NCBI GenBank assembly: GCA_965223265.1 | Contig: OZ244999.1 | Coordinates: 5,440,001 to 5,504,000, forward strand | Length of the DNA: 64,000 bases | Source: Planctomycetota bacterium | Lineage (GTDB): Bacteria; Planctomycetota; UBA8108; SXIK01 | Reading direction: 5' to 3' | Part shown: positions 1 through 64,000 of the stretch, in pieces | How the letters are laid out: every line of letters starts with the position of its first letter | Numbering within the stretch: the first letter of the stretch is position 1 | Translations under genes and position numbers: made by a program | Notes under the pieces: model-generated | Seen by the model: the letters and a program-made list of their open reading frames with translations, nothing else | Databases searched by the model: none | Told to the model about the DNA's origin: nothing

Positions 1-159
1 CCGATAACGTTGTGCTTCGCGCCACATCTGATCGATACGAGGTCACGGGTCAAGAATTCCCTCGCCTGGAGCGATGAATCAATTGACAGGTGTCGCGGCT
101 CCTCGGGAGTCAGCGCCGCAACCGACGGGACATCGTAACGCTTTTTCTGGAATAGTCTT

Positions 160-1569
160 ATGATCAAGGTGACCGCTCAGACTGACAAAGTCTGTGTCGC
201 CAAGGTCCACGAGGCCGACCAAGACCAGGTGTTCGATCACTGGGACTCGCTCCCCGGTGAGGAGCAGAAGGCGCTCCTCGCCCAGGTGCGCGACGTCGAC
301 TTCCAGTTGCTCAAGCGACTGGTCCAGCAGCACCTGCACAACACCGAGCCCGACGACGAACGCGTGCTCAAGCCGGTGACGCCCGCACGCTTGCCAGAGC
401 GACGGGTGGCGAAAGAAGAGTACGAACTCTGCCGCAGCTTGGGCGACTACTCGATCAAGAAGGGCGAGGTCGCCATCGTCACCGCATCGGGAATCGCTGG
501 CAGCGGCACGACGGCGGAACCTGTTGGAATGTTGCCGGTCGGACCAGTCACCGGCAAGAGCGTCTTCCAGCTCCACGCCGAGAAGGTCCGCGCGCTCAAC
601 AGGCGCCACAAAGTGTCGACTCGCTGGCACATCTTTTGTCACCCCGACCACCTCGATGCGACCGTCGAGTACTTCAAAGAGAATGGGCACTTTCGGCTGA
701 ACTGCTCCGACATCCACTTCCACGCCCAGGAGCTCTGCCCGATCGTCAATCGGCGCGGCAAGCTGCTCCTGGAAGGGCCGGGCGAGATCGCTATGACGAC
801 GCGCGGGCATGGGGACGTCCTGCGCCAGCTCATCGAGCCAGAGATGCTCAATGTGCTGCAAAAAGCCGGCGTCAAGTACGTCGAGTACTTTCAGTCGGAC
901 AACCCGTTAGTGAAGGTGGGCGATTCACTGTTTCTCGGCTACCACATCAAGAACCAGTCCCAAGTCACCTCGAAGAGTGTCCGCAAGGTCGACCCGAGCG
1001 AAGCGGTCGGCGTGTTTTGCTACTTCAATGGCACCCTTGGGGTCGTCGAGAACAGCGAGCTACCGCCGGAGGATCGCGACCGTCGAAACGAGGATGGTGG
1101 CCTTGTTTTCTCTGCCGGAAACATAGCGAACCACATCTTCTCGATGGACTTTCTCGCCGAGCTCAGTCAGTCGGGATTCAAGCTCCCGTATCACAAGGTG
1201 CCTTCTCGAATACGTTACCTCACCAAGAGTGGACGCTTCGTGCGGCCCTCCGAGCCGACCATGATTCAGTTTCAGAGTTTCATGTGCGACGCGCTGCCGG
1301 AGGCGCGGCGGACGAACGTGATCGAAGTGGAACGCGAGGAAGAGTTTTCTCCGATCAAGAACACGGGGGGGAACGAATCACCGCAGACGGCGCAGCGAGA
1401 CTTGTCCCATCTCTACTCCCAATGGCTGAAACATGCGTGCAACGGCTTCGACAAGGAGATGGATTTCGGTCGGACGGTGGAAATCTCGCCGCTTTACGCC
1501 CTCGACGCAAACGAACTGAAAGAGAAGATCGAACTGCCGGTCGATACGACCAGCGACATCTTGCTTTAA
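160..1569 (+). CDS. UDP-N-acetylglucosamine pyrophosphorylase-like protein (eukaryote-type UAP/UDPGP family) with degenerate active-site motifs
   Basis: Collinear with the UAP family (QDQVFDHWDSL, GPVTGKSVFQLHAEK, GHG, DNPL, FSPIKN, VEISPLYALD). The AGGQGTRLG..PKG signature is replaced by ASGIAGSGTTAEPVG. Confidence 0.85.
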   Translation: MIKVTAQTDKVCVAKVHEADQDQVFDHWDSLPGEEQKALLAQVRDVDFQLLKRLVQQHLHNTEPDDERVLKPVTPARLPERRVAKEEYELCRSLGDYSIKKGEVAIVTASGIAGSGTTAEPVGMLPVGPVTGKSVFQLHAEKVRALNRRHKVSTRWHIFCHPDHLDATVEYFKENGHFRLNCSDIHFHAQELCPIVNRRGKLLLEGPGEIAMTTRGHGDVLRQLIEPEMLNVLQKAGVKYVEYFQSDNPLVKVGDSLFLGYHIKNQSQVTSKSVRKVDPSEAVGVFCYFNGTLGVVENSELPPEDRDRRNEDGGLVFSAGNIANHIFSMDFLAELSQSGFKLPYHKVPSRIRYLTKSGRFVRPSEPTMIQFQSFMCDALPEARRTNVIEVEREEEFSPIKNTGGNESPQTAQRDLSHLYSQWLKHACNGFDKEMDFGRTVEISPLYALDANELKEKIELPVDTTSDILL

Positions 1570-1693
1570 CCTCGAGTTTGGCCCCGCGACCGCCCCCAAG
1601 CGCAGGCAACTCCGGAACGCTGTCGCGTGAACGCGTTTTTTTCGGCCGTATGATTTCTTCCGGCAAGCTGGCAACGCACACACCGAGACATTC

Positions 1694-3592
1694 ATGGACG
1701 TCGACCCTCGCTCGCGTAGTTTTCCGCCCAACTGTCGAGCTGGACCGCGGGCACCGCTACCGCCTCGGCTCCAACCTCTTAACGGTAGCATCATCGCACT
1801 GGTGCTGTGCCTTTTCGTTCTCGGCGCGCAAATTCCAGCGTCAGCAGCAGGAGTACGCGACCGCGCAACGGTCGACGCGCTGGTTGAACGACTGAACACC
1901 GAGGATGAGTTCCGGCGTGCACGGACGGAGGCGGAGTTGCTCCGTCTGGGCACGCGCGCGCTGCCGGCTCTTGCCCAAAGTCTTCATCTCGCCGACCGCA
2001 AATCGAGATTCCGTGCCATCGCAGTCTTTTCGCATTTGATGAGAGAGCTCTTGACGGAGTACGGCACTGAACACGTAGCGCTGCTTTCAGACACGCGCCG
2101 CCAACTGCAGATCGAGAAACAAAAACGGAGCGTTGAAGCACAAGAAGAACTCAAGTCGAAGACGGCAGCGTTGTCGGCTGCAGACCCCGAGATCGAAGAT
2201 AAGCTAGCGTCGCTCTACCAGCTCGAGCAGTTGAAGCGGAGCGAGGAAGGACTTAAGCAGCAGCCGCCCGAAGTGGCGGAGTCGTATCGTGCGCGCATAG
2301 CGGATCTCGAGGACAAGTACGCTGCATGGAAGGAAGCAGACGCTGACTTTGAGGATAAAGTCCGTCCTCTGGTGGAGCTCTACGTCGCTGAAGTCGCTGG
2401 CCATTCACCTTTCACCGAGCTCGATGCGCTGCGACTGGAAGAGCTCAACGAGTCGATAGCCGACCGAACACCGAGGGTCGAAAGCCTGAAAGAGCAGATT
2501 CTTGACGTCGGCATCTCGGCGCTCAATGAGGCTTTGGCGCAGCGTCGTTTCGTTCCCGCGACCGAGCGAGCAGTCTTCGCACACCTCGTGGCCGAAGGCG
2601 TCACGCGATTCGGCGGAGCTCATTTGACGATCGGCGAAGAGTTCGAGGTCGTCCGCTACACGCACGCGCTGCTGTGGGCAGACGAGGTCGAACGAGGGCA
2701 ACCAGAGGCCGAGCAGGCGAAACGGTTACTGACCCGCCATCTCGACCTCGTGCTGCGCGATCTCGGCGACCACGATCCTGTGGTCGCTAAGCGCGCTGCG
2801 GACGAACTCTTTCTCCTTGGCGAGCATGGACTTGCTGCCCTCGATCGTTCGGTCGCTGCGAGTTCAGCGGACAACCAAGGCCAACGAAAGTTTCTGCGCG
2901 AGTTGCTCCATTGGCAGATTCCACCGTCGACGTACGACCGAGTTGGCATCGATTTCAGCAAATTCCACCAGCTCCCATTTCAGCAGCGACGAAGATTCGT
3001 CTTCGACTATGCACGCGTTGCCGGCCGCGAGGCGATCAGCACGTTACACAAGGTGATAGAGCGCGATGACAGCCTCATGATCAAGCTCGCCGCCGCAAAG
3101 GCGCTGGCCGGACTTCGTGACCTCTCGGGCTACAACTTCCTCGTCCGCAACTATCCCGAGATGACGCTCAAGAAACCGGAGGTGTCCCGCGAGCTTCTCA
3201 TCGCCCAAGCATATGAACACATACGAGAAAAGAAGTACGCGCTCGCGGTCGGAGAGTTGCGAAGAGTCCTCGACGAGGCGCCTTTCGACTTTCGGGCGAA
3301 CTATCACATCGCCTTCGCGTACCTCCTCCTCCATAGTTACGCAAAGTCGATCCACCACTTCGAGATCGCGCGTCGGATCAATCCTAAGGACCAATTGACG
3401 CTCTACAATCTAGCCTGTGCGTATGCTCTGGTGGATCAACACGACGCGGCGTTGGAAGCCCTAGAATCGTCAGTCGACGCAGGATTCTCGGACCATGACC
3501 ACATGGAGAAGGATCCCGATTTGGAGTCACTGCGTAGCGCCGAACGTTATCGTCGACTCATCGAAAAAATGAAACAGACTAGCGCGGAGTGA
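1694..3592 (+). CDS. Secreted or membrane-anchored HEAT-repeat/coiled-coil/TPR protein (start uncertain)
   Basis: Hydrophobic N-terminal segment IIALVLCLFVLGA, HEAT-like helices, C-terminal TPR ending YNLACAYAL...AGF...DPDLESLR. Confidence 0.75.
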   Translation: MDVDPRSRSFPPNCRAGPRAPLPPRLQPLNGSIIALVLCLFVLGAQIPASAAGVRDRATVDALVERLNTEDEFRRARTEAELLRLGTRALPALAQSLHLADRKSRFRAIAVFSHLMRELLTEYGTEHVALLSDTRRQLQIEKQKRSVEAQEELKSKTAALSAADPEIEDKLASLYQLEQLKRSEEGLKQQPPEVAESYRARIADLEDKYAAWKEADADFEDKVRPLVELYVAEVAGHSPFTELDALRLEELNESIADRTPRVESLKEQILDVGISALNEALAQRRFVPATERAVFAHLVAEGVTRFGGAHLTIGEEFEVVRYTHALLWADEVERGQPEAEQAKRLLTRHLDLVLRDLGDHDPVVAKRAADELFLLGEHGLAALDRSVAASSADNQGQRKFLRELLHWQIPPSTYDRVGIDFSKFHQLPFQQRRRFVFDYARVAGREAISTLHKVIERDDSLMIKLAAAKALAGLRDLSGYNFLVRNYPEMTLKKPEVSRELLIAQAYEHIREKKYALAVGELRRVLDEAPFDFRANYHIAFAYLLLHSYAKSIHHFEIARRINPKDQLTLYNLACAYALVDQHDAALEALESSVDAGFSDHDHMEKDPDLESLRSAERYRRLIEKMKQTSAE

Positions 3593-3794
3593 CGGATTCG
3601 GCGTCAACTCCTCGTTTCCGGCTCGTGCGCGCAAGTTCCGGTGCGCCGTGCCACATGATCGCTTCCTGGGTGGATGGTATCTTTGGGAGCATCCATCACC
3701 GACACTGGCCCGGATTCTTCGCGCCTCGACGCTGCTGACGCGGCCGAGTCGCAACGATTAGGAGTGTCTTCCCGTCCCAGGACGAAATGCATTC

Positions 3795-6700
3795 ATGGTA
3801 ACTTCCGCGAACAAGGTGAACGAGCTCGCTGAACAGATCCTGACGGCGGCGCGACTGAAGCTGACGGGGACAATTCGGGTCAAGAGCACTGACGAGCAAC
3901 GAAAGCAGATCCTCGTGATCGGCGGTTACATCGCCGACGTCGATACCGGACGCGAACAAGGCGTCCTCGAAACAGCTCTCATCCGCACCGAAGGTTTCTC
4001 CCCCAAGGATCTCAAGCGCGCACAGAAAACTGCAGCGAAACAGAAGATCCCGATCGGCGTTGCACTCCTCGATACGGATCTAGTGCCTCAGGAGGTCGTG
4101 GCCGAGTTCGTCCAGCTACAGCTACTCGACGAAATCTGTGAGGTTTTCAGCTGGGACGTCGAGAGTTCAGACTGCCACCAGCACGCTGAAGGTGAACGGC
4201 TGGAAGATTTCCAGTCCGATCTTTCGGACTACCTCGATGTCTATTTGGACGGCGAAGAAGTTTTCCTTGAAGCAGCGCGCTGCCTGAGCGACTGGGAGCT
4301 GGTGACGCTGCACTTCGACGTCTTGCGAGACGTCTTTTATGCCACGCCTAGTAGCTTCCAGTACTTCAAGGCCCAGGATAGCTTTCCTGAGGAACACGCC
4401 ATTATCGGTGCCGTCGATGGCATAAAAGACATCGAAGAGGTCGTCATCGCTTCGGGCCTGGACCCGTTCCAGGCACTGAAAATCGTTCGACGGCTGATTG
4501 CGAGCACGGAACTCGAGCTCGTCAATCCAGTGCAGATGTATCAACTCGGTGTCGAGTCCGCCGCGGCTGACAATCACGAGAAGGCCTGCCGGCTCTTCGT
4601 GCGCGCGCACGAGAGAGGCCTCGATGACTTCGACCTTCAGCTGAAGATGGCGCAGACATTCGAGGCTCTCGGTCTGAAGAACGAGGCTGGGCAATGGTAT
4701 CGTCAGTTCGCCGAGAAGTGCCTCGATCAGTTGCGTACCGACGAAGCCGCGCGTGCCTTGAAGAAAGCGGTTCGTTTCGAACCCGACAACATGGATCTGA
4801 GGGAACAGTACCTCTCACTCGTGTTTCAAAACGGGAGCCGAGAGGAGGCCATCGATGAGTTGGTCGACCTCGCAGAACGGAAAGCTTCTCAAGGCCACTT
4901 CGATGCAGCGCTGTCTCTACTGGTCCACCACCAAGACGACGGCGAACAAGACGTCAAGTTACAGCAAAAGATCATCGAGCTGGCAGAGACGGCCGGCAGG
5001 CATGATATCGCGGCTCGCGAACGCGAGGCTCTCGCAAAGGGTCTCGAGCAACGCAAAGACGTCGAGTCCGCACTTGGCGTCTATCAGAGAATGTTTTGTG
5101 ACGGAGACGACTCCATCGACGTGCGTCTCAAGTTGATCGAGCTGCACCACAAGAGCGGCAACCGGAACAAAGCGCTAGATCACCTCCAGAACATTCTGAA
5201 CTTGCCTCCGAAGCAAGGTGTTCGTGACCCCGAGACTCTCCGGGGGCTCCACGAGACCATGCGCGAACTCCGCCCGGCGGATCGTGTGTCGAACCAATGG
5301 CTGGTCAAGTTCCACTCAGAGAACGGCGACGACGCTCAGGCCGCTAACGTCTTGACCGAGTGGATCGGCCAACTTGAGCGGGAGAGCGAGAGCGAAACAG
5401 ACGACCTCGAGAACGCCTATCAGCAGCTCATAGCACTCGACGATCGCACCGAGTTCCGTTGGGGTCTCGCCGCAACGCTCGAGCGTGCGGGAAAGCTTGC
5501 AGAGGCACAGCGCGAGCTTCGCAGCCTGGCGAACCTTTCGCTTCGCAAGCAGGACTACGAGCAAGCTATGAAAGCGCTCGACTACATTCTCAAGCGCGCG
5601 CCATTCGACATCGAAACGCGAAAAATGCAGGCGGAGCTCTACGAAGCACAAGGGGACCGCCCGCTGGCCGCAAAGAAGTGCAAGGAAATTGCATTCCTCG
5701 ACATCGTCTCCGGCAACGTTCAGGAAGCGGAGCAGTTCTGTCGCCAAGTGCTCGTGATCGAACCAACCGACGCCGAAATGGTCACCAAACTCGGTGAGCT
5801 GTGCGAAGACTCCGGTGACGTGCGCAAGGCTGAAGAACAATACCTCAAGGCTGGAAAGATCCACTTCAAGAACAAGAATTACGGTTTTTGCCACGCGGCC
5901 GTCGAACGCTTGCTGAAGCTCGATGCTGGACATGCGGAGGGCTTAGCGCTGCTCGAAGAAGTCACTGCGCAGCTCGAAGGCGCCGCGACGCGGAGCACAG
6001 TGGCTTCACCAGCCGCCGCGGTTCCTGCTGCGACGACGCCGGCGCCTACGGCGCCGCAAGGTCAGACCGCTGCACCAGCGGCAGCGGCGGCGTTGCAAGT
6101 TGCCGCTTCAGCACCAGCACCGGCGGCAGCATCGTCGACACCTCAAAAGGAGTTCTTTCAGCCTCCACCTCCTGTCGTCACAACGGTGTCGAAGAGTATG
6201 GCACGGCTTCGCCAGCTAAAGTCAAAGAGCACCCCACCGGCGGTCGAGCTTTCAGCAGGCGAGACCAGCTCAGAGGGCGCTCCCGCTCAGACCAGCGTTG
6301 GCGGCGGCGGACGAACGGCGACCGTCAGCGTCACGAACGTGGCGGCCAAGCTCATGGCGATGAAAGGGGGCCCCGCACCCGTCGCCATGAGCGCCCAAGA
6401 ATCACCTGACGACAATGGAGCGCCGCCAGAAGCGGAAGCGACAGGCTCAGCTCCCGCGGACCCTGCAGCGACGGCTCCCGATCCAGCACAAACAACACTT
6501 CCGCCCGCAGATCCCACGGCGTCGGCGCCAAAGACTGGCGGCAAATTGGCGTCGGCGAACGCTGCCCTGCATGCAGCGGCGTCTCGCCTCAAAGCACTCG
6601 CTGGGCGCAAGGGTGGTGGCGACGACGCGGATGGACCTGGCGTGACCGCCGACGCCACCGCGACGGGCACCAGCGCCGCGGCTGGTGACGCATCCGTCCG

Positions 6701-6929
6701 CGCACAGGAGAACACAGCGACGCCGTCTGACGAATCGCCGGCTCCAACGACGCCACAAGTCGCCGCCGATGCGGCCACCGACAGCGACCAGAACCTGAGC
6801 TACCCGGAAAAGACCGAACAGGTCAAACCTCTGAAGCTGGGAGGCGCGGCCAATCGACTGGCAGCACTGCGCCAGGCAAAGACTGTCACGGTCGACGAAG
6901 AGGACCTTGAGGTCGAGTCAACACGGTAG
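3795..6929 (+). CDS. Large TPR-repeat protein with N-terminal DUF4388-like domain and Ala/Pro/Thr-rich disordered tail
   Basis: N-terminus LTGTIRV...GGYI...EICEVFSW resembles DUF4388/PATAN-type domains. About 500 aa of TPR-like helices follow, then about 310 aa of low complexity. Confidence 0.75.
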   Translation: MVTSANKVNELAEQILTAARLKLTGTIRVKSTDEQRKQILVIGGYIADVDTGREQGVLETALIRTEGFSPKDLKRAQKTAAKQKIPIGVALLDTDLVPQEVVAEFVQLQLLDEICEVFSWDVESSDCHQHAEGERLEDFQSDLSDYLDVYLDGEEVFLEAARCLSDWELVTLHFDVLRDVFYATPSSFQYFKAQDSFPEEHAIIGAVDGIKDIEEVVIASGLDPFQALKIVRRLIASTELELVNPVQMYQLGVESAAADNHEKACRLFVRAHERGLDDFDLQLKMAQTFEALGLKNEAGQWYRQFAEKCLDQLRTDEAARALKKAVRFEPDNMDLREQYLSLVFQNGSREEAIDELVDLAERKASQGHFDAALSLLVHHQDDGEQDVKLQQKIIELAETAGRHDIAAREREALAKGLEQRKDVESALGVYQRMFCDGDDSIDVRLKLIELHHKSGNRNKALDHLQNILNLPPKQGVRDPETLRGLHETMRELRPADRVSNQWLVKFHSENGDDAQAANVLTEWIGQLERESESETDDLENAYQQLIALDDRTEFRWGLAATLERAGKLAEAQRELRSLANLSLRKQDYEQAMKALDYILKRAPFDIETRKMQAELYEAQGDRPLAAKKCKEIAFLDIVSGNVQEAEQFCRQVLVIEPTDAEMVTKLGELCEDSGDVRKAEEQYLKAGKIHFKNKNYGFCHAAVERLLKLDAGHAEGLALLEEVTAQLEGAATRSTVASPAAAVPAATTPAPTAPQGQTAAPAAAAALQVAASAPAPAAASSTPQKEFFQPPPPVVTTVSKSMARLRQLKSKSTPPAVELSAGETSSEGAPAQTSVGGGGRTATVSVTNVAAKLMAMKGGPAPVAMSAQESPDDNGAPPEAEATGSAPADPAATAPDPAQTTLPPADPTASAPKTGGKLASANAALHAAASRLKALAGRKGGGDDADGPGVTADATATGTSAAAGDASVRAQENTATPSDESPAPTTPQVAADAATDSDQNLSYPEKTEQVKPLKLGGAANRLAALRQAKTVTVDEEDLEVESTR

Positions 6930-6972
6930 CCTGCGCGACGGGCGATCCCCTCTGGCGAGCCGGGCGCGAAAA

Positions 6973-7056
6973 TGGGCTAGAAGGGAGTCGAACCCTTACT
7001 CCCGTTACGGGAACGGGATTTTAAATCCCGCGCGTCTGCCATTCCGCCACTAGCCC
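6973..7056 (-). tRNA. tRNA-Leu(TAA), no encoded CCA
   Basis: Reverse complement GGGCTAGTGGCGGAATGGCAGACGCGCGGGATTTAAAATCCCG...GGTTCGACTCCCTTCTAGCCCA folds as a cloverleaf with a long variable arm and anticodon TAA. Confidence 0.96.
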
Positions 7057-7278
7057 ATGAACTTGCGGCGCGTAGATCCTATGTCGAGTCGCGTACGACC
7101 GCCAACCGAAAACGTCGCCAAGCCCCAAAGCGACCGCTTAGCAAGTGAGACGCGGTCGCTTTGGGACGAACGAGAGACGCGCGCAGCGGGCCCTCAGCGA
7201 GGCCCATTTTTCCGTTGTCGGCCCGAAAACCATGGGCTACAAGGTCCATCGCAAGGTCGGGCAACCGGCCACGAAGGT

Positions 7279-7354
7279 GCGCCCGTAGCTCAGTCGGAAG
7301 AGCAACAGATTTCTAATCTGTAGGTCCCAGGTTCGAGCCCTGGCGGGCGTGCCA
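7279..7354 (+). tRNA. tRNA-Arg(TCT), CCA encoded
   Basis: GCGCCCGTAGCTCAGTCGGAAGAGCAACAGATTTCTAATCTGTAGGTCCCAGGTTCGAGCCCTGGCGGGCGTGCCA; anticodon arm ACAGA-TT-TCT-AA-TCTGT. Confidence 0.97.
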
Positions 7355-7424
7355 TTTAGACGCAATGACTTACGGAGCATGCCGGTGTCCTCAAGCTCGT
7401 CGCTTTAGACGTCGATTAGACGTC
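7355..7424 (+). mobile_element. Putative att-site remnant (IHF-like site and tandem arm-type repeats) at the tRNA-Arg 3' end
   Basis: CAATGACTTA (CAA-N4-TTR) lies just after the tRNA. TTAGACG(TC) occurs at 7356, 7405 and 7416. Confidence 0.45.
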
Positions 7425-7483
7425 CCGGTTTGACGCCTGAGCCACTTAAGTAAGTCCGATTCGAGGTACAAATACCGCCTTCC

Positions 7484-7809
7484 ATGAGGGCATCGACAGT
7501 CTGTGGGTTCTCGGGGCCATCGTGGCGGTGGGATGCGCAAGCCATCAAATGGTCAACCCGGCAATAGCTGACGAGCCGGTCGTATCGAAGATCGTGAAAG
7601 GAGAGACGAGCAAGACTCAAGTTGAGGAGCTGATCGGTAAGCCTACAGCCGTGGAATTCACCGACGGTGGCTTAGAGAAGTGGGCCTACGTTCATGCGGA
7701 CACGTCGTACTACGGGCTAGGCTACGCCGCGAAGAGACACACCCTCACCGCCGTCTTCGACGATGACGGGACAGTCAAGCACGTTGGCAAGGGGGAGCTG
7801 GACCATTAG
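7484..7809 (+). pseudogene. SmpA/BamE-like lipoprotein, frameshifted in the signal peptide
   Basis: KIVKGETSKTQVEELIGKP...EKWAY...FDDDGTV is the SmpA/OmlA pattern. ATG 7484 is out of frame; adding one base near 7500 gives MRASTVLWVLGAIVAVGC. Confidence 0.6.
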
Positions 7810-7827
7810 AAGCACAGGGAGGTGGTC

Positions 7828-8535
7828 ATGAAGGCAATTCTTAGTTTTTCGATCTTGTGGGCGACACTGAGCGTGGGTTGCTCTTTCAATCCTTGGGTTC
7901 ATTCATCGGTCACGAATACTTGCGCTGGGGCCTCCGTCGAAATTGAGTGGTTTGGTGACGGAGCTCAGAACTTAGTTCTTGAGGTCATTCCCCACGACGG
8001 GTCTGCACCCTCAAGCACCCCGGTCTCTGACAGGGGGAAGAAGACGATAACAGTGCAACGTTCGGCCAAAATCTGCATGATCGGAACGTACGACGGCAGA
8101 CGAGAGCCGCGTTGTCTAGATGTCAACGTCGTTCCCAGGACCGGAAAGCCAGCTGACCTCACGTTGAGGCCACGCTGTGACAAGAACCTCTCGCCCGCCA
8201 ACTTCGAATGGTCCACGTCAGTGTCACCAAACGAGTATGCTCCTGTCGTTACTGTCGGAACTGTCACGAATCTGAGCGACCGAGCGTTGACGGTGTCGCA
8301 TCAGGGTCAACCACCCAAACTTCTCAGGCCACACGAGTCTTCCCAACATTGGTCAGGGGTGCCGTATGTTGGAGATTGGATTGCGACTGGAAGACTGAAA
8401 GACTTCAACAGCGGCGTGCAGTCGGTCGAGGACTGCGGAGCACCGCAAGGTTCGGTGAACGTGCCAACCACTGGCGGCAGTGTCTACCCGGAGAGCGTCA
8501 ACCTTGGTGTCCAGATCTTCTGTGCCGGTCCCTGA
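7828..8535 (+). CDS. Hypothetical Cys-containing lipoprotein
   Basis: GGAGG RBS; signal peptide MKAILSFSILWATLSVG-C; beta-rich body. Confidence 0.75.
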   Translation: MKAILSFSILWATLSVGCSFNPWVHSSVTNTCAGASVEIEWFGDGAQNLVLEVIPHDGSAPSSTPVSDRGKKTITVQRSAKICMIGTYDGRREPRCLDVNVVPRTGKPADLTLRPRCDKNLSPANFEWSTSVSPNEYAPVVTVGTVTNLSDRALTVSHQGQPPKLLRPHESSQHWSGVPYVGDWIATGRLKDFNSGVQSVEDCGAPQGSVNVPTTGGSVYPESVNLGVQIFCAGP

Positions 8536-8574
8536 GTCGGAATCGCCCGTCAACGGACTCAAAGTCAACTACTC

Positions 8575-8808
8575 ATGAACGCGCCCGACCTCACCGCCGA
8601 GATCCTGGTCGACGAAAACGGCAAGAACGAGTACGTCCTCCGATTCCCAGGCGGCAAAGAAGGCCGCTGGAGCGGACGCAACGCGCGCATGCTCGAACAG
8701 ATGATGGAGAGCGGCGGCTTCGAGTTTCACGACCTGCCGCAGAGACGCTCAAGGAAGATCCGCTTGAGTTCGAGCGGTGTGGCGTCGGTGTTGATGAGAT
8801 CGAGCTGA
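8575..8808 (+). CDS. Small hypothetical protein (possibly a fragment)
   Basis: 77-aa ORF with coding-like codon use in its first two-thirds. Confidence 0.4.
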   Translation: MNAPDLTAEILVDENGKNEYVLRFPGGKEGRWSGRNARMLEQMMESGGFEFHDLPQRRSRKIRLSSSGVASVLMRSS

Positions 8809-8823
8809 TCTGAAGGCAGAAGC

Positions 8824-8886
8824 GTGGCGAATCCCGAGCACCTTGAATTCCTGAAACAAGACGTCGAGAAGTCGAGAAGCGGAACG
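8824..8886 (+). pseudogene. Relic 5' end of a pentapeptide-repeat protein gene (copy 1)
   Basis: Encodes MANPEHLEFLKQDVEK; an 8-nt duplication TCGAGAAG breaks the frame. Near-repeat of 9452-9506. Confidence 0.55.
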
Positions 8887-8942
8887 AAGGCTCTCCCAGG
8901 GCAGCCTTCTACCCTACCTATACCGATAATGTGGAGGGCGTT

Positions 8943-9437
8943 ATGAGGGGGATTCTCACTCCGTCGGTTCTGTACGTCTTCGCCGTCGTGGCTTCAGGCG
9001 TTTCTTGCAGCGAGTACGAGATTAAGAAACTGCCATACGACCGACAAGAGTCCTTCGAGCTGGGAGTCGTACAGAACACCGGGCGCTTCTGTGTATACAG
9101 CAGCAGAGATACAGCGTTCAGTGCCGACCTGTCAGGCCATAGCATCTACGCGATCGAAGTCGAGGGGCTAGAGTCAGCGCTGACGCCTGCCGAGATTCGA
9201 GTCGTCGCGTGGACGACGGGTAGTAACGTCAACCCGCCGGATCTTCTGACCAACTGGACTGCTGTCGACCCTTCCGATGGTGAGGTTTGGTTGTTCAGGC
9301 TCGAAGGCGCAGAACTTGGCGATCTTTCTACCGCGAGCGGCTCTTCCGTCGTATTCGCCGTCGAAATCTTCCCAGGGTCGAACCAGTGTGAGGAGTTCCT
9401 ACCCATGGAGTTTCGACTGGAACTTCTGCATCGATAG
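8943..9437 (+). CDS. Hypothetical lipoprotein or secreted protein
   Basis: GGAGG RBS; hydrophobic leader ending ASGVS-C. Confidence 0.65.
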   Translation: MRGILTPSVLYVFAVVASGVSCSEYEIKKLPYDRQESFELGVVQNTGRFCVYSSRDTAFSADLSGHSIYAIEVEGLESALTPAEIRVVAWTTGSNVNPPDLLTNWTAVDPSDGEVWLFRLEGAELGDLSTASGSSVVFAVEIFPGSNQCEEFLPMEFRLELLHR

Positions 9438-9451
9438 GATGAAGCTCGACC

Positions 9452-9506
9452 ATGGTGAATCCCGAGCACCTGAAGCTCCTGAAGCAAGGCGTCGAGCAGT
9501 GGAACG
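9452..9506 (+). pseudogene. Relic 5' end of a pentapeptide-repeat protein gene (copy 2)
   Basis: MVNPEHLKLLKQGVEQWN matches the typical MANPEHLxxLKQGVxxWN start, then similarity ends abruptly. Confidence 0.6.
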
Positions 9507-9607
9507 TCACCACCACCACCGGCGCTCACGGATCTTTCGGCACCGCTGGGTCAGAACTCGAAAGGCTCCGCAACCCGATCGCCGCAACTCGACAGAGGAA
9601 ACTATCT

Positions 9608-10498
9608 ATGACGCTTCGAACGAAAACGATCGCCTCTCTCACGTTACTTCTGGTTGGCGCTGTAGCGGCTGCGCGCACGCCCCCTGCGACTGCCGTGGAG
9701 AAAACGAACGAAGCCGTCGGGACCCAACAAGAGAGCAGCCGCCACATCGTCGTCGAGGAGGATCGCGTCTACGGGCGCGTCCACGGCGCAGCGTTGCTCG
9801 CGGACATCGCCTACCCAGTGCAGGGAGACCCGGTCCCAGCACTGATTTCCGTCCACGGCGGGCGCTGGCGCGGCGGCCACAAGCGCGACGCCTCGACGAT
9901 CAAAGTGCGGCAGTGGGCTCACTTTGGATTCTTCTCGATGTCGATCGACTACCGTCTCGTCGGCTGTTCCCCTGCCCCTGCATGCTACCAAGACCTTCAG
10001 TGCGCCATTCGCTTCGTGCACGCGCAGGCTAAGCGTTACAACATCGACACCGACCGCATCTTCTTGATGGGACAATCCGCCGGTGGCCACCTCGTATCGC
10101 TCGCTGCGACCATCGGCGATGGCCCCTTCGAACGCACCGGCGGTTGGAAGGAGGCGAAGAACGACGTCCGCGCGGTCATCAGCGTTGCGGCTAACTACGA
10201 ACTGACGACGCTCAGCTGGGGCGACATCTGGACGCCCGCGGAGGGCGACGCCGTCGCCGCCAGGCGATTCGCCTCCCCAGTCAACCACGTCACCAAGTCG
10301 ATGAAACCGATTCTGATCCTCCACTCCGACAACGACCGCTCGGTCCCCATCGAGAACGCGCTTGGCATGGTCGAGGCCTTAAAGAAGGCAGGCGCGACGC
10401 ACACATTTCACCGCTATCCCGAGATGGGGCACATGGGCATCAACGACGAGGTGATCAGGCGTTCACTGGAGTTCATCGAGGCGCAGTCAGCACGCTGA
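9608..10498 (+). CDS. Secreted alpha/beta hydrolase (Aes/BD-FAE-like esterase)
   Basis: HGGRW oxyanion motif, GQSAGG nucleophile elbow, HSDNDRSV, GH. Signal peptide from ATG 9608 with GAGGA RBS. Confidence 0.88.
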   Translation: MTLRTKTIASLTLLLVGAVAAARTPPATAVEKTNEAVGTQQESSRHIVVEEDRVYGRVHGAALLADIAYPVQGDPVPALISVHGGRWRGGHKRDASTIKVRQWAHFGFFSMSIDYRLVGCSPAPACYQDLQCAIRFVHAQAKRYNIDTDRIFLMGQSAGGHLVSLAATIGDGPFERTGGWKEAKNDVRAVISVAANYELTTLSWGDIWTPAEGDAVAARRFASPVNHVTKSMKPILILHSDNDRSVPIENALGMVEALKKAGATHTFHRYPEMGHMGINDEVIRRSLEFIEAQSAR

Positions 10499-10560
10499 CC
10501 GGCCCGTCCAGGTGGATTTTTGCGGCTCCTGCGATCGTAGCGTGCCGCACGCGCAGCGCT

Positions 10561-10618
10561 GAAAGAAAAATGCCCCACGATCAGCCAGCGGAGAACTGCT
10601 CCGCCGCGCCGTGGGGCG
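10561..10618 (-). terminator. Possible intrinsic terminator or palindrome between convergent genes
   Basis: GCCCCACG...GCGGAG/CTCCGC...CGTGGGGC nested stem with an A-tract on its left (T-tract on the minus strand). Confidence 0.4.
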
Positions 10619-10768
10619 TACGCTCAATTCCTCACGCGCCTGAACGCGCGCTGCCTCGAGGTGACAACAGTCTCGATAAAAAAGAAATGCTCGCTTGGCC
10701 CAACGGAACTGAGCAAAAAGGCCGCTATCTCAGTCGCCCGAATTTGGCAAGCGGCTGACTCCTCTCAA

Positions 10769-12826
10769 TCACAAACAGCTCGGATTGTCGTCGCAGCCGG
10801 CGATCGGCACGCAACCGCTCACCTCCATCCCTGGCACCGCGAGCGTGTGCGCCGGAAAGCCGCTGACGAACAAAAAGTTAAGCGCTGAAATGCCGTCCGA
10901 GATGTCAACGAGGCCGTCAGGTTGCCAGTCGATGAGCCCGATGTTGCCAGGATCATCCGGAGATCCGTCGCCGCAAGGAAACGCCGGAGGGGTACCGACA
11001 AAGAGTACCCCGAAAAGGCACACTGCGTCGGAGACGTCGACGGTGCCGTCTTGGTTGCAGTCGCCTGGCACCTGCAGGCCGTCGCCGCTACCGATCGGAA
11101 CGATCTTGAACACCCTCCCCGTATTGCCAACCGGTCCGGCGTTAGCACTCGTCAAAACGTAGATTTCACCCGCCGCGTCCTCCCCAAACCCGAACAGGAA
11201 CTCACCGAGCGGTGCCCTGGCCTCACCGATGAGAAGCTCGAAGATCTGCGCTCGGTTGTCGCCGTCCATGTCGATCGCGAACAGTCGTCCAAGCGGCTCA
11301 CCGAATGACGTACTGAAATCGCCGAACACGTAGTGCCCGGCCAGCGCCGGGAGCGCGCTGCCGCGGTAGACGTGACCTCCAATGACAGCGAGGCCCTCGA
11401 GGTGATCATACTCCGAGATCGGGTCGATCAATCCTTCCTCTTGGCAGACGTCCGGCGGGTTCGAAGGGTTGGCGGGGTCGAAACAGTTCGCGCCTTCCCG
11501 CAGCACCCAACCGTAGTTACCGCCGTTGGTGACGATGTTCACTTCCTCGAAGAGGTTCTGTCCGACATCCGCAACAATGAGCTCGTTCGTGCCGCCGCTG
11601 TCGAAGGAGAAACGATACGGGTTGCGAAAGCCGTACGCGTAGATTTCGTCAAGCCCGTCCTCGTCGACAAATGGGTTGCCCTCGGGGATCGCAAACGGAT
11701 CGCCGTTGTCAACGTCGATGCGCAGAACCGAGCCGAGCGCCGTGTTGATGTTTTGACCGTGCCCCGTCTCGCCGTGAGTCGGCGGGTTGCTTGAAAGCCC
11801 GTCATCGCGCCCACCCCCGTCGCCGAGCGAGAAGTAGAGGAAGCCGTCCGGGCCGAACGCGACGTGTCCCCCATCGTGGTTGAACTCGGGCTCGTCGACC
11901 TCGAAGAGAACGCGTTCTGTTGGGTCGGCACGGTCGGGATCCTCGCTCGAGACCGCGAACTCGCTGAGGACCTCCTTATGACAACCGACGATAAAACCGT
12001 CCGGATCGTTGCACGGCTCGGCCGGATCGCCAGCGCGCGGCGCGCTGTAGCGTACGAAGAAACGTCCATTGGTCGCGTAGTCGGGATGAAACGCGACGCC
12101 GAGAAGGCCTCTTTCGTCGAAGCCTGGATTCACCTCCACCACAGTGCCGTCGAGGTCGAGAAACGGCTCTTCGAGGAGCTGTCCATTCTTGATGATGCGA
12201 ATGGTGCCGACCTGATCGACGACGAAGAGGCGGCCGGAGTCGTCGCCGGCGTGCGTCAGCATGAGCGGCGAAGTCAGCCCTGCGGCGATCTCCTCAAGAT
12301 CGAACGCGATGTCACTCTCGAGGATGGGAAGACGCACCGGGATATCGCGCGTGAACGAGAAGTCGTCGATGACACCCGCCGTGAACTCAACACGTGCAAT
12401 GTCCACGGCGACGTCGAACGTGACGAACTTATCACCAGGTGTGGTGGCGTCGTTCGAGGCTGCGGTGGCTAGAATACTGCCATCGGCACCGTAGGCGGTG
12501 GCAGTCCCCGCGGCGAAAGTAAAACCGTGGACGTAGAAAAACGTGACAGAATCCACCGGTGTGTCGAACGTCACTTGGGCGAGGTCCGTGTCGACCTCAT
12601 AGGAGAACCGACCCGACGCATAGAGCGCGAGGATGCCCTCGGTCTCGACGACACCGCCGCTCCAGTTGGAGCCGCGAAACGAAAAGTCCCGCGTGCCTTG
12701 CGGCGTGACACCGTTTTCGTCGAAGCGGTTTTCGAACTGGATCGTGATCGTCTCTTGCTCCAAGGCGACGAGTTGTGGCGTCACCAGCAGGGCCGCGAGC
12801 CCCAGAAAAAACCCATACCGTGTCAT
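10769..12826 (-). CDS. PQQ-dependent sugar dehydrogenase (GSDH family) with C-terminal dockerin-like domain
   Basis: ERGLLGVAFHPDY, NHDGG..FGPDGFLY..GDGG, YAYGFRNPYRFSFD, GGNYGW; tail GDCNQDGTVDVSDA; signal peptide from MTRYGFF. Confidence 0.9.
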   Translation of the reverse strand: MTRYGFFLGLAALLVTPQLVALEQETITIQFENRFDENGVTPQGTRDFSFRGSNWSGGVVETEGILALYASGRFSYEVDTDLAQVTFDTPVDSVTFFYVHGFTFAAGTATAYGADGSILATAASNDATTPGDKFVTFDVAVDIARVEFTAGVIDDFSFTRDIPVRLPILESDIAFDLEEIAAGLTSPLMLTHAGDDSGRLFVVDQVGTIRIIKNGQLLEEPFLDLDGTVVEVNPGFDERGLLGVAFHPDYATNGRFFVRYSAPRAGDPAEPCNDPDGFIVGCHKEVLSEFAVSSEDPDRADPTERVLFEVDEPEFNHDGGHVAFGPDGFLYFSLGDGGGRDDGLSSNPPTHGETGHGQNINTALGSVLRIDVDNGDPFAIPEGNPFVDEDGLDEIYAYGFRNPYRFSFDSGGTNELIVADVGQNLFEEVNIVTNGGNYGWVLREGANCFDPANPSNPPDVCQEEGLIDPISEYDHLEGLAVIGGHVYRGSALPALAGHYVFGDFSTSFGEPLGRLFAIDMDGDNRAQIFELLIGEARAPLGEFLFGFGEDAAGEIYVLTSANAGPVGNTGRVFKIVPIGSGDGLQVPGDCNQDGTVDVSDAVCLFGVLFVGTPPAFPCGDGSPDDPGNIGLIDWQPDGLVDISDGISALNFLFVSGFPAHTLAVPGMEVSGCVPIAGCDDNPSCL

Positions 12827-13129
12827 GGGGAACCTCTCTTCTGTTTCGACCCTAAGAACCGACCGCAAGCGGCGGTCGGCCCATTCCCAACCAACGAAGA
12901 GCAGCAAACCGTGGGCCGCGGCGAAAGCCACTTCGCAACTCAGGATTTCGAAAGGACTTGCCGGCCAAGCCGAGCTTTGGTGCAAAACGCAGGAGCGTTT
13001 TTCGATCGCTCGACGTTCGAAATTCGATCAACCTGGGCGGTACACTCCTCACGGTCAGCGGCTCAGGGAGCCCGCTGGCAGACGCGGCGCGGGCGACCGC
13101 GCGTTAGATCAAATCGGCGCGGCGCATCG

Positions 13130-13165
13130 AAAAAGGCGAAGGAAATCGTTGATTCCCTTCGCCTT
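13130..13165 (-). terminator. Intrinsic terminator of the Bax inhibitor gene
   Basis: Minus strand GGCGAAGGGAATC-AAC-GATTTCCTTCGCC-TTTTT, about 45 nt after the stop. Confidence 0.8.
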
Positions 13166-13206
13166 GAATTCAGGTCGTACAGTCTACAGCTGCAGCCAGC
13201 CGCCGC

Positions 13207-13923
13207 TCAGTCGCGCGACATGAAGATCTGCAGGATGTACCAGAACAGCGTCGCGACCGATGAGAAGAGCGCAAGCGATGCCGCGACATGCTGGTTGGTC
13301 GGGTAGTGGTGCAACACCTTGGAGGTGTAGAACAGGATGAAGCCTGACATCAGCACGGACATGCCGACCGCGAACCAGACACCGAGGCTGATCCCGAACA
13401 GTATCGCGCAGACGATCAGTCCGAGACCCAGGAAGCTTCCGATCGTCAGAGCTGAGCGCAGAAACGAAAAGTCCTTACCGGTGAAAAAGACGACGCCCGT
13501 CAGTCCGGCGAAAACGCAGAGCGTCGTGATCGCAGCGCCGGGAAGGACGTGCTCGCTCGAATGGAAGACGGCAATGTACAGAATCGGCACGAAGATGATG
13601 GACTCGGCGATCGTAAACAGAGCCAAGCCTGCATACTGCGTAGACGCAGCCGCACCACTTTGGGCCATGCGCTCGGCAACCCAGCCGACGAGAAGAAAGC
13701 CGCCAAAGATCAACAGATATCCAAAAGGCATCCCTAACGCGAACGACGCGATCGACTGTGCAATCGGCGTGTTGAAATAGAACGCCTCAAGCCCCACAAA
13801 GGCGAGCACCGCCCCGGCAAGATGCGCGTAGGTACGCTTAATGAAGGCGACACGCTCGGCAGGCACGGCATTGGCCGCGACCATCTGATCACTGTAAACG
13901 TCTGCGGATCCCCAAATGGACAT
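13207..13923 (-). CDS. Bax inhibitor-1/YccA family membrane protein
   Basis: FIKRTYAHL, seven hydrophobic helices, KDFSFL, ASLALFSSVATLFWYILQIF; GGAGGAG RBS. Confidence 0.92.
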   Translation of the reverse strand: MSIWGSADVYSDQMVAANAVPAERVAFIKRTYAHLAGAVLAFVGLEAFYFNTPIAQSIASFALGMPFGYLLIFGGFLLVGWVAERMAQSGAAASTQYAGLALFTIAESIIFVPILYIAVFHSSEHVLPGAAITTLCVFAGLTGVVFFTGKDFSFLRSALTIGSFLGLGLIVCAILFGISLGVWFAVGMSVLMSGFILFYTSKVLHHYPTNQHVAASLALFSSVATLFWYILQIFMSRD

Positions 13924-14260
13924 CGCAACTCCTCCGAATGGGTCGATCGCCAGCAATGCGCGGCGAGCTGTCTCTAACTACAACGGCTACTCGTGTAGAC
14001 CTCTTCGTCTTCGGCGCATCCGCACGCTTCGAGGCAGCCGAATGTTCTTCCGAAAACGCCGGGGATCCGAGGCCGGTAGAAAGCCCGCCTCGGCACACAA
14101 CCCCTTATATTATAGTTATCCCCTCGGAGCGGATCCGTCAATTCCTTGTCGCCAAAGTCGCCGGCACCGCCTCGCATACCGATACGCGGGCGGACACTAC
14201 GTCGTCAGCAGAACGGTGTACGATTTCTGGACGTCGGGGGTCCGCCCCAGCCGGACGCCT

Positions 14261-15886
14261 TCATTCCCCCAAGAACCGCTGCAGTACGTTGCGCGTGATC
14301 TGCGAAACGGGCTCGTCCACGAGCAACGAGGCGGGATAGGTGATCGATCCGACCGAGAACACCTTGCCGCCTCCGGCGTGCTCACAGCAGACGATCTCGG
14401 CGCCTCCACCGTCGGGATTGAGGCCTTTCGCCAGGAGCTCTGTGCCCATTGGCGACGACGGGCTCATTTTATCGGTTTCGTGCCCCGAAGCGCCGCCTGA
14501 GCAGCGTTCCTGCTGGTTCTTCCGACCGAAAATGTCGCCATCACGAAGCCCGGTTCCGGCAAAAACCCAGTGCGAGGCGTCGACGACGCGATAAGGCGCC
14601 GCGGTCATGATCCCGGTCTCCGTGCAGACGACTCCCAGAAGGTGCGCCTCCGACTCGACGCGGCGATCGAAACGACTCTCACGCCATCGCTGCGGGTCAT
14701 CCGAATCGGGCATCCCGAGAGAGCCATCGATGCTCAGAAGCTGCGAGTTGCAGCGCATGGTGCGCTCGTCGACGAACTCAACCTCGCAGTTGATGCCGTT
14801 GCCGCCGAGATACATGAGACGCCCGCCGCGCTCGAACACCCATTCTTTGACGCGTTCATACATGCGCCGCGACCAGTACTCGGGGTGCGTGCTGATGATG
14901 AGGACGCGGTAGGCGTCGAGGTCGAGCGCGCCCGTGTGCAGTTGGTGATCAGCGTAAAAGTCGTATGCACGTCCCTCGCGTTCGAGCCAGGCGAGCAGAC
15001 GCCATTCCGCAGGCGCAACGTGGCAGGCCGAGCGCCCAGCGATCGAATCGGTGACGCGGGTGTCCTCTGGGACGAAGTTGATCGGCTCGGGACGGTCGAA
15101 GGAAAGCGGTGCATACGCCTCGTCCGCGGACTGCCACTCGTTGAACGAGTCGCCGCTGTAGCGCACCAAATCGAGGCGTGCGTTGACCGTCGGCACGGAC
15201 GCGAGGCCAATCGACGCGATGTAGTGACTCCGACCGCCGAAGTTGTTGTACGCGTTCCAGGTGTTCGTTGACGCCAGAACCGCAATCGGCGCCGACGGCT
15301 GCGACGGCGCGACCACCCACGGAAACGAAAAAAAAGCCCCCGACTCGCCCTTGGCGTGAAAATAGTAGAGCCCGGAGCGCTCCGGCGCGGTGACAGACTG
15401 CGTGTGATGGGAGCTGAGGTAGCCGACTTCATTCCAGCGCACGCCGGTCTGTGTGTAGTCGCCATCCGGAGTGAGCTGCATCATCGCCCGCGGACCGTGG
15501 TCATCGAACCAACCGAGCAGCTGGACGAACTCGCGCTCAAGGCCGTAGCGCCACAGCGTCAACTGATACGGCTCGACGGCGTGGACACGAAACTCGCTAC
15601 GCTCGCCGCTGCGCACCCACTTCGGCCAGGCATAGCCGAGAAGCGAATCCGAGAGCAAACGAAACTGATGCGGCACGGCACCCGGTCGGATCGAGAGGTC
15701 GACACTCTTCGAGCCGTAGCCCTGCCTCGCCAGGGTGACGCGATAGTCACCGGGCGGCAGATCCGCGACAACCGCACCCCGGGCCGAAGAGCGTGCTGTC
15801 AGCAGAAACTCGCCTTCCAGCTCGAAATCGACGAGTACATCCGCGAGGGCGACAAAAGATTCATCGCTGACGTAACCGACCAACAT
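14261..15886 (-). CDS. N,N-dimethylformamidase large-subunit family protein with N-terminal carboxypeptidase-regulatory-like domain
   Basis: TNTWNAYNNFGG, LSFDRP, HPEYWS, YLGGNG, GHETD motifs. Confidence 0.85.
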   Translation of the reverse strand: MLVGYVSDESFVALADVLVDFELEGEFLLTARSSARGAVVADLPPGDYRVTLARQGYGSKSVDLSIRPGAVPHQFRLLSDSLLGYAWPKWVRSGERSEFRVHAVEPYQLTLWRYGLEREFVQLLGWFDDHGPRAMMQLTPDGDYTQTGVRWNEVGYLSSHHTQSVTAPERSGLYYFHAKGESGAFFSFPWVVAPSQPSAPIAVLASTNTWNAYNNFGGRSHYIASIGLASVPTVNARLDLVRYSGDSFNEWQSADEAYAPLSFDRPEPINFVPEDTRVTDSIAGRSACHVAPAEWRLLAWLEREGRAYDFYADHQLHTGALDLDAYRVLIISTHPEYWSRRMYERVKEWVFERGGRLMYLGGNGINCEVEFVDERTMRCNSQLLSIDGSLGMPDSDDPQRWRESRFDRRVESEAHLLGVVCTETGIMTAAPYRVVDASHWVFAGTGLRDGDIFGRKNQQERCSGGASGHETDKMSPSSPMGTELLAKGLNPDGGGAEIVCCEHAGGGKVFSVGSITYPASLLVDEPVSQITRNVLQRFLGE

Positions 15887-15993
15887 TGGCGTTTCGCTCC
15901 TTCAGTTCCTGTCACAGCGGTCTTTTCGGTGCCTCGATTCGCACGGTGCGTATGGCCCCGATCCAATCGCGCCGCAGTGCTGCAGCGCGGTGC

Positions 15994-16977
15994 TCACGAA
16001 CCGGCGTCATCTCCCTCTCCTGCTTCATCTTCATCAGCGACGGCTTGCAAGAGTCCGCGCATGTAGCCGATCGCGAACAGCCGTCCGGCCATACTGTAGC
16101 CATCAGCCGCACCAGCTTCGCCTTCGAGCAGCGGTACGTGATCAGGACGTAGAACACCGTCGTAACCGATCTCACGATAGGCCCGCATGGCTCGCACCAT
16201 GTTGGTCTGACCGCAGTCGTGGAACGTCTCGCGAAACCTCGGCGTGCAGCCGACAACGTCACGGAAGTGGACGTAGTGGATCGCGTCGCGGAGGCGGTGA
16301 ATCGCGGCGACGACATCGACCCCCATTTCTGAAAAGCACCCTTGGCAAAAACAGACGCCGTTCGCCGCGCTCGGATTGAGGCCGATGAGGCGCTCAAAGT
16401 CCTCTACGCTCCCCATGATGCGAGGTTGACCGCCCAGGCTGTCAAGCCCCGGAGGATCGTCGGGGTGCATCGCCAGCTTGACTCCCGCTGACTCGGCGAC
16501 GGGCACGATCGCGGCGAGAAAATACTCGAGGTGCGCCCACAAATCTTCTGACTTCAACGCGGGTTCGCCCTGGTGCTCCGCGCGGTGCGCGCCCGCATCG
16601 ACTTCCGACGCGTCGAAGGCACTCACAAGCGCGCCACCACGATCCTCCACGTCAAATCGCGTCCGCGTCATGTCGCCCTGAGGCATGAAGTTGTAGCAGA
16701 GGACGGGTATCCCTACGGCGCCCATGTTGTCGATGAGGACGCGGAGGCGCTCAAGGTCGCGATCACGCTCAGGCAGGCCAAACACGGAGCTTTTGAGCGG
16801 CAGATGCCCCTCGATGGCAGCGATACTCAAGTCGCTCGCTGCGACGCGGTCACAAAGCTCGGCGAGGTTATCGCGCTGCTCACTCGTGAAGCGAACCACG
16901 ATGTCGGTGACTCCGACCTGTCGAGCCAGTCGCAGGTTCGATTCGTTGAGCGGTGTCAGAACAGTGGCGATCCGCAT
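15994..16977 (-). CDS. uxuA: Mannonate dehydratase
   Basis: CYNFMP, MHPDDPP, CQGCFSEMG, VHFRDV, RPDHVP, GRLFAIGYMRG. Confidence 0.9.
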   Translation of the reverse strand: MRIATVLTPLNESNLRLARQVGVTDIVVRFTSEQRDNLAELCDRVAASDLSIAAIEGHLPLKSSVFGLPERDRDLERLRVLIDNMGAVGIPVLCYNFMPQGDMTRTRFDVEDRGGALVSAFDASEVDAGAHRAEHQGEPALKSEDLWAHLEYFLAAIVPVAESAGVKLAMHPDDPPGLDSLGGQPRIMGSVEDFERLIGLNPSAANGVCFCQGCFSEMGVDVVAAIHRLRDAIHYVHFRDVVGCTPRFRETFHDCGQTNMVRAMRAYREIGYDGVLRPDHVPLLEGEAGAADGYSMAGRLFAIGYMRGLLQAVADEDEAGEGDDAGS

Positions 16978-17048
16978 GTCATCGCTTCGGCTTTTTTTGA
17001 GTGACTCAGTTCACACAAGTCGAGAAGATCGAACAGAAAGACCCGGAG

Positions 17049-17146
17049 CGGCACACGGCGAGGCTGTGAGTCTTTTAAAAATGTGCCGTCGCGACTCACG
17101 GTTACGTCCGGACGGCACACGGAGTGTGCCTGCTACTATAGAGACG
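17049..17146 (-). repeat. Composite GTAG-family REP element
   Basis: 17111-17136 is the reverse complement of GTAGCAGGCACACTCCGTGTGCCGTC. The whole ~100 bp aligns with 41403-41519. Confidence 0.85.
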
Positions 17147-17422
17147 TCGCCAGTGTATCGCCGACTCGGATCGGCGCCAGGTAGATTCCTGCGGCCGTGA
17201 GACGCATCGATCTTTGGGTTCTATTCGGTCTATTGCTCCGGTAGCGCGGCGCCCTGCAGCACGGCACGAACGTGGAGGGGTTGCGGTCACCACCGACGCC
17301 GCGGGAAAATGCCTTGTTGATTCACCGCGACGATCTGCTTGGACGGCCCATCGCGGTTTTTCATTCCGCAGCTCGCCTCGCTCGCAACAACGAATCCGGC
17401 CGGAGTTCCATGGGAGGAAAAG

Positions 17423-18637
17423 ATGATTCGATCGTGTGCTTTGACCCTCATCGCGTTTGCCTGCTTGACGCTTCTTCTCACCCTCGGCAAAGACAACTCC
17501 TCCGCCACCGCGAAGGACTCTCGACAACTCCCAGGCGCGCGCTTGACGATCGACGCCGCGCGCTATCCGACGCTGCAGGAAGCGTTCGATGCTCTCCCCC
17601 CCGAAGGCGGAGTCGTTGAGCTTCCGGCCGGTACGTTCGAGATCACCTCGCCGCTTCGCGTTGCCCGTGAAGATGTCCTGATTCGCGGCGCCGGCACTGC
17701 GACGCACATCCGCAACGTCAACACAGCTGGCGAGCCAGCGCTCGTCATCGAGCCGCCGGACCTCGCCTCGAACCCAAAGTCGATGCTTTGGCGTATCATG
17801 CTCGCCGACTTTCGCATCACCGGGAACGAGAAGAGCGGACACGGCGTCGTTGCACGCAACCTCAACGAGTTCTACGTCAGCGGCCTCACCGTGAGTTACA
17901 ACGGTGGCGACGGGCTGCACATGGACTACTGCTACGAGGATCCGCGCGTTTGCGACTCACTCATCACATACAACAAGGGAAGCGGCATCCGTCTGAAACG
18001 CTGCCACGACATCGTCGTCGCTAGCAACCAGCTCGAAGAGAATCAAGACGGCGTTGTTTGCACCGACAGCTTCAATCTCTGCATGACGGGAAACAACCTT
18101 GACGACCATCTCGGCGATGGAGTCATCATCGAGTATACGTACGGGTCTGTGCTCGCCGGCAACATGATCGAAGAGTGCAAGGGAACGGCCGTCGTTCTTG
18201 ATCGAGACTGCTACGGCATCACGATCAGTGCCAACGTGATCGCGCACAACATGGCCGGCGGCGTCGACCTTCGCGACGCGCACGGCTGCGCGGTCAGCGC
18301 CAACACCTTCACCATTGTCAAGGGGCGCGCCGTGTACGTTGGCCCGAAGAGCGGCCGCATCACCGTCAGCGCCAACAACTTCTCCGACAGTTTCCTGGGC
18401 GTCGACGGCGCCAATGTGCGCAAAAACGCCGAGCCAGCCACAGGCATCTTCCTGGAAGGTACAAAGGACGTGGCCATCTCGGGCAACGTCTTCTCCGGAC
18501 TACAGAGCAAGGCGGTGACGTCGATCGCGCCGAGTCAACGCGTCGTCTTCAACGGCAACGTCGTGACGGAAGTTCTCGGCAGCGACCATGCGCACCTCAG
18601 CGGTGTGTCATCCGACAACGTCGACTGGGGCGAGTGA
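17423..18637 (+). CDS. Secreted right-handed parallel beta-helix (pectin-lyase fold) protein
   Basis: Signal peptide, LQEAFDALPPEGGVVELPAG cap, repeated I(T/S)xNxI rungs. Confidence 0.88.
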   Translation: MIRSCALTLIAFACLTLLLTLGKDNSSATAKDSRQLPGARLTIDAARYPTLQEAFDALPPEGGVVELPAGTFEITSPLRVAREDVLIRGAGTATHIRNVNTAGEPALVIEPPDLASNPKSMLWRIMLADFRITGNEKSGHGVVARNLNEFYVSGLTVSYNGGDGLHMDYCYEDPRVCDSLITYNKGSGIRLKRCHDIVVASNQLEENQDGVVCTDSFNLCMTGNNLDDHLGDGVIIEYTYGSVLAGNMIEECKGTAVVLDRDCYGITISANVIAHNMAGGVDLRDAHGCAVSANTFTIVKGRAVYVGPKSGRITVSANNFSDSFLGVDGANVRKNAEPATGIFLEGTKDVAISGNVFSGLQSKAVTSIAPSQRVVFNGNVVTEVLGSDHAHLSGVSSDNVDWGE

Positions 18638-18700
18638 GCGCTCCAGAGTGTGGATGCTCGACGGGGGAACGTTCAACGTGGAATCGCAGACGACGCGCAC

Positions 18701-19627
18701 CTATCGCGCCGTGAGCTCTTCGTAGATCTTGGCAATCTGCGCCTGGAAGCGCTCGCCAACATAGCGCTCGAGCGCTGCCGGCACTTTGACCGATTGCTGC
18801 AATTCCTCGAGGCTCTTGCCGGCGGCGATGCCGTCGCGCACGGCAAACCGCAGCGTAGCGATGTAACGTCGTTGCAGCTCGATGAGGCTGCGATCGCCGC
18901 ATGGTCCGTGCCCCGGGGCGACGACTTCGACATCGAGTTCGAGTAGTGCGTCGAGGACATCGAGCCATGAGCCGGTGTCCCCGTCGCCCATGTAGTTGTA
19001 CGGTCCATTGACGACCGTGTCGCCGGTGTAGAGCACTTTCTCCTTGGGCAGGTAAGCAAAACCATCGCCGCGGGTGTGGGCAGTGCCGAAGTGAAGCAGC
19101 TCCATCCGCCGCTTCCCATCGTCGATGACCATGCGTCGAGGATACGTGAGGACCGGCAGCATCGGACCGTCGCGCTTGAGCGCGCGAATGTCGGCACGTT
19201 TCTCCTCCTGCTCTGCCCAACGCTGCGGCTCGAAACGCTTGAACTCCTCGACTACCTTCTCTGCAGCGACCGGCAGTGCGCCGTGCCGCCGCCAAATGGG
19301 ATTCCCATAGGCGTGATCGCCGTGGTGGTGCGTGTCGAACACGAAACGCACCGGATGGGATGTGCGTTCACGGATGTCCTTCAGACACGCTTCGGCACCG
19401 CTAGGAAAGTTGGCGTCGACGACGACGACGAAATCCTCAAAGACGACGAAGCCGTTGTTACAGTGTGACTCGCCCTTGAGATCGCCGTGACGGAAGAAGA
19501 TGCCAGGTGCAAGTTCGGCGACGTCGTTCTTCGACGTTTCTGGAATCGGGCTCAGAAGCGCGGCAGCGGCGCCCATACTCATGGTCAACATGACGAGGAA
19601 GGCAGGCACCAAAGTTCGACGTTTCAT
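18701..19627 (-). CDS. Secreted MBL-fold metallo-hydrolase
   Basis: THHHGDHAYGN, AHTRGD, YTGD, PGHG. Confidence 0.92.
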   Translation of the reverse strand: MKRRTLVPAFLVMLTMSMGAAAALLSPIPETSKNDVAELAPGIFFRHGDLKGESHCNNGFVVFEDFVVVVDANFPSGAEACLKDIRERTSHPVRFVFDTHHHGDHAYGNPIWRRHGALPVAAEKVVEEFKRFEPQRWAEQEEKRADIRALKRDGPMLPVLTYPRRMVIDDGKRRMELLHFGTAHTRGDGFAYLPKEKVLYTGDTVVNGPYNYMGDGDTGSWLDVLDALLELDVEVVAPGHGPCGDRSLIELQRRYIATLRFAVRDGIAAGKSLEELQQSVKVPAALERYVGERFQAQIAKIYEELTAR

Positions 19628-19908
19628 GGAATCTCCTAGGCTCGAGCTCGACCGATCAGGAGGTGTCGGTTCCGTAGATAGCAGACTTCGCCTGCAAATT
19701 GTCGCCATGAGGTTCGGATTCGGCAACCGGATTCAGTCAACGTCCGTCTGCAAGCGATCTACCCGTAGCGTCGCGAGTTCTGCGAGCAGCGAAATTCTCT
19801 CTCGGCCAGCGGGAATCTTTCCGGTATCCTCGATTCGTACGCTAACCTCGCGTACTCTTCTGGCTCGATTCAGATGAGTATGCGCCCGCTCATCGAAGGC
19901 CCTTTGGG

Positions 19909-22647
19909 GTGACCTCCTTGCGAAACGTTTTACTTTGCGCTTTTTCGGCGATCACGATCTTCGCGGCGGAAGCGGTGTTGATCGCCGCGCCGAACCCACA
20001 GATCAGCGGTATCTTCCCCCCAGGCGGTACGGCGGGAACGACGTCCGAAGTCACCGTTACGGGCTCTCACCTCGACCCCAGCACCACGCTGCAGGCGACG
20101 ATGTTTCCAAAATCGATGCCCGGTGGAATTGAGTTCGAGATCGTACAAACCGCCGCAGGCGACGAACCTGCTGCGACGTCCTCGCCGCTCAGATTCCGAG
20201 CTCGCATCGATGCTGCGACGCCACCAGGAGTCTACGACGTCCGCACCGTCAGCGCGCAGGGCGTCAGTCAACCCAGAGCGTTCCATGTCACTCGTCGCCC
20301 AGCGCTCGAGCATGATGAGGCGTGGGACGAAGCTTGGCACACAGGTGATCGCCGGGCGCAGTTTCGGCTCAAAGACTCTGCGTCGACTGGCCCTGCGGAC
20401 AACACCGAAGGCACTGCAGCGCGTAGACCCCTTCTCGCCGACCTCGGCTGCGTTGTCAGCGGCTCGATCGCAGAGAAAGGCGACGTCGACACGATCGCCT
20501 TTGCGGCACGACGCGGCCAAAGAGTCATCGTCGAATGCTGGGCAGAGCGGATCGATTCGTCGCTGCGCGGCGTGGTCGAGCTGATGGACGCAGACGGCAG
20601 ACGGCTCGCCGTCAGTCGAGGCTTCTTTCGTGGCGACGCGCTGGTCACCACCATGATCCCGGCCGACGGTGTCTACGTCGCACGTCTGCACGACCTCGTT
20701 TTCGCCGGGAGCGAAGAGCACTTCTACCGCCTTAGCATCGACACCGGACCCCGCGTTCTCTTTTCAACGCCACCGGCCGTGTCACCGCAGACGACGTCCA
20801 ACGTGACGCTGCATGGCTGGAACCTCGGCGCTCGGGCGATCGCCTCGACCACTTTGAACGCCGCTTTGACGACGACCTCCATAGAACCCGCCAAGCGGCC
20901 AGGGAACGGCGTCAGCGCCTGGGGGCTCGAGGCGATCCACGTCGAGCTGCGCAGCCCGCCGGCGAACGCGTCGAACTGGCTGCCAATCGTACGTCGTCCC
21001 GCCGAGCTCGGCGTGGACGGCTTCGCTCACGTACATCCCGGTAGCGATGTTCCTGTCTTCGTCGGGCTGACTGCACTGCCGATCGTCCTGGCAAGCGGTG
21101 ACAACTTGACGGCCACCGACGCTCAGAGCGTAGAGCATCCAGCGGCAATTTTCGGCCGCCTCATCGGTGGGCGGGAACAACACTGGTACACCTTCACCGC
21201 GCGGCGCGGTGAGGTCGTGTGGCTCGAGGGGCTCGGAGATCGCCTAGGAGCCCCCATTGATCTCGACTTGACGATTCTTGACGCGGGCGGTGAAGTGGAA
21301 TTGGCCCGCTTCACGGATTCGCCACAAAACCCGGGCGGCAAACGCTTCCCATCCGCGCACGTCGATCCACACGGTCGGTGGATCGCGCCCCGCGATGGGC
21401 AGTTCTTGGTTTTGGTTCGCAACCTCACGGGAGGTATCGAAGACGATCCACGCCGCATCTACGGGGTGACATTCGAACGCGCCCTGCCGGACTTCGATAT
21501 AGCGCTCGTGCCGCGCCCTGAATCACCAAGCGCCATCAACCTCCAGCGCGGCGGACGCGAGCTGGCCGACGTGGTGATTCATCGTCGCCGCGGCATGGAA
21601 GCACCTGTGCGTGTCTCGGCCCGCGCACTGCCGCCGGGCGTGGAGTGCGCGGACGTGTGGATCGGGCCGGGCGTCGATCGAGCGCCGATCGTCTTCTCCG
21701 CTGTCGATAGCGCGTCGAGAGGCGTTTCACGAATCGAACTCATTGGGGTAGCCATGGACCACATCGCCGACGTCAACGAGCGAGACCTGAATCAGGTAGA
21801 CGTCAGTAAGGGCGGCAACAGCGACTCCTTTCTCTACACTCAGCGTGCGGACGCAGCCAGCCTACGCGCTGCCGGCGAACTCGCGAAAACGGTGCGTGGC
21901 GCCACAGTGGTGCGTGGCGGGCTGCCGAACGGCAGTGGCCGCTTAGCGCAAGAAACGGTGCTCGCAGTCCGCGGCGATGCACGCCTGCGCTTGACCGCAG
22001 CAGCTAACGATCGCGCCTACCAGCGCGGCACGGTGGTAACGCTCACGATCGACGTGACGCGAGTAGGCACCGGCGAGCCAGCTGACGTTGAGCTCGAAGG
22101 CGCTGGATTGCCGCCGCTGGTCACGCAGCAGTTTGCGTCGATCGACGCTGCGAAAAGCAGCGGTTTCCTCTGCTTCTATCTGCCGGAATCGATGCCGCTC
22201 GGCCGCTACTCTCTGGCCGTCAAAGCCGAATCGACCGTTGAAGTCACCGACGCCGACGGTGCAAAGAGTCGAGCGGCCGCGACTGCTTTCAGCAACGTCG
22301 TCTCCTTCGAAGTCTATCCTGCACCGTTCGTGATCAAGATCGACCCGCGCGCACCGCGAAAGATCCGACGCGGCGAAGTCGTGCAGGTGCAGTATGAAGC
22401 GAAGCGCCAAAACGGTTTCATCGGCAAGATCCACACCGAAATGGTCGCACCCCAAGGCATTGTTGGGTTGCGGGGCCGCGGCGTGACGTTTATCAGTCAG
22501 TCGGAAACAGGTAACATCCAGATCATCGCCTCGGATGATGCTCCCCTCGGCAAGCAACCGTTTCTTCAATTCGAGGCCGTCGGCACCGTCGAAGACAAAG
22601 GTGTCTATCGCAGCAGCTGCTTCGTCGACTTGGAAATCATCGAGTGA
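19909..22647 (+). CDS. Planctomycete PPC (pre-peptidase C-terminal) repeat protein
   Basis: IFPPGGTAG start; GDVDTIAFAARRGQ and HWYTFTARRGE PPC repeats; typical partner of DUF1549/DUF1501 genes. Confidence 0.8.
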   Translation: MTSLRNVLLCAFSAITIFAAEAVLIAAPNPQISGIFPPGGTAGTTSEVTVTGSHLDPSTTLQATMFPKSMPGGIEFEIVQTAAGDEPAATSSPLRFRARIDAATPPGVYDVRTVSAQGVSQPRAFHVTRRPALEHDEAWDEAWHTGDRRAQFRLKDSASTGPADNTEGTAARRPLLADLGCVVSGSIAEKGDVDTIAFAARRGQRVIVECWAERIDSSLRGVVELMDADGRRLAVSRGFFRGDALVTTMIPADGVYVARLHDLVFAGSEEHFYRLSIDTGPRVLFSTPPAVSPQTTSNVTLHGWNLGARAIASTTLNAALTTTSIEPAKRPGNGVSAWGLEAIHVELRSPPANASNWLPIVRRPAELGVDGFAHVHPGSDVPVFVGLTALPIVLASGDNLTATDAQSVEHPAAIFGRLIGGREQHWYTFTARRGEVVWLEGLGDRLGAPIDLDLTILDAGGEVELARFTDSPQNPGGKRFPSAHVDPHGRWIAPRDGQFLVLVRNLTGGIEDDPRRIYGVTFERALPDFDIALVPRPESPSAINLQRGGRELADVVIHRRRGMEAPVRVSARALPPGVECADVWIGPGVDRAPIVFSAVDSASRGVSRIELIGVAMDHIADVNERDLNQVDVSKGGNSDSFLYTQRADAASLRAAGELAKTVRGATVVRGGLPNGSGRLAQETVLAVRGDARLRLTAAANDRAYQRGTVVTLTIDVTRVGTGEPADVELEGAGLPPLVTQQFASIDAAKSSGFLCFYLPESMPLGRYSLAVKAESTVEVTDADGAKSRAAATAFSNVVSFEVYPAPFVIKIDPRAPRKIRRGEVVQVQYEAKRQNGFIGKIHTEMVAPQGIVGLRGRGVTFISQSETGNIQIIASDDAPLGKQPFLQFEAVGTVEDKGVYRSSCFVDLEIIE

Positions 22648-22814
22648 CCTCGCTCGGCCGTCGAAGGGACCATCTGGATCGGCCGAAAGCCGCCGGTGAA
22701 GATCCAGCGTCCCAGCGGGCGACTCACATCTTGCACCGCGAGCTTCCACCCAGCATCATGGGTCTCATGGTCCAACGACGCTGGCACGTAGTGAGCTCAC
22801 GCCATCTGCCGCCA

Positions 22815-25397
22815 ATGCAGCTGGTAGCACTTTTTCTTGGATTCGCCGCGGTAACGTTCTGCGCCGCGCCCGTCGCTGCGGCACCGCCGCAAAACGATGT
22901 TCCGAGACGGAAGACGACACTCACCGCGCGCGCCGGTAGCTGGCATGAGCTGACGTGTTTTCCACCTCGCGTCGATGTCTACGCCGGCGGCGCGCAGCAA
23001 ATCGCCGTCAGCGCCATAGATGATCGCGGACGGCCTCGAGACGTCACAGCTCAGTGCGGGATCGAAGTCGCAGATGCCGGGACTGTTAGTGTCACGTCTT
23101 CAGGTTTGGTGCGATCCACGGGCAGCGGCGAGACGGAACTGCACATCCGACTCGGCGCTGAGAGTCTTCGGGTGCCGGTCCATGTACGCCCCCTCGCCGA
23201 CAGGCCACCGCTCAGTTTTGTTGATGACGTCGTGCCGATTCTGACCAAGGCCGGCTGCAACGGCGGTGGCTGCCACGGTAAAGCGACGGGTCAGAACGGC
23301 TTCATGCTCTCGCTGCTCGGGTTCGACCCGAAGTTTGACCACGTGTCGCTCACGCGGGGTGCGTTCGGTCGTCGTCTCGGAATCGCCGCTGAGGACACAC
23401 TCCTGATGCGCAAGGCGACAGCTTCCATGCCGCATGGTGGCGGTCCTCGCCTACAGCGACACTCTGACTCCTACAACGTCCTCAAGGAGTGGCTCGAAAG
23501 CGATGCGCCGCCTCCGACAAGCGCCATGCCGCAACTTCGGACGGTTTCCATCCACCCCACGCAGATGACTCTGCCGCCTCTGAGCCGCCAGCAGCTCGTT
23601 GTCACCGCAGAATTCTCCGACGGCTCGCGGCGAGACGTGACGCGAGAAGCTGTGTACATCGTCAACGAACCGGATCTCGCAATCGCTAGCGACAGCGGAC
23701 TTGTCGAGACGCGTGAGCGAGGTGGTGTCTTCGCGGTGATGGTTCGTTTCGGAGCGGCGATGCATGTGTTCCATGGCACGGTACCCTTTTCTCAAGCGGC
23801 GGGCCGAGAGACGCCCAGCCGAACGCCGTCTGAGCGTGGCACCCCGGCTGCTCAATTAGATGCCTTGGAACAAGATTTAACGGCTCGCGCCGCCCTCTCT
23901 CCGATCGATCGCGACCTCTTCGCCCAGTGGCGCCGCCTCGGCGTCGTGCCTTCGCCGCCGGTAAGTGACGCCGCGTTTATCCGACGTGCCAGCCTCGACA
24001 TCTGCGGTGTTCTTCCCACCGTCGAAGAGATCTCGGCGTACGAAGCGGATACCCGCGCCGACAAGAGAGCTCGTCTCATCGACAGGCTTCTCGATCGTCC
24101 CGAGTATGCAGCCTTCTTCGCCCTGAAGTGGGCCGACATTCTGCAGAACCGAGGTCGCGGCTATGGCACAAGCCGACAACGTCCCGGGACGGCGCTTTTT
24201 AGCAGCTGGATCAGAGATTCATTCCGCACCAACAAGCCATACACACAGTTCGTCAGCGAGATCATCACTGCATCGGGAAGCCAGGAGCTCAATCCGCCGA
24301 CGGTGTGGTACCGCTCGGTGCGGACGACGCAAGACTACGTCGAGTCGGTCGCGCAGGCATTTCTTGGTGTCCGTATTCAGTGCGCACAATGCCATCACCA
24401 TCCGTTCGAACTCTGGAGTCAGGCAGACTACTACGGTCTTGCGGCGATCTTTGCGCGGGTCGGTCGCAAGGGCGGCTTCGCCGATGCCGAAGTTCCGACC
24501 GGGGAGACGATTTACCTCAAACACTCCGGAGAGATTCGCCATCCGCGTTCGGGGGAAGTGATCTCTCCGAAGCCTCTTGAGGCCGCTGCGCTTAAGCTCG
24601 GGCCGTACGAGGATCCCCGCCACCACTTCGCTGCATGGCTGTCAGCTCCCGACAACCCGTTCGTCGCCCGCACCATGGCCAACCGCGTCTGGGGGCATTT
24701 CTTCGGCCGCGGCATCATCCACCCGATCGACGACGCGAGGAGTACGAACCCTCCCACCAACCCACAGCTGCTCGAGACGCTCTCGAGTGACTTCGTCGCT
24801 AGTGGATTCGACGTCAAGGCGCTGATCCGTCGCGTCTGTAGTTCCTATGCGTACAGTCTCAGCTCGCTGCCGAATGACACGAATCGAGACGACGTACAAA
24901 GCTTCGCGAGATTCTATCCCCGCCGATTGTCGGCTGAAGTCTTGCTCGATGCGCTCAGCCAAGTAACGGCCGTGCCAACGGAATTTCCGGGTGGTCCGGG
25001 CAAATTCCCGCTCGGTACGAGAGCGACCGAGCTACCGGACGAAAACGTCAATTCCAACTTTCTTGAGGTGTTCGGGCGACCGGCGCGCACCTCCGCGTGC
25101 GAGTGCGAAAGGACATCGGGGGCGTCTCTGCAGCAAGCACTGGAGCTGGTGAACTCGCAGGAAGTTCAGCGCAAGTTGACGGCTGAGGATGGCTACGTGG
25201 AGCGCTTGATTGCGGCGGACAAGGACGACGTCGAAAATGTGGTCGACATCTTTCGACGCACGCTTTCTCGCCGACCCCGCGCCGAGGAGCAGCGCACCGC
25301 GCTCGAATTCCTAGGCACTGTCCCTGATCGCCGCGAGGCCTATCGATCACTCCTCTGGTCCCTCCTGGCAACCAACGAGTTCTTGTTCAATCTTTGA
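22815..25397 (+). CDS. DUF1549/DUF1553 protein with Ig-like domains (start uncertain, 22644-22815)
   Basis: SFVDDVVPILTKAGCNGGGCHG, FLGVRIQCAQCHHHPF, NRVWGHFFGRG, ACECER, EFLFN. Confidence 0.9.
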   Translation: MQLVALFLGFAAVTFCAAPVAAAPPQNDVPRRKTTLTARAGSWHELTCFPPRVDVYAGGAQQIAVSAIDDRGRPRDVTAQCGIEVADAGTVSVTSSGLVRSTGSGETELHIRLGAESLRVPVHVRPLADRPPLSFVDDVVPILTKAGCNGGGCHGKATGQNGFMLSLLGFDPKFDHVSLTRGAFGRRLGIAAEDTLLMRKATASMPHGGGPRLQRHSDSYNVLKEWLESDAPPPTSAMPQLRTVSIHPTQMTLPPLSRQQLVVTAEFSDGSRRDVTREAVYIVNEPDLAIASDSGLVETRERGGVFAVMVRFGAAMHVFHGTVPFSQAAGRETPSRTPSERGTPAAQLDALEQDLTARAALSPIDRDLFAQWRRLGVVPSPPVSDAAFIRRASLDICGVLPTVEEISAYEADTRADKRARLIDRLLDRPEYAAFFALKWADILQNRGRGYGTSRQRPGTALFSSWIRDSFRTNKPYTQFVSEIITASGSQELNPPTVWYRSVRTTQDYVESVAQAFLGVRIQCAQCHHHPFELWSQADYYGLAAIFARVGRKGGFADAEVPTGETIYLKHSGEIRHPRSGEVISPKPLEAAALKLGPYEDPRHHFAAWLSAPDNPFVARTMANRVWGHFFGRGIIHPIDDARSTNPPTNPQLLETLSSDFVASGFDVKALIRRVCSSYAYSLSSLPNDTNRDDVQSFARFYPRRLSAEVLLDALSQVTAVPTEFPGGPGKFPLGTRATELPDENVNSNFLEVFGRPARTSACECERTSGASLQQALELVNSQEVQRKLTAEDGYVERLIAADKDDVENVVDIFRRTLSRRPRAEEQRTALEFLGTVPDRREAYRSLLWSLLATNEFLFNL

Positions 25398-25715
25398 ACT
25401 CGAGCTGCAAAGTCGTTTCAGCGCGGCTCACGGCTCATGAGGGGCTACAGAGCATCGAGTCGAGGAGCCTCGCCAACACGACGCGAAGGGAAGGCGGAAA
25501 GCAGCGCCGCCAGTATTCGTTTTCGGCCTTCGGTTCTGGCCTCGCCGGCGCTTTTCGGTGGCCTCGACCGGAGGATTCGGGCATCCTGGGGCGAGAGTCG
25601 TGTCGGCGATTGCGAGTGATTCGCGCGAGCTGCCGCGAATCGACCGACTAACGCTGGTTTGGCGCGGGCTCCTGGAAACTTTAGCGAGAGACATTAGCAG
25701 AGGGACGAAGGGCTG

Positions 25716-27047
25716 ATGCTGCGAGTTCTCGGAGATCCTTACAGAGACAGTTACGGCGTCACGCGGCGCAGCTTCCTGCAGGTCGGCGTGCCGTCGCTCG
25801 GACTTGGCCTTCCAGCGCTGCTCGCCGCACGTGCCAGGGCAGCGGCAACGACCGGTCAGTCGGCGCCCAACAAGTCACTCATCGTCTTTTGGACTCATGG
25901 TGGCTTGAGCCAACAAGACACTTGGGACATGAAACCCGACGCGCCGCGTGAATACCGCGGCATGTACCAGCCGATCAAGACGGTCGTGCCTGGTATCGAC
26001 GTTGGCGAGCGTATCCCGCGCATGGCACGCATCATGGACCGCGTCTCGATCGTGCGTTCCGTCCATCACAAAAACGGTATTCATGCGCCCTCCGCCCACT
26101 GGATGTCGACGGGTTACTTCGGACCAACGTTGGCGCGCAACGCGCCTCAGCGTCCCTCGTTCGGGTCAGTGATCTCAAAGGCCCTCGGCGCCCGCCAGCC
26201 CAATATGCCGCCCTATGTAGCGGTGCCAAAGGCGGAAGCGTTCGGCTACCAAGGAAGCGTTTACCTAGGCGCTCCCTATGATCCCTTCGAGGTCGGAGCC
26301 GACCCGAACGCCGACGGTTTCTCGGTGCCGAATCTTACCCTTCCCGGAGGCTTGAAGCTGTCGGATGTTGCGGCACGACGCTCGCTGCTCGAGCGCTTCG
26401 ACACCATTCGCCGTGAAATCGATGCGTCGCAAGTGATCGGCAGGCTGGACACATTCAAGGCCCAAGCGCTCGAAATGGTCACAGGCGAACGTGTGCGCGA
26501 AGCATTCGATATCAACCGCGAAGACCCCAAGGTGCGCGACCTCTACGGCCGCCACCAGTTCGGACAAAGCGCGCTGCTGGCGCGGCGACTCGTGGAAGCA
26601 GGAAGCACGTGTGTGATCGTCAACACCGGCTACTGGGATCACCATGACAAGATCAAGGAGGGGCTCGAACAGCTTCTGCCTCCGCTCGACCAGGCGATCG
26701 CCGCGCTCGTCGAGGATCTGACGCTCCGCGGCATGCTCGACGATGTCATCGTCTATTCGGCGGGTGAATTCGGCCGCACTCCTCTGATCAACGGCCACGC
26801 TGGGAGGGACCACTGGGCGCCGTGCTTCTCCGTAATGCTCGGAGGCGGCGGTATTCAAGGCGGCCGCATAGTTGGTGCCAGCGAGAAGTGGGGCGGTAAC
26901 GTCGACGAGCGACCGTGCTCGCCACTCGACGTCCTGGCGACAATCTATCAAGCCCTTGGGATCCCACTCGACACCCACTACGAAGATGCAACCGGGCGTC
27001 CGGTCAGCATCGTCGATGCCGGCCGCCCGATTCACGAACTCTTTTAG
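25716..27047 (+). CDS. DUF1501 domain protein
   Basis: TRRSFLQVG, GGLSQQDTWDMKP, WDHH, GEFGRTP, GRDHW. Confidence 0.93.
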   Translation: MLRVLGDPYRDSYGVTRRSFLQVGVPSLGLGLPALLAARARAAATTGQSAPNKSLIVFWTHGGLSQQDTWDMKPDAPREYRGMYQPIKTVVPGIDVGERIPRMARIMDRVSIVRSVHHKNGIHAPSAHWMSTGYFGPTLARNAPQRPSFGSVISKALGARQPNMPPYVAVPKAEAFGYQGSVYLGAPYDPFEVGADPNADGFSVPNLTLPGGLKLSDVAARRSLLERFDTIRREIDASQVIGRLDTFKAQALEMVTGERVREAFDINREDPKVRDLYGRHQFGQSALLARRLVEAGSTCVIVNTGYWDHHDKIKEGLEQLLPPLDQAIAALVEDLTLRGMLDDVIVYSAGEFGRTPLINGHAGRDHWAPCFSVMLGGGGIQGGRIVGASEKWGGNVDERPCSPLDVLATIYQALGIPLDTHYEDATGRPVSIVDAGRPIHELF

Positions 27048-27076
27048 CTGCCCCATAGGCGCGGCGACGGGTCGAA

Positions 27077-27099
27077 CACACGCCACACGCCACACGCCA
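27077..27099 (+). repeat. Heptamer tandem repeat (CACACGC)x3
   Basis: Seen directly, 30 nt after the DUF1501 stop. Confidence 0.6.
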
Positions 27100-27220
27100 A
27101 GCGTCCCGAGGGGGTCAGCCCGCACGATCTGCAGATGCCATAGAAAGCATCGCAGCCCGCGTCGCGCGTCGACACATGCTTCGATCGAGATTTCTCAACA
27201 ACAGACAGACGGAGGAAACC

Positions 27221-28216
27221 GTGGCTTCTACTAGCAAGAAACCCTCGTCGCAGACACGCCTGCCGCTCGTCATCCTCGCGTGCAGCGCGATGCTCGGATT
27301 CTTCACCTACCTCGTCGCAGAGACGCCGGTCGGCGCCAAGTGGTGGCCATCGGAGTGGGGTGCCGAGGATCAACGCGGCGCGGCGAATCGGCAGACAGCC
27401 GCGAAGGTGCTCGAGGCGACGCAGCTGATCAGGACCGGCAAGGTGTACCAACTCGGCCGCATCTATCAAGAAGGGATGCCTCTGGCGGGAAAGCGCCACT
27501 TCAAGTTGACGATTCCCGGCTCCCCCACTGGCGTCTCGACCGGCAAAAACCAGATGGTCTCTCACGATGAGATGTTCAGCGGCGAGATCGGCCAAGTGGG
27601 CACGCAACTCGACGGCCTTGGGCACGTGGGTGTGCGTGTCAATGGCGAAGACATCTTCTACAACGGTTTCAAGCGCCATGAGTTCAGTACAGCGTACGGC
27701 CTACTCAAACTCGGCGTCGAAAACATCGGCGTCTTCTTTACTCGCGGCATTCTCCTCGACATCGCAAAGCATCGTGGCGTCAAGCGCATGCAGCAGGGTG
27801 AGGTGATCACGGTTGACGACCTCGAAGCCTGCCTCGGCAAGGCGAAGCTCGAGATTCGACCCGGCGACGCGGTGTTCTTCCACACCGGACATGGCCAGCT
27901 GTGGATGAAGGACAACGACGCCTACAACCGAGGCGAACCAGGGATCGGCATGGCCGCAGCGAGATTCTTGAGTGACCGCAAGATCACTCTCGTCGGCGCT
28001 GACACCTGGGCCATCGAAGTCGTACCGCACGAGAATCCGGAGAGGCCGTTCGAAGTGCACCAGTGGATGCTCACGCGCCACGGAATCTACAACCTGGAGA
28101 ACCTTGATCTCAGCGCACTTGTGGCTGATGGTGTGACAGAATTCGCGTTCATCTTCTCGCCCCTGCGACTCAAGGGTGCCACTGGGTCGCCTGGAAATCC
28201 CATCGCGGTGCGATAG
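27221..28216 (+). CDS. Cyclase family (kynurenine formamidase-like) protein, secreted
   Basis: WGAEDQRGAAN, GTQLDGLGH, GADTWAIE, LENLDL, GATGSPGNP; GGAGG RBS before GTG. Confidence 0.9.
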   Translation: MASTSKKPSSQTRLPLVILACSAMLGFFTYLVAETPVGAKWWPSEWGAEDQRGAANRQTAAKVLEATQLIRTGKVYQLGRIYQEGMPLAGKRHFKLTIPGSPTGVSTGKNQMVSHDEMFSGEIGQVGTQLDGLGHVGVRVNGEDIFYNGFKRHEFSTAYGLLKLGVENIGVFFTRGILLDIAKHRGVKRMQQGEVITVDDLEACLGKAKLEIRPGDAVFFHTGHGQLWMKDNDAYNRGEPGIGMAAARFLSDRKITLVGADTWAIEVVPHENPERPFEVHQWMLTRHGIYNLENLDLSALVADGVTEFAFIFSPLRLKGATGSPGNPIAVR

Positions 28217-28368
28217 CGTGCGCCGCGCGCCTAGCGGCCGATCCCGTTGATCGCGCGCCGCATCGCCGCAACCAGACATGGTGCTCGCCTTGACGTACAC
28301 GGCCCTCGCCGCTAGCGATCGAGCCTCGGGTTCACATCGATGAAAGGCCATCGAGGACACTGCCGAAC

Positions 28369-29472
28369 ATGACGACAAACTCGCACGACCGCAGCGTGAT
28401 TGGCTCTCGCCTTGAGGACCTCGACTCGCCCGCCCTGCTACTCGATTGGCGCGTGTGCGAGCGAAACCTGCAGCACATCGCCTCGTTTTTCCAAGGCAGA
28501 AGTTGTCAGTTGCGGCCCCATTTTAAGAATCACAAGTGCCCGACGCTCGCACGCCGGCAACTCGAGGCTGGGGCAGCCGTCGGCATCACGTGCGCGAAGC
28601 TCGGGGAAGCAGAGGTTCTCGCGGCGCATGGATTCGGCGACCTACTGGTAGCCAACCAAGTAGTTGGCGAGCGCAAGGTGGCGCGCCTGATCGAGACCGC
28701 TCAGCAGACGCGGCTGACGATCGCAGTGGACGACCTCGATCAGTGCAAGTCGCTCGCTGCGGCAGCGAAGAGTGCCAGGGTCACCGTCGGCGTCCTGATC
28801 GAAGTCGATATCGGTATGGGCCGGTGCGGCGTACCTCCAGGCGCGCCGGCGCTAGCGCTCGCGCGAGAGCTCGTGCGGCTCCCCGGAATCGAATTCCGCG
28901 GACTCCAATCCTACGAAGGCCACGTCGTATACATCAACGATGACGCTGAACGGGCGCGCAAGACTGCCGAGTCTCAACAACTAGCGATCGACACGAAGGC
29001 ACTCATCGAAAAGGATGGCATCGAGGTGCAGATTGTGAGCGGCGGTGCTTCCTCGACGTACCAGACGGTCGGCGCCATCCCCGGTTTCAAAGAAGTGCAG
29101 GCGGGAACGTATCCAACGATGGATTGGCGCTACCGAGAAATCACCAGCGAGTTCGACATCGCCCTCAGCATTCTCGCCCGCGTCATTAGCGCACCTGCTG
29201 ACCGTGCGGTGCTTGACTTCGGTGTCAAAGGCGCCGGTGGTGAGTTCGGTCCGCCACGCATTAAAGGTGCGCCCGAGGTCGAAGTTTCTCACTTCATGTC
29301 GGAGGAGCACTTCGTCGTGCCGAATACACAGGGCTGGGGCGTCGGCGATGCGGTAGAACTCCTGCCAAGTCACGCCTGCACGACTTGCAACCTGCACCGA
29401 AAGTTGATCGTCCACGAAGACGGTCGAGTTATCGACGTTTGGCCCATTGAGGCGTCTGGTCGAATGGACTGA
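28369..29472 (+). CDS. DSD1/D-threonine aldolase family PLP-dependent enzyme (alanine racemase fold)
   Basis: LRPHFKNHKC, GMGRCG, YEGH, SEEH, PSHACTTCNLH. Confidence 0.9.
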   Translation: MTTNSHDRSVIGSRLEDLDSPALLLDWRVCERNLQHIASFFQGRSCQLRPHFKNHKCPTLARRQLEAGAAVGITCAKLGEAEVLAAHGFGDLLVANQVVGERKVARLIETAQQTRLTIAVDDLDQCKSLAAAAKSARVTVGVLIEVDIGMGRCGVPPGAPALALARELVRLPGIEFRGLQSYEGHVVYINDDAERARKTAESQQLAIDTKALIEKDGIEVQIVSGGASSTYQTVGAIPGFKEVQAGTYPTMDWRYREITSEFDIALSILARVISAPADRAVLDFGVKGAGGEFGPPRIKGAPEVEVSHFMSEEHFVVPNTQGWGVGDAVELLPSHACTTCNLHRKLIVHEDGRVIDVWPIEASGRMD

Positions 29473-29594
29473 TGCGCTCTGGGTCTGCGTCGCCCGTTCG
29501 CTGTGGACGGAGCCTCTTGCCGGCTCCTGCTTCCAAGGGACGCCGCCCCGCAGCGTACGAGATCTGCACGACAATCCAAAGGGGAGGATTTCCG

Positions 29595-31664
29595 ATGCTA
29601 AAGCGACTCTGGCTCGTCGTCGTTACGTGGTGGCTGGCAGTCGGTGGCACGAATTGGGCTGTGGCTGGCGTCTACGAAGACCTCGGCGCGCCGTGCGTCG
29701 GGGCTTGGCGGACGTACATCGGTACACACTGGGACCCAGCACTCAAACGCGAACTCTTGTGGGCGCAGGAATGTTCGCAAGACGGTGCAGTGCTCTACGC
29801 GCTGGACCTCACCAGCGGTGAGCTCGTCGAGGAACACACGGCGCCGGCGCGCCAGATTGGTCGCATGATCTCCCTCGACGATGTCCTCTACATGATCACT
29901 TATTCGGGCCTCAACCAACCAGGAAACGTGCTTCTGCGCTTTGATCCACGCGTCAGGCGGATCGAAGATCTTGGCATCGCCCCAACGCCGCGCAACCGCT
30001 TCGCGTCGATCATCGCCGCGCGAGATGGTGCTCTCTACTGCGGCACGCATCAACAAGGGCGACTCTTTCGATTCGACATCGCCACATCGAGCTGGAGCGA
30101 TCTCGGGCCGAAGGTACCGCCGCCGGTGCACGAGCGCCAAAACGTCTGGCTCTACCTTGACGCAGTTCTGACAAACGGTGCGCTCATCGGTCGAGTACGG
30201 CGAACGCCGCCGTCGCAAGTCGTGATCATCGATCCCGTGGACGGTGCCTTCCGCCGGGAGGAAAAACTTGAGGGACGCTCATGGATTGTCATCGAAGGGC
30301 AAGTGGTGCTCACGGACGGCGAGCAGCTCGAGCTCTGGGATCATGAACTCAATCCGATCGGTTCGCTCGGCGTTCGAGATTTCGCCGGCGGCGAGGCGTA
30401 TCCCGCGGCAAGCCGCATCACGTTCGTCCGCTCGCACGACGCGCGACGCGTGCTCGTCCGCATCGGACGTGACGTCCTGCGATGCGAGCTCAAAGCGCGG
30501 CGGTTGACGAAGCTAGGACGTCTCCCGTCGAGCGGTTCGTGGCGCGTCACCTCACGCGGTACGAGTGCTGTCCAGCTCGAACGTTTCTCCTCGGAAATCA
30601 AGGTGGCTGACCTCGACAGCGGTGTCGTGCGCAGCTTCCAGAATCCATACCGCAGCCAACGCGGCACGCAGATCTGCGGTCTCACGCGTGCCGCCGACGG
30701 TTCGATCTACGGTACGAACATCATCGGCATGCACATCTTCAAGCACGTGCCGGAGAGCGGAACGACGATCGATCTCGGCGCCGTCGGCTGGTCAGGTGCC
30801 GAGGTGTACAACACGATCGACTTTGACGGCAAGATCTACTTCGGGACGTACGGCGGCGGCCACTGGGGCGTGTATGACCCGGCGCGGCCGTGGAATCCCG
30901 ACTTCAAGACCGGTGGTGAAGCACGCGACGCGAACCCTCGCAAAATTACGCAACTAGGCGGCACGACTCCGGAAGTGGTGAACCGCCCGTTTGAGTATGC
31001 CATCGGGCCGAACCGGAGAATCTACATCGCCAGTCGTGCGGACTATGGACACCCTGGCGGTACACTCGTCGAGTTCGACCCGCAGACGGAATCGGTTCGA
31101 CTTTTCCGCGACGAAAAACGTTCCATACAAACCGTGACCGCAGACGAAAAATACGTCTACTGTGGTACGAGTGTGCGTGGCGGCCGAGGATCGGGCGAGC
31201 GCGCCGACGAAGCCACGTTCGTTGTCCACGATCCGTCGAATGGCGAACGCGTCTTCGAGTCAGCACTCGTGCCGGGAAGCCTCGCCGTCGTCAGCGCACG
31301 TGCTCATCGCGCCAACGGCCATGTCTACTTCACGACGGACAATCGCTTCCTGGTCGAATTCGATCCGCGCTCGTTCGCTATCCGCGAGCGGTGGCGAGTT
31401 CGTTCGGCGGGCACACCGCTCGCGGGCGTCCCGGAGGACGTTGGCATGCTGCACATCACGGTGGCAACCGACGGCAACGTCTACGGAATAGCGCATCGCG
31501 ATCTGTTTCGTCTCGAAGTTCAGAAACGGCGAGTGGAGTACCTCGACCCGCCGCCGCGCTCGGGGCTCTACCAGATCGTCGAGGGCAGACCGGGCGAGTT
31601 CTTCATCGGAGCCGGCACACACCTGCTGAGGTACTTGGTCGACGAGCCGGTCTACTACCGCTAG
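29595..31664 (+). CDS. Secreted multi-blade beta-propeller protein of unknown function
   Basis: Signal peptide; repeated DGxxYxG / xFDP blades; GGGAGG RBS. Confidence 0.75.
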   Translation: MLKRLWLVVVTWWLAVGGTNWAVAGVYEDLGAPCVGAWRTYIGTHWDPALKRELLWAQECSQDGAVLYALDLTSGELVEEHTAPARQIGRMISLDDVLYMITYSGLNQPGNVLLRFDPRVRRIEDLGIAPTPRNRFASIIAARDGALYCGTHQQGRLFRFDIATSSWSDLGPKVPPPVHERQNVWLYLDAVLTNGALIGRVRRTPPSQVVIIDPVDGAFRREEKLEGRSWIVIEGQVVLTDGEQLELWDHELNPIGSLGVRDFAGGEAYPAASRITFVRSHDARRVLVRIGRDVLRCELKARRLTKLGRLPSSGSWRVTSRGTSAVQLERFSSEIKVADLDSGVVRSFQNPYRSQRGTQICGLTRAADGSIYGTNIIGMHIFKHVPESGTTIDLGAVGWSGAEVYNTIDFDGKIYFGTYGGGHWGVYDPARPWNPDFKTGGEARDANPRKITQLGGTTPEVVNRPFEYAIGPNRRIYIASRADYGHPGGTLVEFDPQTESVRLFRDEKRSIQTVTADEKYVYCGTSVRGGRGSGERADEATFVVHDPSNGERVFESALVPGSLAVVSARAHRANGHVYFTTDNRFLVEFDPRSFAIRERWRVRSAGTPLAGVPEDVGMLHITVATDGNVYGIAHRDLFRLEVQKRRVEYLDPPPRSGLYQIVEGRPGEFFIGAGTHLLRYLVDEPVYYR

Positions 31665-31767
31665 TGGACAGCGCAGGACTCCGGCTCCAGGGTCGCAAGA
31701 AGGAAGCGCTTCACGCGATGACTGACCGCGCCCGTCGAGCGGGGGAGTTCGTGCCCTAGGCCTATGC

Positions 31768-31872
31768 GCGTTTGCGTTTGCGTTTGCGTTTGCGTTTGCG
31801 TGGGCGTTTGCGTGGGCGTTTGCGTGGGCGTGGGCGTGGGTGGGGGAGTACCAGTGCTCTGCCTCTGTCTCT
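31768..31872 (+). repeat. Composite hexamer microsatellite A: 12 GCGTTT/GCGTGG units, GGAGTAC, GCTCTGCCTCTGTCTCT
   Basis: Seen directly; intergenic. Confidence 0.92.
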
Positions 31873-32041
31873 CCCCTCCTCGCGGACCGGCCGCCGATCT
31901 TCACCACGCTGCGCTCCTACTCTTTCGATTCAGTGTCCGTCGGACAGACAAAGCGTTCAAATCCTGCATTCGTCCCAGGCGTAGCGCTTCTTTCGCAAGG
32001 TAAAAACAGCGCAAATTCAGGGCTTTCTGCGGGCCTTCACA

Positions 32042-32058
32042 TCGGTACGAAACTTGCG
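32042..32058 (+). promoter_or_regulatory. Putative sigma54 (-24/-12) promoter
   Basis: TCGGTACGAAACTTGCG has GG-N10-GC spacing with TTGC, about 70 nt upstream of ATG 32127. Confidence 0.55.
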
Positions 32059-32126
32059 ATCTTTTGTTCGGCTCGAGACGAGAAGAGGGAAGAGAGAAGA
32101 GAGAGAAGCGGAGAGGAGGAAGCACG

Positions 32127-32411
32127 ATGAGGGAAAGAGGTGACGCAGTAGGTCTTGGTGGAGCGACGACGCTGGCGCGGCGTGGGAGTGAAGCGCAGGG
32201 AGAGGGAGAAGGGCTCAGCTTTCCGAGGATCATGTGGTACTCAGAGCTGGAATCGCAACTGCGCTCGTACGACGATCTGTCGGCGCAATTGAGAGAGCTG
32301 AGGGGGTTCCTACTCGAGCTGCCGCGGGACGAATTCGCGCTCTATCGAGACCGATTCAACAAACTTGCTTCGCGTTACAACCGCTTGGCGAAGTCGAAGA
32401 AGGCTCCCTGA
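32127..32411 (+). CDS. Small helical hypothetical protein (alternative start 32232)
   Basis: AGGAGG RBS 7 nt before ATG; amphipathic helical C-terminal half. Confidence 0.6.
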   Translation: MRERGDAVGLGGATTLARRGSEAQGEGEGLSFPRIMWYSELESQLRSYDDLSAQLRELRGFLLELPRDEFALYRDRFNKLASRYNRLAKSKKAP

Positions 32412-32538
32412 TCGCGCCCCTCCCATTCGCGCGCCTCTTCGCCCTCTATGCTATGCTGTCAGTCGCGGTCCGCTTTCGAGATAGTGTGTTCTAACTCGAG
32501 GCGCGACCCACACCCTCAAGCAATGGGAGGCCGACAGC

Positions 32539-33402
32539 ATGACGTCAGTGCGAGACACGTACAAGTTTGACGAACTCACTTGGCCCGAAATCAACGAAGC
32601 GGTCCGTCTCCGAAAGATCCCCATTCTGCCGACCGGTTCGGTGGAGCAACACGGTCACCACTTGGCGCTCAACGTCGATCACGTCTGCGCTAGCGCAGTT
32701 GCGACCGAAGCCGCGCGTCTGAAGCCTGAGTACAGCCTCGTGCTGCCACCCGTCACCTACGGGTATGTCCATCATGTCATGGACTTTCCCGGATCGCTGA
32801 ACATCCACTTCGAGCACTTCATTCAGTACGTTCTCGACATCTGCAAGAGCCTCGCCTACCACGGCTTCAAAAAGATCGTCATCGTCAACGGCCATGGTTC
32901 CAACCACCCGCTGGTGGATCTGGTCAGCCGCCGCGTCATCGTCGAGACGGACGCGAGCTGCGTCTTCTGCAGCTGGTGGCAGCTGCTTCAAGTCGATCCG
33001 GAGTTCAAGAACAAGTGGCGTGACAGCATTTTTCCCGGTGGCTGCTCACACGCCTGTGAGCTCGAAACTTCGATGATGCTCCACCTGCGGCCAGACTGTG
33101 TTCGCCAAGAGAAGATCAAGAGCGAGATTGCGCGCACGAACAAAGTCGGCTCCAAATTCATTTGGGGTGACCTGTTCGGTAAAGGCCCGCTCGGGCTTCT
33201 CGAGTGGACAAGCCAGTACACAGAGACCGGCGTCATGGGTGAAGCGGAGAAGGCTACCGCTGAGAAAGGGCGTCTTGTCTTCGAGGAGGCGAGTCGTCAA
33301 CTTGCTGCTTTCATCGAGGAATACCACGCGCGTTCGATCGAGCCTCGACAAGCGCACCAGGCTGAGGCTCCGACGATGGAGCTCAATTTCCCGACCGACT
33401 GA
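32539..33402 (+). CDS. Creatininase family protein
   Basis: GSVEQHGHHL, NGHGSN, HACELETS, GVMG...ATAEKG. Confidence 0.93.
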   Translation: MTSVRDTYKFDELTWPEINEAVRLRKIPILPTGSVEQHGHHLALNVDHVCASAVATEAARLKPEYSLVLPPVTYGYVHHVMDFPGSLNIHFEHFIQYVLDICKSLAYHGFKKIVIVNGHGSNHPLVDLVSRRVIVETDASCVFCSWWQLLQVDPEFKNKWRDSIFPGGCSHACELETSMMLHLRPDCVRQEKIKSEIARTNKVGSKFIWGDLFGKGPLGLLEWTSQYTETGVMGEAEKATAEKGRLVFEEASRQLAAFIEEYHARSIEPRQAHQAEAPTMELNFPTD

Positions 33403-33628
33403 CGTCGATCGAACCGCCGCACGCGAACGGTGAGATCGCCGAGAGCGCCGCAGCCGCCGCAGCCGCCGCCGGACCGTCGTTGTGGTTGCCGGACAGCTCT
33501 CGTTCGATGAGACGGCTAGCAGCCGCGATCATGTTTGTCGTTTGCGACGAAGAAGCAGCCAGGTAGCATGTCTGGGGTCAAGCGCGACCAGACGCGGCAG
33601 GTGAGGCGCGGCATGAAGCTCAGAAAGA

Positions 33629-34747
33629 ATGAAGATCACAGACGTCGAAGCGATCCATCTACGCATTCCAGACGTTGAAGAGATCGCCGACGGCACTCAA
33701 GACGTTCTCGTGATCAAAATTCACACCGATGCGGGCGACGTCGGGATTGGTGAAGTCAGCAGTCAATCCTACGTCTGCAAGGCGATCTTCGAAGCGCCGC
33801 GCTCAGCGGCTCGGCGACATGGCTTGAGAGAGATTTTGGTCGGCCAGGAGATCGACGATGTCCGCGCGCTCTGGCGACGCATGTACTACCAGACGAATCG
33901 CTACGGTCGCCGCGGCGCAGCACTCCACGCCATCAGCGGCGCCGACATCGCACTTTGGGACCTCTACGGCAAGCAGCGCGGCCTGCCTGTCTGTGAACTG
34001 CTCGGCAACCCGCGTCGCAAACCGATTCGCGCCTACGCGAGCTTCCTCTTCGGAACGACGCCCGACGCCACGCGCCAACTCGCCGTCGACGCGGTCGACC
34101 TCGGGCTGACGGCGGTGAAGTTCGGCTGGGGACCCTTTGGCCAGGACGAAGCGACCGACTTGGCGCACGTCGCCGCTGCCCGCGAAGCGCTCGGAGCTGA
34201 TCGCACGCTCATGGTCGACGCAGGCTGTGCCTGGGACGCAGACACCGCACTGGCGCGCGCTGAGCGCCTCGCAGAGTTCGACCTAGAATGGCTCGAGGAA
34301 CCTCTGACGCAGGATGACCTCGCTGGCTATCGACACCTAGCCGAACGTTCGCCCGTGCCAATCGCTGCCGGCGAGGGTGAAGTGACCCGCTTCGGCTTCG
34401 AGGAACTTGCCGCGTGCGGCGTTCGTATCCTGCAGCCAGATGTCGCGATCTGCGGCGGGCTCACCGTCTGCGAAGAGGTGAGCGAGATTTGCGCGAGGAC
34501 TCGCGCGCGACCGGTCCCCCACTGCTTCAGCACCGGCATCAACCTTGCCGCGTCACTACACTGGATCGCGACCGCGCCGCGCGGCGACCTCGTCGAGTAC
34601 TGCCTGCGTCCGTCGCCACTCATGCGCAAGCTTGTGCGCAACTTGCCGCCACTCGAGGCGGGCCACGTCGACGTTCCAGACGGCCCCGGTCTCGGCATCG
34701 AGCTCGACGAAAGAGTTGTCGAAGAGTTCAGGGTAAACCCATCGTGA
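33629..34747 (+). CDS. Mandelate racemase/muconate lactonizing enzyme family protein
   Basis: MKITDV, DIALWDL.GK..GLPV..LLG, MVDAG, WLEEP, AAGE, QPD, GPGLGIE. Confidence 0.93.
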   Translation: MKITDVEAIHLRIPDVEEIADGTQDVLVIKIHTDAGDVGIGEVSSQSYVCKAIFEAPRSAARRHGLREILVGQEIDDVRALWRRMYYQTNRYGRRGAALHAISGADIALWDLYGKQRGLPVCELLGNPRRKPIRAYASFLFGTTPDATRQLAVDAVDLGLTAVKFGWGPFGQDEATDLAHVAAAREALGADRTLMVDAGCAWDADTALARAERLAEFDLEWLEEPLTQDDLAGYRHLAERSPVPIAAGEGEVTRFGFEELAACGVRILQPDVAICGGLTVCEEVSEICARTRARPVPHCFSTGINLAASLHWIATAPRGDLVEYCLRPSPLMRKLVRNLPPLEAGHVDVPDGPGLGIELDERVVEEFRVNPS

Positions 34748-36120
34748 CTCCGTCGGCCCCAGACTCACCTCGACCAACTCGCATCCGCTACGTGGTGCTG
34801 ACACTCGCCTGCCTGACGAGCTTCATCCTTTACCTCCATCGATATGCGTGGGGGGTGATCAAACCCGACGTCAAGGCGGAGTTCGGCCTCGACGATGAGC
34901 AGCTTGGTTGGCTCGACTCCGCATTCAACATCACCTACGCGATCTTTCAGGTTCCGATCGGGCTCCTCGGCGACCTGGTCGGTCCGGCGCTCGTCCTGCC
35001 GCTGATCATTGGGCTCTGGTCAGGTGCCGTGGCGCTCACGTCGTGGGCTGCAGGGTTGTGGCCGCTCGCCGGCGTGCGACTCTTTTTCGGCGCCGCGCAG
35101 GCCGGAACCTACCCTAACTTGTCGACCGTTACGCGTAGCTGGTTTCCTCTCTCATCCCGCACAACTGTGCAGGGCTTCATCGCCTCGGCCTCCGGACGTG
35201 CCGGCGGCGCATGTGCTTCGATCGTCGTCAGCGCGCTTCTGATCGGAGCGCTCGGGCTGTCCTGGCGCTGGGCGCTTGTCGTCATCAGTTTTTTGGGAGG
35301 AGTGCTGGTGGTCGGATATCTCCTTCTCTTCCGGAGTCATCCCGCATTCCACCCTCGCGTCAACGACGCAGAGCGACGCCTGATCTCGGCGGGGGAAACC
35401 GAGGACGACAGCACGCGCAAGAATCGAGACGCCACCAACACTCCCGCCGATAAAAACGATTTGCCGGAATCGACGAATGAGGTTTCGGCACCCACTCGCT
35501 TCACTCGCGACCGCGCCGCATGGATCAGCTTTTCCTTTCTCCTCTTTCACATGTTCGCCAGCGCCTTCGCCGATCAGCTGTACGTCTATTGGATTCCGCT
35601 CTTTCTCGAGGAAGAAAAAGGGCTGAGCAAAACCGCCATGGGCTTCTACGCAAGCCTTCCTCTCCTCGCGGGCGCGCTCGGTGGTCTCTTTGGTGGCGTG
35701 CTCAACGACTGGCTCCTCCGCCTTTTCGGGCGGCGTTTCGCTCGCGCCACCGTTGGACTCGTCGGGAAACTACTCTCGGCCGTGCTCATGCTGATCAGTC
35801 TCCAGTTCGAGTCAGGTCGAGCCGTCATGATCGTGATCGCCTGCAGCAAATTCTTCACAGACTGGAGTCAGCCGACGACGTGGGGTACGGTAACCGACAT
35901 CGCCGGCAGAGCGTCCGGGCGCGTGTTCGGTACGGTGAACATGGTCGGTTCGATCGGCACCGTCATCGCCGGCCCTGTGCTCGGCGGCCTGAAGAAGGAC
36001 TTCGGCTGGAATGCCGTGTTCACCGCTCTTGCCGTCGTCTACGTGGCCGCCGCGCTGGCGTGGCTCGGAATCGATGCGTCCAGGCGCCTGATGGTGCGGG
36101 ATCGCGACACAGAAAGTTGA
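34744..36120 (+). CDS. MFS transporter (anion:cation symporter/sugar-acid-like)
   Basis: About 12 TM helices, YLHR, FQVPIG, RSWFP..R; GTGA overlap with the upstream stop. Confidence 0.9.
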   Translation: MTPSAPDSPRPTRIRYVVLTLACLTSFILYLHRYAWGVIKPDVKAEFGLDDEQLGWLDSAFNITYAIFQVPIGLLGDLVGPALVLPLIIGLWSGAVALTSWAAGLWPLAGVRLFFGAAQAGTYPNLSTVTRSWFPLSSRTTVQGFIASASGRAGGACASIVVSALLIGALGLSWRWALVVISFLGGVLVVGYLLLFRSHPAFHPRVNDAERRLISAGETEDDSTRKNRDATNTPADKNDLPESTNEVSAPTRFTRDRAAWISFSFLLFHMFASAFADQLYVYWIPLFLEEEKGLSKTAMGFYASLPLLAGALGGLFGGVLNDWLLRLFGRRFARATVGLVGKLLSAVLMLISLQFESGRAVMIVIACSKFFTDWSQPTTWGTVTDIAGRASGRVFGTVNMVGSIGTVIAGPVLGGLKKDFGWNAVFTALAVVYVAAALAWLGIDASRRLMVRDRDTES

Positions 36121-36168
36121 GCATCAAGGAGCCACCAACGAGGGTGGCACCATCAACCGACTTCTCCC

Positions 36169-36960
36169 GTGAACGAAGTGAGCGAGCGTCGACGACTGAC
36201 AGCTGAGCAGCTGACCCACTACCGAGACGAAGGCTACGTCACCGGTCTTCCCGTCTTCAACGCCGACGAAGTCGCGACGCTGCAGGCCAGGTTTCCGGAG
36301 ATCCGTACCTTGCTTCGACCGGGGAAAGACATCAGCCGTGTCAACTGGTGGCACAAAAAGAACCGGTTCCTCTATGACAATGTGTGTACCGACTCGCGCA
36401 TCCTCGACTACGTCGAGTGCCTTTTGGGGCCGAACTTCTTCCTCTGGGGGTCACAGTTCTTCGTGAAAGATCCTGGTGACGGCAGCGAGGTACCGTGGCA
36501 TCAGGATGCGCAGTATTGGCCGCTCGAGCCGATGAAAGCGGTCACGGTGTTTGTCGCGTTCGACGACTGTGACGCCGCCAATGCTTGCATGCGCGTGATT
36601 CCGCGTACGCATCGCGAGTCTGCGAAACAGCATCGACACGCCGGCAAGGATCACTACGTCCTGCAAGAAGAGATCCTCCCGGAGGAGATCGACACGTCGC
36701 AGTCCGTCGACCTCGAGCTCCGCGGCGGAGAGATCTCCCTCCACGACGACCGCCTCGTTCATGGCTCCGGGCCGAACCTCTCGGAGCGGCCGCGGATTGG
36801 ATTCACCATGCGCTATTCGAGCACCGACGTGAAGTGTGACCTGGCCGTATGGCCGACGTTCGCGGCGTTCCTCGTGCGCGGCGTTGACAAGTTCGACCAC
36901 AATCCTCGCGGCGTCGTGCCAACCGGGTTCGAAGCTCCGGACTGCATGCGTCCGGCGTGA
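36169..36960 (+). CDS. Phytanoyl-CoA dioxygenase (PhyH) family Fe/2OG enzyme
   Basis: WHQD...HGSGPN...R triad motifs. Confidence 0.92.
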   Translation: MNEVSERRRLTAEQLTHYRDEGYVTGLPVFNADEVATLQARFPEIRTLLRPGKDISRVNWWHKKNRFLYDNVCTDSRILDYVECLLGPNFFLWGSQFFVKDPGDGSEVPWHQDAQYWPLEPMKAVTVFVAFDDCDAANACMRVIPRTHRESAKQHRHAGKDHYVLQEEILPEEIDTSQSVDLELRGGEISLHDDRLVHGSGPNLSERPRIGFTMRYSSTDVKCDLAVWPTFAAFLVRGVDKFDHNPRGVVPTGFEAPDCMRPA

Positions 36961-36981
36961 AATCAATCGGCAAACCCGCCG

Positions 36982-38472
36982 TCAAGCGCCCCCGAGATCA
37001 AATCGTGTGTCGGCGTCCATCGGATAGATTTTGCGACCGAGCCGCCGAAACGGCAGTCGTTTGAAGTCTTGCGAAAAAGGACTCTCGGTGTCGACATTGT
37101 GGATCGACCCGGCAATGGGGCCAAAACCGCTGCGAAAGTGCCCGGTCGACTTGACGCAGAGATATCGCGTCTGCGTGCAGTCAAGGCCAAGGGTGCGCGC
37201 GAAGGCAAGATCGATCGGTTGAATCGTGCGCGAAATCACCGCCACGTGAACGCCGCCCTGACGCAGGAGAACGGACTTGCCGTGGTCGCCGCCGAGACGG
37301 GCAAACATCGGCCCGTCGTACGTAAACAGCCCGTCGGTAACAGCGAGCACTTCGGCGTGCAGCCGCACGGGTTCCCCCGACAGCTCGTAGCGCCCGCCCA
37401 CGTCGACGTCGACGACAGCGCCAACACCCGCCGCGGCCGCGATCTCGACCGCCTGCGGATCCACGATGTGGAGAACGGCGGACGGCTCTAGCTGATTGTC
37501 GAGGAAGAGCTGTAGGATTTCGGTGTTGTCACTGGGCGCGCCACCGCCCGGATTGTCCGCTTGGTCAGCGAGGATGATTGGGTAACGCCCCTGCGCCTCG
37601 CCGGCGGCGAGCCCCTCGAGCGCCGTCATCGGCGCCGCCTGCCAAACATCGCGGCGCTCCCAAACCCAGCGCGCAAGCTCGTCTGCTCTGCGCTGCGCGT
37701 TCACCGCATCGCCATCCGTCACCACGATCGTCGAAGCGCCAGCGCATGGGACGTCAGCCCACTGGTATCCGACTCCAACACTCGCCGTCAACACGTCCGG
37801 CTGACGCTCAACGGCATGCAGCTGTTCGACAAGCGACCGCATCGGATCTTCGGCTGAGATCATCTTGATCGCCGCCCAAAAGAGCGGCAGCGAAGTCCAT
37901 CCCATCGTCGGTCGCACCTCGCCGCGAATTGTCTTCACGATCATATCCGCAGCCTCGATACCGCGTTCCGCCATATCCGTATGGGGATAGGTGTCTTCGA
38001 CGATAAGGGCCGTGGCGCTACGCACCATGTCCTCGCCGATGTTCGAATGCAGGTCGTGCACGGCGATGATCGGAGTGTCCGGACCGACAAGGGCGCGCGT
38101 CGCGACCAAAATATCTCCATCGGCATCGTCAACGCCCTGCGCTGAGTACGATCCATGCAAGCTGAGGAGGACGCCGTCGACGGGAAGAGCTGCCTCGAGT
38201 GGAGCCAAAAGTCGCCGCTTAAGCTCCTCGTGCGTCGCCTGTGCCGGTTGACCACCCGACGGTGCGTGACACCAGATGAGCGGTACGACCTGGCCACCGC
38301 CGCGGCGAACGCCCGTCAGAAACCCATCAACGATCGTGTTGGCATCGCCCTTCCGACGCCCGAGCTCCTCCGACTCCGACCAGCGAGTGCCGACGAAGAA
38401 GTCTTCGAGACGGGTCTCCAGCGGCGAGAAATTGCTACTCTCATGTTCGATTCCACCAACCGCAATGCGCAT
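36982..38472 (-). CDS. MlrC/M81 family metallopeptidase
   Basis: HESSNFSP, LHG, DLHSN, YPHTD, DNPGGG, KSTGHFR. Confidence 0.92.
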   Translation of the reverse strand: MRIAVGGIEHESSNFSPLETRLEDFFVGTRWSESEELGRRKGDANTIVDGFLTGVRRGGGQVVPLIWCHAPSGGQPAQATHEELKRRLLAPLEAALPVDGVLLSLHGSYSAQGVDDADGDILVATRALVGPDTPIIAVHDLHSNIGEDMVRSATALIVEDTYPHTDMAERGIEAADMIVKTIRGEVRPTMGWTSLPLFWAAIKMISAEDPMRSLVEQLHAVERQPDVLTASVGVGYQWADVPCAGASTIVVTDGDAVNAQRRADELARWVWERRDVWQAAPMTALEGLAAGEAQGRYPIILADQADNPGGGAPSDNTEILQLFLDNQLEPSAVLHIVDPQAVEIAAAAGVGAVVDVDVGGRYELSGEPVRLHAEVLAVTDGLFTYDGPMFARLGGDHGKSVLLRQGGVHVAVISRTIQPIDLAFARTLGLDCTQTRYLCVKSTGHFRSGFGPIAGSIHNVDTESPFSQDFKRLPFRRLGRKIYPMDADTRFDLGGA

Positions 38473-38764
38473 CGTCTGTTCCTCTGCCAACGTTCCTGCA
38501 AGCGACCGCCGCCCAGCGTATCATGGCGAACTGGCGTAGCGACGGCGAATTCACTCGTCAGTCACCGTTCGCGAAGCGATTTCGTGCTCTGGAGACCAAG
38601 GGCTGGACGCGGCGAAGATCCGAACGGGGCTGCCTGCGATAGAATCACTCGAGCCGCACTGGTCCGCCCCTACCTTTCCCGGCAACCCCACGCTATTCTG
38701 GTGCGGTGCGCGCCTGAAGTGCACACAGCCGCTGATCGACAACCAACCGACGAAACACCGATCC

Positions 38765-39688
38765 ATGAACGCTTCGTTCGGCGGGGTCTGGCCCGCCATG
38801 CTGACACCCTTCACCGAAGAGGGTGAACCAAACCTTGACGTCATCGATCCATTGGTCGACGCGTTCGCGCGTGAAGGTCTTGACGGCCTCTACGTTCTTG
38901 GCTCCACTGGTCAAGGCTTAGCGCAGAGCGTCGAGCAGCGCCGCCGCGTCCTTGAGCGTGTTGTCACCGCCAGCCGCGGACGCCTGCCGGTGATGGTGCA
39001 CGTCGGTGCTATCGCGACGCGTGATGCCGTCGAGCTCGCGCGTCATGCGGCCGACTGCGGGGCCGACGCAGTCTCGTCGGTACCGCCGGTCTACTTCCCC
39101 TGCACGCAGGACGCTGTGTTCGAGCACTATCGGCAGATCGGGGGTGCGACAGAGCTCCCCTTCTTCCCGTACCATCTCGACTTTTTCGGCGTCGAGATGC
39201 TCGCCGATCCCGCCTACACGCAGCGCGTCCTCGCCATACCCAACGTCGCCGGCATGAAGCTGACGATCCGTGACCTCTACCACTTCGGTCTCTTCGCCGC
39301 ACGCACCCGCGGACGCCTGACGCTGTTCAGCGGCGCGGATGAACTCGTCTGTCACGCGGTACTGAGCGGTGCCGTCGGGGCGATCGGTACGTTCTACAAC
39401 CTGTGGGGGCGAGCAGTCGCGGCAGCACGTTGCGCATGTACCAGCGGCGACGTCGATCGAGCCCGCGAGTTCATGGAGACTTTTCAGCTGGCGGTGGACG
39501 AAATCCTTCGCAGCGGCAATACGTATGACTTTTTGCGTCGTGCCATGCGTCTCAAGTACGACATCGACATCGGTCCAGGTCGATCTCCGAGCAGTTTCAC
39601 GAGCCGGCCTTGGGACGATGCCGTCGTGGAGCGCATTGTCGCGCGGGTCGATGCAACGCTCACACAAACCAAGCCGCACAATCAATGA
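38765..39688 (+). CDS. DHDPS/N-acetylneuraminate lyase family aldolase
   Basis: AMLTPF, GSTG, HVG, PPVYF, Schiff-base Lys in GMKLT, GADE, GAIGTFYN. Confidence 0.9.
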   Translation: MNASFGGVWPAMLTPFTEEGEPNLDVIDPLVDAFAREGLDGLYVLGSTGQGLAQSVEQRRRVLERVVTASRGRLPVMVHVGAIATRDAVELARHAADCGADAVSSVPPVYFPCTQDAVFEHYRQIGGATELPFFPYHLDFFGVEMLADPAYTQRVLAIPNVAGMKLTIRDLYHFGLFAARTRGRLTLFSGADELVCHAVLSGAVGAIGTFYNLWGRAVAAARCACTSGDVDRAREFMETFQLAVDEILRSGNTYDFLRRAMRLKYDIDIGPGRSPSSFTSRPWDDAVVERIVARVDATLTQTKPHNQ

Positions 39689-39704
39689 AAACGAATCAGT
39701 GAAC

Positions 39705-41075
39705 ATGGAGAAGCTCATGCACGCACGTTCGCACACGCCCAGAACTGTCGCCCTTTTCGCCGCCGCCTTCGTGGCCTCTCTCGTGTTGGCGCCTGCGCTC
39801 ACCGCTGCGCCAGGCACTGCCGCCAATGAGCTGTCAGCGACCGAGAAAGCGGCTGGGTTCGAGCTCCTCTTCGATGGCCTAACCCTGGAAGGTTGGGAAG
39901 GCAACCCGGACTTCTGGACGGTCGAGCGCGGAGCGATCGTCGGGCGGACGACGAAAGAGAACCCGACCAAAGGCAACACGTTTCTCATCTATCGACCGGG
40001 GCTGTTGACGGATTTCGAGCTGCGCGTTTCGTGGAAAATCGAAGGCGGCAACTCCGGCATTCAGTTTCGCAGCCGCGATCTCGGCAATTGGGTCGTCGGC
40101 GGCTACCAGGCCGACCTCGACGCCAGCGGCAAGTTCACCGGCATCCTCTACGACGAGAAGGGACGCGGCATTCTCGCCAAGCGCAACGAGAAGGTTCTCG
40201 TCACGAGCGAAGGAAAGAAAGTCGTCGTCGCGCACCTAGCAGGAGAAGAGACGATCAGAGCAGCCATTGACGCCGACGGCTGGAACGAAACCGTGGTGAC
40301 GGCTTGGGGCCACCACATCGTGCAGACGATCAATGGTGTAACGACCATGGAGCTCTACGATCGCGACAAGGAAAAGCGGGTCACGTCGGGAATCTTGGCG
40401 CTGCAGCTCCACGCGGGGCCGCCGATGACGGTGCGCTTCCGCTCGATCAAACTCAAGCGTTACGCCTCCGATCGCCCAGAGGCTCTCTTCGATGGCCGCA
40501 GCCTCACCGGCTGGATGCTGCACGAGGGACTTCCCGGCGGCGAAGTGGCAGGCAAGTGGACGGTGGAGGATGGCTCGATCGTTGGACGCCAACACCCGCC
40601 AGGAAAGGGCGGTTTTCTAACGACACTGCGCGAATACCAAGACTTCGAGCTCGAGTTCGAGACCAAGATCGAGTGGCCGTTCGACAGCGGTGTGTTCCTC
40701 CGCGTTGGGCCGCACGGTAAGAGCCATCAGGTGACACTCGACTACCGCGAGAACGGTACGGTCGGCGCGATCTATTGCCCATGGACACAAGGCTTCGTGC
40801 ACAAAGGTGACGGTGAAGGCATGCGCAAGTTCAAGAAGGACGCGTGGAATCAGGCAAAGATCCGCATCGAAGGCGAGCCAGCGCGCATCCGCTTCTGGCT
40901 CAACGGCGATCTCATCACCGACTTCCAGCACACCGAAAAGAGCACCGCCGGCGTGCCCGGGAAAGGCACGATCTGCCTCCAGGTCCATCCCGGCGGTAAA
41001 GGCTACGACGAGGCGTATGCGGCTTTTCGCAGCCTGAGCGTCAGGGATCTCAGCGTCGGGCGGTCAGAGGAGTAG
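39705..41075 (+). CDS. Tandem DUF1080 (3-keto-disaccharide hydrolase-like) secreted protein
   Basis: Two LFDG.(T/S)L.GW ... (N/D)SG ... LQ.H domains; signal peptide. Confidence 0.9.
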   Translation: MEKLMHARSHTPRTVALFAAAFVASLVLAPALTAAPGTAANELSATEKAAGFELLFDGLTLEGWEGNPDFWTVERGAIVGRTTKENPTKGNTFLIYRPGLLTDFELRVSWKIEGGNSGIQFRSRDLGNWVVGGYQADLDASGKFTGILYDEKGRGILAKRNEKVLVTSEGKKVVVAHLAGEETIRAAIDADGWNETVVTAWGHHIVQTINGVTTMELYDRDKEKRVTSGILALQLHAGPPMTVRFRSIKLKRYASDRPEALFDGRSLTGWMLHEGLPGGEVAGKWTVEDGSIVGRQHPPGKGGFLTTLREYQDFELEFETKIEWPFDSGVFLRVGPHGKSHQVTLDYRENGTVGAIYCPWTQGFVHKGDGEGMRKFKKDAWNQAKIRIEGEPARIRFWLNGDLITDFQHTEKSTAGVPGKGTICLQVHPGGKGYDEAYAAFRSLSVRDLSVGRSEE

Positions 41076-41131
41076 AGAGACCGCGCGCGCTGCTGGTCGC
41101 TTTCCGTGAGGGCTGCGGAGTAGGACGCTTT

Positions 41132-41227
41132 GCGTTTGCGTTTGCGTTTGCGTTTGCGTTTGCGTGGGCGTTTGCGTGGGCGTTTGCATTTGCGTTTGCG
41201 TTTGCGTTTGCGTGGGCGTGGGCGTCT
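41132..41227 (+). repeat. Composite hexamer microsatellite B (16 units GCGTTT/GCGTGG, ending GCGTCT)
   Basis: Seen directly; abuts a REP. Confidence 0.92.
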
Positions 41228-41234
41228 CTCTAAG

Positions 41235-41598
41235 GTAGCAGGCACACTCTGTGTGCCGTCGCCCGAAAGACGACAGATCGGACGATGCGCGGCGAGACTG
41301 TGAGCTTTCTAGAAGATGCTGCCGCAACCGCAACTCGCGGTCACGTCCGGACCGTCACGTCCGGATCGCACGCCGCCGTGCACCGACGCCACGAAAACCG
41401 GACGGCACACGGAGAAGCTGTGAATTCTTTAGAACGTGCCGTCGCACCTCACGGTCACGGTCCACGGTCACGGTCACGTCCGGACGGCACACGGAGTGTG
41501 CCTGCTACTTTAGGAGACGCGCTCGCTCACGCTCACAAGAACGGATGGCACACGGAGCAGGGCTGTAAAGATTCACAGCCTCGGCGTGTGCCTGCTAC
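41235..41598. repeat. GTAG-family REP cluster (REPIN/BIME-like)
   Basis: GTAGCAGGCACACTCTGTGTGCCGTC at 41235-41260, inverted copy at 41483-41508, loop-interrupted copies at about 41401-41443 and 41544-41598. Confidence 0.88.
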
Positions 41599-41623
41599 TT
41601 TGAAGACGGCGCGCGCGCTTCGA

Positions 41624-42472
41624 TCAGTTGCTCGATCGAGCGGCCGCCTCAAGTTGCCGGATCGTTTCGTTCAGTTGGGACCTGAAGTACCGGACCGAAT
41701 CATCGAGCGCGAGCTTCTCGGCAGATTCCCTCACGGCACGCAGCTCATCGAGAAAAGCTGCAGACTCCGGTAAGAGGTCGCGGAGTGCCGCGGCCGCTCG
41801 CGCTCCATAGTAGATGTCATCCTTGACCAGCCGAAGCGCGGCGCGAGCGGCGCGTTCCTTCTCGGTGTCGAAAGCGATCAGTGTCGCGATGACCTCGGAA
41901 ACGACGGCGATGTCTGTGTCGTCCAGGAGCGGCAAGAGATGCGGCGTGAATCCATGAGCCGGCCGGCCGATGGCTCTCAGAGCGCGCACGGCACTCTGGC
42001 GCCGGAGACCCTGGCCGGAGCTAAGGTCCGCAGCAATCACAATCGTAGCATCGACAGCCCGACCACCGAACCCACTGAGCACGTACGCGAGCCTCCGCCG
42101 TAGTTCAGGATCGAGCGCTCCCTTCATCTCGCGATGAATCGCCGCGAAGATACGATCCTCGTCGTAGCGACGTAGCGCTGAGAGTGCCTCGGCGGCCCGC
42201 GCGCGCGTCATGGTGAGTCCCCTCTGGTCGGCTAAGATTTCGACAATGTCGGGCACGAACGCGATGTCCCCTTCGACTTGACTCAAAGCGCGAAGCGCGC
42301 TCTCCCGAGCCATGGAGTCGAGACGACTGTCGGTTGCGATTTTGAGAAGATCCGCATTTCGGTCTCCGTGCGACCACGGCTCTAGGATCGAAGGCCGGCG
42401 TGGACGTGGCCCGTGACCCTGTAGAGGGCGCCCGCACGTACCTGCGCTCGGAATCCGCCCCGACAGTTGCAT
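41624..42472 (-). CDS. HEAT-repeat protein (5' end uncertain, possibly truncated)
   Basis: RARAAEAL, RQSAVRALRAIG..A..PHLLPLLDD HEAT motifs. Confidence 0.65.
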   Translation of the reverse strand: MQLSGRIPSAGTCGRPLQGHGPRPRRPSILEPWSHGDRNADLLKIATDSRLDSMARESALRALSQVEGDIAFVPDIVEILADQRGLTMTRARAAEALSALRRYDEDRIFAAIHREMKGALDPELRRRLAYVLSGFGGRAVDATIVIAADLSSGQGLRRQSAVRALRAIGRPAHGFTPHLLPLLDDTDIAVVSEVIATLIAFDTEKERAARAALRLVKDDIYYGARAAAALRDLLPESAAFLDELRAVRESAEKLALDDSVRYFRSQLNETIRQLEAAARSSN

Positions 42473-42578
42473 AAGTTTTCGCAGGAAGGGCTCAGAAACC
42501 CTTTCCCTGAGGTTCGATCGGCAGTTGAAGGACGTCGCGGCAGACCTCAGTTTAGTGAGGTGGACGGTGTGCCGTGTT

Positions 42579-42686
42579 CCCCCTCGCCCACGCACACCCA
42601 CACGCACACTCTCACTCAATCGCAATCGCGCACGGTCTTAAGGCGCGTCTCTTTTGCAACGTTGGGGTCCGCCTCTGTCTCTGTGT
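42579..42686 (-). repeat. Degenerate inverted member (E) of the hexamer microsatellite family
   Basis: Minus strand reads GAGACAGAGGCG...GCGATTGCGATTGAGTGAGAGTGTGCGTGTGGGTGTGCGTGGGCGAGGGG. Confidence 0.55.
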
Positions 42687-44581
42687 CACCTGCCGCGCCC
42701 GATGTGCGTCAACACTTCGACCATACGCTCCAGGAGGCGCTCGTCCGTCGGCTCGCCGTAGTTTCGCAACACGATCTCCTTGGCGAAGAGATGCGACAAG
42801 TAACGCAATCGTGCCCGCGGTTCGTCGGCGACGGTGCGATAGTCAGGATGTGCGGCGTTGTACTCCCAGAGACGCCCTCGCATTCTCGAACGCCAATCGC
42901 CCTCGGCGTCGAATGCGCGCTTCGGGTCCGGGATGCCAGCCTCAGGGCTCTCACCACGCAGCTTCTCAACGATGTCGATATCTGCTTCAGCGTGTGCCGT
43001 GCGTTCACCCTGTCGGGCGCACAGCCCGAGACGCGCCGAACCCAAGGTGTCGCTCGAACGAAACAGTGCCCGGCCCGCCTCCGACTCAATGCGACCGTCA
43101 CCGCTGAGCAACTCCCAGGTGTAGCTGACCCCGTCGGTGACTGTGCGTCCAGTGGCATCGACCGCACGGGCGACAAACTGTCGTGAGGCACCGGGAAGAA
43201 GCCGCGACTTTCTCGGCGTGATGCGCACCCCTTCAAGAGGACCTACCGGTAACAGCTCGGCTGTCGGCTGCGGATCGTCCACGGCCCCGTCTTCAGGATC
43301 TATCTCAACCGTCGCAGGGTTGGCGTCACTCACCGCCGTCCCACCGTCTGGGCTGTCGACGCCGTTTATGTCTGGCTCCCGCCGGCCGAGCTTCTCACCG
43401 TCCTCGCGCCCCTCGCCGCTGCTGCCTCCTGCATCCCCCGTGATGTCGAAGAAATCGTACTGCGGTAGGTTGCGTGTCAACGGCCGGAAGATGCGTCGCA
43501 GCTCGCGAGCCAAACTCTCATCTTCTTCGGCACGCCTCCGGGCACGGACCTTCTCCAAAAACTCCGCGAGCTGCGGTTCCACGCTGCGCAGCGAGGCAAA
43601 GAGAGCGTCAGCCGACGGACCGGGTACGAACTCACGGCGAGTCGACGGCGCCACCTGCAGTTCGGGAAACTCGACGATACCTTCGAGTCGACCGCCTGAC
43701 CAAAGTTCCGGATCGAGACCGTAGCCGTGAATGCTGCCGAGATCATCGCAGACCGCAGTACCACCGCATGCGAGGGAGACACGACCGGGATCTTGCCCAT
43801 CCTCTTCAACAATGTAGAGCTCGAGGACGGCGTCGCTGAACCCAGAAACTGCAACACGCTCGAGCTCTTCGATGCGCCGACCGTGAAAGCGCTGTGGTAC
43901 AACCAAGAAGTCTTTCACTGCGCTGTCGCGCGCCAGGCGGTCGAGAATGCGCAGCTTGACAGGGCGCGACAGGAGCTGTCCGCGCAGCTCCGAGCCGAGA
44001 TACTCGCCCAGACGACGACCCGTCAGCTGGCGGGACGATCCCGGGTGCACGCCGCGAATGACCACCTCGGTCCATGTATCCTCGCCGAGTGAAAGGCGAC
44101 TCTGAGGAACCCTGCGGACTTCGGCCGAGGGTTGATCGCGACGCAGATGCAGAGCCCAGACGGCGGAGCCCGCAACGCGCGTCCGCATCTCAAACTCTAC
44201 TCCGACAGCCCAGAAGCCAAGAAGGCCGATGCCATACTTGCCGAGTAACATCTGGCGCTGGCGTTCAGCTGGCGACAGATCGCGTTTGAAGGAGTGTCCG
44301 ATGTTGGTGGCAAGACGCTCGAGCGCAAGCGGCCGCTCGAGACCCGGAAAGACGCCGTCTCCATCGTCGAGGATCGACAACGCCGCCTCGCCCCGGCGAC
44401 GCATCCTCGTGATCGTGATGTGGCGTGCATTCGCATCCAAAGCGTTTTGAACTAACTCGGCCAATGCCTTACGCGGGTCGCTTTGACTGTGAGCCAGGAG
44501 ACGAATGAGGTCGAACGGATTGGCTGGTTTGAGCCGCAGCCTTTTGGTGAATTTCGTCGTTCTTGTCGCGCGCTGGATCAT
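42686..44581 (-). CDS. GHKL (HATPase_c/MORC-like) ATPase with Ig-like domain (start 44581 or 44650)
   Basis: ELVQNALDA, DDGDG, GKYGIG GHKL motifs; VRITPRKSRL...FVARAVD Ig-like segment; YNAAHPDY tail. Confidence 0.85.
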   Translation of the reverse strand: MIQRATRTTKFTKRLRLKPANPFDLIRLLAHSQSDPRKALAELVQNALDANARHITITRMRRRGEAALSILDDGDGVFPGLERPLALERLATNIGHSFKRDLSPAERQRQMLLGKYGIGLLGFWAVGVEFEMRTRVAGSAVWALHLRRDQPSAEVRRVPQSRLSLGEDTWTEVVIRGVHPGSSRQLTGRRLGEYLGSELRGQLLSRPVKLRILDRLARDSAVKDFLVVPQRFHGRRIEELERVAVSGFSDAVLELYIVEEDGQDPGRVSLACGGTAVCDDLGSIHGYGLDPELWSGGRLEGIVEFPELQVAPSTRREFVPGPSADALFASLRSVEPQLAEFLEKVRARRRAEEDESLARELRRIFRPLTRNLPQYDFFDITGDAGGSSGEGREDGEKLGRREPDINGVDSPDGGTAVSDANPATVEIDPEDGAVDDPQPTAELLPVGPLEGVRITPRKSRLLPGASRQFVARAVDATGRTVTDGVSYTWELLSGDGRIESEAGRALFRSSDTLGSARLGLCARQGERTAHAEADIDIVEKLRGESPEAGIPDPKRAFDAEGDWRSRMRGRLWEYNAAHPDYRTVADEPRARLRYLSHLFAKEIVLRNYGEPTDERLLERMVEVLTHIGRGR

Positions 44582-44656
44582 GTGTCGAGTTCGCGTCGTT
44601 GCGAAGTCTCCCCCTTCGTCTCTCAATGGAGTCTCACTGGAAGCGCTCAAGCGGCG

Positions 44657-45685
44657 TCACCCCTCAAGCTCAAACGCCCGCGCGGCGTTGTTGTAGAAAA
44701 CGTCCTCCACCTGCCCGCGGCTGAGCTCCGCGAGCTCCGCAGCGTGCTTCATGCACAGAAGCTGCTGGTAGATCGCGAGAATCGGCCTGGCGTCGGTGTG
44801 GATGTTCTCCTGCTTGGAGTGTTCCGGCGCCATCACTTGATACCAGTACCGCCCCATCGGCACATAGTAGCCGCGAAACGTGTTGGCAGTCAGATTGTCC
44901 GTGCCGAAAAGGATGCGCCGGTGATCTTCCTTCTTCATCAGCGTGTAGTGCGCCATGACATCCGCAACCGCCGATGTGTCGTACCAGATGTTCGGCATGT
45001 CGCGTAGGCGATCGACCGCCTGACGGATAGGCCAATAGGTGAAGCTACGCGCACAGTGGGCGAGGATCCACTTGATGCGCGGGTAACGCTTTTGGGTGTA
45101 CTCCTCGAGGTCGTCGAGATTCTGGCGATCCGCACAGCCGTGGTAGCGCGAGAGATGCAAAGTCACCCAGAGGCCGAGTTCGTTCGCAAGCTCCATTTGC
45201 CCATGCGGAAGAAACTCATGGATGCGGCACTGATTCGCATCGCCGGTCGTCGCGAAGACGCGGTATGGCTTCAGTCCCGTAAAACCATAGTCGCTGGCGT
45301 CAACGCGAATCGACTCGAGGCTGCAGGTCGGCGTCACCAACCGGTGCATGCGTGCATTCTTGTGCGGTTTCATGACCTCGACGATGAAGCGGTTGTGCGC
45401 CGCGACGTCAATCCCCGTCCGCGGGCTGCCGAGGATCAGATACTCAATTTCACGGCCGGGAAAGAGCTCACGATTGGCCGCGGCCATCACCTTCATGTCG
45501 CAGCGCCGCGTCGTGCCGCGTCGGGGGTGGTCCGGTGGCAAGAAATCGTCGCTCCAGAGGTGAGCGTGCGCATCAAAGAATTTGGCCGGGACGAAAGCAT
45601 CGAGCTCTTCCTCCCAGACGGTGCGGTCCGCGTCGGTGTATTCGAACTCTCCCCAAACCATGTCCTTTTTAGCCTCGATGCCCAT
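44657..45685 (-). CDS. Amidohydrolase family 2 protein
   Basis: DAHAH, GLKPY, ILAH, YDTS, ILFGTD, NNAAR; AGGAGG RBS. Confidence 0.9.
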   Translation of the reverse strand: MGIEAKKDMVWGEFEYTDADRTVWEEELDAFVPAKFFDAHAHLWSDDFLPPDHPRRGTTRRCDMKVMAAANRELFPGREIEYLILGSPRTGIDVAAHNRFIVEVMKPHKNARMHRLVTPTCSLESIRVDASDYGFTGLKPYRVFATTGDANQCRIHEFLPHGQMELANELGLWVTLHLSRYHGCADRQNLDDLEEYTQKRYPRIKWILAHCARSFTYWPIRQAVDRLRDMPNIWYDTSAVADVMAHYTLMKKEDHRRILFGTDNLTANTFRGYYVPMGRYWYQVMAPEHSKQENIHTDARPILAIYQQLLCMKHAAELAELSRGQVEDVFYNNAARAFELEG

Positions 45686-45807
45686 GTGCGAGCCTCCTGA
45701 ACGAGAGTTTTATCGACGACCGGGGCGGAGCTATTGTACTCGTGACAACACGAGAGTCGAGCGCAGCCACTCGCCGCTGCGCCCGCCATCGCTTGCCGTA
45801 GGAATCC

Positions 45808-47037
45808 TCAGCAGGGCAGCTCAGCTTCGAATCCAACAAGCGCTTCGACCTGCCTTGCAGCAGCAAGAAGCGGCAGATCCTTTCCCTTGGCGGCGACGAA
45901 CTGAACACCGAGCGGCAGCCTCGAGTCACTGAGACTGACCGGCAGGGTCAACGACGGCGCCCGTGCGTGAGTGAAGATCAGGCTCATGCGCGGATCGCCA
46001 GTCGCGCTGAGCCCGTGCGGTGCGGGACCCGGAGCCCCCGGCGCGAGGACGAAGTCGTAGTCTGAGAAGATCAAGCCGAACTCATCTTCAAGCTGCTCTC
46101 GACGTTCCCGACTCTCCTCGAGCTCGTCAGGGCTGACGCTGCGGCCGCGATCGATGAGCTCGAGGATCTTGCGCGGGTAACGGGACTCGTACCGTGGTAG
46201 GAGATCGGCGTGTGACTGAGCCAGCTCCGCAGCAATCAACGTCATATGGTTTGGGTAGGCGGCGCGAAGTGACTCGGGCAGACGGACATTCTCGACCTTG
46301 AATCCACCACGGCTTAGCTGCTCACCGACGTGACGCAGCGCGGCAAGCATCTCTTCGTCCGCCGCATCACAGTAGAGGTCTTCAACCAGAGCGATTCGTG
46401 TCTTACTCGATTGCGGTGCGGCAGCGTCAGGAACCGGCGCGTCGAAAAGCGCGCCGCAAAGTGTCTCCAGATCAGCGACATTCGAGGTAAAGAACCCGAC
46501 GGTGTCGACGCTGGGAGAAAACGGAAACACCCCGGCGCGCGACATGCGCTCGTAGGTCGGCTTGAACCCCACCGTGCCGCAGAACGAAGCCGGGCGATTC
46601 ACCGAGGCGACGGTCTGTGTGCCAAGAGCAGCGCGCACCATCCCTGTCGCCACGGCCGCCGCCGACCCCATACTGGAGCCGCCCGGGGTGTGCTCGGCAT
46701 GCCACGGGTTGGTCGTGGGGCCTGGATCGAAATAAGCAAACGACGTGGTCACGACCTTCGAGAAAACATAAGCGCCAAGCTTCTCGAGACGCTCAACGAT
46801 GTCGGCGCTTGCAGCTGCGGGCTCGTCTGGCAAGAAGTCTACACCGCATCGTGTCGGCAAACCTGCGACGTCGATGATGTCCTTGACGCCGATCGCCCAG
46901 CCATGAAGTGGACCGGGGCTACAGCTCTCGGCGCGGACGCGGGCAGCGTCGGCATCCCAGCCGAGAAGGGCATGCACACGAGACTCGTAAGCTTCGACGC
47001 GCGCCAGATGATCCCTCAACGTTTGTGGCTGACCCAT
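45808..47037 (-). CDS. Amidase signature family protein
   Basis: GVKDIID, TPGGSSMGSAAAVA, GTQTVASVNRPASFCG, LPLGVQ. Confidence 0.93.
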   Translation of the reverse strand: MGQPQTLRDHLARVEAYESRVHALLGWDADAARVRAESCSPGPLHGWAIGVKDIIDVAGLPTRCGVDFLPDEPAAASADIVERLEKLGAYVFSKVVTTSFAYFDPGPTTNPWHAEHTPGGSSMGSAAAVATGMVRAALGTQTVASVNRPASFCGTVGFKPTYERMSRAGVFPFSPSVDTVGFFTSNVADLETLCGALFDAPVPDAAAPQSSKTRIALVEDLYCDAADEEMLAALRHVGEQLSRGGFKVENVRLPESLRAAYPNHMTLIAAELAQSHADLLPRYESRYPRKILELIDRGRSVSPDELEESRERREQLEDEFGLIFSDYDFVLAPGAPGPAPHGLSATGDPRMSLIFTHARAPSLTLPVSLSDSRLPLGVQFVAAKGKDLPLLAAARQVEALVGFEAELPC

Positions 47038-47055
47038 GGATCGATAGAACCTTAG

Positions 47056-49356
47056 CTAATTTTCCCGCAGGGCCATGGAGCGAATCCACTCGCCAACCAG
47101 CTCGACGCCGTCGCGGTCAACCTCGAGTGTGCCGATATGCGGCATTCGCCCTGCTCCTCTCAGATTCATGCGCTTCCAGACGAGCGACCGCTCCGGTGCT
47201 CCCGGTGCGATGAGCCGCGCGTCCGGAAGACCGAAGTCACCGTGCAGCGGCAGAGCGTTCGGCGCGCCAGTGTCGGCTAGACTGGTCGCGTACAAGAGAA
47301 TCAAATTGGCGTTGCCGCCACCTTTGAAACGATGGCAGTGCGAACAGTTGGCGTGCAAATAGGAACGTGCACGCACGTCGATGGGCGCATCGGTCAGCCT
47401 CGGATCAGAAAGTCGCGCCAGCTCTTCCGGGGACTCCCCAGGAGGCTCATCGAAGAGTCCCCAGCGTACGAACGCATCGATCTGATTCGTTCGGACGTCG
47501 CCGTAATCGTGATCTCGGTTCATCTGCAGGGTGCTCAATCCCAACACAAATCGAGCCTTTTCGTTGTGACACACCATGCAGTCAGCACGACTTGGGAATC
47601 GCCACGTCTGCTCGCGGACACCTCCAGGCGCAGCTGCGTCTCGCACTTCGTAGGTCTTCTCAAGCGCGCCTCTACCAAGGAGCGTCGCGTCCGTCTCGGC
47701 ATCATTCCACAGATACGTGTACCCGGCCCACTGGCCATCCTGAAGAGTCAACAACCGCGTCTCGAGGCGTCGTCGGCTCGTAGGGTTGCCGGCTTCGAGC
47801 TCGAGAGTGAACGTCTTGACAAGGACCGTCCCTTCAGGGAACGCCCAAGGATTGTCGGCCCGATAGATGATCTTGCCGTCGCCCGGAATCGCCAGATAGC
47901 GTTCCTTCTCAGCGCCATCGGACCAAAGCGGCGCGACCACGCCATAGGGGATAAGACCTGGCGCTGGCGTGAGATCTTTCACCGACGTGAACAGTCCCGT
48001 GTCACTTAGCCGAACCGGAAACTGGGCCTGCCGTTGCTCTCGCTGCGCCGGTGGCCGTGGCACGAGTCGGTGGAGCCGCCCCTCCAAGTGACTCAGGACA
48101 AAGAGCTCACCGTCGTGGTCTTCACCGAACGCGGCGATGTCGAGCGACGTGTCGACGAGCTCGTCCTCCCACGTGACGCGCTCGCCATCGTGGCGCAGCC
48201 CCCAAATCTTGCCGGTTTCGTAATCACCGTAGACATACGCGCCGTATAGCTCGGGGCGCTGCGAGCCGCGATAAACGTAGCCGCCGGTGATCGACCGTGA
48301 CTCGCCGTGGTGGTGTGCCTTGATCGGTGGCTGAATCGGCGTCGGCCCGCGAGGACGACGCGGACGAAACTCCTGCGGTCCCTCCATGACACTCCACCCG
48401 TAGTTGCCTCCTGACTCGACGCGGTACACCATTTCCCACAAGTCCTGGCCGACGTCACCAACCCATAGGTCCCCGTTGTCGCGATCGAAAGTCATCTTCC
48501 AGACTTGACGAAAACCGTAAGCAAAAACCTCTGGCGCTGCACCGACCGTCTCGATGAACGGATTATCCGGAGGGATAGCGTAGGATTTCGCCGAGTGTCG
48601 CCCATCAACATCGATGCGAAGAATCGCAGCAAGGAAGTCGCCAATGAACTGGCCCGTTAAGTGCTGGTCGTTTGAGCCACCGCCGTCGCCAGTACCAATG
48701 TAAAGGTAGCCGTCGGGGCCGAATTCCAAAGAGCCGCCGTCATGACCACGAGACGGAAACTCGAGAAGGATGTGCTCCGACTCGGGATCGGCGCGCCACG
48801 TGTCGGGGTCCATCTCAAACCGCGCGATCCGCGTACGCGACGGCTGCGGCTTTCGCTCGGTGATGAAGAGATAAAAGAAGTGGTTCTCCTGAAACCGTGG
48901 GTGAAACGCCATGCCATAGATCTCACGCCGCACGTCACGCCCAAGGTTGCGGTCATAGCGTCCGCCGAGGTCGAGCGATAGATCGCCTTTGACGACGTCG
49001 CCACGCTGTGGAAACGAAAACACTCGACCGTAGCGCTCGGCCACGAAGATGCGGTGCTCTTCGGGCGGCATGGTCATGAGGAGCAGCTGGTCGAACTTCA
49101 GGTGCGGAAACGCCAACTCGACCGTGTAGGGCGATGGTGGCTCCGGGCTGCCGACGACGCGCGACGTCTTCCACGGCACCCGCGAGCTCGTCGCAGGCAC
49201 TGAGGTTCCCGGCAAAGCTCCGATGCTGGCAGGCTCGCCCGCAAGAGCTGAAAGCGTGATCGACGATGCAGCGAGGAGAAGGGCCAACGCGTCGAACGGA
49301 GAGCCCGCCCGAGGCAGCGCCTGCCGTCGACTCCCAAGTGGCGGATTGTCACTCAC
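47056..49356 (-). CDS. PQQ-dependent sugar dehydrogenase fused to a diheme c domain
   Basis: GSDH motifs (AFHPRF, HDGG, GDVGQ, GGNYGW); PLWSDGAEKER, CMVCH, CSHCH; AGGAG RBS before GTG. Confidence 0.88.
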   Translation of the reverse strand: MSDNPPLGSRRQALPRAGSPFDALALLLAASSITLSALAGEPASIGALPGTSVPATSSRVPWKTSRVVGSPEPPSPYTVELAFPHLKFDQLLLMTMPPEEHRIFVAERYGRVFSFPQRGDVVKGDLSLDLGGRYDRNLGRDVRREIYGMAFHPRFQENHFFYLFITERKPQPSRTRIARFEMDPDTWRADPESEHILLEFPSRGHDGGSLEFGPDGYLYIGTGDGGGSNDQHLTGQFIGDFLAAILRIDVDGRHSAKSYAIPPDNPFIETVGAAPEVFAYGFRQVWKMTFDRDNGDLWVGDVGQDLWEMVYRVESGGNYGWSVMEGPQEFRPRRPRGPTPIQPPIKAHHHGESRSITGGYVYRGSQRPELYGAYVYGDYETGKIWGLRHDGERVTWEDELVDTSLDIAAFGEDHDGELFVLSHLEGRLHRLVPRPPAQREQRQAQFPVRLSDTGLFTSVKDLTPAPGLIPYGVVAPLWSDGAEKERYLAIPGDGKIIYRADNPWAFPEGTVLVKTFTLELEAGNPTSRRRLETRLLTLQDGQWAGYTYLWNDAETDATLLGRGALEKTYEVRDAAAPGGVREQTWRFPSRADCMVCHNEKARFVLGLSTLQMNRDHDYGDVRTNQIDAFVRWGLFDEPPGESPEELARLSDPRLTDAPIDVRARSYLHANCSHCHRFKGGGNANLILLYATSLADTGAPNALPLHGDFGLPDARLIAPGAPERSLVWKRMNLRGAGRMPHIGTLEVDRDGVELVGEWIRSMALREN

Positions 49357-49553
49357 CGAACATCTCCTAAAACTTCCCTGCCCCAAGAGCCGAGCCATCG
49401 GGGTTCGAGCGCGCTTGAATCTTAATGAACCGCCGAGTTGAAAGCGCTCCAAAAACTGATGGGCAGACAGCTCTCGACTGATCGCGAAGCCGCTTCTTAG
49501 AATAGGTCGAGGTCCAAAGATCAACATAAACCACGTGTCGAATTGAGGGCACC

Positions 49554-50795
49554 GTGAAACGACGCGACTTTCTCAAGACCGGCGGTGTGGCCGCCAGCGC
49601 GCTCTTGGTGGGCGCCAGCCCCGCCGAACAGCACACTCCAGTCCTCAAGCTCCCGTTTCGCGGCGCGATGTATCAGCGCATGAACGGTGAGCTCATCCTC
49701 GTCGGACGCGGCCTCGTCTACTCGACGTCGCACGACGCGGGCATCTCGTGGTCGCGCCCACGTCTTTTCATGAACCGCGGCGAGGCGATTCAAAGCGAGT
49801 CGCACGTGTTGGGATTGCGTCGACTTCGATCCGGCAAAGTCGCGCTCATGTATGGCCGCAGGCAAAGAGTGAACAACTATCACCGTCAGGAGATCTTCTT
49901 TCGCACGTCGGACGATGACGGCCAAACGTGGTCTCCCGAGAACAGCGTCACCCCATTGCCCGGTGACGACCTCTACGCCCTCCATGGCAGCCTCGTGGAA
50001 CTCTCCAGCGGTCGTTTGATCTTGCCGGCGTACACACATTTTTCGCACGAGTACATCGGTCGACCGCGGAACGCCGGAGACACCTGGTTGCCGCACTACA
50101 ACGCGACCCACATGCTCATCTCCGATGACGAGGGAGTGACTTGGGAACCGACGAACGGTCTCTACCTCTGGAAAGACTTTGGCCATGGGGGAATAGCCAG
50201 CTGTGGTGAAGCTTGCCTCGCGGAGACGAAGGACGGCCGTCTTCTGATGCTCGCGCGAACGACGAACATGCGTGCGCTTCGTAGCTACTCGGACGATGGC
50301 GGCGAGACGTGGACCTACGTCGAACTGACCGACCTGTCGAGCTCGGACGCACCGATTCGATTGACGCGCATACCCAAAAGCGGCGACCTGTTGATCGTCT
50401 GGAATCAGGCCACCGCGAGCGAGCAACGCAGCGGCTATGGATACAGCCGCCTCTCCTGTGCGGTCTCAAAGGACTCGGGCAAATCGTGGGAACACTTCCG
50501 CACGCTCGAGCTGTGCCCTGGGATGGCAACAGATGATCGGGTCGACGATCCGGAGCCGCCTCAGTTCGTCCGTGCCGGGGAGAACACTTCGCCTGGGCAG
50601 GTTCCTAACAACTCGGTCCGCGGCATCGTCCGCAGCTCCTACGCCAACGTTCACTTCGTCGGCGACAGAGTTCTCGTGGACCACGAGCACTGGTGGACGC
50701 CAAACCTTTGGGCCGGCAAAGGCGCACGTCGGGACGCGTACCAGAAACTACAAATCCTGCCTCTCAACTGGTTCTACGGCGGCACGAAGAGCTGA
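49554..50795 (+). CDS. Tat-exported BNR/Asp-box (sialidase-family) protein
   Basis: KRRDFLK leader; five SxDxGxxW boxes. Confidence 0.88.
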   Translation: MKRRDFLKTGGVAASALLVGASPAEQHTPVLKLPFRGAMYQRMNGELILVGRGLVYSTSHDAGISWSRPRLFMNRGEAIQSESHVLGLRRLRSGKVALMYGRRQRVNNYHRQEIFFRTSDDDGQTWSPENSVTPLPGDDLYALHGSLVELSSGRLILPAYTHFSHEYIGRPRNAGDTWLPHYNATHMLISDDEGVTWEPTNGLYLWKDFGHGGIASCGEACLAETKDGRLLMLARTTNMRALRSYSDDGGETWTYVELTDLSSSDAPIRLTRIPKSGDLLIVWNQATASEQRSGYGYSRLSCAVSKDSGKSWEHFRTLELCPGMATDDRVDDPEPPQFVRAGENTSPGQVPNNSVRGIVRSSYANVHFVGDRVLVDHEHWWTPNLWAGKGARRDAYQKLQILPLNWFYGGTKS

Positions 50796-50821
50796 CTTCT
50801 GCGTATAGGAACAAGGACACG

Positions 50822-52111
50822 ATGCTTCGCTACCTTCGCTACCCTGAACAAAAAGGTGGACTCGTCGAGCTGCGGGACGGCCGTCTCATGGGCATCATCC
50901 GGGGCCTTCTGAAGTTTTATTCGCACGACCGTGGTCGCACGTGGACCGAACCGGAGGCGGTACTCGACGCCGGCAAACAGATCATCGGCACCGGCGATCC
51001 ACAAGGCGTCTTGCGCTTGCAGTCGGGCGCGCTGGGGATGACCTATCGCCGACCGGTCACCGAGGCCGACTTTCCAAGCGCTGCACCGACTGCACGCAAG
51101 AGACTCGCCGCCGGGCCAGGAGCGCTCTTCTTTCGCAAATCGTACGACGAGGGCGAGACGTGGGGACGAGAAAACCTCGTCGTCGGTCCTGGCGTCGTGT
51201 GGTGGTACGCGCTATCCGACACCATGATCCAGCTGGCGAGCGGTCGCTTGCTGTGGCCACTCTACGGCGGCTCGCGCGGCTATCGGCCAGACCCGATGCC
51301 CAAGGTCGAGGGCCTCGATCGGGGCATCGGTCACCTCTGGTATCCCGAGAACTGCGGTCAGTCGAAGTTCTACTACTCGGACGATGAAGGCGAGACGTGG
51401 AAAGAATCACCTGACGATCTCATGCTGTGGCGCGACAGTGGCAAACACAATCTCGATGCTCTCCACGAAATCACAGCGGCTGAAACTAGTGATGGCCACA
51501 TCGTGGCGTTGGCGCGCTGCGCGCAGTGTCGAGCGGCACAGACTTTTTCCTATGACGGAGGTGTACGCTGGACGCTCCCGGAGCTCAGCGAGCTCAATTC
51601 CTCGAACGCGCCAGTCCGAGTCAAGCGCATCCCATCGACCGGAGACTTGATGGTGGTGTGGAATCAGGTCACGGCCGAGGAACACCGCCACGCCTACAGC
51701 CGCTGCCGACTCTCAGCGGCGATTTCAACCAACGGCGGCGTTACGTGGAAAAACTTTCGCAACATTCACGTCAGCCCCGGCATGGATGAAACGCCGCGCG
51801 TTAGCGATCCGGAACCACCCCACTTCGAGCGCCCAGGTTCGGCGACGCGACCGGACGACCCGCTGGTGAAAAATCCGATTCAAGGACGCGTCCGCGCCTC
51901 GTACGCTAACTTCTACTTCTTCGGCGACGAGGTGTTCATCGAGCACGACTATTGGTTTCGGTCCGACCCATGGGGCACATACGCGGTGCCGAACGAGTGG
52001 AAACATCTGACGAAAAATCGAAACCGCCGTACGAAAGACGGACACCTCCTGGGATCGCTGCCGCGGCGGCTCCACATTCTACCTCTGAAGTGGTTTTACA
52101 GCGGCTCCTGA
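50822..52111 (+). CDS. BNR/Asp-box (sialidase-family) protein without signal peptide; paralog of the upstream gene
   Basis: Five Asp boxes; shares DPEPP, SYAN and ILPLxWFY with the upstream gene. Confidence 0.85.
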   Translation: MLRYLRYPEQKGGLVELRDGRLMGIIRGLLKFYSHDRGRTWTEPEAVLDAGKQIIGTGDPQGVLRLQSGALGMTYRRPVTEADFPSAAPTARKRLAAGPGALFFRKSYDEGETWGRENLVVGPGVVWWYALSDTMIQLASGRLLWPLYGGSRGYRPDPMPKVEGLDRGIGHLWYPENCGQSKFYYSDDEGETWKESPDDLMLWRDSGKHNLDALHEITAAETSDGHIVALARCAQCRAAQTFSYDGGVRWTLPELSELNSSNAPVRVKRIPSTGDLMVVWNQVTAEEHRHAYSRCRLSAAISTNGGVTWKNFRNIHVSPGMDETPRVSDPEPPHFERPGSATRPDDPLVKNPIQGRVRASYANFYFFGDEVFIEHDYWFRSDPWGTYAVPNEWKHLTKNRNRRTKDGHLLGSLPRRLHILPLKWFYSGS

Positions 52112-52155
52112 GCGCTCCGGGCGAGCCGACGACGCAACGCGCTCGCCTACTTAGC

Positions 52156-52322
52156 TTAGCAGCCCGTTGAAAAAGTCATTCGGCTGAGAAACCGGCCTCT
52201 TCACGCCCAGATCAGCCGCGGCGAGCCTCGAAAATCTCGGAGATTACCTGCGTTCGCCGCGGCTGATCTGGACGCGAAGCGACCAGTTTTCAGCTCGAAG
52301 CGCTTTTTCAACAGGCTGTTAG
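52156..52322. mobile_element. Palindromic MITE with IS1182-like terminal inverted repeats
   Basis: TTAGCAGCCCGTTGAAAAAG ... CTTTTTCAACAGGCTGTTAG ends; inner CCAGATCAGCCGCGGCGA / TCGCCGCGGCTGATCTGG perfect stem. Confidence 0.75.
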
Positions 52323-52436
52323 GGTGACTCGATCGGCGCTGGTGATCAATCGAAGCGCCAGCGATGTTCAACACCAAACCACTGCTCGGCGCTGAATCAT
52401 TCACTGTCCAGTATCGCTTCGCCTGTCCGACCCCCA

Positions 52437-55400
52437 TCAGCGGAACTGTGCTGCTTGCCGGTCGCCCCGCGACAGAAGATAGGCCAACAGATCGAGAACC
52501 TCGTCTTGGTTCAGCGGGTTGAGTAAACCAGCCGGCATCATCGACGTGGGGGACGGCATCATCTGTAGCACGTCCCCGCTGTTGATCGTTGTTAGGTCGT
52601 CTGGTTTCGTCATGTCCGTGTTAACGATGTAGCGCTCGCCGCTCATGTTGACGATGCGTCCGGTGTGGACCGAACCATCAAGGGTGACAAACGTCGTCGC
52701 CTCGTATTGATCCGAGACCGTCTTGCTCGGCTCGACGATCGACTCAATCAGATCGCGCACGCTGAAACGGCCGGCGACCCCAGTGAGGTCTGGACCGGTC
52801 GAGCCGCCGCGTCCGGCGAAGCGGTGGCACTGAAAGCAATAGGCTGCCGAGAACATCTTCTCGCCAGCCTCAAAGCTACGGCCGCGAAGACCAGCCTCTG
52901 CGATGCGGCTGAGCTGCTCGATCTGCCATTCCCGCCCCGGCCCCGTCGGCTTAGGGAGCTGAGCGAACGCCTCAGCGCTTGAAGCCTCGACGAGCACGTC
53001 TGCGAGCGACTCTTTCTCTGACGCGGTGAGGTTTTCAACCGCCTCCTTCTTTATGTTGCGGACGAAACCGTTGAAGCTATGACCGCCGAAAAAGCCTTGG
53101 GCTTTGCTAAACCACTCGAAGTAGGCACGGCGCGCCGACGCTGTCCAACCGCTCTTCATGTTGCGCAGGGCGAGGGCGTAGCCGATTTGCTCTTCCTGCG
53201 TCGGTGCGTTCCGCATGAGCTCGACCGTCTTGCTCGCCACGTGCGGCGCCTCGAGATAGATGAGCAGCTGGCTCAGCTCGCGATTGAGGGGCTCCGATGT
53301 CGCTGGATAGAGCGGATTGAAACGAAGAGCAAGACGCGACGCCGTCGCCGCGTCGGGCCTCCCCATGCGGATGAACGCCAGTCCGTAGGCCCGCAAGAGG
53401 CCGAGTTGCTGCTGCTCGCTGAGCGAACGCCAGTGGATGCGTTCAAGCGCCTCGATGAGCTGCGGCCGCAGCGATGCGCCGCCATGACGCGCCAGTGCGA
53501 TCGCACCTTCGATCAGAACCCGTGGTTCGTTCGCCTCGAGGATTCTCTGTTGCCACGTGGCGACAGGCTGATGTTCCAAGGCGATGCGCGCCGCGTAACG
53601 TACGAATCGGTCCGGGTGCGCAAGAGCGGCAACCGCTGCTGCTACCGCGCGCTCGTCGCGGCGGCCGTGAAACGCCTCCAGCTTACGCCGCAGGTCGCGC
53701 GCTGGGCTCGCGGGCACGCGCTTCGAAAAGTCTTGGACAGGATCCGGCTTTTCATGCGTGACGCGATAGAGGCCCGATTGAGCGCGGCGGCCGCCCACCG
53801 TGAAGTAGAGCGCGCCGTCGTGCGGATTCGCGACGACGTCGCTCACCGGCAGAGGCGTACCGGCGACGAACTGCTCCACCTCGCCGCGCCACGTAGCCCC
53901 ATCTTCGCTCAGGTGTACGGCGAAGATCTTGCCGTACGACCAGTCGCACATGAAAAGTGCCTGCTGGTACTTGCTAGGAAACTTCGTGCCGTACCCAAAA
54001 GCGATTCCCGTCGGTGATCCCGGCCCAATGTCAACGACGCTGCCCAGATTGTCCGGATAGTACGTCGGCCATTTCGCCGTCCCCGAACGCCAACCGTACT
54101 CACCGCCACTGACGACGTGGTTGACGCGTGTCGGCCGGTACCATGCCGTGCCGACGTCCCACTCCATATCGGCGTCAAAGGTGAACAGATCCCCGGCGGC
54201 GTTGAACGCAGCATCGAACTCGTTACGAAATCCGTTGGCGAAGAGCTCCCACTCTTTCCCTTCCGGGTCGGTGCGTGCAATCCAGCCGCCCGGCGCCAGC
54301 TTGCCGCGAGCGTGCCCCGTCGCGTCCCATTGGCGCCCGAGAAGAACGTCCTCGTCCCACACCCGAGGCACCACAGACTTCTCGGGGTCGGGAATGTCGG
54401 TGTGGTTTCCGCCCACAATGTAGAGAGACCTGCCGTCAGGGCTCAGAAGCACCGCATGCGGACCATGCTCGCCGCCGCCTTTGATCTTGCGCAATAGCTT
54501 GACGTCGTCGTAGACGTCGTCGCCGTCTGTATCACGAACGCGATACAGTCCGCCGCGCCGATTCTCGTTGCCGACGACGTAAAGACTATCAAACGCACAG
54601 AGGAGGCCGTGAGCGCCGCCAACGTCGAGGTCGATCTTCTCAATCTTCGGCAAGGTGGACGCACCGGCGGCCGGTGGGGTGACCCGATAAAGTCCGCCGT
54701 ACTGGTCGGAGACGATCAGTCGCCCCTTCGGATCCGGCGTCAGGTTGACCCACGATCCGTGCTCTTCCTTCGGCACGGAGTAGAGGAGTTCCACTTTGAA
54801 ACCCGGCAGCGTCTGCAGCTTCTGTGCCGCGGTGGCACGAATCGCAAGAGGCTGCACAGTACTCGTAATCCCCCAGACCGACACCGCTCGCCCAAACGGT
54901 TCGCCGCCAGCCGGTGCGATCTCCCACGGTGTGGCCCATCCGGCAGCCGCGAAGTCGCTTCTGCGCCAGCCGTCCGCCGCTAGCGTGTGGGCCTGCCAGC
55001 CGCTGTCAGTGACGATCACCTGCTCGCCACCGTCTTCGCTTTCAATCGCCAGGTGGGCAAGAAAGCCTGCCTTCGAACCTGTGTTCTGCACTTCCGCGGC
55101 AATCACGTTGTCGCCGATGCGCAGCTTGCCCGCGATGTCGGCGCGTGCCGGTGGGTTGACGGTACGGCTCGTAAGAACCTCTTCGCCGTTGACATAAACC
55201 GTCGCCGAGTTGTCCACCGCGACAGCGAGCGTAGCTTTTCGGGCTTTCTTGCTGATGGGCACTACTTTGCGCAGATAGATCGTACCATCCTTGATCTCCC
55301 GCCCACTCCAAATCCATTTCGGCACGGCGGGCGGATCAAGAAAGCCCAAGTGCTGCATCCAGTCGCGAGCCAGAGCAGGCCAGCTACGCGTCGTCTCATC

Positions 55401-56213
55401 GCGATCGAGTCCGACTCCGTGCCGGCCAGACCGATAGACGTGCAGCTCTGCGTCAATGCCAGTTTTCCGCAGCGCCTTGTAGTAAAGAAGGCTGTTCTCA
55501 ACAACAACCGGACGGTCGGTGGTGGTATGGAACAGGAAGGCCGGCGGTGTGTCCTTGCTGACCTGGAGCTCCAGCGAAAGCTGCTGGACGAGGTCCGCAG
55601 GAGCCGGTTCGCCGAGGAGGTTGCGGCGCGAGCCGCGATGAGTGTGAGGGTCGGTGAGAGTGATGACTGGGTACGCAAGAATCGAAAAATCCGGCCGCGA
55701 CGAAACCCGAGAGATCGCATCGTCGGAGTCTTCGTCGCCTGGGACAAACAGCGTCGACGCCGACGCCGCGAGGTGGCCTCCGGCAGAAAAGCCAAGGACG
55801 CCGATGCGATCGGGCGAAAGTTCGAAGCGCACCGAACTGGCTCGGACGAACTGAAGCGCGCGCCGCACGTCCTGAAGCGGCGCCGGATGACCGTATCGCG
55901 GCGCGTGCCGGTACTTGAGCACCACGCCGGTGACGCCAAACGAATTCAGCCAGCGGCCGACCTCATGCCCCTCCTTGTCGATCGCGAGACCGCCGTATCC
56001 TCCTCCAGGACAGATGACGACCGCAGCTCCGACGTTCGATTCGGCCGGTGGCCGATGCACGAAGAGTAAGGGGATGTCCGCCGCGCTCTCCCCCACTGCG
56101 CCCGGGACACCGAGCGGCCAAAGCGGCACAGGTTGCGGCACGTTCGCATCGTCAGCGTACGTGTGGTCAGCGGCGGTCAGGATGAACAAGAGAAGAGTGA
56201 CAAGTTGGCGCAT
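52437..56213 (-). CDS. Multidomain secreted protein: alpha/beta esterase, CBM-like module, PVC-type dehydrogenase propeller, HEAT and cytochrome c
   Basis: CPGGGY, GFSAGGH, HGVG; WIW...AVDN; GEHGPHA, GFRN, DADMEWD; CFQCH, GPDLT, SMMPAGL. Confidence 0.88.
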   Translation of the reverse strand: MRQLVTLLLFILTAADHTYADDANVPQPVPLWPLGVPGAVGESAADIPLLFVHRPPAESNVGAAVVICPGGGYGGLAIDKEGHEVGRWLNSFGVTGVVLKYRHAPRYGHPAPLQDVRRALQFVRASSVRFELSPDRIGVLGFSAGGHLAASASTLFVPGDEDSDDAISRVSSRPDFSILAYPVITLTDPHTHRGSRRNLLGEPAPADLVQQLSLELQVSKDTPPAFLFHTTTDRPVVVENSLLYYKALRKTGIDAELHVYRSGRHGVGLDRDETTRSWPALARDWMQHLGFLDPPAVPKWIWSGREIKDGTIYLRKVVPISKKARKATLAVAVDNSATVYVNGEEVLTSRTVNPPARADIAGKLRIGDNVIAAEVQNTGSKAGFLAHLAIESEDGGEQVIVTDSGWQAHTLAADGWRRSDFAAAGWATPWEIAPAGGEPFGRAVSVWGITSTVQPLAIRATAAQKLQTLPGFKVELLYSVPKEEHGSWVNLTPDPKGRLIVSDQYGGLYRVTPPAAGASTLPKIEKIDLDVGGAHGLLCAFDSLYVVGNENRRGGLYRVRDTDGDDVYDDVKLLRKIKGGGEHGPHAVLLSPDGRSLYIVGGNHTDIPDPEKSVVPRVWDEDVLLGRQWDATGHARGKLAPGGWIARTDPEGKEWELFANGFRNEFDAAFNAAGDLFTFDADMEWDVGTAWYRPTRVNHVVSGGEYGWRSGTAKWPTYYPDNLGSVVDIGPGSPTGIAFGYGTKFPSKYQQALFMCDWSYGKIFAVHLSEDGATWRGEVEQFVAGTPLPVSDVVANPHDGALYFTVGGRRAQSGLYRVTHEKPDPVQDFSKRVPASPARDLRRKLEAFHGRRDERAVAAAVAALAHPDRFVRYAARIALEHQPVATWQQRILEANEPRVLIEGAIALARHGGASLRPQLIEALERIHWRSLSEQQQLGLLRAYGLAFIRMGRPDAATASRLALRFNPLYPATSEPLNRELSQLLIYLEAPHVASKTVELMRNAPTQEEQIGYALALRNMKSGWTASARRAYFEWFSKAQGFFGGHSFNGFVRNIKKEAVENLTASEKESLADVLVEASSAEAFAQLPKPTGPGREWQIEQLSRIAEAGLRGRSFEAGEKMFSAAYCFQCHRFAGRGGSTGPDLTGVAGRFSVRDLIESIVEPSKTVSDQYEATTFVTLDGSVHTGRIVNMSGERYIVNTDMTKPDDLTTINSGDVLQMMPSPTSMMPAGLLNPLNQDEVLDLLAYLLSRGDRQAAQFR

Positions 56214-56378
56214 GGTATCTTTCAGCTTGACTGGGACATTGAGAACCGTGCCGAATCGACGCGACCATCGTGCCGTCGGATCTTCACGGCGAAGACGAAC
56301 GTCAACGTGTGCCCGGGAGCTGGGCCAGGTCGGGCATTGTAGCAGATGATTCGCCGCAACCGAATGCAGAGAGGTCGC

Positions 56379-56421
56379 GAGTTCGGGTGGCTGTCGGGTC
56401 GCTGTCGGGTCGCTGTCGGGT
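56379..56421. repeat. 11-bp direct repeats (GCTGTCGGGTC) in a divergent promoter region
   Basis: TCGGGT at 56383, 56394, 56405 and 56416. Confidence 0.7.
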
Positions 56422-56594
56422 GGGCGCCAGGGCGAACGGCACCGATTCTTCGCGACCTTCTGACTCCAATGCCGCTCGGGCCGCACCGCTGAGGCATTTT
56501 GATTAAGTTTTGCTCGAAACGGCTAGCGCTGTTTCGCGAAAATGTAGCTTCGACGCTCGAACCGTTCCAGACTCCCGAGAGCGAATGATCAACG

Positions 56595-59441
56595 ATGCTT
56601 CACAGATTCACACTCGCGTGTCTCGCTAGTTTGTCTGGCTTCTTCGTGCTGGTTCGTGCCGCGGACGAACCGAGCCCACAGCCAGAGTTCAGCGCCGAGA
56701 ACATCGAGTTCTTCGAGTCGAAGATTCGCCCGGTGCTGGTCGAAGAGTGCTACGAATGTCACAGTACACGCTCCGCGACTGTCGAGGCGGGCTTGACGCT
56801 CGACAGCCGCGCCGCGCTCATCGAGGGCGGCGACAGCGGCGCGGTGATCGCGCCGGGGAGCCCGGAAGAAAGCTTGCTGATCCAAGCGATCAGCTACCGC
56901 AGCGAAACTTTGGCCATGCCGCCGCAGCGCAAGCTCACGGCCGAAGTGCAGCGAGACTTTGCGACCTGGGTTCGCCTGGGAGCTCCGTGGCCTCCGGGAG
57001 AGACTCCTTCGACTCGCGCCGACGCGGCAGCATGGGACTGGCCAACAATCCGCGAGGCTCATTGGGCGTGGCGACCGGTCGCGCAGCCGGAACCGCCGCC
57101 GGTACGTGACCAAGATTGGCCGCGCTCAGAACTCGACCATTTTGTCTTGGCGCGGTTGGAGGCGTCCGGCCTCACTCCTGCACCGGCAGTTGATCGACGG
57201 ACGCTGATTCGGCGCGCGTACTTCGACCTATTGGGTTTACCGCCGACGCCACGGGAGGTTGATGCGTTCCTCGTCGACACCAGCGACCGAGCTTTTGAGA
57301 AGGTCATTGACCGTCTGCTCGCCGATGCCGCCTACGGCGAACGCTGGGGCCGTCACTGGCTCGATGTGGCACGCTACAGTGACGGCTTCGGAGCTTTTTC
57401 AGATCAGCGGCCGAGGGAATTCGCCTATCGATTTCGTGATTGGGTCACCGAAGCTCTGGCGCTGGACACTCCGTACGACCTCTTCGTGAAGTACCAGATC
57501 GCCGGCGATCTCATCGCTGGCGGCGAACATGCCGCGGCAACTGGCTTTTTCGCGCTCGGCCCGACGTACCGTTCGGACGGAGGTGCGCCGGAGAGCGTAG
57601 CACAAGCGCGCGCCGAGACGCTCGACGATCGTGTCGACACACTCTCACGCGGTTTCATGGCTCTGACCGTGTCCTGTGCTCGGTGTCACGACCACAAATT
57701 CGATCCCGTGCCAACGCAGGACTACTACTCGCTCGCGGGCGTGTTCAATAACAGCAAAGAGTTCGACAAACCGACGGCGCCCGAAGAGGTCGTTCAGCGC
57801 TACGACGACGCACAAGCTGCCATCCGCGCGGCAGAACAGAAACGGCGTGACCGCTCGAATGCCCTGAGGCGGCGGGAAGAAAAACGGCTTCAGCGTCGCG
57901 TCGGAATCTATGTCAACGCCGCGTTGGCATTCGTCTTGAAGTACGGTACTTCGGCCTCTCCGGAAGGGCGATCAGCCTACGCCGCCGACAACGATTTAGT
58001 CGGTCAGGTGCTCGATCGCTGGGTCGGCTTTCTGTCGACGCCGAACAACCGCGGGCGACTGCCGCGACTTGACCCTCTCTTTGACGCACTGCACAGCAGT
58101 GCACAGCCCTCGACCAGCGGCGACGATCGCCAGTCTTTAGACCCTGATCTTGCAGAGGCGATTGACGCCTTTGAGTCCAACGTCGTCCGACTTCTGGAGC
58201 GTCAGGAGGCTCAGCGGCGGGATCAGAAATCGACAGGAGAAGGTCCGAAGAACGAGGCCGAGGCAAGCGACACGGAATCCAAGGTACTCTTCGAGATCAT
58301 CGATCCACTCTGCTCGCTCAACCGAGCCTTCCGAAATCTCCTGAACGAAACAGAACGACAAGAGCTCGATGATCTGCTCGCCCGGCGAACGCAACTCGAA
58401 GAAAACGCACCACCGAAGTACCCGGTTCTGCACACAATCGCTGACAGTGGCAGCGCCGACATGCGCGTCGCACTGCGCGGTAATCCACTCAAGTTTGGCG
58501 AACTCGCGCCGCGCCGTTTTCTGCGATTGATTGCTGGAGACGCCCCCCAACTCTTCACGCGCGGCAGCGGTCGTCTGGATCTCGCCGACGCCGTCGCTCG
58601 CGCGGACAATCCGCTCACCGCGCGTGTCATCGTTAATCGCGCTTGGCTTCATCACTTTGGGAGAGCCCTTGTGCGTTCGCCCAGCAATTTTGGGACTCTC
58701 GGCGAGCGACCGACCCACCCGCTTCTCTTGGATTGGCTCGCGACCAAACTCATCCAGAACGGCTGGTCCCTCAAAGCTTTCCACCGCGCCGTCATGCTCT
58801 CCGCCACCTACCGCATGAGCAGCGACTTCGATGCGGATCATTTCGCCCGGGACGGCGACAACCGCCTCGTTTGGCGCACGAATCCACGTCGCCTCGACGT
58901 CGAAGCTTGGCGCGACAGCGTGCTCGCCGTGACCGCAACCCTCGATCGTCGACTCGGCGGCCAACCGACGCAGGAGCTACTCGAAGGCCGACGTCGGACC
59001 CTTTATTCAATTGTCAGCCGCAATCAAGATCGCTTCGAGTCCGACGCGTTTCTCCTGCTGTTCGATTTTCCGAGCCCCCGTATCACAAGTGCCCGCCGCA
59101 CCGTGAGCACCGTGCCGCAACAGTTCTTGTTCCTGCTCAACAGCGAGTTCATGGTCAATAGCGCGAAGAAACTCGCAGCGCAACTCGTCGCCAGCTCTGA
59201 AACAGACTCCGCACGCATCAACACGGCGTATGCGCTCCTCTTCGCACGCCAACCCAGTGCCGCGGAGAGGCACGCGGCACTTGAGTTTCTGCAGACAACC
59301 CCAGCGCAGTCATCGACGGCTCCAGTTTCGGCTCCGACCGCACCAGAGCGGGCGGCCAACTCACGCCCGGCAGGGTTGACCCTGTGGGAACAATATGCTC
59401 AGGTGTTGTTGAGCTCGCACGAATTCCGATCGGTTCGTTAG
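56595..59441 (+). CDS. PSD1 and planctomycete cytochrome c domain protein (DUF1549/DUF1553)
   Basis: FFESKIRPVL..CYECH, YGERWGRHWLDVARY, CARCHDHKFDP, NPLTARVIVNR. Confidence 0.93.
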   Translation: MLHRFTLACLASLSGFFVLVRAADEPSPQPEFSAENIEFFESKIRPVLVEECYECHSTRSATVEAGLTLDSRAALIEGGDSGAVIAPGSPEESLLIQAISYRSETLAMPPQRKLTAEVQRDFATWVRLGAPWPPGETPSTRADAAAWDWPTIREAHWAWRPVAQPEPPPVRDQDWPRSELDHFVLARLEASGLTPAPAVDRRTLIRRAYFDLLGLPPTPREVDAFLVDTSDRAFEKVIDRLLADAAYGERWGRHWLDVARYSDGFGAFSDQRPREFAYRFRDWVTEALALDTPYDLFVKYQIAGDLIAGGEHAAATGFFALGPTYRSDGGAPESVAQARAETLDDRVDTLSRGFMALTVSCARCHDHKFDPVPTQDYYSLAGVFNNSKEFDKPTAPEEVVQRYDDAQAAIRAAEQKRRDRSNALRRREEKRLQRRVGIYVNAALAFVLKYGTSASPEGRSAYAADNDLVGQVLDRWVGFLSTPNNRGRLPRLDPLFDALHSSAQPSTSGDDRQSLDPDLAEAIDAFESNVVRLLERQEAQRRDQKSTGEGPKNEAEASDTESKVLFEIIDPLCSLNRAFRNLLNETERQELDDLLARRTQLEENAPPKYPVLHTIADSGSADMRVALRGNPLKFGELAPRRFLRLIAGDAPQLFTRGSGRLDLADAVARADNPLTARVIVNRAWLHHFGRALVRSPSNFGTLGERPTHPLLLDWLATKLIQNGWSLKAFHRAVMLSATYRMSSDFDADHFARDGDNRLVWRTNPRRLDVEAWRDSVLAVTATLDRRLGGQPTQELLEGRRRTLYSIVSRNQDRFESDAFLLLFDFPSPRITSARRTVSTVPQQFLFLLNSEFMVNSAKKLAAQLVASSETDSARINTAYALLFARQPSAAERHAALEFLQTTPAQSSTAPVSAPTAPERAANSRPAGLTLWEQYAQVLLSSHEFRSVR

Positions 59442-59498
59442 CATGAGTCTCAGCAGTTGACAGGCCGCAATAGACCATAAGCTCGACGGGTGTCTTCG

Positions 59499-61001
59499 AT
59501 GGATTTCAATGACCGAAACAATCCTCGTGCGAGATGCTGGTTTGGTCCACGACCGTCACACCCGTTTGTCACGCGTCGGGAGATGTTGAGCCGCCTCGGC
59601 GGCGGCGTCGGCTCCATCGGCCTACTGCAGGCTTTGGCGGGCAGCGGATCGCTTCGCGCGTCTCCGACCGCGGCAGGGGTCGAAGAGCAGCCGCACACGC
59701 CGGTGGCCACCTCGCCGCTCGCTCCCAAAGTGCCTCACTTCGCGCCGCGCGCTACGCGCATGATTCAACTCTTCATGCCAGGCGGCCCCTCGCACGTAGA
59801 TACGTTCGATTACAAGCCGGACATTGCCAAGTACGCCGGTCAACGACCTGGCGAAGTCGATCTCAGGTCGCTGCGCAACACCAAAGGCGGACTCATGAAG
59901 TCGCCGTTCGGATTCAAGCGCTACGGTCAGAGCGGCCACTGGGTGAGCGACATCTTTCCGCACGTCGCCGAGTGTGTCGACGAGATCTGTTTCATCCACT
60001 CGATGCACACCGACATACCGGAGCATGCCGGTGGCATTTTGATGATGAATCTCGGACACTTGCAGCCGAACCGCCCGAGTATGGGGTCTTGGCTTGTCTA
60101 CGGCCTGGGAACTGAGAATCAAAACCTGCCTGGCTTCGTTTCCATGTGCCCGCGCGCTGAACCGCGCGGCCGCAAGTCGAACTGGGGGAGTAGTTTTCTT
60201 CCCGGGGAGTACGGCGGCTGCCACATCAATCTGGGAAAGATGCAGCAGGACGCGGTCGTACCGCACCTCGTCAACCCTCGGCTTGGACGCGACGCGCAGC
60301 GACGTCAAACGCTGCTCTGGCAGCGCTTGAGCAACTTGCAGCTTGAGAAGGTCGAGCGCGATCATGACCTCGAAGCGAGCATTGAGGCCATGGAGATGGC
60401 GTTTCGTATGCAGTTCGCCGTGCCGGAGGCGTTCGATACGAAACACGAAACCCAGGCGACAAAGGACCTCTACGGCGAGGGCGATTTCGCCAAGGGATGC
60501 CTGATCGCGCGGCGACTTGTGGAGCGTGGCGTGCGCGTCGTCCAGCTCTCGATCTCGATCGACGAATACGATATTCCCTGGGACACTGGCCATCACGACA
60601 TCGCGGGCGGCCACAAAGTCCTGGCGCAGTCGTGTGACCGTGGAATCGCCGCGCTCTTGCGCGACCTCCGTGCCCGAGGTCTTCTCGAAGAGACGCTCGT
60701 GGTTTGGGGCGGCGAGTTCGGGCGCGCTCCAACCTCCGAAGGCAAACGCGGACGCGACCACAATCACTACGGCTACACAACCTGGCTTGCGGGCGGTGGC
60801 GTACGTCCCGGCATGAGCTATGGGGCGACGGACCGGTTTGGTCTACGGGCGGTCGAGAATCGCGTCCACGTGCACGATTTGCACGCGACGATTCTCCACC
60901 TCATGGGCCTCGATCACGAACGACTCACCTATCGCTACTCGGGCCGCGACTTCCGCCTCACTGACGTTCACGGCAAGGTGATCTCGGACATTTTGGCGTA
61001 G
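59499..61001 (+). CDS. DUF1501 domain protein
   Basis: TRREML, GGPSHVDTFDYKP, GEFGR, GRDHN, DLHATILHLMG, RDFRLTDVHG. Confidence 0.93.
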   Translation: MDFNDRNNPRARCWFGPRPSHPFVTRREMLSRLGGGVGSIGLLQALAGSGSLRASPTAAGVEEQPHTPVATSPLAPKVPHFAPRATRMIQLFMPGGPSHVDTFDYKPDIAKYAGQRPGEVDLRSLRNTKGGLMKSPFGFKRYGQSGHWVSDIFPHVAECVDEICFIHSMHTDIPEHAGGILMMNLGHLQPNRPSMGSWLVYGLGTENQNLPGFVSMCPRAEPRGRKSNWGSSFLPGEYGGCHINLGKMQQDAVVPHLVNPRLGRDAQRRQTLLWQRLSNLQLEKVERDHDLEASIEAMEMAFRMQFAVPEAFDTKHETQATKDLYGEGDFAKGCLIARRLVERGVRVVQLSISIDEYDIPWDTGHHDIAGGHKVLAQSCDRGIAALLRDLRARGLLEETLVVWGGEFGRAPTSEGKRGRDHNHYGYTTWLAGGGVRPGMSYGATDRFGLRAVENRVHVHDLHATILHLMGLDHERLTYRYSGRDFRLTDVHGKVISDILA

Positions 61002-61112
61002 CGTGCGACGTGAGGCGATCGCAAATGAGCCACAAGATGCCGGCGGTGCGATCCTTGTATGCCGCGACGCAGCAGCAGACGACGCACCCGACGACCGAGG
61101 AACTCGCTGATC

Positions 61113-62366
61113 ATGGCCACTGAATCGATCGACACCGCGTCCGGCGGCGCGCGCCGCTGGTACGAGCGCATCGGCCCAGGCATCATCACCGCCTGCGTCG
61201 TCATCGGCCCAGGAAGTATTCTGACAAGCTCGAAGACGGGTGCAGCCCACGGTTACTCGTTGGCGTGGGTTGTTGCTGCAGCCGTCGTTTTCATGCTCGT
61301 CTTCATGACACTTGGCGCCAAACTCGGCGTCATCGCGGGCACCTCGCCGGGCGACCTCATCAGAGCACGAGGAGGACGCCCTCTCGCGATCCTGATCGGC
61401 GTCGGAATCTTCATGATCTCGGCCGGCTTTCAGTTCGGCAACAATCTGGGCGTGCACTCTGCCTTTGCGGCGCTTGGATTGGAATGGGACTATACGGCGG
61501 TCGCGTTCAATGCTGTTTCGATTCTGTTTCTTTTCGGCTTCAAGAATCTCTATCGTGCTGTTGAACGCCTGATGATGGGGCTGGTCGGACTGATGCTCCT
61601 GTCGTTCGTCATCAACCTCATATTCGCCAAGCCGCACCTCGGCGAGTTGGCTGCAGGCTTTCTCCCAGGTCGCACGAAAATTGACATCACCCTCCTTGGA
61701 CTCGTCGGCACGACATTCGTCGTCTCAGCGGGGTACTTTCAGGCTTTTCTCGTGCAGCAGAAAGGCTGGGGGAAGCCTGAGCTACGCAGCGGACTGCTGG
61801 ACGCTCGCGTCGGTTCGGTGATCATGGCGCTCATCACGCTGATGCTGATGTGGACTGCAGCGGCCGGTCTGCGTAACGAGTCGCTCAACAACGTCGAAGA
61901 AGTCGCGCAAGGGCTCAACCCACTCTTCGGCGGTTGGGGTCAGCCCATCTTCTGCCTCGGACTCTTCTCTGCTGCCTATTCTTCCTTCCTGGTGAACTCG
62001 ATGATCGGTGGGTTCATTCTGTCGGACGGACTGGGCTTAGGCTCGAAGCCAACGGACCGCTGGCCACGTTTGTTCACCGTCTTCGTTCTGCTCACCGGCA
62101 TGTTCATCGCGCTCTACGCGATCAAATCAGGAACGCGCCCAGTCGCCGCGATCGTGACAGCACAGGCGCTGACGGTCATTGCCTCACCGCTCGCCGCCGG
62201 CGCGCTTCTGTGGCTAACCAACCGACGCGACGTCATGGGGGAGGAGCGCAACGGCCCGCTCCTCAACATTCTCGGCGGCCTGGGATTCCTCATTCTCCTG
62301 GCCATGGCGTGGCGGACGGCCGCGTACAACGTGTGGCCGGCGATCGCGGCTTGGCTTGAGGGCTAG
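61113..62366 (+). CDS. NRAMP-family divalent metal transporter
   Basis: IGPGIITACVVIGPGS, FQFGN, LVGTT, about 11 TM helices. Confidence 0.9.
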   Translation: MATESIDTASGGARRWYERIGPGIITACVVIGPGSILTSSKTGAAHGYSLAWVVAAAVVFMLVFMTLGAKLGVIAGTSPGDLIRARGGRPLAILIGVGIFMISAGFQFGNNLGVHSAFAALGLEWDYTAVAFNAVSILFLFGFKNLYRAVERLMMGLVGLMLLSFVINLIFAKPHLGELAAGFLPGRTKIDITLLGLVGTTFVVSAGYFQAFLVQQKGWGKPELRSGLLDARVGSVIMALITLMLMWTAAAGLRNESLNNVEEVAQGLNPLFGGWGQPIFCLGLFSAAYSSFLVNSMIGGFILSDGLGLGSKPTDRWPRLFTVFVLLTGMFIALYAIKSGTRPVAAIVTAQALTVIASPLAAGALLWLTNRRDVMGEERNGPLLNILGGLGFLILLAMAWRTAAYNVWPAIAAWLEG

Positions 62367-62386
62367 TCCCAGGACGAAGAACGGCC

Positions 62387-62553
62387 GCGTTTGCGTTTGC
62401 GTTTGCGTTTGCGTTTGCGTTTGCGTTTGCGTTTGCGTTTGCGTTTGCGTTTGCGTTTGCGTTTGCGTTTGCGTTTGCGTGGCCGTGGCCGTGACCGTGA
62501 CCGTGACCGTGACCGTGACCGTGACCGTGACCGTGGGCGCGCGCCTCTGTCTC
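62387..62553 (+). repeat. Composite hexamer microsatellite C: (GCGTTT)15 GCGTGG CCGTGG (CCGTGA)7 CCGTGG plus GCCTCTGTCTC tail
   Basis: Seen directly. Confidence 0.95.
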
Positions 62554-62555
62554 AA

Positions 62556-62593
62556 GCCCGCCGTGTTGCACATGCACGGCGGGCCCGAGGCCC
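62556..62593. terminator. GC-rich hairpin(s) at the 3' end of the four-helix-bundle gene
   Basis: GCCCGCCGTG / CACGGCGGGC 10-bp perfect stem; no U-tract. Confidence 0.5.
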
Positions 62594-62598
62594 CTGCG

Positions 62599-62922
62599 TC
62601 AGTGCGTCAGCTTCCAGAGCATCGCCTGCAGCGCATCGACGTCCGCAAGTACCGAGTCGATTTGCGACGCATCGATATAGCCCCATGCCGCAGCAACCTT
62701 GAGCGCCGTGCGCACCTCTTCAGCGCTACCTGAGGCAACGCGCCAAAGATGCCCGCGGTCGCGACCTTGACGCCGATTGCCCTCAGCAAGGTTGAGTGCC
62801 ACGGACGAACCGGCATCGCGCAGCTGAGCGGCAAGCTTTGAGTCGTGACGACGGATACTCGAGACGAGGGGTCGCAGCTGACGAACTATGCTAAAAGTGT
62901 GATCCAGAGCGAGAAAGCCCAT
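62599..62922 (-). CDS. Four helix bundle protein (TIGR02436 / 23S-IVP / Avd-like fold)
   Basis: LAAQLRDAGSSVALNLAEG...VASGSAEE...WGY...MLWKL; GGAG RBS 7 nt before ATG. Confidence 0.93.
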   Translation of the reverse strand: MGFLALDHTFSIVRQLRPLVSSIRRHDSKLAAQLRDAGSSVALNLAEGNRRQGRDRGHLWRVASGSAEEVRTALKVAAAWGYIDASQIDSVLADVDALQAMLWKLTH

Positions 62923-62989
62923 GTGTGACTCCGGTAACGGCCCAGTGAATTGTCGCCGACGCCCGACGCGGCGGCGTTTCACTGCCGCC

Positions 62990-63073
62990 AACCGAACGAG
63001 AGACGGGGTCAAGGGCGCGAAGCGCCGAGCGCAGCGAGGGCACCCTTGAGGCCGGCTCTCGTTCGGTTACGAT
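62990..63073 (+). promoter_or_regulatory. Long hairpin, candidate ssDNA (Frpo-like) promoter for the four-helix-bundle gene
   Basis: AACCGAACGAGAG (62990-63002) pairs with CTCTCGTTCGGTT (63056-63068); TCAAGGG/CCCTTGA inner stem; TTGAGG-16nt-TACGAT on the 3' arm. Confidence 0.65.
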
Positions 63074-63152
63074 CGACAAAACCGCCGACGCACGCACGCC
63101 TGAAGCAGCAGAGCTCTTCTCTGCCCTCGGCTCGAGCGCCGCTACCGCGCAC

Positions 63153-63410
63153 CGGTTTGCGTTTGCGTTCGCGTTTGCGAGGGAGTGGGAGTGGAGTACT
63201 CCGTCTCTGTCTCTGTCTCCGCCTCTGTCTCCGCCTCTGTCTCCGTCTCCGCCTCGGTCTCCGTCTCCGTCTCCGTCTCGGTCTCCGTCTCGGTCTCGGT
63301 CTCCGTCTCGGTCTCCGTCTCCGCCTCTGTCTCCGTCTCCGTCTCCGCCTCTGTCTCCGTCTCCGTCTCCGCCTCTGTCTCTGTCTCCGTCTCCGTCTCT
63401 GTTTCTGACT
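63153..63410 (+). repeat. Composite hexamer microsatellite D: GCGTTT block, GAGTGG block, GGAGTACTCC, then about 34 CCGTCT/CTGTCT/CCGCCT/CGGTCT units
   Basis: Seen directly. Confidence 0.95.
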
Positions 63411-63464
63411 CTTCCTCTATCCAATCTCCACGCTCCCCCCTAAAGCCCCAGCCCGACGAAAGAC

Positions 63465-64000
63465 TCAGATAAAGTCCAGCGCGCAAAGGTGGTCGAAATA
63501 CGCGTTCTTGTTGCCGCTGTCCTTTTGGCCGCAGACGCGCATGATCTCTGCGTAGGCTTGATGCAGGCGCGAGCTCGAAGCGCGGATCGCTTCGTGCTGT
63601 CGCATGGTGGGTCCCGGCTGGTAGTCGAAGTGCTGCCGAACCCCCGAGGCGTTCCAATCGGCGAAGTACCTTCCTTGCGCTTCGATGGCTTCGACGACGA
63701 GTCGGTGGGCTTTCTGGAGAGAGGCAGGGGCGTTGAGGCGGCGCAACTCCTTCAGCACGGAATCGATTTCCGTCTGATACTGCTCAAAAGGCTGCCCACG
63801 GCGACCTCGCGACTGAAAGTAGCGCAGGGTGGCAACACGCGCCACCATAGCGTGATCGACGAGCGTAAAGAAGCGATGGAGGAACGCCTTACTCCCATCA
63901 TCGAGGCGCGCACCTTGACTGCGAAAGGTGGTTTGCCGGTGAGGGATCGCACGGTAGGCCTCGGAAATCGCCATTGGCCCTCGCGCGTTGACAAGCATGG
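63465..64000 (-). CDS. Hypothetical protein (5' end may lie outside the window)
   Basis: Open frame to the window edge, helical, ends DHLCALDFI. Confidence 0.7.
   Translation of the reverse strand, partial: MLVNARGPMAISEAYRAIPHRQTTFRSQGARLDDGSKAFLHRFFTLVDHAMVARVATLRYFQSRGRRGQPFEQYQTEIDSVLKELRRLNAPASLQKAHRLVVEAIEAQGRYFADWNASGVRQHFDYQPGPTMRQHEAIRASSSRLHQAYAEIMRVCGQKDSGNKNAYFDHLCALDFI

Follow-up and report, generated by a model that had tools for sequence, protein, structure and literature searches.

A multicopy four-helix-bundle gene with a rod-like leader and flanking hexamer arrays in a Planctomycetota genome: a candidate selfish mini-gene unit

The locus and its parts

A cassette of ~1 kb occupies positions 62387-63410 of the window (the whole stretch of 64,000 nucleotides that was analysed). 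It contains, in this order, hexamer arrays, a terminator-like hairpin, a minus-strand gene for a protein of 107 amino acids, a large hairpin and further arrays. These parts and the extent of the cassette had been described in an earlier note on this DNA; all were recovered by TRF, sequence inspection and profile searches, and the coordinates were confirmed. The features are:

61059-62366, plus strand: NRAMP metal transporter gene, left neighbour, 3' end toward the cassette (ORF; Pfam Nramp, 210.9 bits)
62387-62480, unstranded: class I hexamer array (GCGTTT)x15.7, 3' of the gene in gene sense (TRF, 100% matches, score 188)
62478-62535, unstranded: hexamer array (CGTGGC/CGTGAC)x9.7, running on from the (GCGTTT) array (TRF, 98% matches)
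62536-62556, minus strand: short class II-like tail, in gene sense CTTGAGACAGAGGCGCGCGCC, directly 3' of the terminator (sequence)
62557-62583, minus strand: terminator-like GC hairpin CCCGCCGTG/CACGGCGGG, 9-bp stem, weak T tract, 15 nt past the stop codon (sequence)
62599-62922, minus strand: 107-aa four-helix-bundle gene, A-type paralog, stop codon included (ORF, Pfam, TIGR02436, AF2 model)
62929-62932, minus strand: GGAG Shine-Dalgarno-like motif, 6 nt before the ATG (GGAG columns invariant in the leader alignment)
62943-62983, minus strand: alternative 3' hairpin CAGUGAA...UUCACUG (MFE fold)
62962-63093, minus strand: leader rod P1-P4, 131 model positions, the apical part of which (62990-63068) is the 'large hairpin' of the earlier note (covariance-model match, 137.6 bits)
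63107-63125, minus strand: small hairpin GCAGAG..CTCTGC on the 5' border of the conserved unit, confined to subgroup A1 (sequence comparison, fold)
62574-63124, minus strand: DNA homology with other A units, ~550 bp (a sister copy searched by blastn aligns at 5503124-5502574 of the genome with 82.5% identity)
63155-63196, unstranded: short class I array, GTTTGC x4.2 (63155-63179), then GGGAGT-type units, up to a GTAC junction at 63196-63199 (TRF; sequence)
63199-63399, unstranded: class II array of CTCCGT/CTCTGT/CTCGGT/CGCCTC hexamers, x16.8 as 12-mers, 12/18-nt compound, 5' of the gene in gene sense (TRF score 269)
63465-63998, minus strand: 177-aa hypothetical gene, right neighbour, 3' end toward the cassette (ORF)

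As the 3' ends of the NRAMP gene and the 177-aa gene both face the cassette, the flanking genes are convergent. The right neighbour had no Pfam or NCBIfam match and was not found in 5 relatives. The NRAMP gene was recovered in relatives only at 53% identity, in one genome, without arrays beside it, and the closest genomes lack both neighbouring genes as well as the element. A comparison of the 17 A copies showed that a hairpin at the terminator position is kept in all of them and that the GA-rich tail behind it is present in every one; a consensus terminator scan made no call for the GC hairpin at 62557-62583. Homology among the A units ends where the arrays start (blastn), and the class II-GTAC-class I junction recurs at other loci of the source genome. 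In a phase-variable contingency locus a tract within the ORF, or between promoter elements, would switch expression by changes in unit number; the repeat tracts here lie outside the ORF, the nearest upstream one beginning ~230 nt before the ATG. Their plus strand had been described as poor in A, and indeed the A content on that strand of the flanking arrays is 0% and 5% (T 0.00 and 0.05 in gene sense). The flanks at the window's own locus share just a 34-nt, mostly periodic repeat. A search of 62300-63500 against Rfam 15 gave nothing at gathering score, the best matches being chance-level miRNA models of at most 21 bits.

Short-read contigs (four runs from two samples of one study) enter the left array (C in the earlier note) for ~30 nt and resume just past the right one (D), and the array lengths are not readable from them. 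Since these contigs reach into the arrays, the arrays exist in those reads. The worry that they could be assembly artefacts is thus answered as far as their presence is concerned; none of the contigs bridges the arrays. Joints among the short-read contigs skip 109, 540 and 132 nt; their sides are short, and we attribute them to paralogous copies, for instance the one at 5176314 that lacks the hairpin, rather than to alleles.

The absence of a transposase or reverse transcriptase nearby, as noted before, holds for RT and Y1_Tnp, the families searched. The genome has four RVT_1 matches, the nearest ~410 kb from the window and none near a four-helix-bundle (4HB) gene. The one locus that was scanned in detail carries a GIIM domain and a group II intron RNA, and all four score alike (~127.7 bits); the only RTs of this genome are four group II introns. 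The Y1_Tnp match nearest to the window is sub-threshold and ~19 kb away. The 4HB protein had no plasmid match (tblastn, E 1e-8), and PADLOC and PHROGs held no family for the A or B protein.

The four-helix-bundle protein

The encoded protein matched Pfam 23S_rRNA_IVP (PF05635) with 57.4 bits (cut-off 33.8) and TIGR02436 with 59.5 bits (cut-off 24). Its AF2 model (pLDDT 94.6) consists of four helices, at residues 4-24, 28-49, 53-80 and 85-106, and has the four-helix-bundle fold of XCC0516 and BT_0352 (TM 0.88 to 2GSC and 0.86 to 2RLD; phmmer against 2gsc_A, E 1.8e-6). The fold relationship to Avd that had been proposed earlier is borne out by this model, with a TM of 0.84-0.86 to Avd of the diversity-generating retroelements (DGRs; PDB 4DWL, 8UB7) at a sequence identity of 11-12%. 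To our knowledge the PF05635/TIGR02436 family, although very large, has no established function outside DGRs. A motif given for this type of protein in a passage of PMC3936711 is GxxRxxxSxxxNxxE. Within it, S40, N44 and E47 are invariant in the protein alignment. Residue 36, which takes the place of the motif R, is D in A-type and R in B-type proteins, and the preceding R35 does not vary.

The leader rod

The rod upstream of the gene is conserved and covarying, and works on the sense strand. The leader alignment comprised 30 copies (16 A and 14 B, after exclusion of one A copy in which the hairpin is deleted and of five B copies whose left arm is replaced) and showed double changes in 12 of 35 pairs, with 10/13 in helix 2. 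Paired cells made up 97.7%, against 88.7% in shuffles (0/500 reaching the observed value) and 36-52% in slid-alignment controls, and the covariation score was 0.272 against 0.117 in shuffles (0/500). On the sense strand of the gene 107 wobble cells were G·U and 9 A·C; two invariant U·G pairs supply 60 of the 107, which leaves 47 against 9. The folding energy was -106.9 kcal/mol for the sense RNA and -98.8 kcal/mol for the antisense. The near-invariant stretch of the rod is formed by its apical 45 nt.

The earlier note had taken this hairpin for an ssDNA-type promoter, a view that the data do not favour. Wobble pairs on the sense strand mean that the template strand would have A·C mismatches, and no promoter-like site with a -35/-10 match was present in 62200-63600. 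The tolerance of G·U and this lack of hexamers speak for reading the large hairpin as a putative RNA leader instead of an ssDNA promoter. The myxobacterial homologs point in the same direction. They have a different upstream rod, in the pairing of which the Shine-Dalgarno sequence is buried, and this burial is an RNA-level feature. The outer stem is missing from one consensus of the myxobacterial rod because four of its 20 sequences are misaligned.

In the leader alignment other copies show a GUGAAAC/GUUUCAC variant of the alternative 3' hairpin. Since the CGCCGCCGC strand takes part both in this hairpin and in helix P1, only one of the two can form at a time, and we infer that the hairpin may serve as a switch against P1. 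The covariance model of the leader matched 40 places in the source genome and 13 in one other genome of the order, with no match in the 19 remaining genomes of the order. The core of the source-type leader was absent from the myxobacterial loci in a short-anchor search. The leader is a candidate for a new cis-acting RNA motif that comes in two versions.

Copy number, selection and decay

The 9.18-Mb source genome has 39 PF05635 matches, 36 of them above the cut-off. The 36 intact copies are 17 A and 19 B paralogs, every one exactly 107 amino acids long. The loci examined, here and elsewhere, are not independent, as they include within-genome paralogs and several loci per assembly. The protein of this family is under purifying selection, with a dN/dS of 0.144 for the A copies (134/134 pairs below 1) and 0.13 for the B copies (170/170). 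The median dS among copies is 0.55-0.62, and the value of ~0.55 implies that most copies are old and that there was no recent burst. Broken copies do occur: one B copy is frameshifted, one leader is only half present, and in one A copy a deletion runs from the leader up to the last 10 codons; leader cores without an intact gene were found in only 4 of 39 cases.

Association of the gene with arrays

We found an array with a period of 6n within 500 bp of the gene for 34 of the 39 PF05635 matches, where ~5% of the genome lies that near an array. When only strictly A- or T-poor arrays were counted, 25/39 matches had one near, as does 1.9% of the genome (binomial P 7e-31). In other assemblies of Planctomycetota and Myxococcota, short-period arrays occurred at 73 of 80 homolog loci (~37 assemblies, counted by accession prefix), with an array coverage that peaks at 30-50% between 100 and 400 bp upstream and is below 2% at 700-1200 bp. 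The co-occurrence of homologs with hairpin and arrays, which had been proposed as a check, thus holds genome-wide and in other phyla. The notion of a self-contained, recurring module is borne out; its expression from ssDNA by a hairpin promoter is not supported. Many homolog loci in draft assemblies sit at contig ends.

Gene and arrays also occur together at the level of genomes. GCGTKK x5 was found in 651 windows of it and in none of 40 relatives. A same-family genome without PF05635 had 0 period-6 arrays in 520 kb, where equal samples of the source genome have a mean of 12.3 (5th percentile 5). None of the three same-family genomes carries the PF05635 gene family, which is patchy over two phyla. 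Arrays on both sides of the gene were direct at 10 and inverted at 1 of 17 loci in the source genome, whereas in other genomes 8 of 15 such loci were inverted and 2 direct. The arrays are free of stop codons in all frames and of promoter-like hexamers.

Most strict array clusters (128/150) have no nearby 4HB gene. Writing I and II for the array classes and A for the A unit, the orders with a unit include 'II I A I' (4 times) and 'II A II I' (3 times), and the gene-less orders 'II' (105), 'II I' (31) and 'I' (27), a pattern that resembles an insertion-like grammar. Direct repeats around units, non-periodic junctions included, measured 36 nt at 94%, 64 nt at 89% and 120 nt at 83% identity, and at four B loci a REP module lies on both sides of the unit. 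The gene-less arrays A, B and E of the window had been regarded as empty sites or scars. They hold no remnant of a unit, and leader cores without an intact gene are rare; clean excision may have taken place. Arrays B and E lie among REP-like hairpins; none was seen beside array A. Two further approaches gave little: compositional detection of A-free or T-free runs caught mostly chance runs and was dropped, and all-against-all clustering of array flanks collapsed into a single, uninformative component of 298 of the 518 flanks, probably because of residual short arrays.

Replication polarity, REP-like hairpins and a recombinase element

The modules are polarised with respect to replication. Co-oriented were 16/17 A copies, 4/19 B copies and 134/187 arrays, against 50.7% of 1742 gene-like ORFs; arrays more than 600 bp from any 4HB gene were still oriented with replication in 105 of 156 cases, and REP cores showed a bias of 248/407. 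The REP-like core is a GTAG-led palindrome with 407 copies in the source genome (one mismatch allowed), none of which lies in the window cassette. A Y1_Tnp-like ORF of 215 aa (26.4 bits, cut-off 23; HVH motif) adjoins 8 tandem REP units with CACGCA-type hexamers between them. Of 32 4HB clusters, 2 lie between divergent genes; the share is 22% when every gap between gene-like ORFs is taken (crude gene calls).

A 2.72-kb element with a 702-aa large serine recombinase occurs in 6 copies of 100% amino-acid identity. It was found only at B-type leaders, always at the same point just 5' of GTCAAG, while the B units beside it are only ~80% alike (an estimate from overall identities). The single insertion point implies that for at least one recombinase the leader is a DNA target. 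No such element lies near the A copy of the window.

Explanations for the unit

The cassette can be explained, with about an even chance in our estimate, as one copy of a ~550-bp multicopy and self-contained selfish mini-gene unit that spreads by array-based recombination in a mosaic of intergenic repeats. The unit would comprise the structured 5' leader, the 107-aa Avd-like four-helix-bundle ORF and the terminator hairpin, in a setting of hexamer arrays and, in the source genome, REP-like hairpins. The rod would act in the mRNA as a control of its translation or stability, which RNase III or the unit's own protein, bound to the apical 45 nt, may mediate. Being selfish and duplicative, the unit would enter and leave array-bearing intergenic sites with the arrays as portable homology for recombination, by gene conversion or by circle integration and excision, after which the arrays would grow and diverge through slippage. 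Arrays abut both unit ends in the source genome as well as in distant genomes; the mode of spread and the role given here to the arrays are inferred from sequence comparison. Several points argue against a mobile unit. No circle, empty allele, recombinase or insertion polymorphism was seen, and the limit of homology at the arrays may just be the limit of selection. Simple insertion into one array does not explain the inverted arrays elsewhere (8 against 2 direct). The median dS of ~0.55, the many strict clusters without a 4HB gene and the 34-nt periodic repeat at the window locus fit poorly as well. A bolder version, which we consider unlikely, would make the units a new class of selfish elements of Planctomycetota and Myxococcota, defined by an Avd-like protein, a rod leader RNA and microsatellite termini. 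Here the protein would bind its own RNA, or ssDNA repeats at the fork, direct copying or integration and seed or extend the tracts, giving a transposase-less element with telomere-like repeat ends.

The purifying selection on all 36 copies and their high dS, which marks them as old, would also suit an immobile multigene family of the host that codes for small proteins binding RNA or DNA and has a regulated leader. In that case the arrays would be by-products of slippage or fork stalling at structured, terminator-rich intergenic DNA, or spacers or insulators. Their lack of stop codons and promoter-like hexamers, the replication bias of the 105/156 distant arrays and the 128/150 clusters without the gene agree with this. 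It is hard to see, however, why a host would keep 36 near-equal copies between unrelated genes, and the absence from three same-family genomes, the patchiness over two phyla, the truncated and deleted copies and the flank duplications that bracket units make such a family improbable. Equally improbable to us is site-specific or hairpin-directed DNA recombination in trans, with the dyad of the leader core as the site for a serine recombinase or a RAYT-like HUH enzyme that moves or copies units at the replication fork. The six identical recombinase elements at one point of the B leader, the Y1_Tnp-like ORF beside the 8 REP units and the polarity of A, B, arrays and REP cores are what suggests it. 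The leader is, though, the target of the serine-recombinase element, and nothing shows that the element moved a 4HB unit; it is confined to B-type leaders, with none near the A copy of the window. The Y1_Tnp score is only 26.4 bits, and G·U tolerance with compensatory changes points to a folded single strand and not to a duplex site.

In a model of copying through RNA, the Avd-like protein would bind the mRNA that encodes it (rod, ORF and terminator), and an RT in trans would reverse transcribe this mRNA, with microsatellite ends as in target-primed reverse transcription. The identity of fold with Avd, the RT accessory protein of DGRs, the transcript-sized conserved unit from rod base to terminator and the four group II intron RTs all lean this way. 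We nevertheless deem it very unlikely, given that no RT lies near any copy, the sole RTs are intron maturases, the arrays flank both sides and not the 3' end alone, and the homology limits equally well mark the limits of selection. Least credible, and in our view close to discarded, is the model of the earlier note, in which the gene is expressed from incoming or displaced ssDNA by a hairpin promoter and the protein anneals or builds the tracts. The long hairpin upstream of the gene and the strand asymmetry of the arrays are in its favour, and replication polarity does suggest a role for single-stranded DNA somewhere. Apart from the missing promoter hexamers, a promoter of the Frpo type needs a folded template strand, whereas the wobble pairs lie on the sense strand. 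Moreover, the rods of relatives sequester the ribosome-binding site, and the copies are chromosomal, with no plasmid (E 1e-8), PHROG or PADLOC match.

Relation to known systems and significance

The 23S rRNA intervening sequences (IVS) of Leptospira and Coxiella carry an S23p/PF05635 ORF, and their inverted repeats form a processed stem around it. The unit resembles them in protein family, in the combination of a small ORF with a long RNA stem, in its patchy distribution and in its selfish look; where flanking arrays are inverted, as at 8/15 loci elsewhere, a stem formed by them could surround the gene in the manner of the IVS repeats. Unlike an IVS, it lies between an NRAMP and a hypothetical gene and not in an rRNA gene, its stem is wholly upstream of the ORF instead of around it, and it has microsatellite flanks and 36 copies. 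With REP/BIME and RAYT systems it shares an intergenic mosaic of short modules and a placement that favours gene 3' ends, and the source genome has GTAG-led palindromes and a Y1_Tnp-like gene by a REP cluster. It differs in carrying a protein gene, its own leader and long hexamer arrays, and in that the window cassette has no REP core; we know of no description of BIMEs with a protein gene and its own leader, or with long hexamer arrays. Single-strand promoters of the Frpo/ssi type on conjugative plasmids consist of a long imperfect hairpin upstream of a gene. The unit likewise has one 5' of its gene, but its stem lacks promoter hexamers, it is the sense strand that folds, and it is chromosomal and multicopy.

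PF05635 is, according to a section of PMC10053308, the Pfam family most often found beside DGR RTs. The protein of the unit shares the fold of DGR Avd, whereas no DGR RT lies nearby and the RTs of the genome are group II introns, at least ~410 kb from the window. A portion of PMC2670836 describes the STRR heptanucleotide arrays of filamentous cyanobacteria as intergenic short-period tandems of unknown function, some of them hairpin-forming. The arrays described here are likewise short-period tandems in intergenic DNA, but STRRs have a period of 7, come from a different phylum and have not been reported in association with any gene family. Cyanobacteria do have many PF05635 genes. No literature linking the PF05635/TIGR02436 family to tandem repeats was found, subscription journals being outside the coverage, and the part of PMC12699852 at hand mentions neither Planctomycetota nor Myxococcota. 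The unit has the look of a selfish or mobile mini-element of a kind not yet described.

The repeat-flanked units explain a nuisance of draft assemblies, in which many such loci lie at contig ends. For the PF05635/TIGR02436 family the analysis provides a reproducible genomic syntax, array-rod-ORF-terminator-array, across two phyla, together with a strong replication polarity. It bears on the role of free-standing Avd-like proteins, on the build-up of long hexamer arrays in some large GC-rich genomes, and on the question whether a mini-gene can spread without a transposase of its own.

Organization of the cassette and its protein

The genome that holds the window (G000; 9.18 Mb in one contig, C1, 60.8% GC; window at G000:C1:5440001-5504000) carries at this locus all the parts that an earlier note had named, being the arrays, the GC hairpin, the 107-aa gene and the large hairpin. 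The genes around it have a planctomycete-like appearance.

Parts of the cassette (positions within the window; source in brackets)
62387-62480, array (GCGTTT)15.7 (TRF)
62478-62535, array (CGTGAC)9.7 (TRF)
62557-62583, GC hairpin with a 9-bp stem (sequence)
62599-62922, minus strand, 107-aa ORF, four-helix-bundle gene (ORF call)
centre near 63030, long hairpin (sequence and fold)
63155-63179, short array (GTTTGC)4 (TRF)
63199-63399, compound hexamer array of 200 bp (TRF)

The neighbours, an NRAMP transporter gene and a 177-aa hypothetical gene, are convergent, so that the cassette lies between two 3' ends. The protein is a clear PF05635/TIGR02436 member in a profile search and its structure was modelled confidently as a four-helix bundle (pLDDT 94.6). 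The predicted model superimposes on XCC0516 (TM 0.88), BT_0352 (0.86) and the Avd proteins of DGRs (0.84-0.86), in agreement with the likeness to Avd claimed before. Passages in earlier reports treat the family as Avd-like, beside DGR RTs (PMC10053308), as a visitor in cas loci (PMC3936711) and as one among strain-specific genes (PMC8700078). In the full-text articles searched, nothing connects the family with tandem repeats, and the leader is not described there. The nearest known arrays are the heptamer STRR repeats of cyanobacteria (PMC2670836).

A multicopy family embedded in hexamer arrays

The PF05635 profile recovered 39 matches in the genome, 36 of them over the cut-off. These represent two paralog types, A and B, which are ~48% identical to each other, with 17 intact copies of type A (the window copy among them), 19 of type B and three broken ones. 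Every intact copy, A or B, encodes exactly 107 aa. Pairwise dN/dS, 0.144 among A copies and 0.13 among B copies, remained below 1 in 304 of 304 usable pairs; together with a median dS of 0.55-0.62 among the copies, this indicates that the copies are old and that each has been kept functional. Among the damaged copies are a B with a frameshift, half a leader, and an A in which a deletion reaches from the leader rod to the last ten codons. According to blastn the conserved DNA unit spans ~550 bp (62574 to 63124 in the window) and homology between units stops where the arrays start. The order of parts is common to all copies: array, ~200-nt leader with hairpin, ORF, GC hairpin, short GA-rich tail, array.

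TRF identified 422 merged arrays of period 6n, with ACGCCC, AAACGC, ACACGC, ACAGAG and AGAGGC as the main units. On one flank or both, 34 of the 39 matches have such an array no more than 500 bp away, against ~5% of the genome that near; for strictly A-poor or T-poor arrays the figures were 25/39 and 1.9% (P 7e-31). Among the five exceptions, two are copies parted from their array by a 2.7-kb insertion, a third is the B member of an A/B composite with the same insertion, one is flanked by a repeat of period 8 and one is degenerate. The reverse association is absent: of 150 strict array clusters, no more than 22 lie within 500 bp of a four-helix-bundle gene.

Read in the A-poor orientation, two array classes can be discerned, GCGTKK (class I) and CTCYGY (class II). 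A regex-based grammar over 279 clusters showed that the gene-less forms are 'II' (105), 'II I' (31) and 'I' (27), and that the gene-bearing ones include 'II I A I' (4, among which the window), 'II A II I' (3) and 'II I B II I' (2); larger A-> <-B composites occur as well. The arrays flanking a gene are direct at 10 of 17 loci and inverted at one of 17. Between 62387 and 63399 in the window, and in every class I or class II array, A is missing from one strand and T from the other, so that the arrays are stop-free in all six frames and ORF finders run long spurious ORFs through them; 62 of the regex-defined clusters fall inside gene-like ORFs of a crude gene call.

Two further repeat types were seen. 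Tandem units of ~115-137 bp adjoin 12-mer arrays of the GTGGGAGTCC type (G000:C1:7449671-7450395 and 8600609-8601064), upstream of some B units. A module of ~240 bp with motifs M3 and M4, seen at G000:C1:9142046-9142290 and some 20 more places, separates the A gene from the B gene in each of the six A-> <-B composites and elsewhere lies alone near arrays.

The leader as a probable RNA structure

We aligned 30 leaders (16 of type A, 14 of type B), leaving out one A with a deleted hairpin and five B with a replaced arm. The aligned leaders form a rod of four helices, the apical 45 nt of which are nearly invariant across A, B and G007, a genome from another family of the same order. Changes on both sides were found in 12 of the 35 pairs, and in 10 of 13 within helix 2. 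The paired share of the cells was 97.7%; shuffles gave 88.7%, with 0 of 500 as high as the real alignment, and sliding the partners by 1-3 columns gave 36-52%. On the sense strand 107 G·U cells were counted versus 9 A·C cells, or 47 versus 9 after removal of two invariant U·G pairs, which implies that the structure is selected on the sense strand of the gene. The element CGCCGCCGC can pair either upstream (helix P1) or downstream, in a 3' hairpin beside the GGAG ribosome-binding motif, which suggests a switch.

With a covariance model of the rod, G000 gave 40 matches and G007 gave 13, whereas 19 further genomes of the order gave none; Rfam contains nothing similar. In myxobacterial genes of the family the rod is a different one, about 135 nt long. 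Its basal helix joins GGCUCCUUU to AAAGGAGCC, and AAAGGAGCC, a few nt before the ATG, contains the Shine-Dalgarno sequence; the inner helices covary. The earlier note had taken the hairpin for an ssDNA-type promoter. A scan of 62200-63600 gave no sigma-70-like promoter, and this, together with the covariation, the sense-strand wobble and the buried Shine-Dalgarno sequence of the myxobacterial rod, argues against that reading and for a cis-acting mRNA structure. Such a leader could serve in translation control, RNase III processing or protein binding.

Distribution in other genomes

PF05635 is absent from the three genomes of the same taxonomic family. In one of these, G001, which has a 7.87-Mb contig, 520 kb contained no period-6 arrays, against a mean of 12.3 (5th percentile 5) in equal-sized samples of G000; five-fold GCGTKK occurs 651 times in G000 and not in 40 relatives. 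G007 has 13-15 copies, many at contig ends, with arrays of 6-7-nt units and the same leader as in G000.

A wider survey, in which each species was represented by a single genome, confirmed 283 relatives; the best 80 loci among these were retained. These are mostly from Myxococcota (Anaeromyxobacter, Polyangiaceae, Haliangiales, Kofleriaceae; 41-69% identity), and the closest named relatives of the window protein are Planctomycetota and Myxococcota MAGs. Arrays of period up to 24 lay no more than 450 bp before or 300 bp after the gene at 73 of these 80 loci, which come from about 37 assemblies, several per assembly, and are hence not independent; most of the seven array-less loci are at contig ends. 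The co-occurrence with arrays that the earlier note proposed to check is seen both in G000 and elsewhere. For loci with full flanks (58 and 71), arrays covered 30-50% of the upstream side at 100-400 bp and 17-22% of the downstream side at 0-200 bp, versus 0-2% and 2-3%, respectively, at 800-1200 bp (internal control). The units vary between genomes (CCGCAG, GAGTCG, CCGTGG, CGGACT and others), and two-sided arrays were inverted at 8 of 15 loci and direct at 2.

Possible turnover, mobile DNA and replication polarity

On either side of several units the same stretch of local flank recurs as a direct repeat (36 nt with 94% identity, 64 nt with 89%, 120 nt with 83%), non-periodic class I/class II junctions included, and four B units have a module of the palindromic intergenic repeat REP on both sides. 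At the window copy the bracketing repeat is only 34 nt and mostly periodic. Such brackets would be expected if units integrate via homology between arrays, or if a long target sequence is duplicated, but they prove neither. The REP-like element, GTAG followed by a palindrome, has 407 copies, 142 of which lie within 300 bp of arrays (3.2% of the genome is that near). Behind a Y1_Tnp-like ORF (215 aa, HVH motif, weak match of 26.4 bits) come eight REP units in tandem (GGACGGCACAC..GTGTGCCTGCTAC), spaced by two or three CACGCA/CACGCT hexamers, and class I arrays may derive from REP flank. The gene-less arrays labelled B and E in the earlier note (window 41129-41620) form a BIME-like cluster without any four-helix-bundle remnant, among REP-like hairpins in both orientations (for example GTAGCAGGCACACTCTGTGTGCC at about 41236, and inverted copies at about 41483-41520 and 41575-41605).

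Mobile-element-like loci in G000 (positions on C1)
4206500-4207700 (L041 1120-2290), Y1_Tnp-like ORF
8597854-8600574 (L167), serine-recombinase element
about 2581199, 6779080, 7186136, 8835385 and 8979087, five more copies of this element
1895554, 3424405, 3516453 and 5913461, RT genes that score nearly alike on RVT_1

The protein of the 2.72-kb element is a large serine recombinase of 702 aa (with Resolvase, Recombinase and Zn_ribbon_recom domains) and is identical in all six copies. Each copy interrupts a B-type leader at one and the same point, directly 5' of GTCAAG in the conserved core, in units that we estimate to be otherwise only about 80% alike. Both junctions are intact and the displaced 5' part of the leader is at the far end, adjoining the array. 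A mobile element thus recognizes the leader core at the DNA level too, and it looks like a site-specific element with the leader palindrome as attachment site. Upstream of copy g4913149m, between leader helices P1 and P2, there is an insertion of ~130 bp (G000:C1:4913600-4913760) that looks like a MITE, with terminal inverted repeats AGCCTGTTGAAAAAG ... CTTTTTCAACGGGCT and TTAAC on both sides.

Turning points of the cumulative GC skew lie near 3.52 and 7.95 Mb. Gene-like ORFs are unbiased (883 of 1742 co-oriented with replication), whereas 16 of 17 A-type genes (p 3e-4) and only 4 of 19 B-type genes (p 0.011) are co-oriented. Arrays are biased too: the A-poor strand has the lagging-strand sequence in 134/187 (p 3e-9), and in 105/156 when only arrays farther than 600 bp from any four-helix-bundle gene are counted. 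REP-like cores show a bias as well (248/407). This polarity points to a process that meets DNA in single-stranded form at the fork and shapes the whole repeat system, whether by insertion, slippage or selection.

Possible origins of the cassette

Three other explanations carry real weight. Retro-copying could be helped by the Avd-like protein; the RTs of G000 are group II introns only, judging from the near-equal scores of the four genes and from the one examined (L044), in which RVT_1 and GIIM domains and an upstream D1-D4 intron RNA identify such an intron. Units could also be moved by trans-acting recombinases that read the leader palindrome, or the copies could constitute a non-mobile host gene family in slippage-prone surroundings. 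An empty orthologous site was sought in relatives and not found.

The reading we put forward, with about an even chance of being right, is that the cassette is one copy of a putative selfish, duplicative mini-gene. Its leader would act as RNA, and the unit would be gained and lost through the arrays, which would provide sites or homology for both events.

What the first reader, a model, noticed from the sequence alone, without database searches (positions are those of the whole stretch)
62990..63073. Hairpin with open-complex geometry of an Frpo-like single-strand promoter
Seen: folding the plus strand puts TTGAGG (63046-51) opposite GGTCAA in the stem and TACGAT (63068-73) at the stem base. 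Only the first T is paired and ACGAT is unpaired, which is a -12/-11 fork junction. Polymerase leaving the base would read the 5' arm into the four-helix gene. In dsDNA the gene-facing strand has TTGACC but no usable -10 (TGGCGG), so it should be silent. The loop holds GCGC-GAA-GCGC and CCGAGC-GCA-GCGAGG. Known: GNA triloops and tandem sheared G.A pairs are stable on one DNA strand only, and Frpo/ssi promoters drive plasmid leading-region genes. Inference: ssDNA-conditional expression of a chromosomal gene. Caveat: the spacer is 16 nt and the -35 has two mismatched pairs.
Basis: partly seen in the sequence, partly recalled or inferred. Interest (0 to 1): 0.8.

Follow-up and report, generated by a model that had tools for sequence, protein, structure and literature searches.

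The report
Conserved hairpin before a multicopy four-helix gene
The hairpin is real and is the fixed upstream piece of a small gene cassette repeated about 36 times in this genome; its core recurs almost letter for letter in distant bacterial phyla and, in diverged form, in the first-transferred part of hundreds of conjugative plasmids, so a promoter that works on single-stranded DNA is a serious but unproven reading.

Summary
The hairpin (62990-63068) exists as described and folds far better than shuffles. It is not a one-off. Its core occurs at 42 loci in this 9.18-Mb genome, and 36 of 39 PF05635 (four-helix bundle) gene matches carry it upstream at a fixed distance. Each cassette is hairpin, leader, SD, 107-aa ORF and terminator-like hairpin, usually beside hexanucleotide microsatellites.

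The core is a TCAAGGG/CCCTTGA helix, a one-sided 16-nt bulge and a triloop mini-hairpin. A 27-nt pattern taken from it matches exactly in Acidobacteriota, Hydrogenedentota, a beta-proteobacterial MAG and 40 metagenome contigs, two of them inside integron attC-like sites. A diverged homolog lies in 444 Rhizobiales plasmid records, inside a leading-region-like gene cluster. No Rfam family matches. The flanking stems covary strongly.

TTGAnn-N15/16-TAnnnT, with T as last stem pair and A as first unpaired base, is kept in four or five PF05635-linked lineages and in 0 of 29 other copies. No gene-sense promoter was found.

Against it: the locus is chromosomal, shows no replication-strand bias, has G.U wobbles favouring the other strand, and has no expression data.

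Best reading: hairpin-form single-strand promoter (0.33), just ahead of a structured RNA leader (0.30).

The parts
62990..63068 (.). Imperfect palindrome (the hairpin): outer stem 62990-63002 / 63056-63068, 3-bp middle stem 63004-63006 / 63052-63054, inner helix and apical part
   Evidence: Folds. 42 loci in the own genome. Covariation.
63009..63049 (.). Conserved core. Helix P2 is TCAAGGG (63009-63015) / CCCTTGA (63043-63049) and encloses the mini-hairpin and the bulge. About 100% conserved across cassette subfamilies.
   Evidence: Alignments. Exact-pattern hits in other phyla. G-C to A-U and U-A double changes in P2.
63014..63026 (.). Mini-hairpin GGCGC-GAA-GCGCC on the + strand (GGCGC-UUC-GCGCC in gene sense). 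The stem covaries as GGCGGC/GCCGCC and GGCGAC/GTCGCC in other lineages. The loop is mostly G-N-A on the + strand.
   Evidence: 24 sequence variants; the end-to-end check gives a perfect stem in 21, and a shifted or shorter stem fits the other three by eye.
63027..63042 (.). One-sided 16-nt bulge, GAGCGCAGCGAGGGCA on the + strand (UGCCCUCGCUGCGCUC in gene sense). Near invariant except one middle letter (63032).
   Evidence: Invariant columns.
63046..63051 (+). -35-like TTGAGG (TTGACN in most other copies), part of helix P2
63068..63073 (+). -10-like TACGAT at the stem base. T63068 is paired and A63069 is unpaired.
   Evidence: Conservation of TAnnnT.
62969..62979 (.). 5' half (+ strand) of an outer helix that pairs with about 63079-63089 and closes the internal loop holding the -10-like box
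   Evidence: CGGCGGCG/CGCCGCCG invariant in 46 of 46. A different but complementary pair of sequences in G021.
63079..63089 (.). 3' half (+ strand) of the outer helix
62923..62989 (-). Conserved leader between hairpin and start codon, with SD GGAG at 62930-62933
   Evidence: Alignment. ATG at a fixed 132-155 nt from the core start in 36 of 36.
62599..62922 (-). PF05635 (23S rRNA intervening-sequence protein / four-helix bundle) gene, 107 aa plus stop
62556..62584 (-). Terminator-like GC hairpin 14 nt after the stop, followed by CUUGA here (UUUG in most copies)
   Evidence: All 36 of 36 cassettes have such a hairpin (-23.5 to -42 kcal/mol for the 70-nt tail), with different stem sequences between subfamilies.
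63074..63150 (-). Upstream flank conserved only within the window's cassette subfamily. The repeat unit ends between about 63125 and 63194.
62387..62535 (.). Hexanucleotide microsatellites (CGTTTG)n and (GTGACC)n flanking the cassette's 3' side
63157..63402 (.). Hexanucleotide microsatellites flanking the 5' side: a short (GTTTGC)n, then (GTCTCC/GTCTCT)n

Best explanation
The hairpin is the upstream control module of a self-contained, multicopy PF05635 gene cassette. It belongs to a cross-phylum family of helix-bulge-helix hairpins.

Most likely mode of action, by a narrow margin: it works in hairpin form on the strand antisense to the gene (window + strand). That form would arise when the strand is single-stranded, or when the palindrome is extruded as a cruciform.

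In that form:
1. Helix P2 offers a duplex -35 (TTGAnn).
2. The covarying stem serves as a 15-16 nt spacer.
3. The last stem pair is T(-12) and the first unpaired base is A(-11) of TAnnnT.
4. An outer helix supplies downstream duplex.

A sigma-70 polymerase bound there would copy the 5' arm and run into the PF05635 gene, starting near 62977. In ordinary duplex DNA the same boxes point away from the gene.

Shown: the structure, its covariation, the conserved boxes and their position, the absence of a recognisable sense promoter, and the genomic setting of the relatives. Inferred: polymerase binding, the start site, and any source of single-strandedness.
For: - Geometry.
- TTGAnn-N15/16-TAnnnT is kept in 28 of 37 G000 copies, 9 of 9 G007, 2 of 2 G021 and L181, with twelve different middle triplets. 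It is in 0 of 29 copies not followed by PF05635 (five rows read).
- The stems between the boxes covary: 15 of 32 pairs have double changes, score 0.223 against 0.076 +/- 0.007 in shuffles (0 of 500 reach it), and about 0.05 when the partner is slid.
- The cassette is a complete unit with its own terminator-like hairpin (36 of 36). Yet 31 of 36 have no sense-strand site at 8 or more of 12 matches within 400 nt. The only recurrent site is the antisense one in the hairpin (15 hits).
- Both triloops prefer G-N-A on the + strand. The heptamer GCGAAGC (63017-63023) is, as I recall, the classic very stable DNA mini-hairpin.
- Relatives lie in settings where DNA becomes single-stranded:
  - 444 Rhizobiales plasmid records (322 typed conjugative), of which the 40 listed lie between or at a DUF3991-toprim (primase-like) gene and a DUF1419 gene. 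The surrounding cluster in the one fully annotated example (pTiKerr27) holds ImuA/Y-family/error-prone polymerase, ParB-N, ArdC and DUF736 genes and points toward traGDC-oriT-traA.
  - Beside a MobA/MobL relaxase gene in two MAGs.
  - Inside two attC-like sites, where the core's antisense strand is the bottom strand.
- Passages read in PMC11541004 say that Frpo-type promoters sit in leading regions, with the genes oriented for transcription from the transferred strand.
Against: - The locus lies between chromosomal genes (an Nramp gene and an unknown ORF) and is one of 36 dispersed copies.
- No relaxase, DUF3991 primase or integron integrase was found in G000.
- There is no replication-strand bias (21 against 15). 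This copy's + strand is the leading-strand template.
- Relatives in plasmids, mobilisable elements and Acidobacteria lack TAnnnT (0 of 29), so the promoter reading does not cover the whole family.
- The spacer is 15 nt in most lineages. This copy matches only 8 of 12 consensus letters and was not called by the scan.
- The region upstream of the -35 is G+C-rich, not an A+T-rich UP element.
- The window hairpin has no match in 72,556 plasmid records, so it is not similar to the known Frpo sequences those records should contain.
- The gene-sense strand folds better as RNA in 36 of 46 copies.
- Sense G.U outnumbers antisense G.U 77 to 50 in the arms. U.G stands at one stem position in 25 of 39 sequences.
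- Orientation with respect to the transferred strand is confounded with orientation with respect to transcription.
- There are no expression data.
Confidence: 0.33

Rival explanations
1. Structured RNA leader. The hairpin is transcribed in the gene's sense, by read-through from the co-oriented upstream gene or from an unrecognised promoter. It then acts on the RNA as a long helix for processing, stabilising or insulating the PF05635 message, much as PF05635 genes inside 23S rRNA intervening sequences are released by cleavage of a long stem (recalled).
For: - The sense strand is the better RNA fold in 36 of 46 copies (window: -59.7 against -48.8).
- Conserved U.G pairs exist only on the sense strand, and sense wobbles number 77 against 50.
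- The nearest upstream gene is co-oriented in 26 of 34 cassettes and the downstream gene is convergent in 25 of 35. Seven convergent cassette pairs fit this (crude gene calls).
- In the 40 listed rows of the 444 plasmid matches the element sits between or at two co-oriented genes. In the two relaxase-linked MAG copies it follows a gene's 3' end.
- In G005 an unrelated 31-bp hairpin at the same place holds the SD in its 3' arm.
Against: - Letter-perfect conservation of a bulge and a helix across phyla is unusual for a stability or processing hairpin.
- It does not explain TAnnnT with free middle letters at the stem end only in PF05635-linked copies.
- It does not explain the G-N-A bias of both triloops on the other strand.
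- 8 of 34 cassettes have a divergent upstream neighbour, and no sense promoter was found.
- No Rfam family matches.
- No U-tract follows the hairpin.
Confidence: 0.3
2. Single-strand recombination or mobility site. The folded hairpin is the cis site through which the cassette, or the hairpin alone, is moved or targeted, in the manner of attC, REP or HUH-enzyme sites. The invariant bulge would be what an enzyme acting in trans recognises.
For: - The cassette has 36 copies here and none in 3 same-family genomes, with a patchy spread overall.
- The core lies inside two attC-like sites of cassette arrays, circularly permuted, so the conserved unit is helix-bulge-helix rather than a particular hairpin.
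- IS110-like and ISL3-like transposase genes abut copies in L166 and L188.
- Truncated copies break inside the core.
- One paralog lacks exactly the hairpin and leader.
- AAC...GTT stands at the stem base.
Against: - No integron integrase is present: best 96 bits against a cut-off of 265.
- Copies are dispersed, not in arrays.
- The hairpin lies upstream of the ORF, not downstream.
- The letters beyond AAC and GTT are not complementary.
- Acidobacterial copies have other stem ends and are single-copy per genome.
- No target duplications or empty sites were identified.
Confidence: 0.15
3. Ordinary duplex promoter firing away from the gene. It would be an outward or insulating promoter of the cassette, and the palindrome would be there for another reason.
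For: On duplex DNA the boxes read TTGACT-15-TACACT (9 of 12) or TTGACA-15-TACCAT (10 of 12) in some copies.
Against: - It points into microsatellites and against the usually co-oriented upstream gene.
- The 15-nt spacer is short.
- It does not explain stem covariation or the paired-T / unpaired-A position.
- This copy has only 8 of 12 matches.
Confidence: 0.08
4. Relic. The palindrome is inherited baggage of a selfish repeat with no present function in this genome.
For: Nine of 37 copies have lost the 5' arm or the -10-like box, and four carry a 13-nt insertion in P2, yet they keep intact ORFs.
Against: The core is more conserved than the coding sequence between subfamilies (42 nt at 95-100% while units are 77-89% identical). 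Compensatory changes persist.
Confidence: 0.07

Closest known systems
Frpo / ssi single-strand promoters of conjugative plasmid leading regions (F, ColIb-P9)
   Same: A hairpin on one DNA strand that mimics duplex -35 and -10 boxes, placed upstream of a small gene so that the folded strand is the template. Relatives of this hairpin sit in leading-region-like clusters of Rhizobiales plasmids. Description of Frpo from passages read in PMC11541004.
   Different: - Chromosomal and multicopy.
- No sequence match to any plasmid record.
- G+C-rich, with no A+T-rich UP element.
- 15-16 nt spacer.
- The plasmid relatives lack the -10-like box.
- No transcription evidence.
Single-strand origins (sso) of rolling-circle plasmids and primase-specific ssi sites (recalled, not read here)
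   Same: Long, strand-specific DNA hairpins read by host polymerase or a plasmid primase to prime the complementary strand. This would suit the copies next to MobA/MobL or a toprim gene that have no downstream gene.
   Different: Nothing here shows priming. The PF05635 copies are followed by a gene with an SD. G000 has no matching primase or relaxase.
Integron attC sites
   Same: Imperfect palindromes of 60-140 nt that act as folded single strands beside small promoterless ORFs. The core occurs inside two attC-like sites.
   Different: No integrase, no arrays, position upstream of the ORF, and a poor fit beyond the AAC/GTT triplets.
23S rRNA intervening sequences carrying PF05635 ORFs (recalled)
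   Same: The same protein family next to a long helix.
   Different: Not in rRNA, and the helix does not enclose the ORF. It sits between protein genes.
REP / ERIC-type extragenic palindromes
   Same: Multicopy intergenic imperfect palindromes, mostly downstream of co-oriented genes.
   Different: 36 of 42 loci are tied to one gene family at a fixed distance. The core is conserved across phyla. It is single-copy in the Acidobacteria searched.
6S RNA (open-promoter mimic; recalled)
   Same: A long helix with a central loop that resembles an open complex.
   Different: No Rfam 6S hit, and 36 copies each tied to an ORF.

Membership tests
Frpo/ssi single-strand promoter | One strand folds so that -35 and -10 boxes lie in a duplex-like stem with an opened -10 | tested here: met
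   The geometry is conserved in 4-5 lineages.
Frpo/ssi single-strand promoter | Lies in the leading region of a conjugative or mobilisable element, with the gene readable from the transferred strand | tested here: not met
   The window locus is chromosomal, and G000 has no MobA/MobL or DUF3991. The feature is met only by diverged relatives in plasmids.
Frpo/ssi single-strand promoter | Sequence similarity to known Frpo/ssi elements | tested here: not met
   No match of the window hairpin in 72,556 plasmid records. The known elements themselves were not fetched.
Frpo/ssi single-strand promoter | A+T-rich UP element upstream of the -35 | tested here: not met
   63027-63042 is G+C-rich.
Frpo/ssi single-strand promoter | Transcription by sigma-70 holoenzyme from single-stranded DNA only | not testable with these tools
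   No RNA runs listed.
Integron attC | Complementary outer boxes ending AAC and beginning GTT, with inner boxes and extrahelical bases | tested here: inconclusive
   AAC...GTT is present at the stem base, but the flanking letters are not complementary. Other lineages have other ends.
Integron attC | Follows cassette ORFs in arrays, with an integron integrase in the genome | tested here: not met
   Dispersed copies upstream of the ORF. TIGR02249 best hit 96 bits against a cut-off of 265.
PF05635 / 23S rRNA IVS element | PF05635 ORF | tested here: met
   57.4 bits against a cut-off of 33.8.
PF05635 / 23S rRNA IVS element | Inserted in a 23S rRNA helix, with complementary ends enclosing the ORF | tested here: not met
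   The locus lies between an Nramp gene and an unknown ORF, and the hairpin is wholly upstream.
Any Rfam 15 RNA family | Covariance-model match | tested here: not met
   Only chance-level matches to eukaryotic microRNA-precursor models overlap the hairpin in the window (E 1.4-3.4, far below their gathering scores). Nothing overlaps it in 19 loci from other phyla or in the plasmid loci.
Intrinsic terminator | GC hairpin followed by a U-run | tested here: not met
   None called in 62300-63500. The 3' hairpin of the cassette is terminator-like, but with only UUUG.
REP/REPIN-type repeat | Many gene-independent copies with a cognate RAYT transposase | tested here: inconclusive
   42 loci, but 36 are tied to PF05635. 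RAYT was not searched.

The most novel reading that the evidence does not exclude
The TCAAGGG helix-bulge-helix hairpin defines a cross-phylum class of hairpin-form polymerase entry sites, acting as promoter, primer site or both. It would extend Frpo-type single-strand promoters from enterobacterial plasmids to Rhizobiales conjugative plasmids, mobilisable elements, integron cassettes and chromosomal PF05635 cassettes of Planctomycetota.

PF05635 genes would then be switched on only when their antisense strand is single-stranded or the palindrome is extruded. The flanking non-B-prone hexanucleotide microsatellites may help to drive that extrusion.
Probability: 0.25. Interest if true: 0.88.

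Novelty: new variant of a known kind. Interest (0 to 1): 0.72.

Why it matters
If the hairpin-form promoter reading holds, single-strand promoters are neither an enterobacterial plasmid curiosity nor confined to plasmids. An unannotated, easily searchable motif would mark them in soil and aquatic phyla. PF05635, an abundant four-helix family of unknown role related to the accessory protein of diversity-generating retroelements, would gain a testable expression condition.

Even if the RNA reading is right, three things stand:
- The element is a widespread structured motif absent from Rfam 15.
- It is conserved letter for letter across phyla.
- It marks a previously undescribed multicopy cassette with an odd, reproducible association with hexanucleotide microsatellites.

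The 444 Rhizobiales plasmid copies give a tractable system in which existing transcript-start data or a simple mating reporter could decide the question.

Tried and rejected
- Expression data: no RNA holder was listed for the window. The four DNA runs are short-read metagenome contigs that break at the repeats. The only joints match paralogs and show no presence/absence polymorphism.
- Known RNA families: none matched in three Rfam scans.
- Print search for the core sequence: four strings gave one unrelated human Hi-C paper. A 9-mer search for a possible relaxase nick motif returned 809 unrelated papers and was useless. Passages read in PMC6856555 gave no oriT sequence. The idea that the bulge resembles a MOBQ nick region therefore stays an untested recollection.
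- A recalled accession for an IncQ plasmid was not in the collection.
- Plasmid searches: the window hairpin gave no match. The window's PF05635 protein gave no match by tblastn.
- Terminator or sigma-70 promoter by the consensus scan: none.
- Replication-coupled single-strandedness: rejected. There are 21 co-directional against 15 head-on cassettes, and this copy's + strand is the leading-strand template.
- Integron membership: no integrase.
- Retroelement link: four identical RT genes exist, none near a cassette.
- Gene orientation: a first attempt with GC3 thresholds failed and was replaced by a codon log-likelihood caller. That caller is crude.
- Orientation in other phyla was inconclusive: upstream 9 co-oriented against 4, downstream 7 against 7.
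- K-turn, HDV-like, twister and pistol ribozyme readings, and an anti-SD role for the bulge, were considered by eye and dropped because the defining nucleotides or pairings are missing.
- Supplementary tables of PMC11541004 (lists of Frpo sequences) were not seen and could bear on similarity.

Rows dropped:
- A2 and model R1 left out the five copies with a foreign 5' arm.
- A3 used 39 sequences. Left out were L170 (permuted), L158 and L189 (3' arm deleted), L160, L161 and L167 (short variants), L180, and all but three G007 and three G000 copies.
- The 27-nt scans fixed every letter but two, so invariance within those 63 loci is by construction.
Full report
**What is at the coordinates**

The + strand of 62975-63085 folds as DNA at -32.3 kcal/mol, against -21.6 +/- 2.6 for shuffles (z -4.18).
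- T63068 closes the 13-bp outer stem with A62990, and the rest of TACGAT is essentially open.
- TTGA of TTGAGG pairs with TCAA.

With flanks, an outer helix (about 62969-62979 with 63079-63089) closes an internal loop around the TACGAT tail (-42.6 kcal/mol, z -4.69). The minus strand folds just as well as DNA (-32.2) and better as RNA (-59.7 against -48.8).

The gene to the left (62599-62922, minus strand) is a PF05635 four-helix-bundle gene (PDB 2GSC, E 1.8e-6).

**It is a repeat unit, not a single site**

The window lies in a single 9.18-Mb contig.
- The core of the hairpin occurs at 42 loci.
- The whole 0.55-0.62-kb unit, 62574 to about 63125-63194, has 17 further copies at 77-89% identity.
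- Of 39 PF05635 matches in the genome, 36 have the core upstream in the same orientation, 180-266 nt from core centre to the Pfam match.
- All 36 have a 104-107-aa ORF whose ATG lies 132-155 nt from the core start, and a strong GC hairpin just after the stop.
- Six further core loci are truncated or lack the gene.
- Seven cassette pairs are convergent, 1.1-1.4 kb apart.
- Tandem repeats of period 6 or 12 make up 291 of the 326 found genome-wide. 25 of 36 cassettes have such an array within 400 nt upstream.
- Three genomes of the same family have no PF05635 match. Copy numbers elsewhere in the class are 13, 4, 3, 2, 1 or 0.

**Structure and covariation**

Across three or more subfamilies the gene-sense core TCAAGGGTGCCCTCGCTGCGCTCGGCGCTTCGCGCCCTTGAC is nearly invariant, while the outer stem changes by compensatory pairs.

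On a 39-sequence alignment spanning several phyla:
- 87.8% of cells pair, against 78.3% in shuffles.
- 15 of 32 pairs show double changes.
- The covariation score is 0.223, against 0.076 in shuffles (0 of 500 reach it) and about 0.05 with slid partners.

The apical mini-hairpin keeps a paired stem through GGCGC/GCGCC, GGCGGC/GCCGCC and GGCGAC/GTCGCC. Its triloop is mostly U-N-C in sense, which is G-N-A on the + strand. So the conserved unit is helix P2, then a one-sided 16-nt bulge, then a mini-hairpin.

**A family far beyond this genome**

- A covariance model found the element in 4 of 59 genomes of the class (40, 14, 2 and 1 matches). In a 151-genome sample of the phylum it was found only in G000 and one class member.
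- An exact 27-nt pattern hit 23 stretches of species genomes. Eleven are in the G007 planctomycete. Twelve are in eight other MAGs, labelled Thermoanaerobaculia, Vicinamibacterales, Acidobacteriota, 'beta proteobacterium', Hydrogenedentota and an unclassified bacterium.
- The same pattern hit 40 metagenome contigs.
- PF05635 follows the core in only 4 of those 52 non-G007 loci, again with microsatellites.
- In two MAGs the core follows a MobA/MobL relaxase gene plus a 159-aa ORF.
- In two contigs it sits, circularly permuted, inside one of several attC-like sites of cassette arrays.
- IS110-like and ISL3-like genes abut two copies.
- It is single-copy in the four Acidobacteria and Hydrogenedentota genomes searched.
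- Rfam 15 has nothing at any of these places, and the sequence was not found in print.

**Plasmid relatives**

The acidobacterial version weakly matched Sinorhizobium and Methylovirgula plasmids. There the same architecture is present: CCGGCCGCG-TCAAGGG-bulge-CCGGC-TGC-GCCGG-CCCTTGA-CGCGGCCGG.

That version with its leader matched 444 plasmid records, 322 typed conjugative. In the 40 listed rows it lies between or at a DUF3991-toprim gene and a DUF1419 gene.

In pTiKerr27 and pRM41A this spacer lies 12-20 kb from the traC-traA interval, on the side away from the relaxase gene. The fully annotated pTiKerr27 cluster holds ImuA/Y-family/error-prone polymerase, ParB-N, ArdC and DUF736 genes; the incompletely annotated pRM41A shows a zincin-like metallopeptidase-domain gene where pTiKerr27 has ArdC, and DUF736. 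These genes mostly point toward oriT.

Passages read in PMC11541004 state that the relaxase typically enters last, that leading-region genes are oriented for transcription from the transferred strand, and that Frpo-type hairpin promoters are common there. That oriT lies between traC and traA in Ti-type plasmids is recalled.

TAnnnT on the + strand was present as follows (five G000 rows that the script failed to parse were read):

| Group | Copies with TAnnnT |
|---|---|
| G000 (spacer 15 or 16 nt after TTGAnn) | 28 of 37 |
| G007 | 9 of 9 |
| G021 | 2 of 2 |
| Metagenome locus L181 | present |
| Two Co_bin.297 copies | 0 of 2 |
| L186 | absent |
| Copies not followed by PF05635 | 0 of 29 |

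- Twelve different middle triplets occur.
- In each lineage the T is the last stem pair and the A the first unpaired base, although the stems differ.
- Within 400 nt upstream of the 36 cassettes, a relaxed scan found sense-strand sites only in the five copies that share a foreign 5' flank. It found 15 antisense sites, all in the hairpin.

**Evidence pointing the other way**

- The sense RNA fold is better in 36 of 46 copies. The DNA fold is slightly better on the + strand in 28 of 46, by under 1 kcal/mol on average.
- Sense wobbles number 77 against 50.
- A U.G pair stands at one stem position in 25 of 39 sequences.
- Upstream neighbours are co-oriented in 26 of 34 cassettes.
- In G005 an unrelated hairpin at the same place sequesters the SD.
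- The origin is near 7.93 Mb and the terminus near 3.53 Mb. By my tally, 21 cassettes are co-directional with replication and 15 head-on. This copy's + strand is the leading-strand template.
- G000 has no MobA/MobL, no DUF3991 and no integron integrase.

**Verdict**

The object is larger and more interesting than a single hairpin: it is the control module of a multicopy cassette and a member of an unannotated cross-phylum family.

Which strand, and which molecule, does the work is not settled. My probabilities:

| Reading | Probability |
|---|---|
| Hairpin-form promoter on the + strand | 0.33 |
| Sense RNA leader | 0.30 |
| Recombination or mobility site | 0.15 |
| Outward duplex promoter | 0.08 |
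| Relic | 0.07 |

The promoter reading leads because it alone explains three things together: the invariant -35 helix, the freely covarying spacer of fixed length, and the paired-T / unpaired-A box found only where a gene follows. It lacks any demonstrated source of single-strandedness at a chromosomal locus.

Noticed in passing
window 62387-62535 and 63157-63402; genome-wide in G000: Hexanucleotide microsatellites flank the cassette. 291 of 326 tandem repeats in the genome have period 6 or 12 (206 merged arrays), and 25 of 36 cassettes have one within 400 nt upstream. The same holds beside PF05635 genes in G007, G021, G005, G017, Co_bin.297 and L181, with different units. Many units are alternating purine-pyrimidine or polypurine.
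   Followed up: partly
G000:C1 7189158/7190515, 7450422/7451773, 8303198/8304543, 8370704/8372056, 8820167/8821291, 8978429/8979569, 9141554/9142865: Seven pairs of cassettes from different subfamilies face each other (convergent), 1.1-1.4 kb apart.
   Followed up: partly
G000:C1:5176171-5176586: A paralog with an intact PF05635 match lacks exactly the hairpin and most of the leader (window 62940-63063 missing, junction with a few shared letters). The same joint appears in contigs of three of the four public runs laid.
   Followed up: partly
G000 copies at 906395, 7190515, 7739258, 8370704: A shared insertion of about 13 nt (CTGAGAGTGACCGC-like) interrupts the 3' strand of helix P2. Three of the four keep a full PF05635 match.
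   Followed up: no
L170 (core about 10465-10491) and L171 (42-68): Metagenome contigs with arrays of attC-like sites (TAACAA...GTTA ends). One site in each carries the core in circularly permuted order, closed at the P2 end and open at the mini-hairpin end.
   Followed up: partly
L166 and L188, 160-190 nt after the core start: An IS110-like (MDRFIGIDVH...) and an ISL3-like transposase ORF start just beyond a second conserved module (…GCCTCCGGCGGGGGCTCC…) that follows the hairpin in several acidobacterial-type copies. The family names were judged by eye and not run against Pfam.
   Followed up: no
L079 (G005), L082 (G017), L083 (G014): PF05635 genes in other genomes of the order have unrelated long hairpins at the same place. 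In G005 a perfect 31-bp hairpin directly follows a (CGGACT)n array, and its 3' arm contains the SD 6 nt before the ATG.
   Followed up: partly
L206 (pTiKerr27) 18749-19803: Two 'mobile mystery protein' genes are inserted between the DUF3991-toprim gene and the hairpin. The hairpin stays attached to the DUF1419 side.
   Followed up: no
G000:C1 1895554, 3424405, 3516453, 5913461; 96878, 2249231, 3519399, 3569525: Four near-identical reverse-transcriptase genes and four near-identical tyrosine-recombinase genes. These are other multicopy elements, none next to a cassette.
   Followed up: no
L203 4734-4844: An alpha-proteobacterial ar15 sRNA (Rfam RF02345, 116.5 bits) lies 1.2 kb from the hairpin in pRM41A.
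   Followed up: no
window 63465-63998 (-): A 177-aa ORF upstream of and co-oriented with the cassette has no Pfam match.
   Followed up: no
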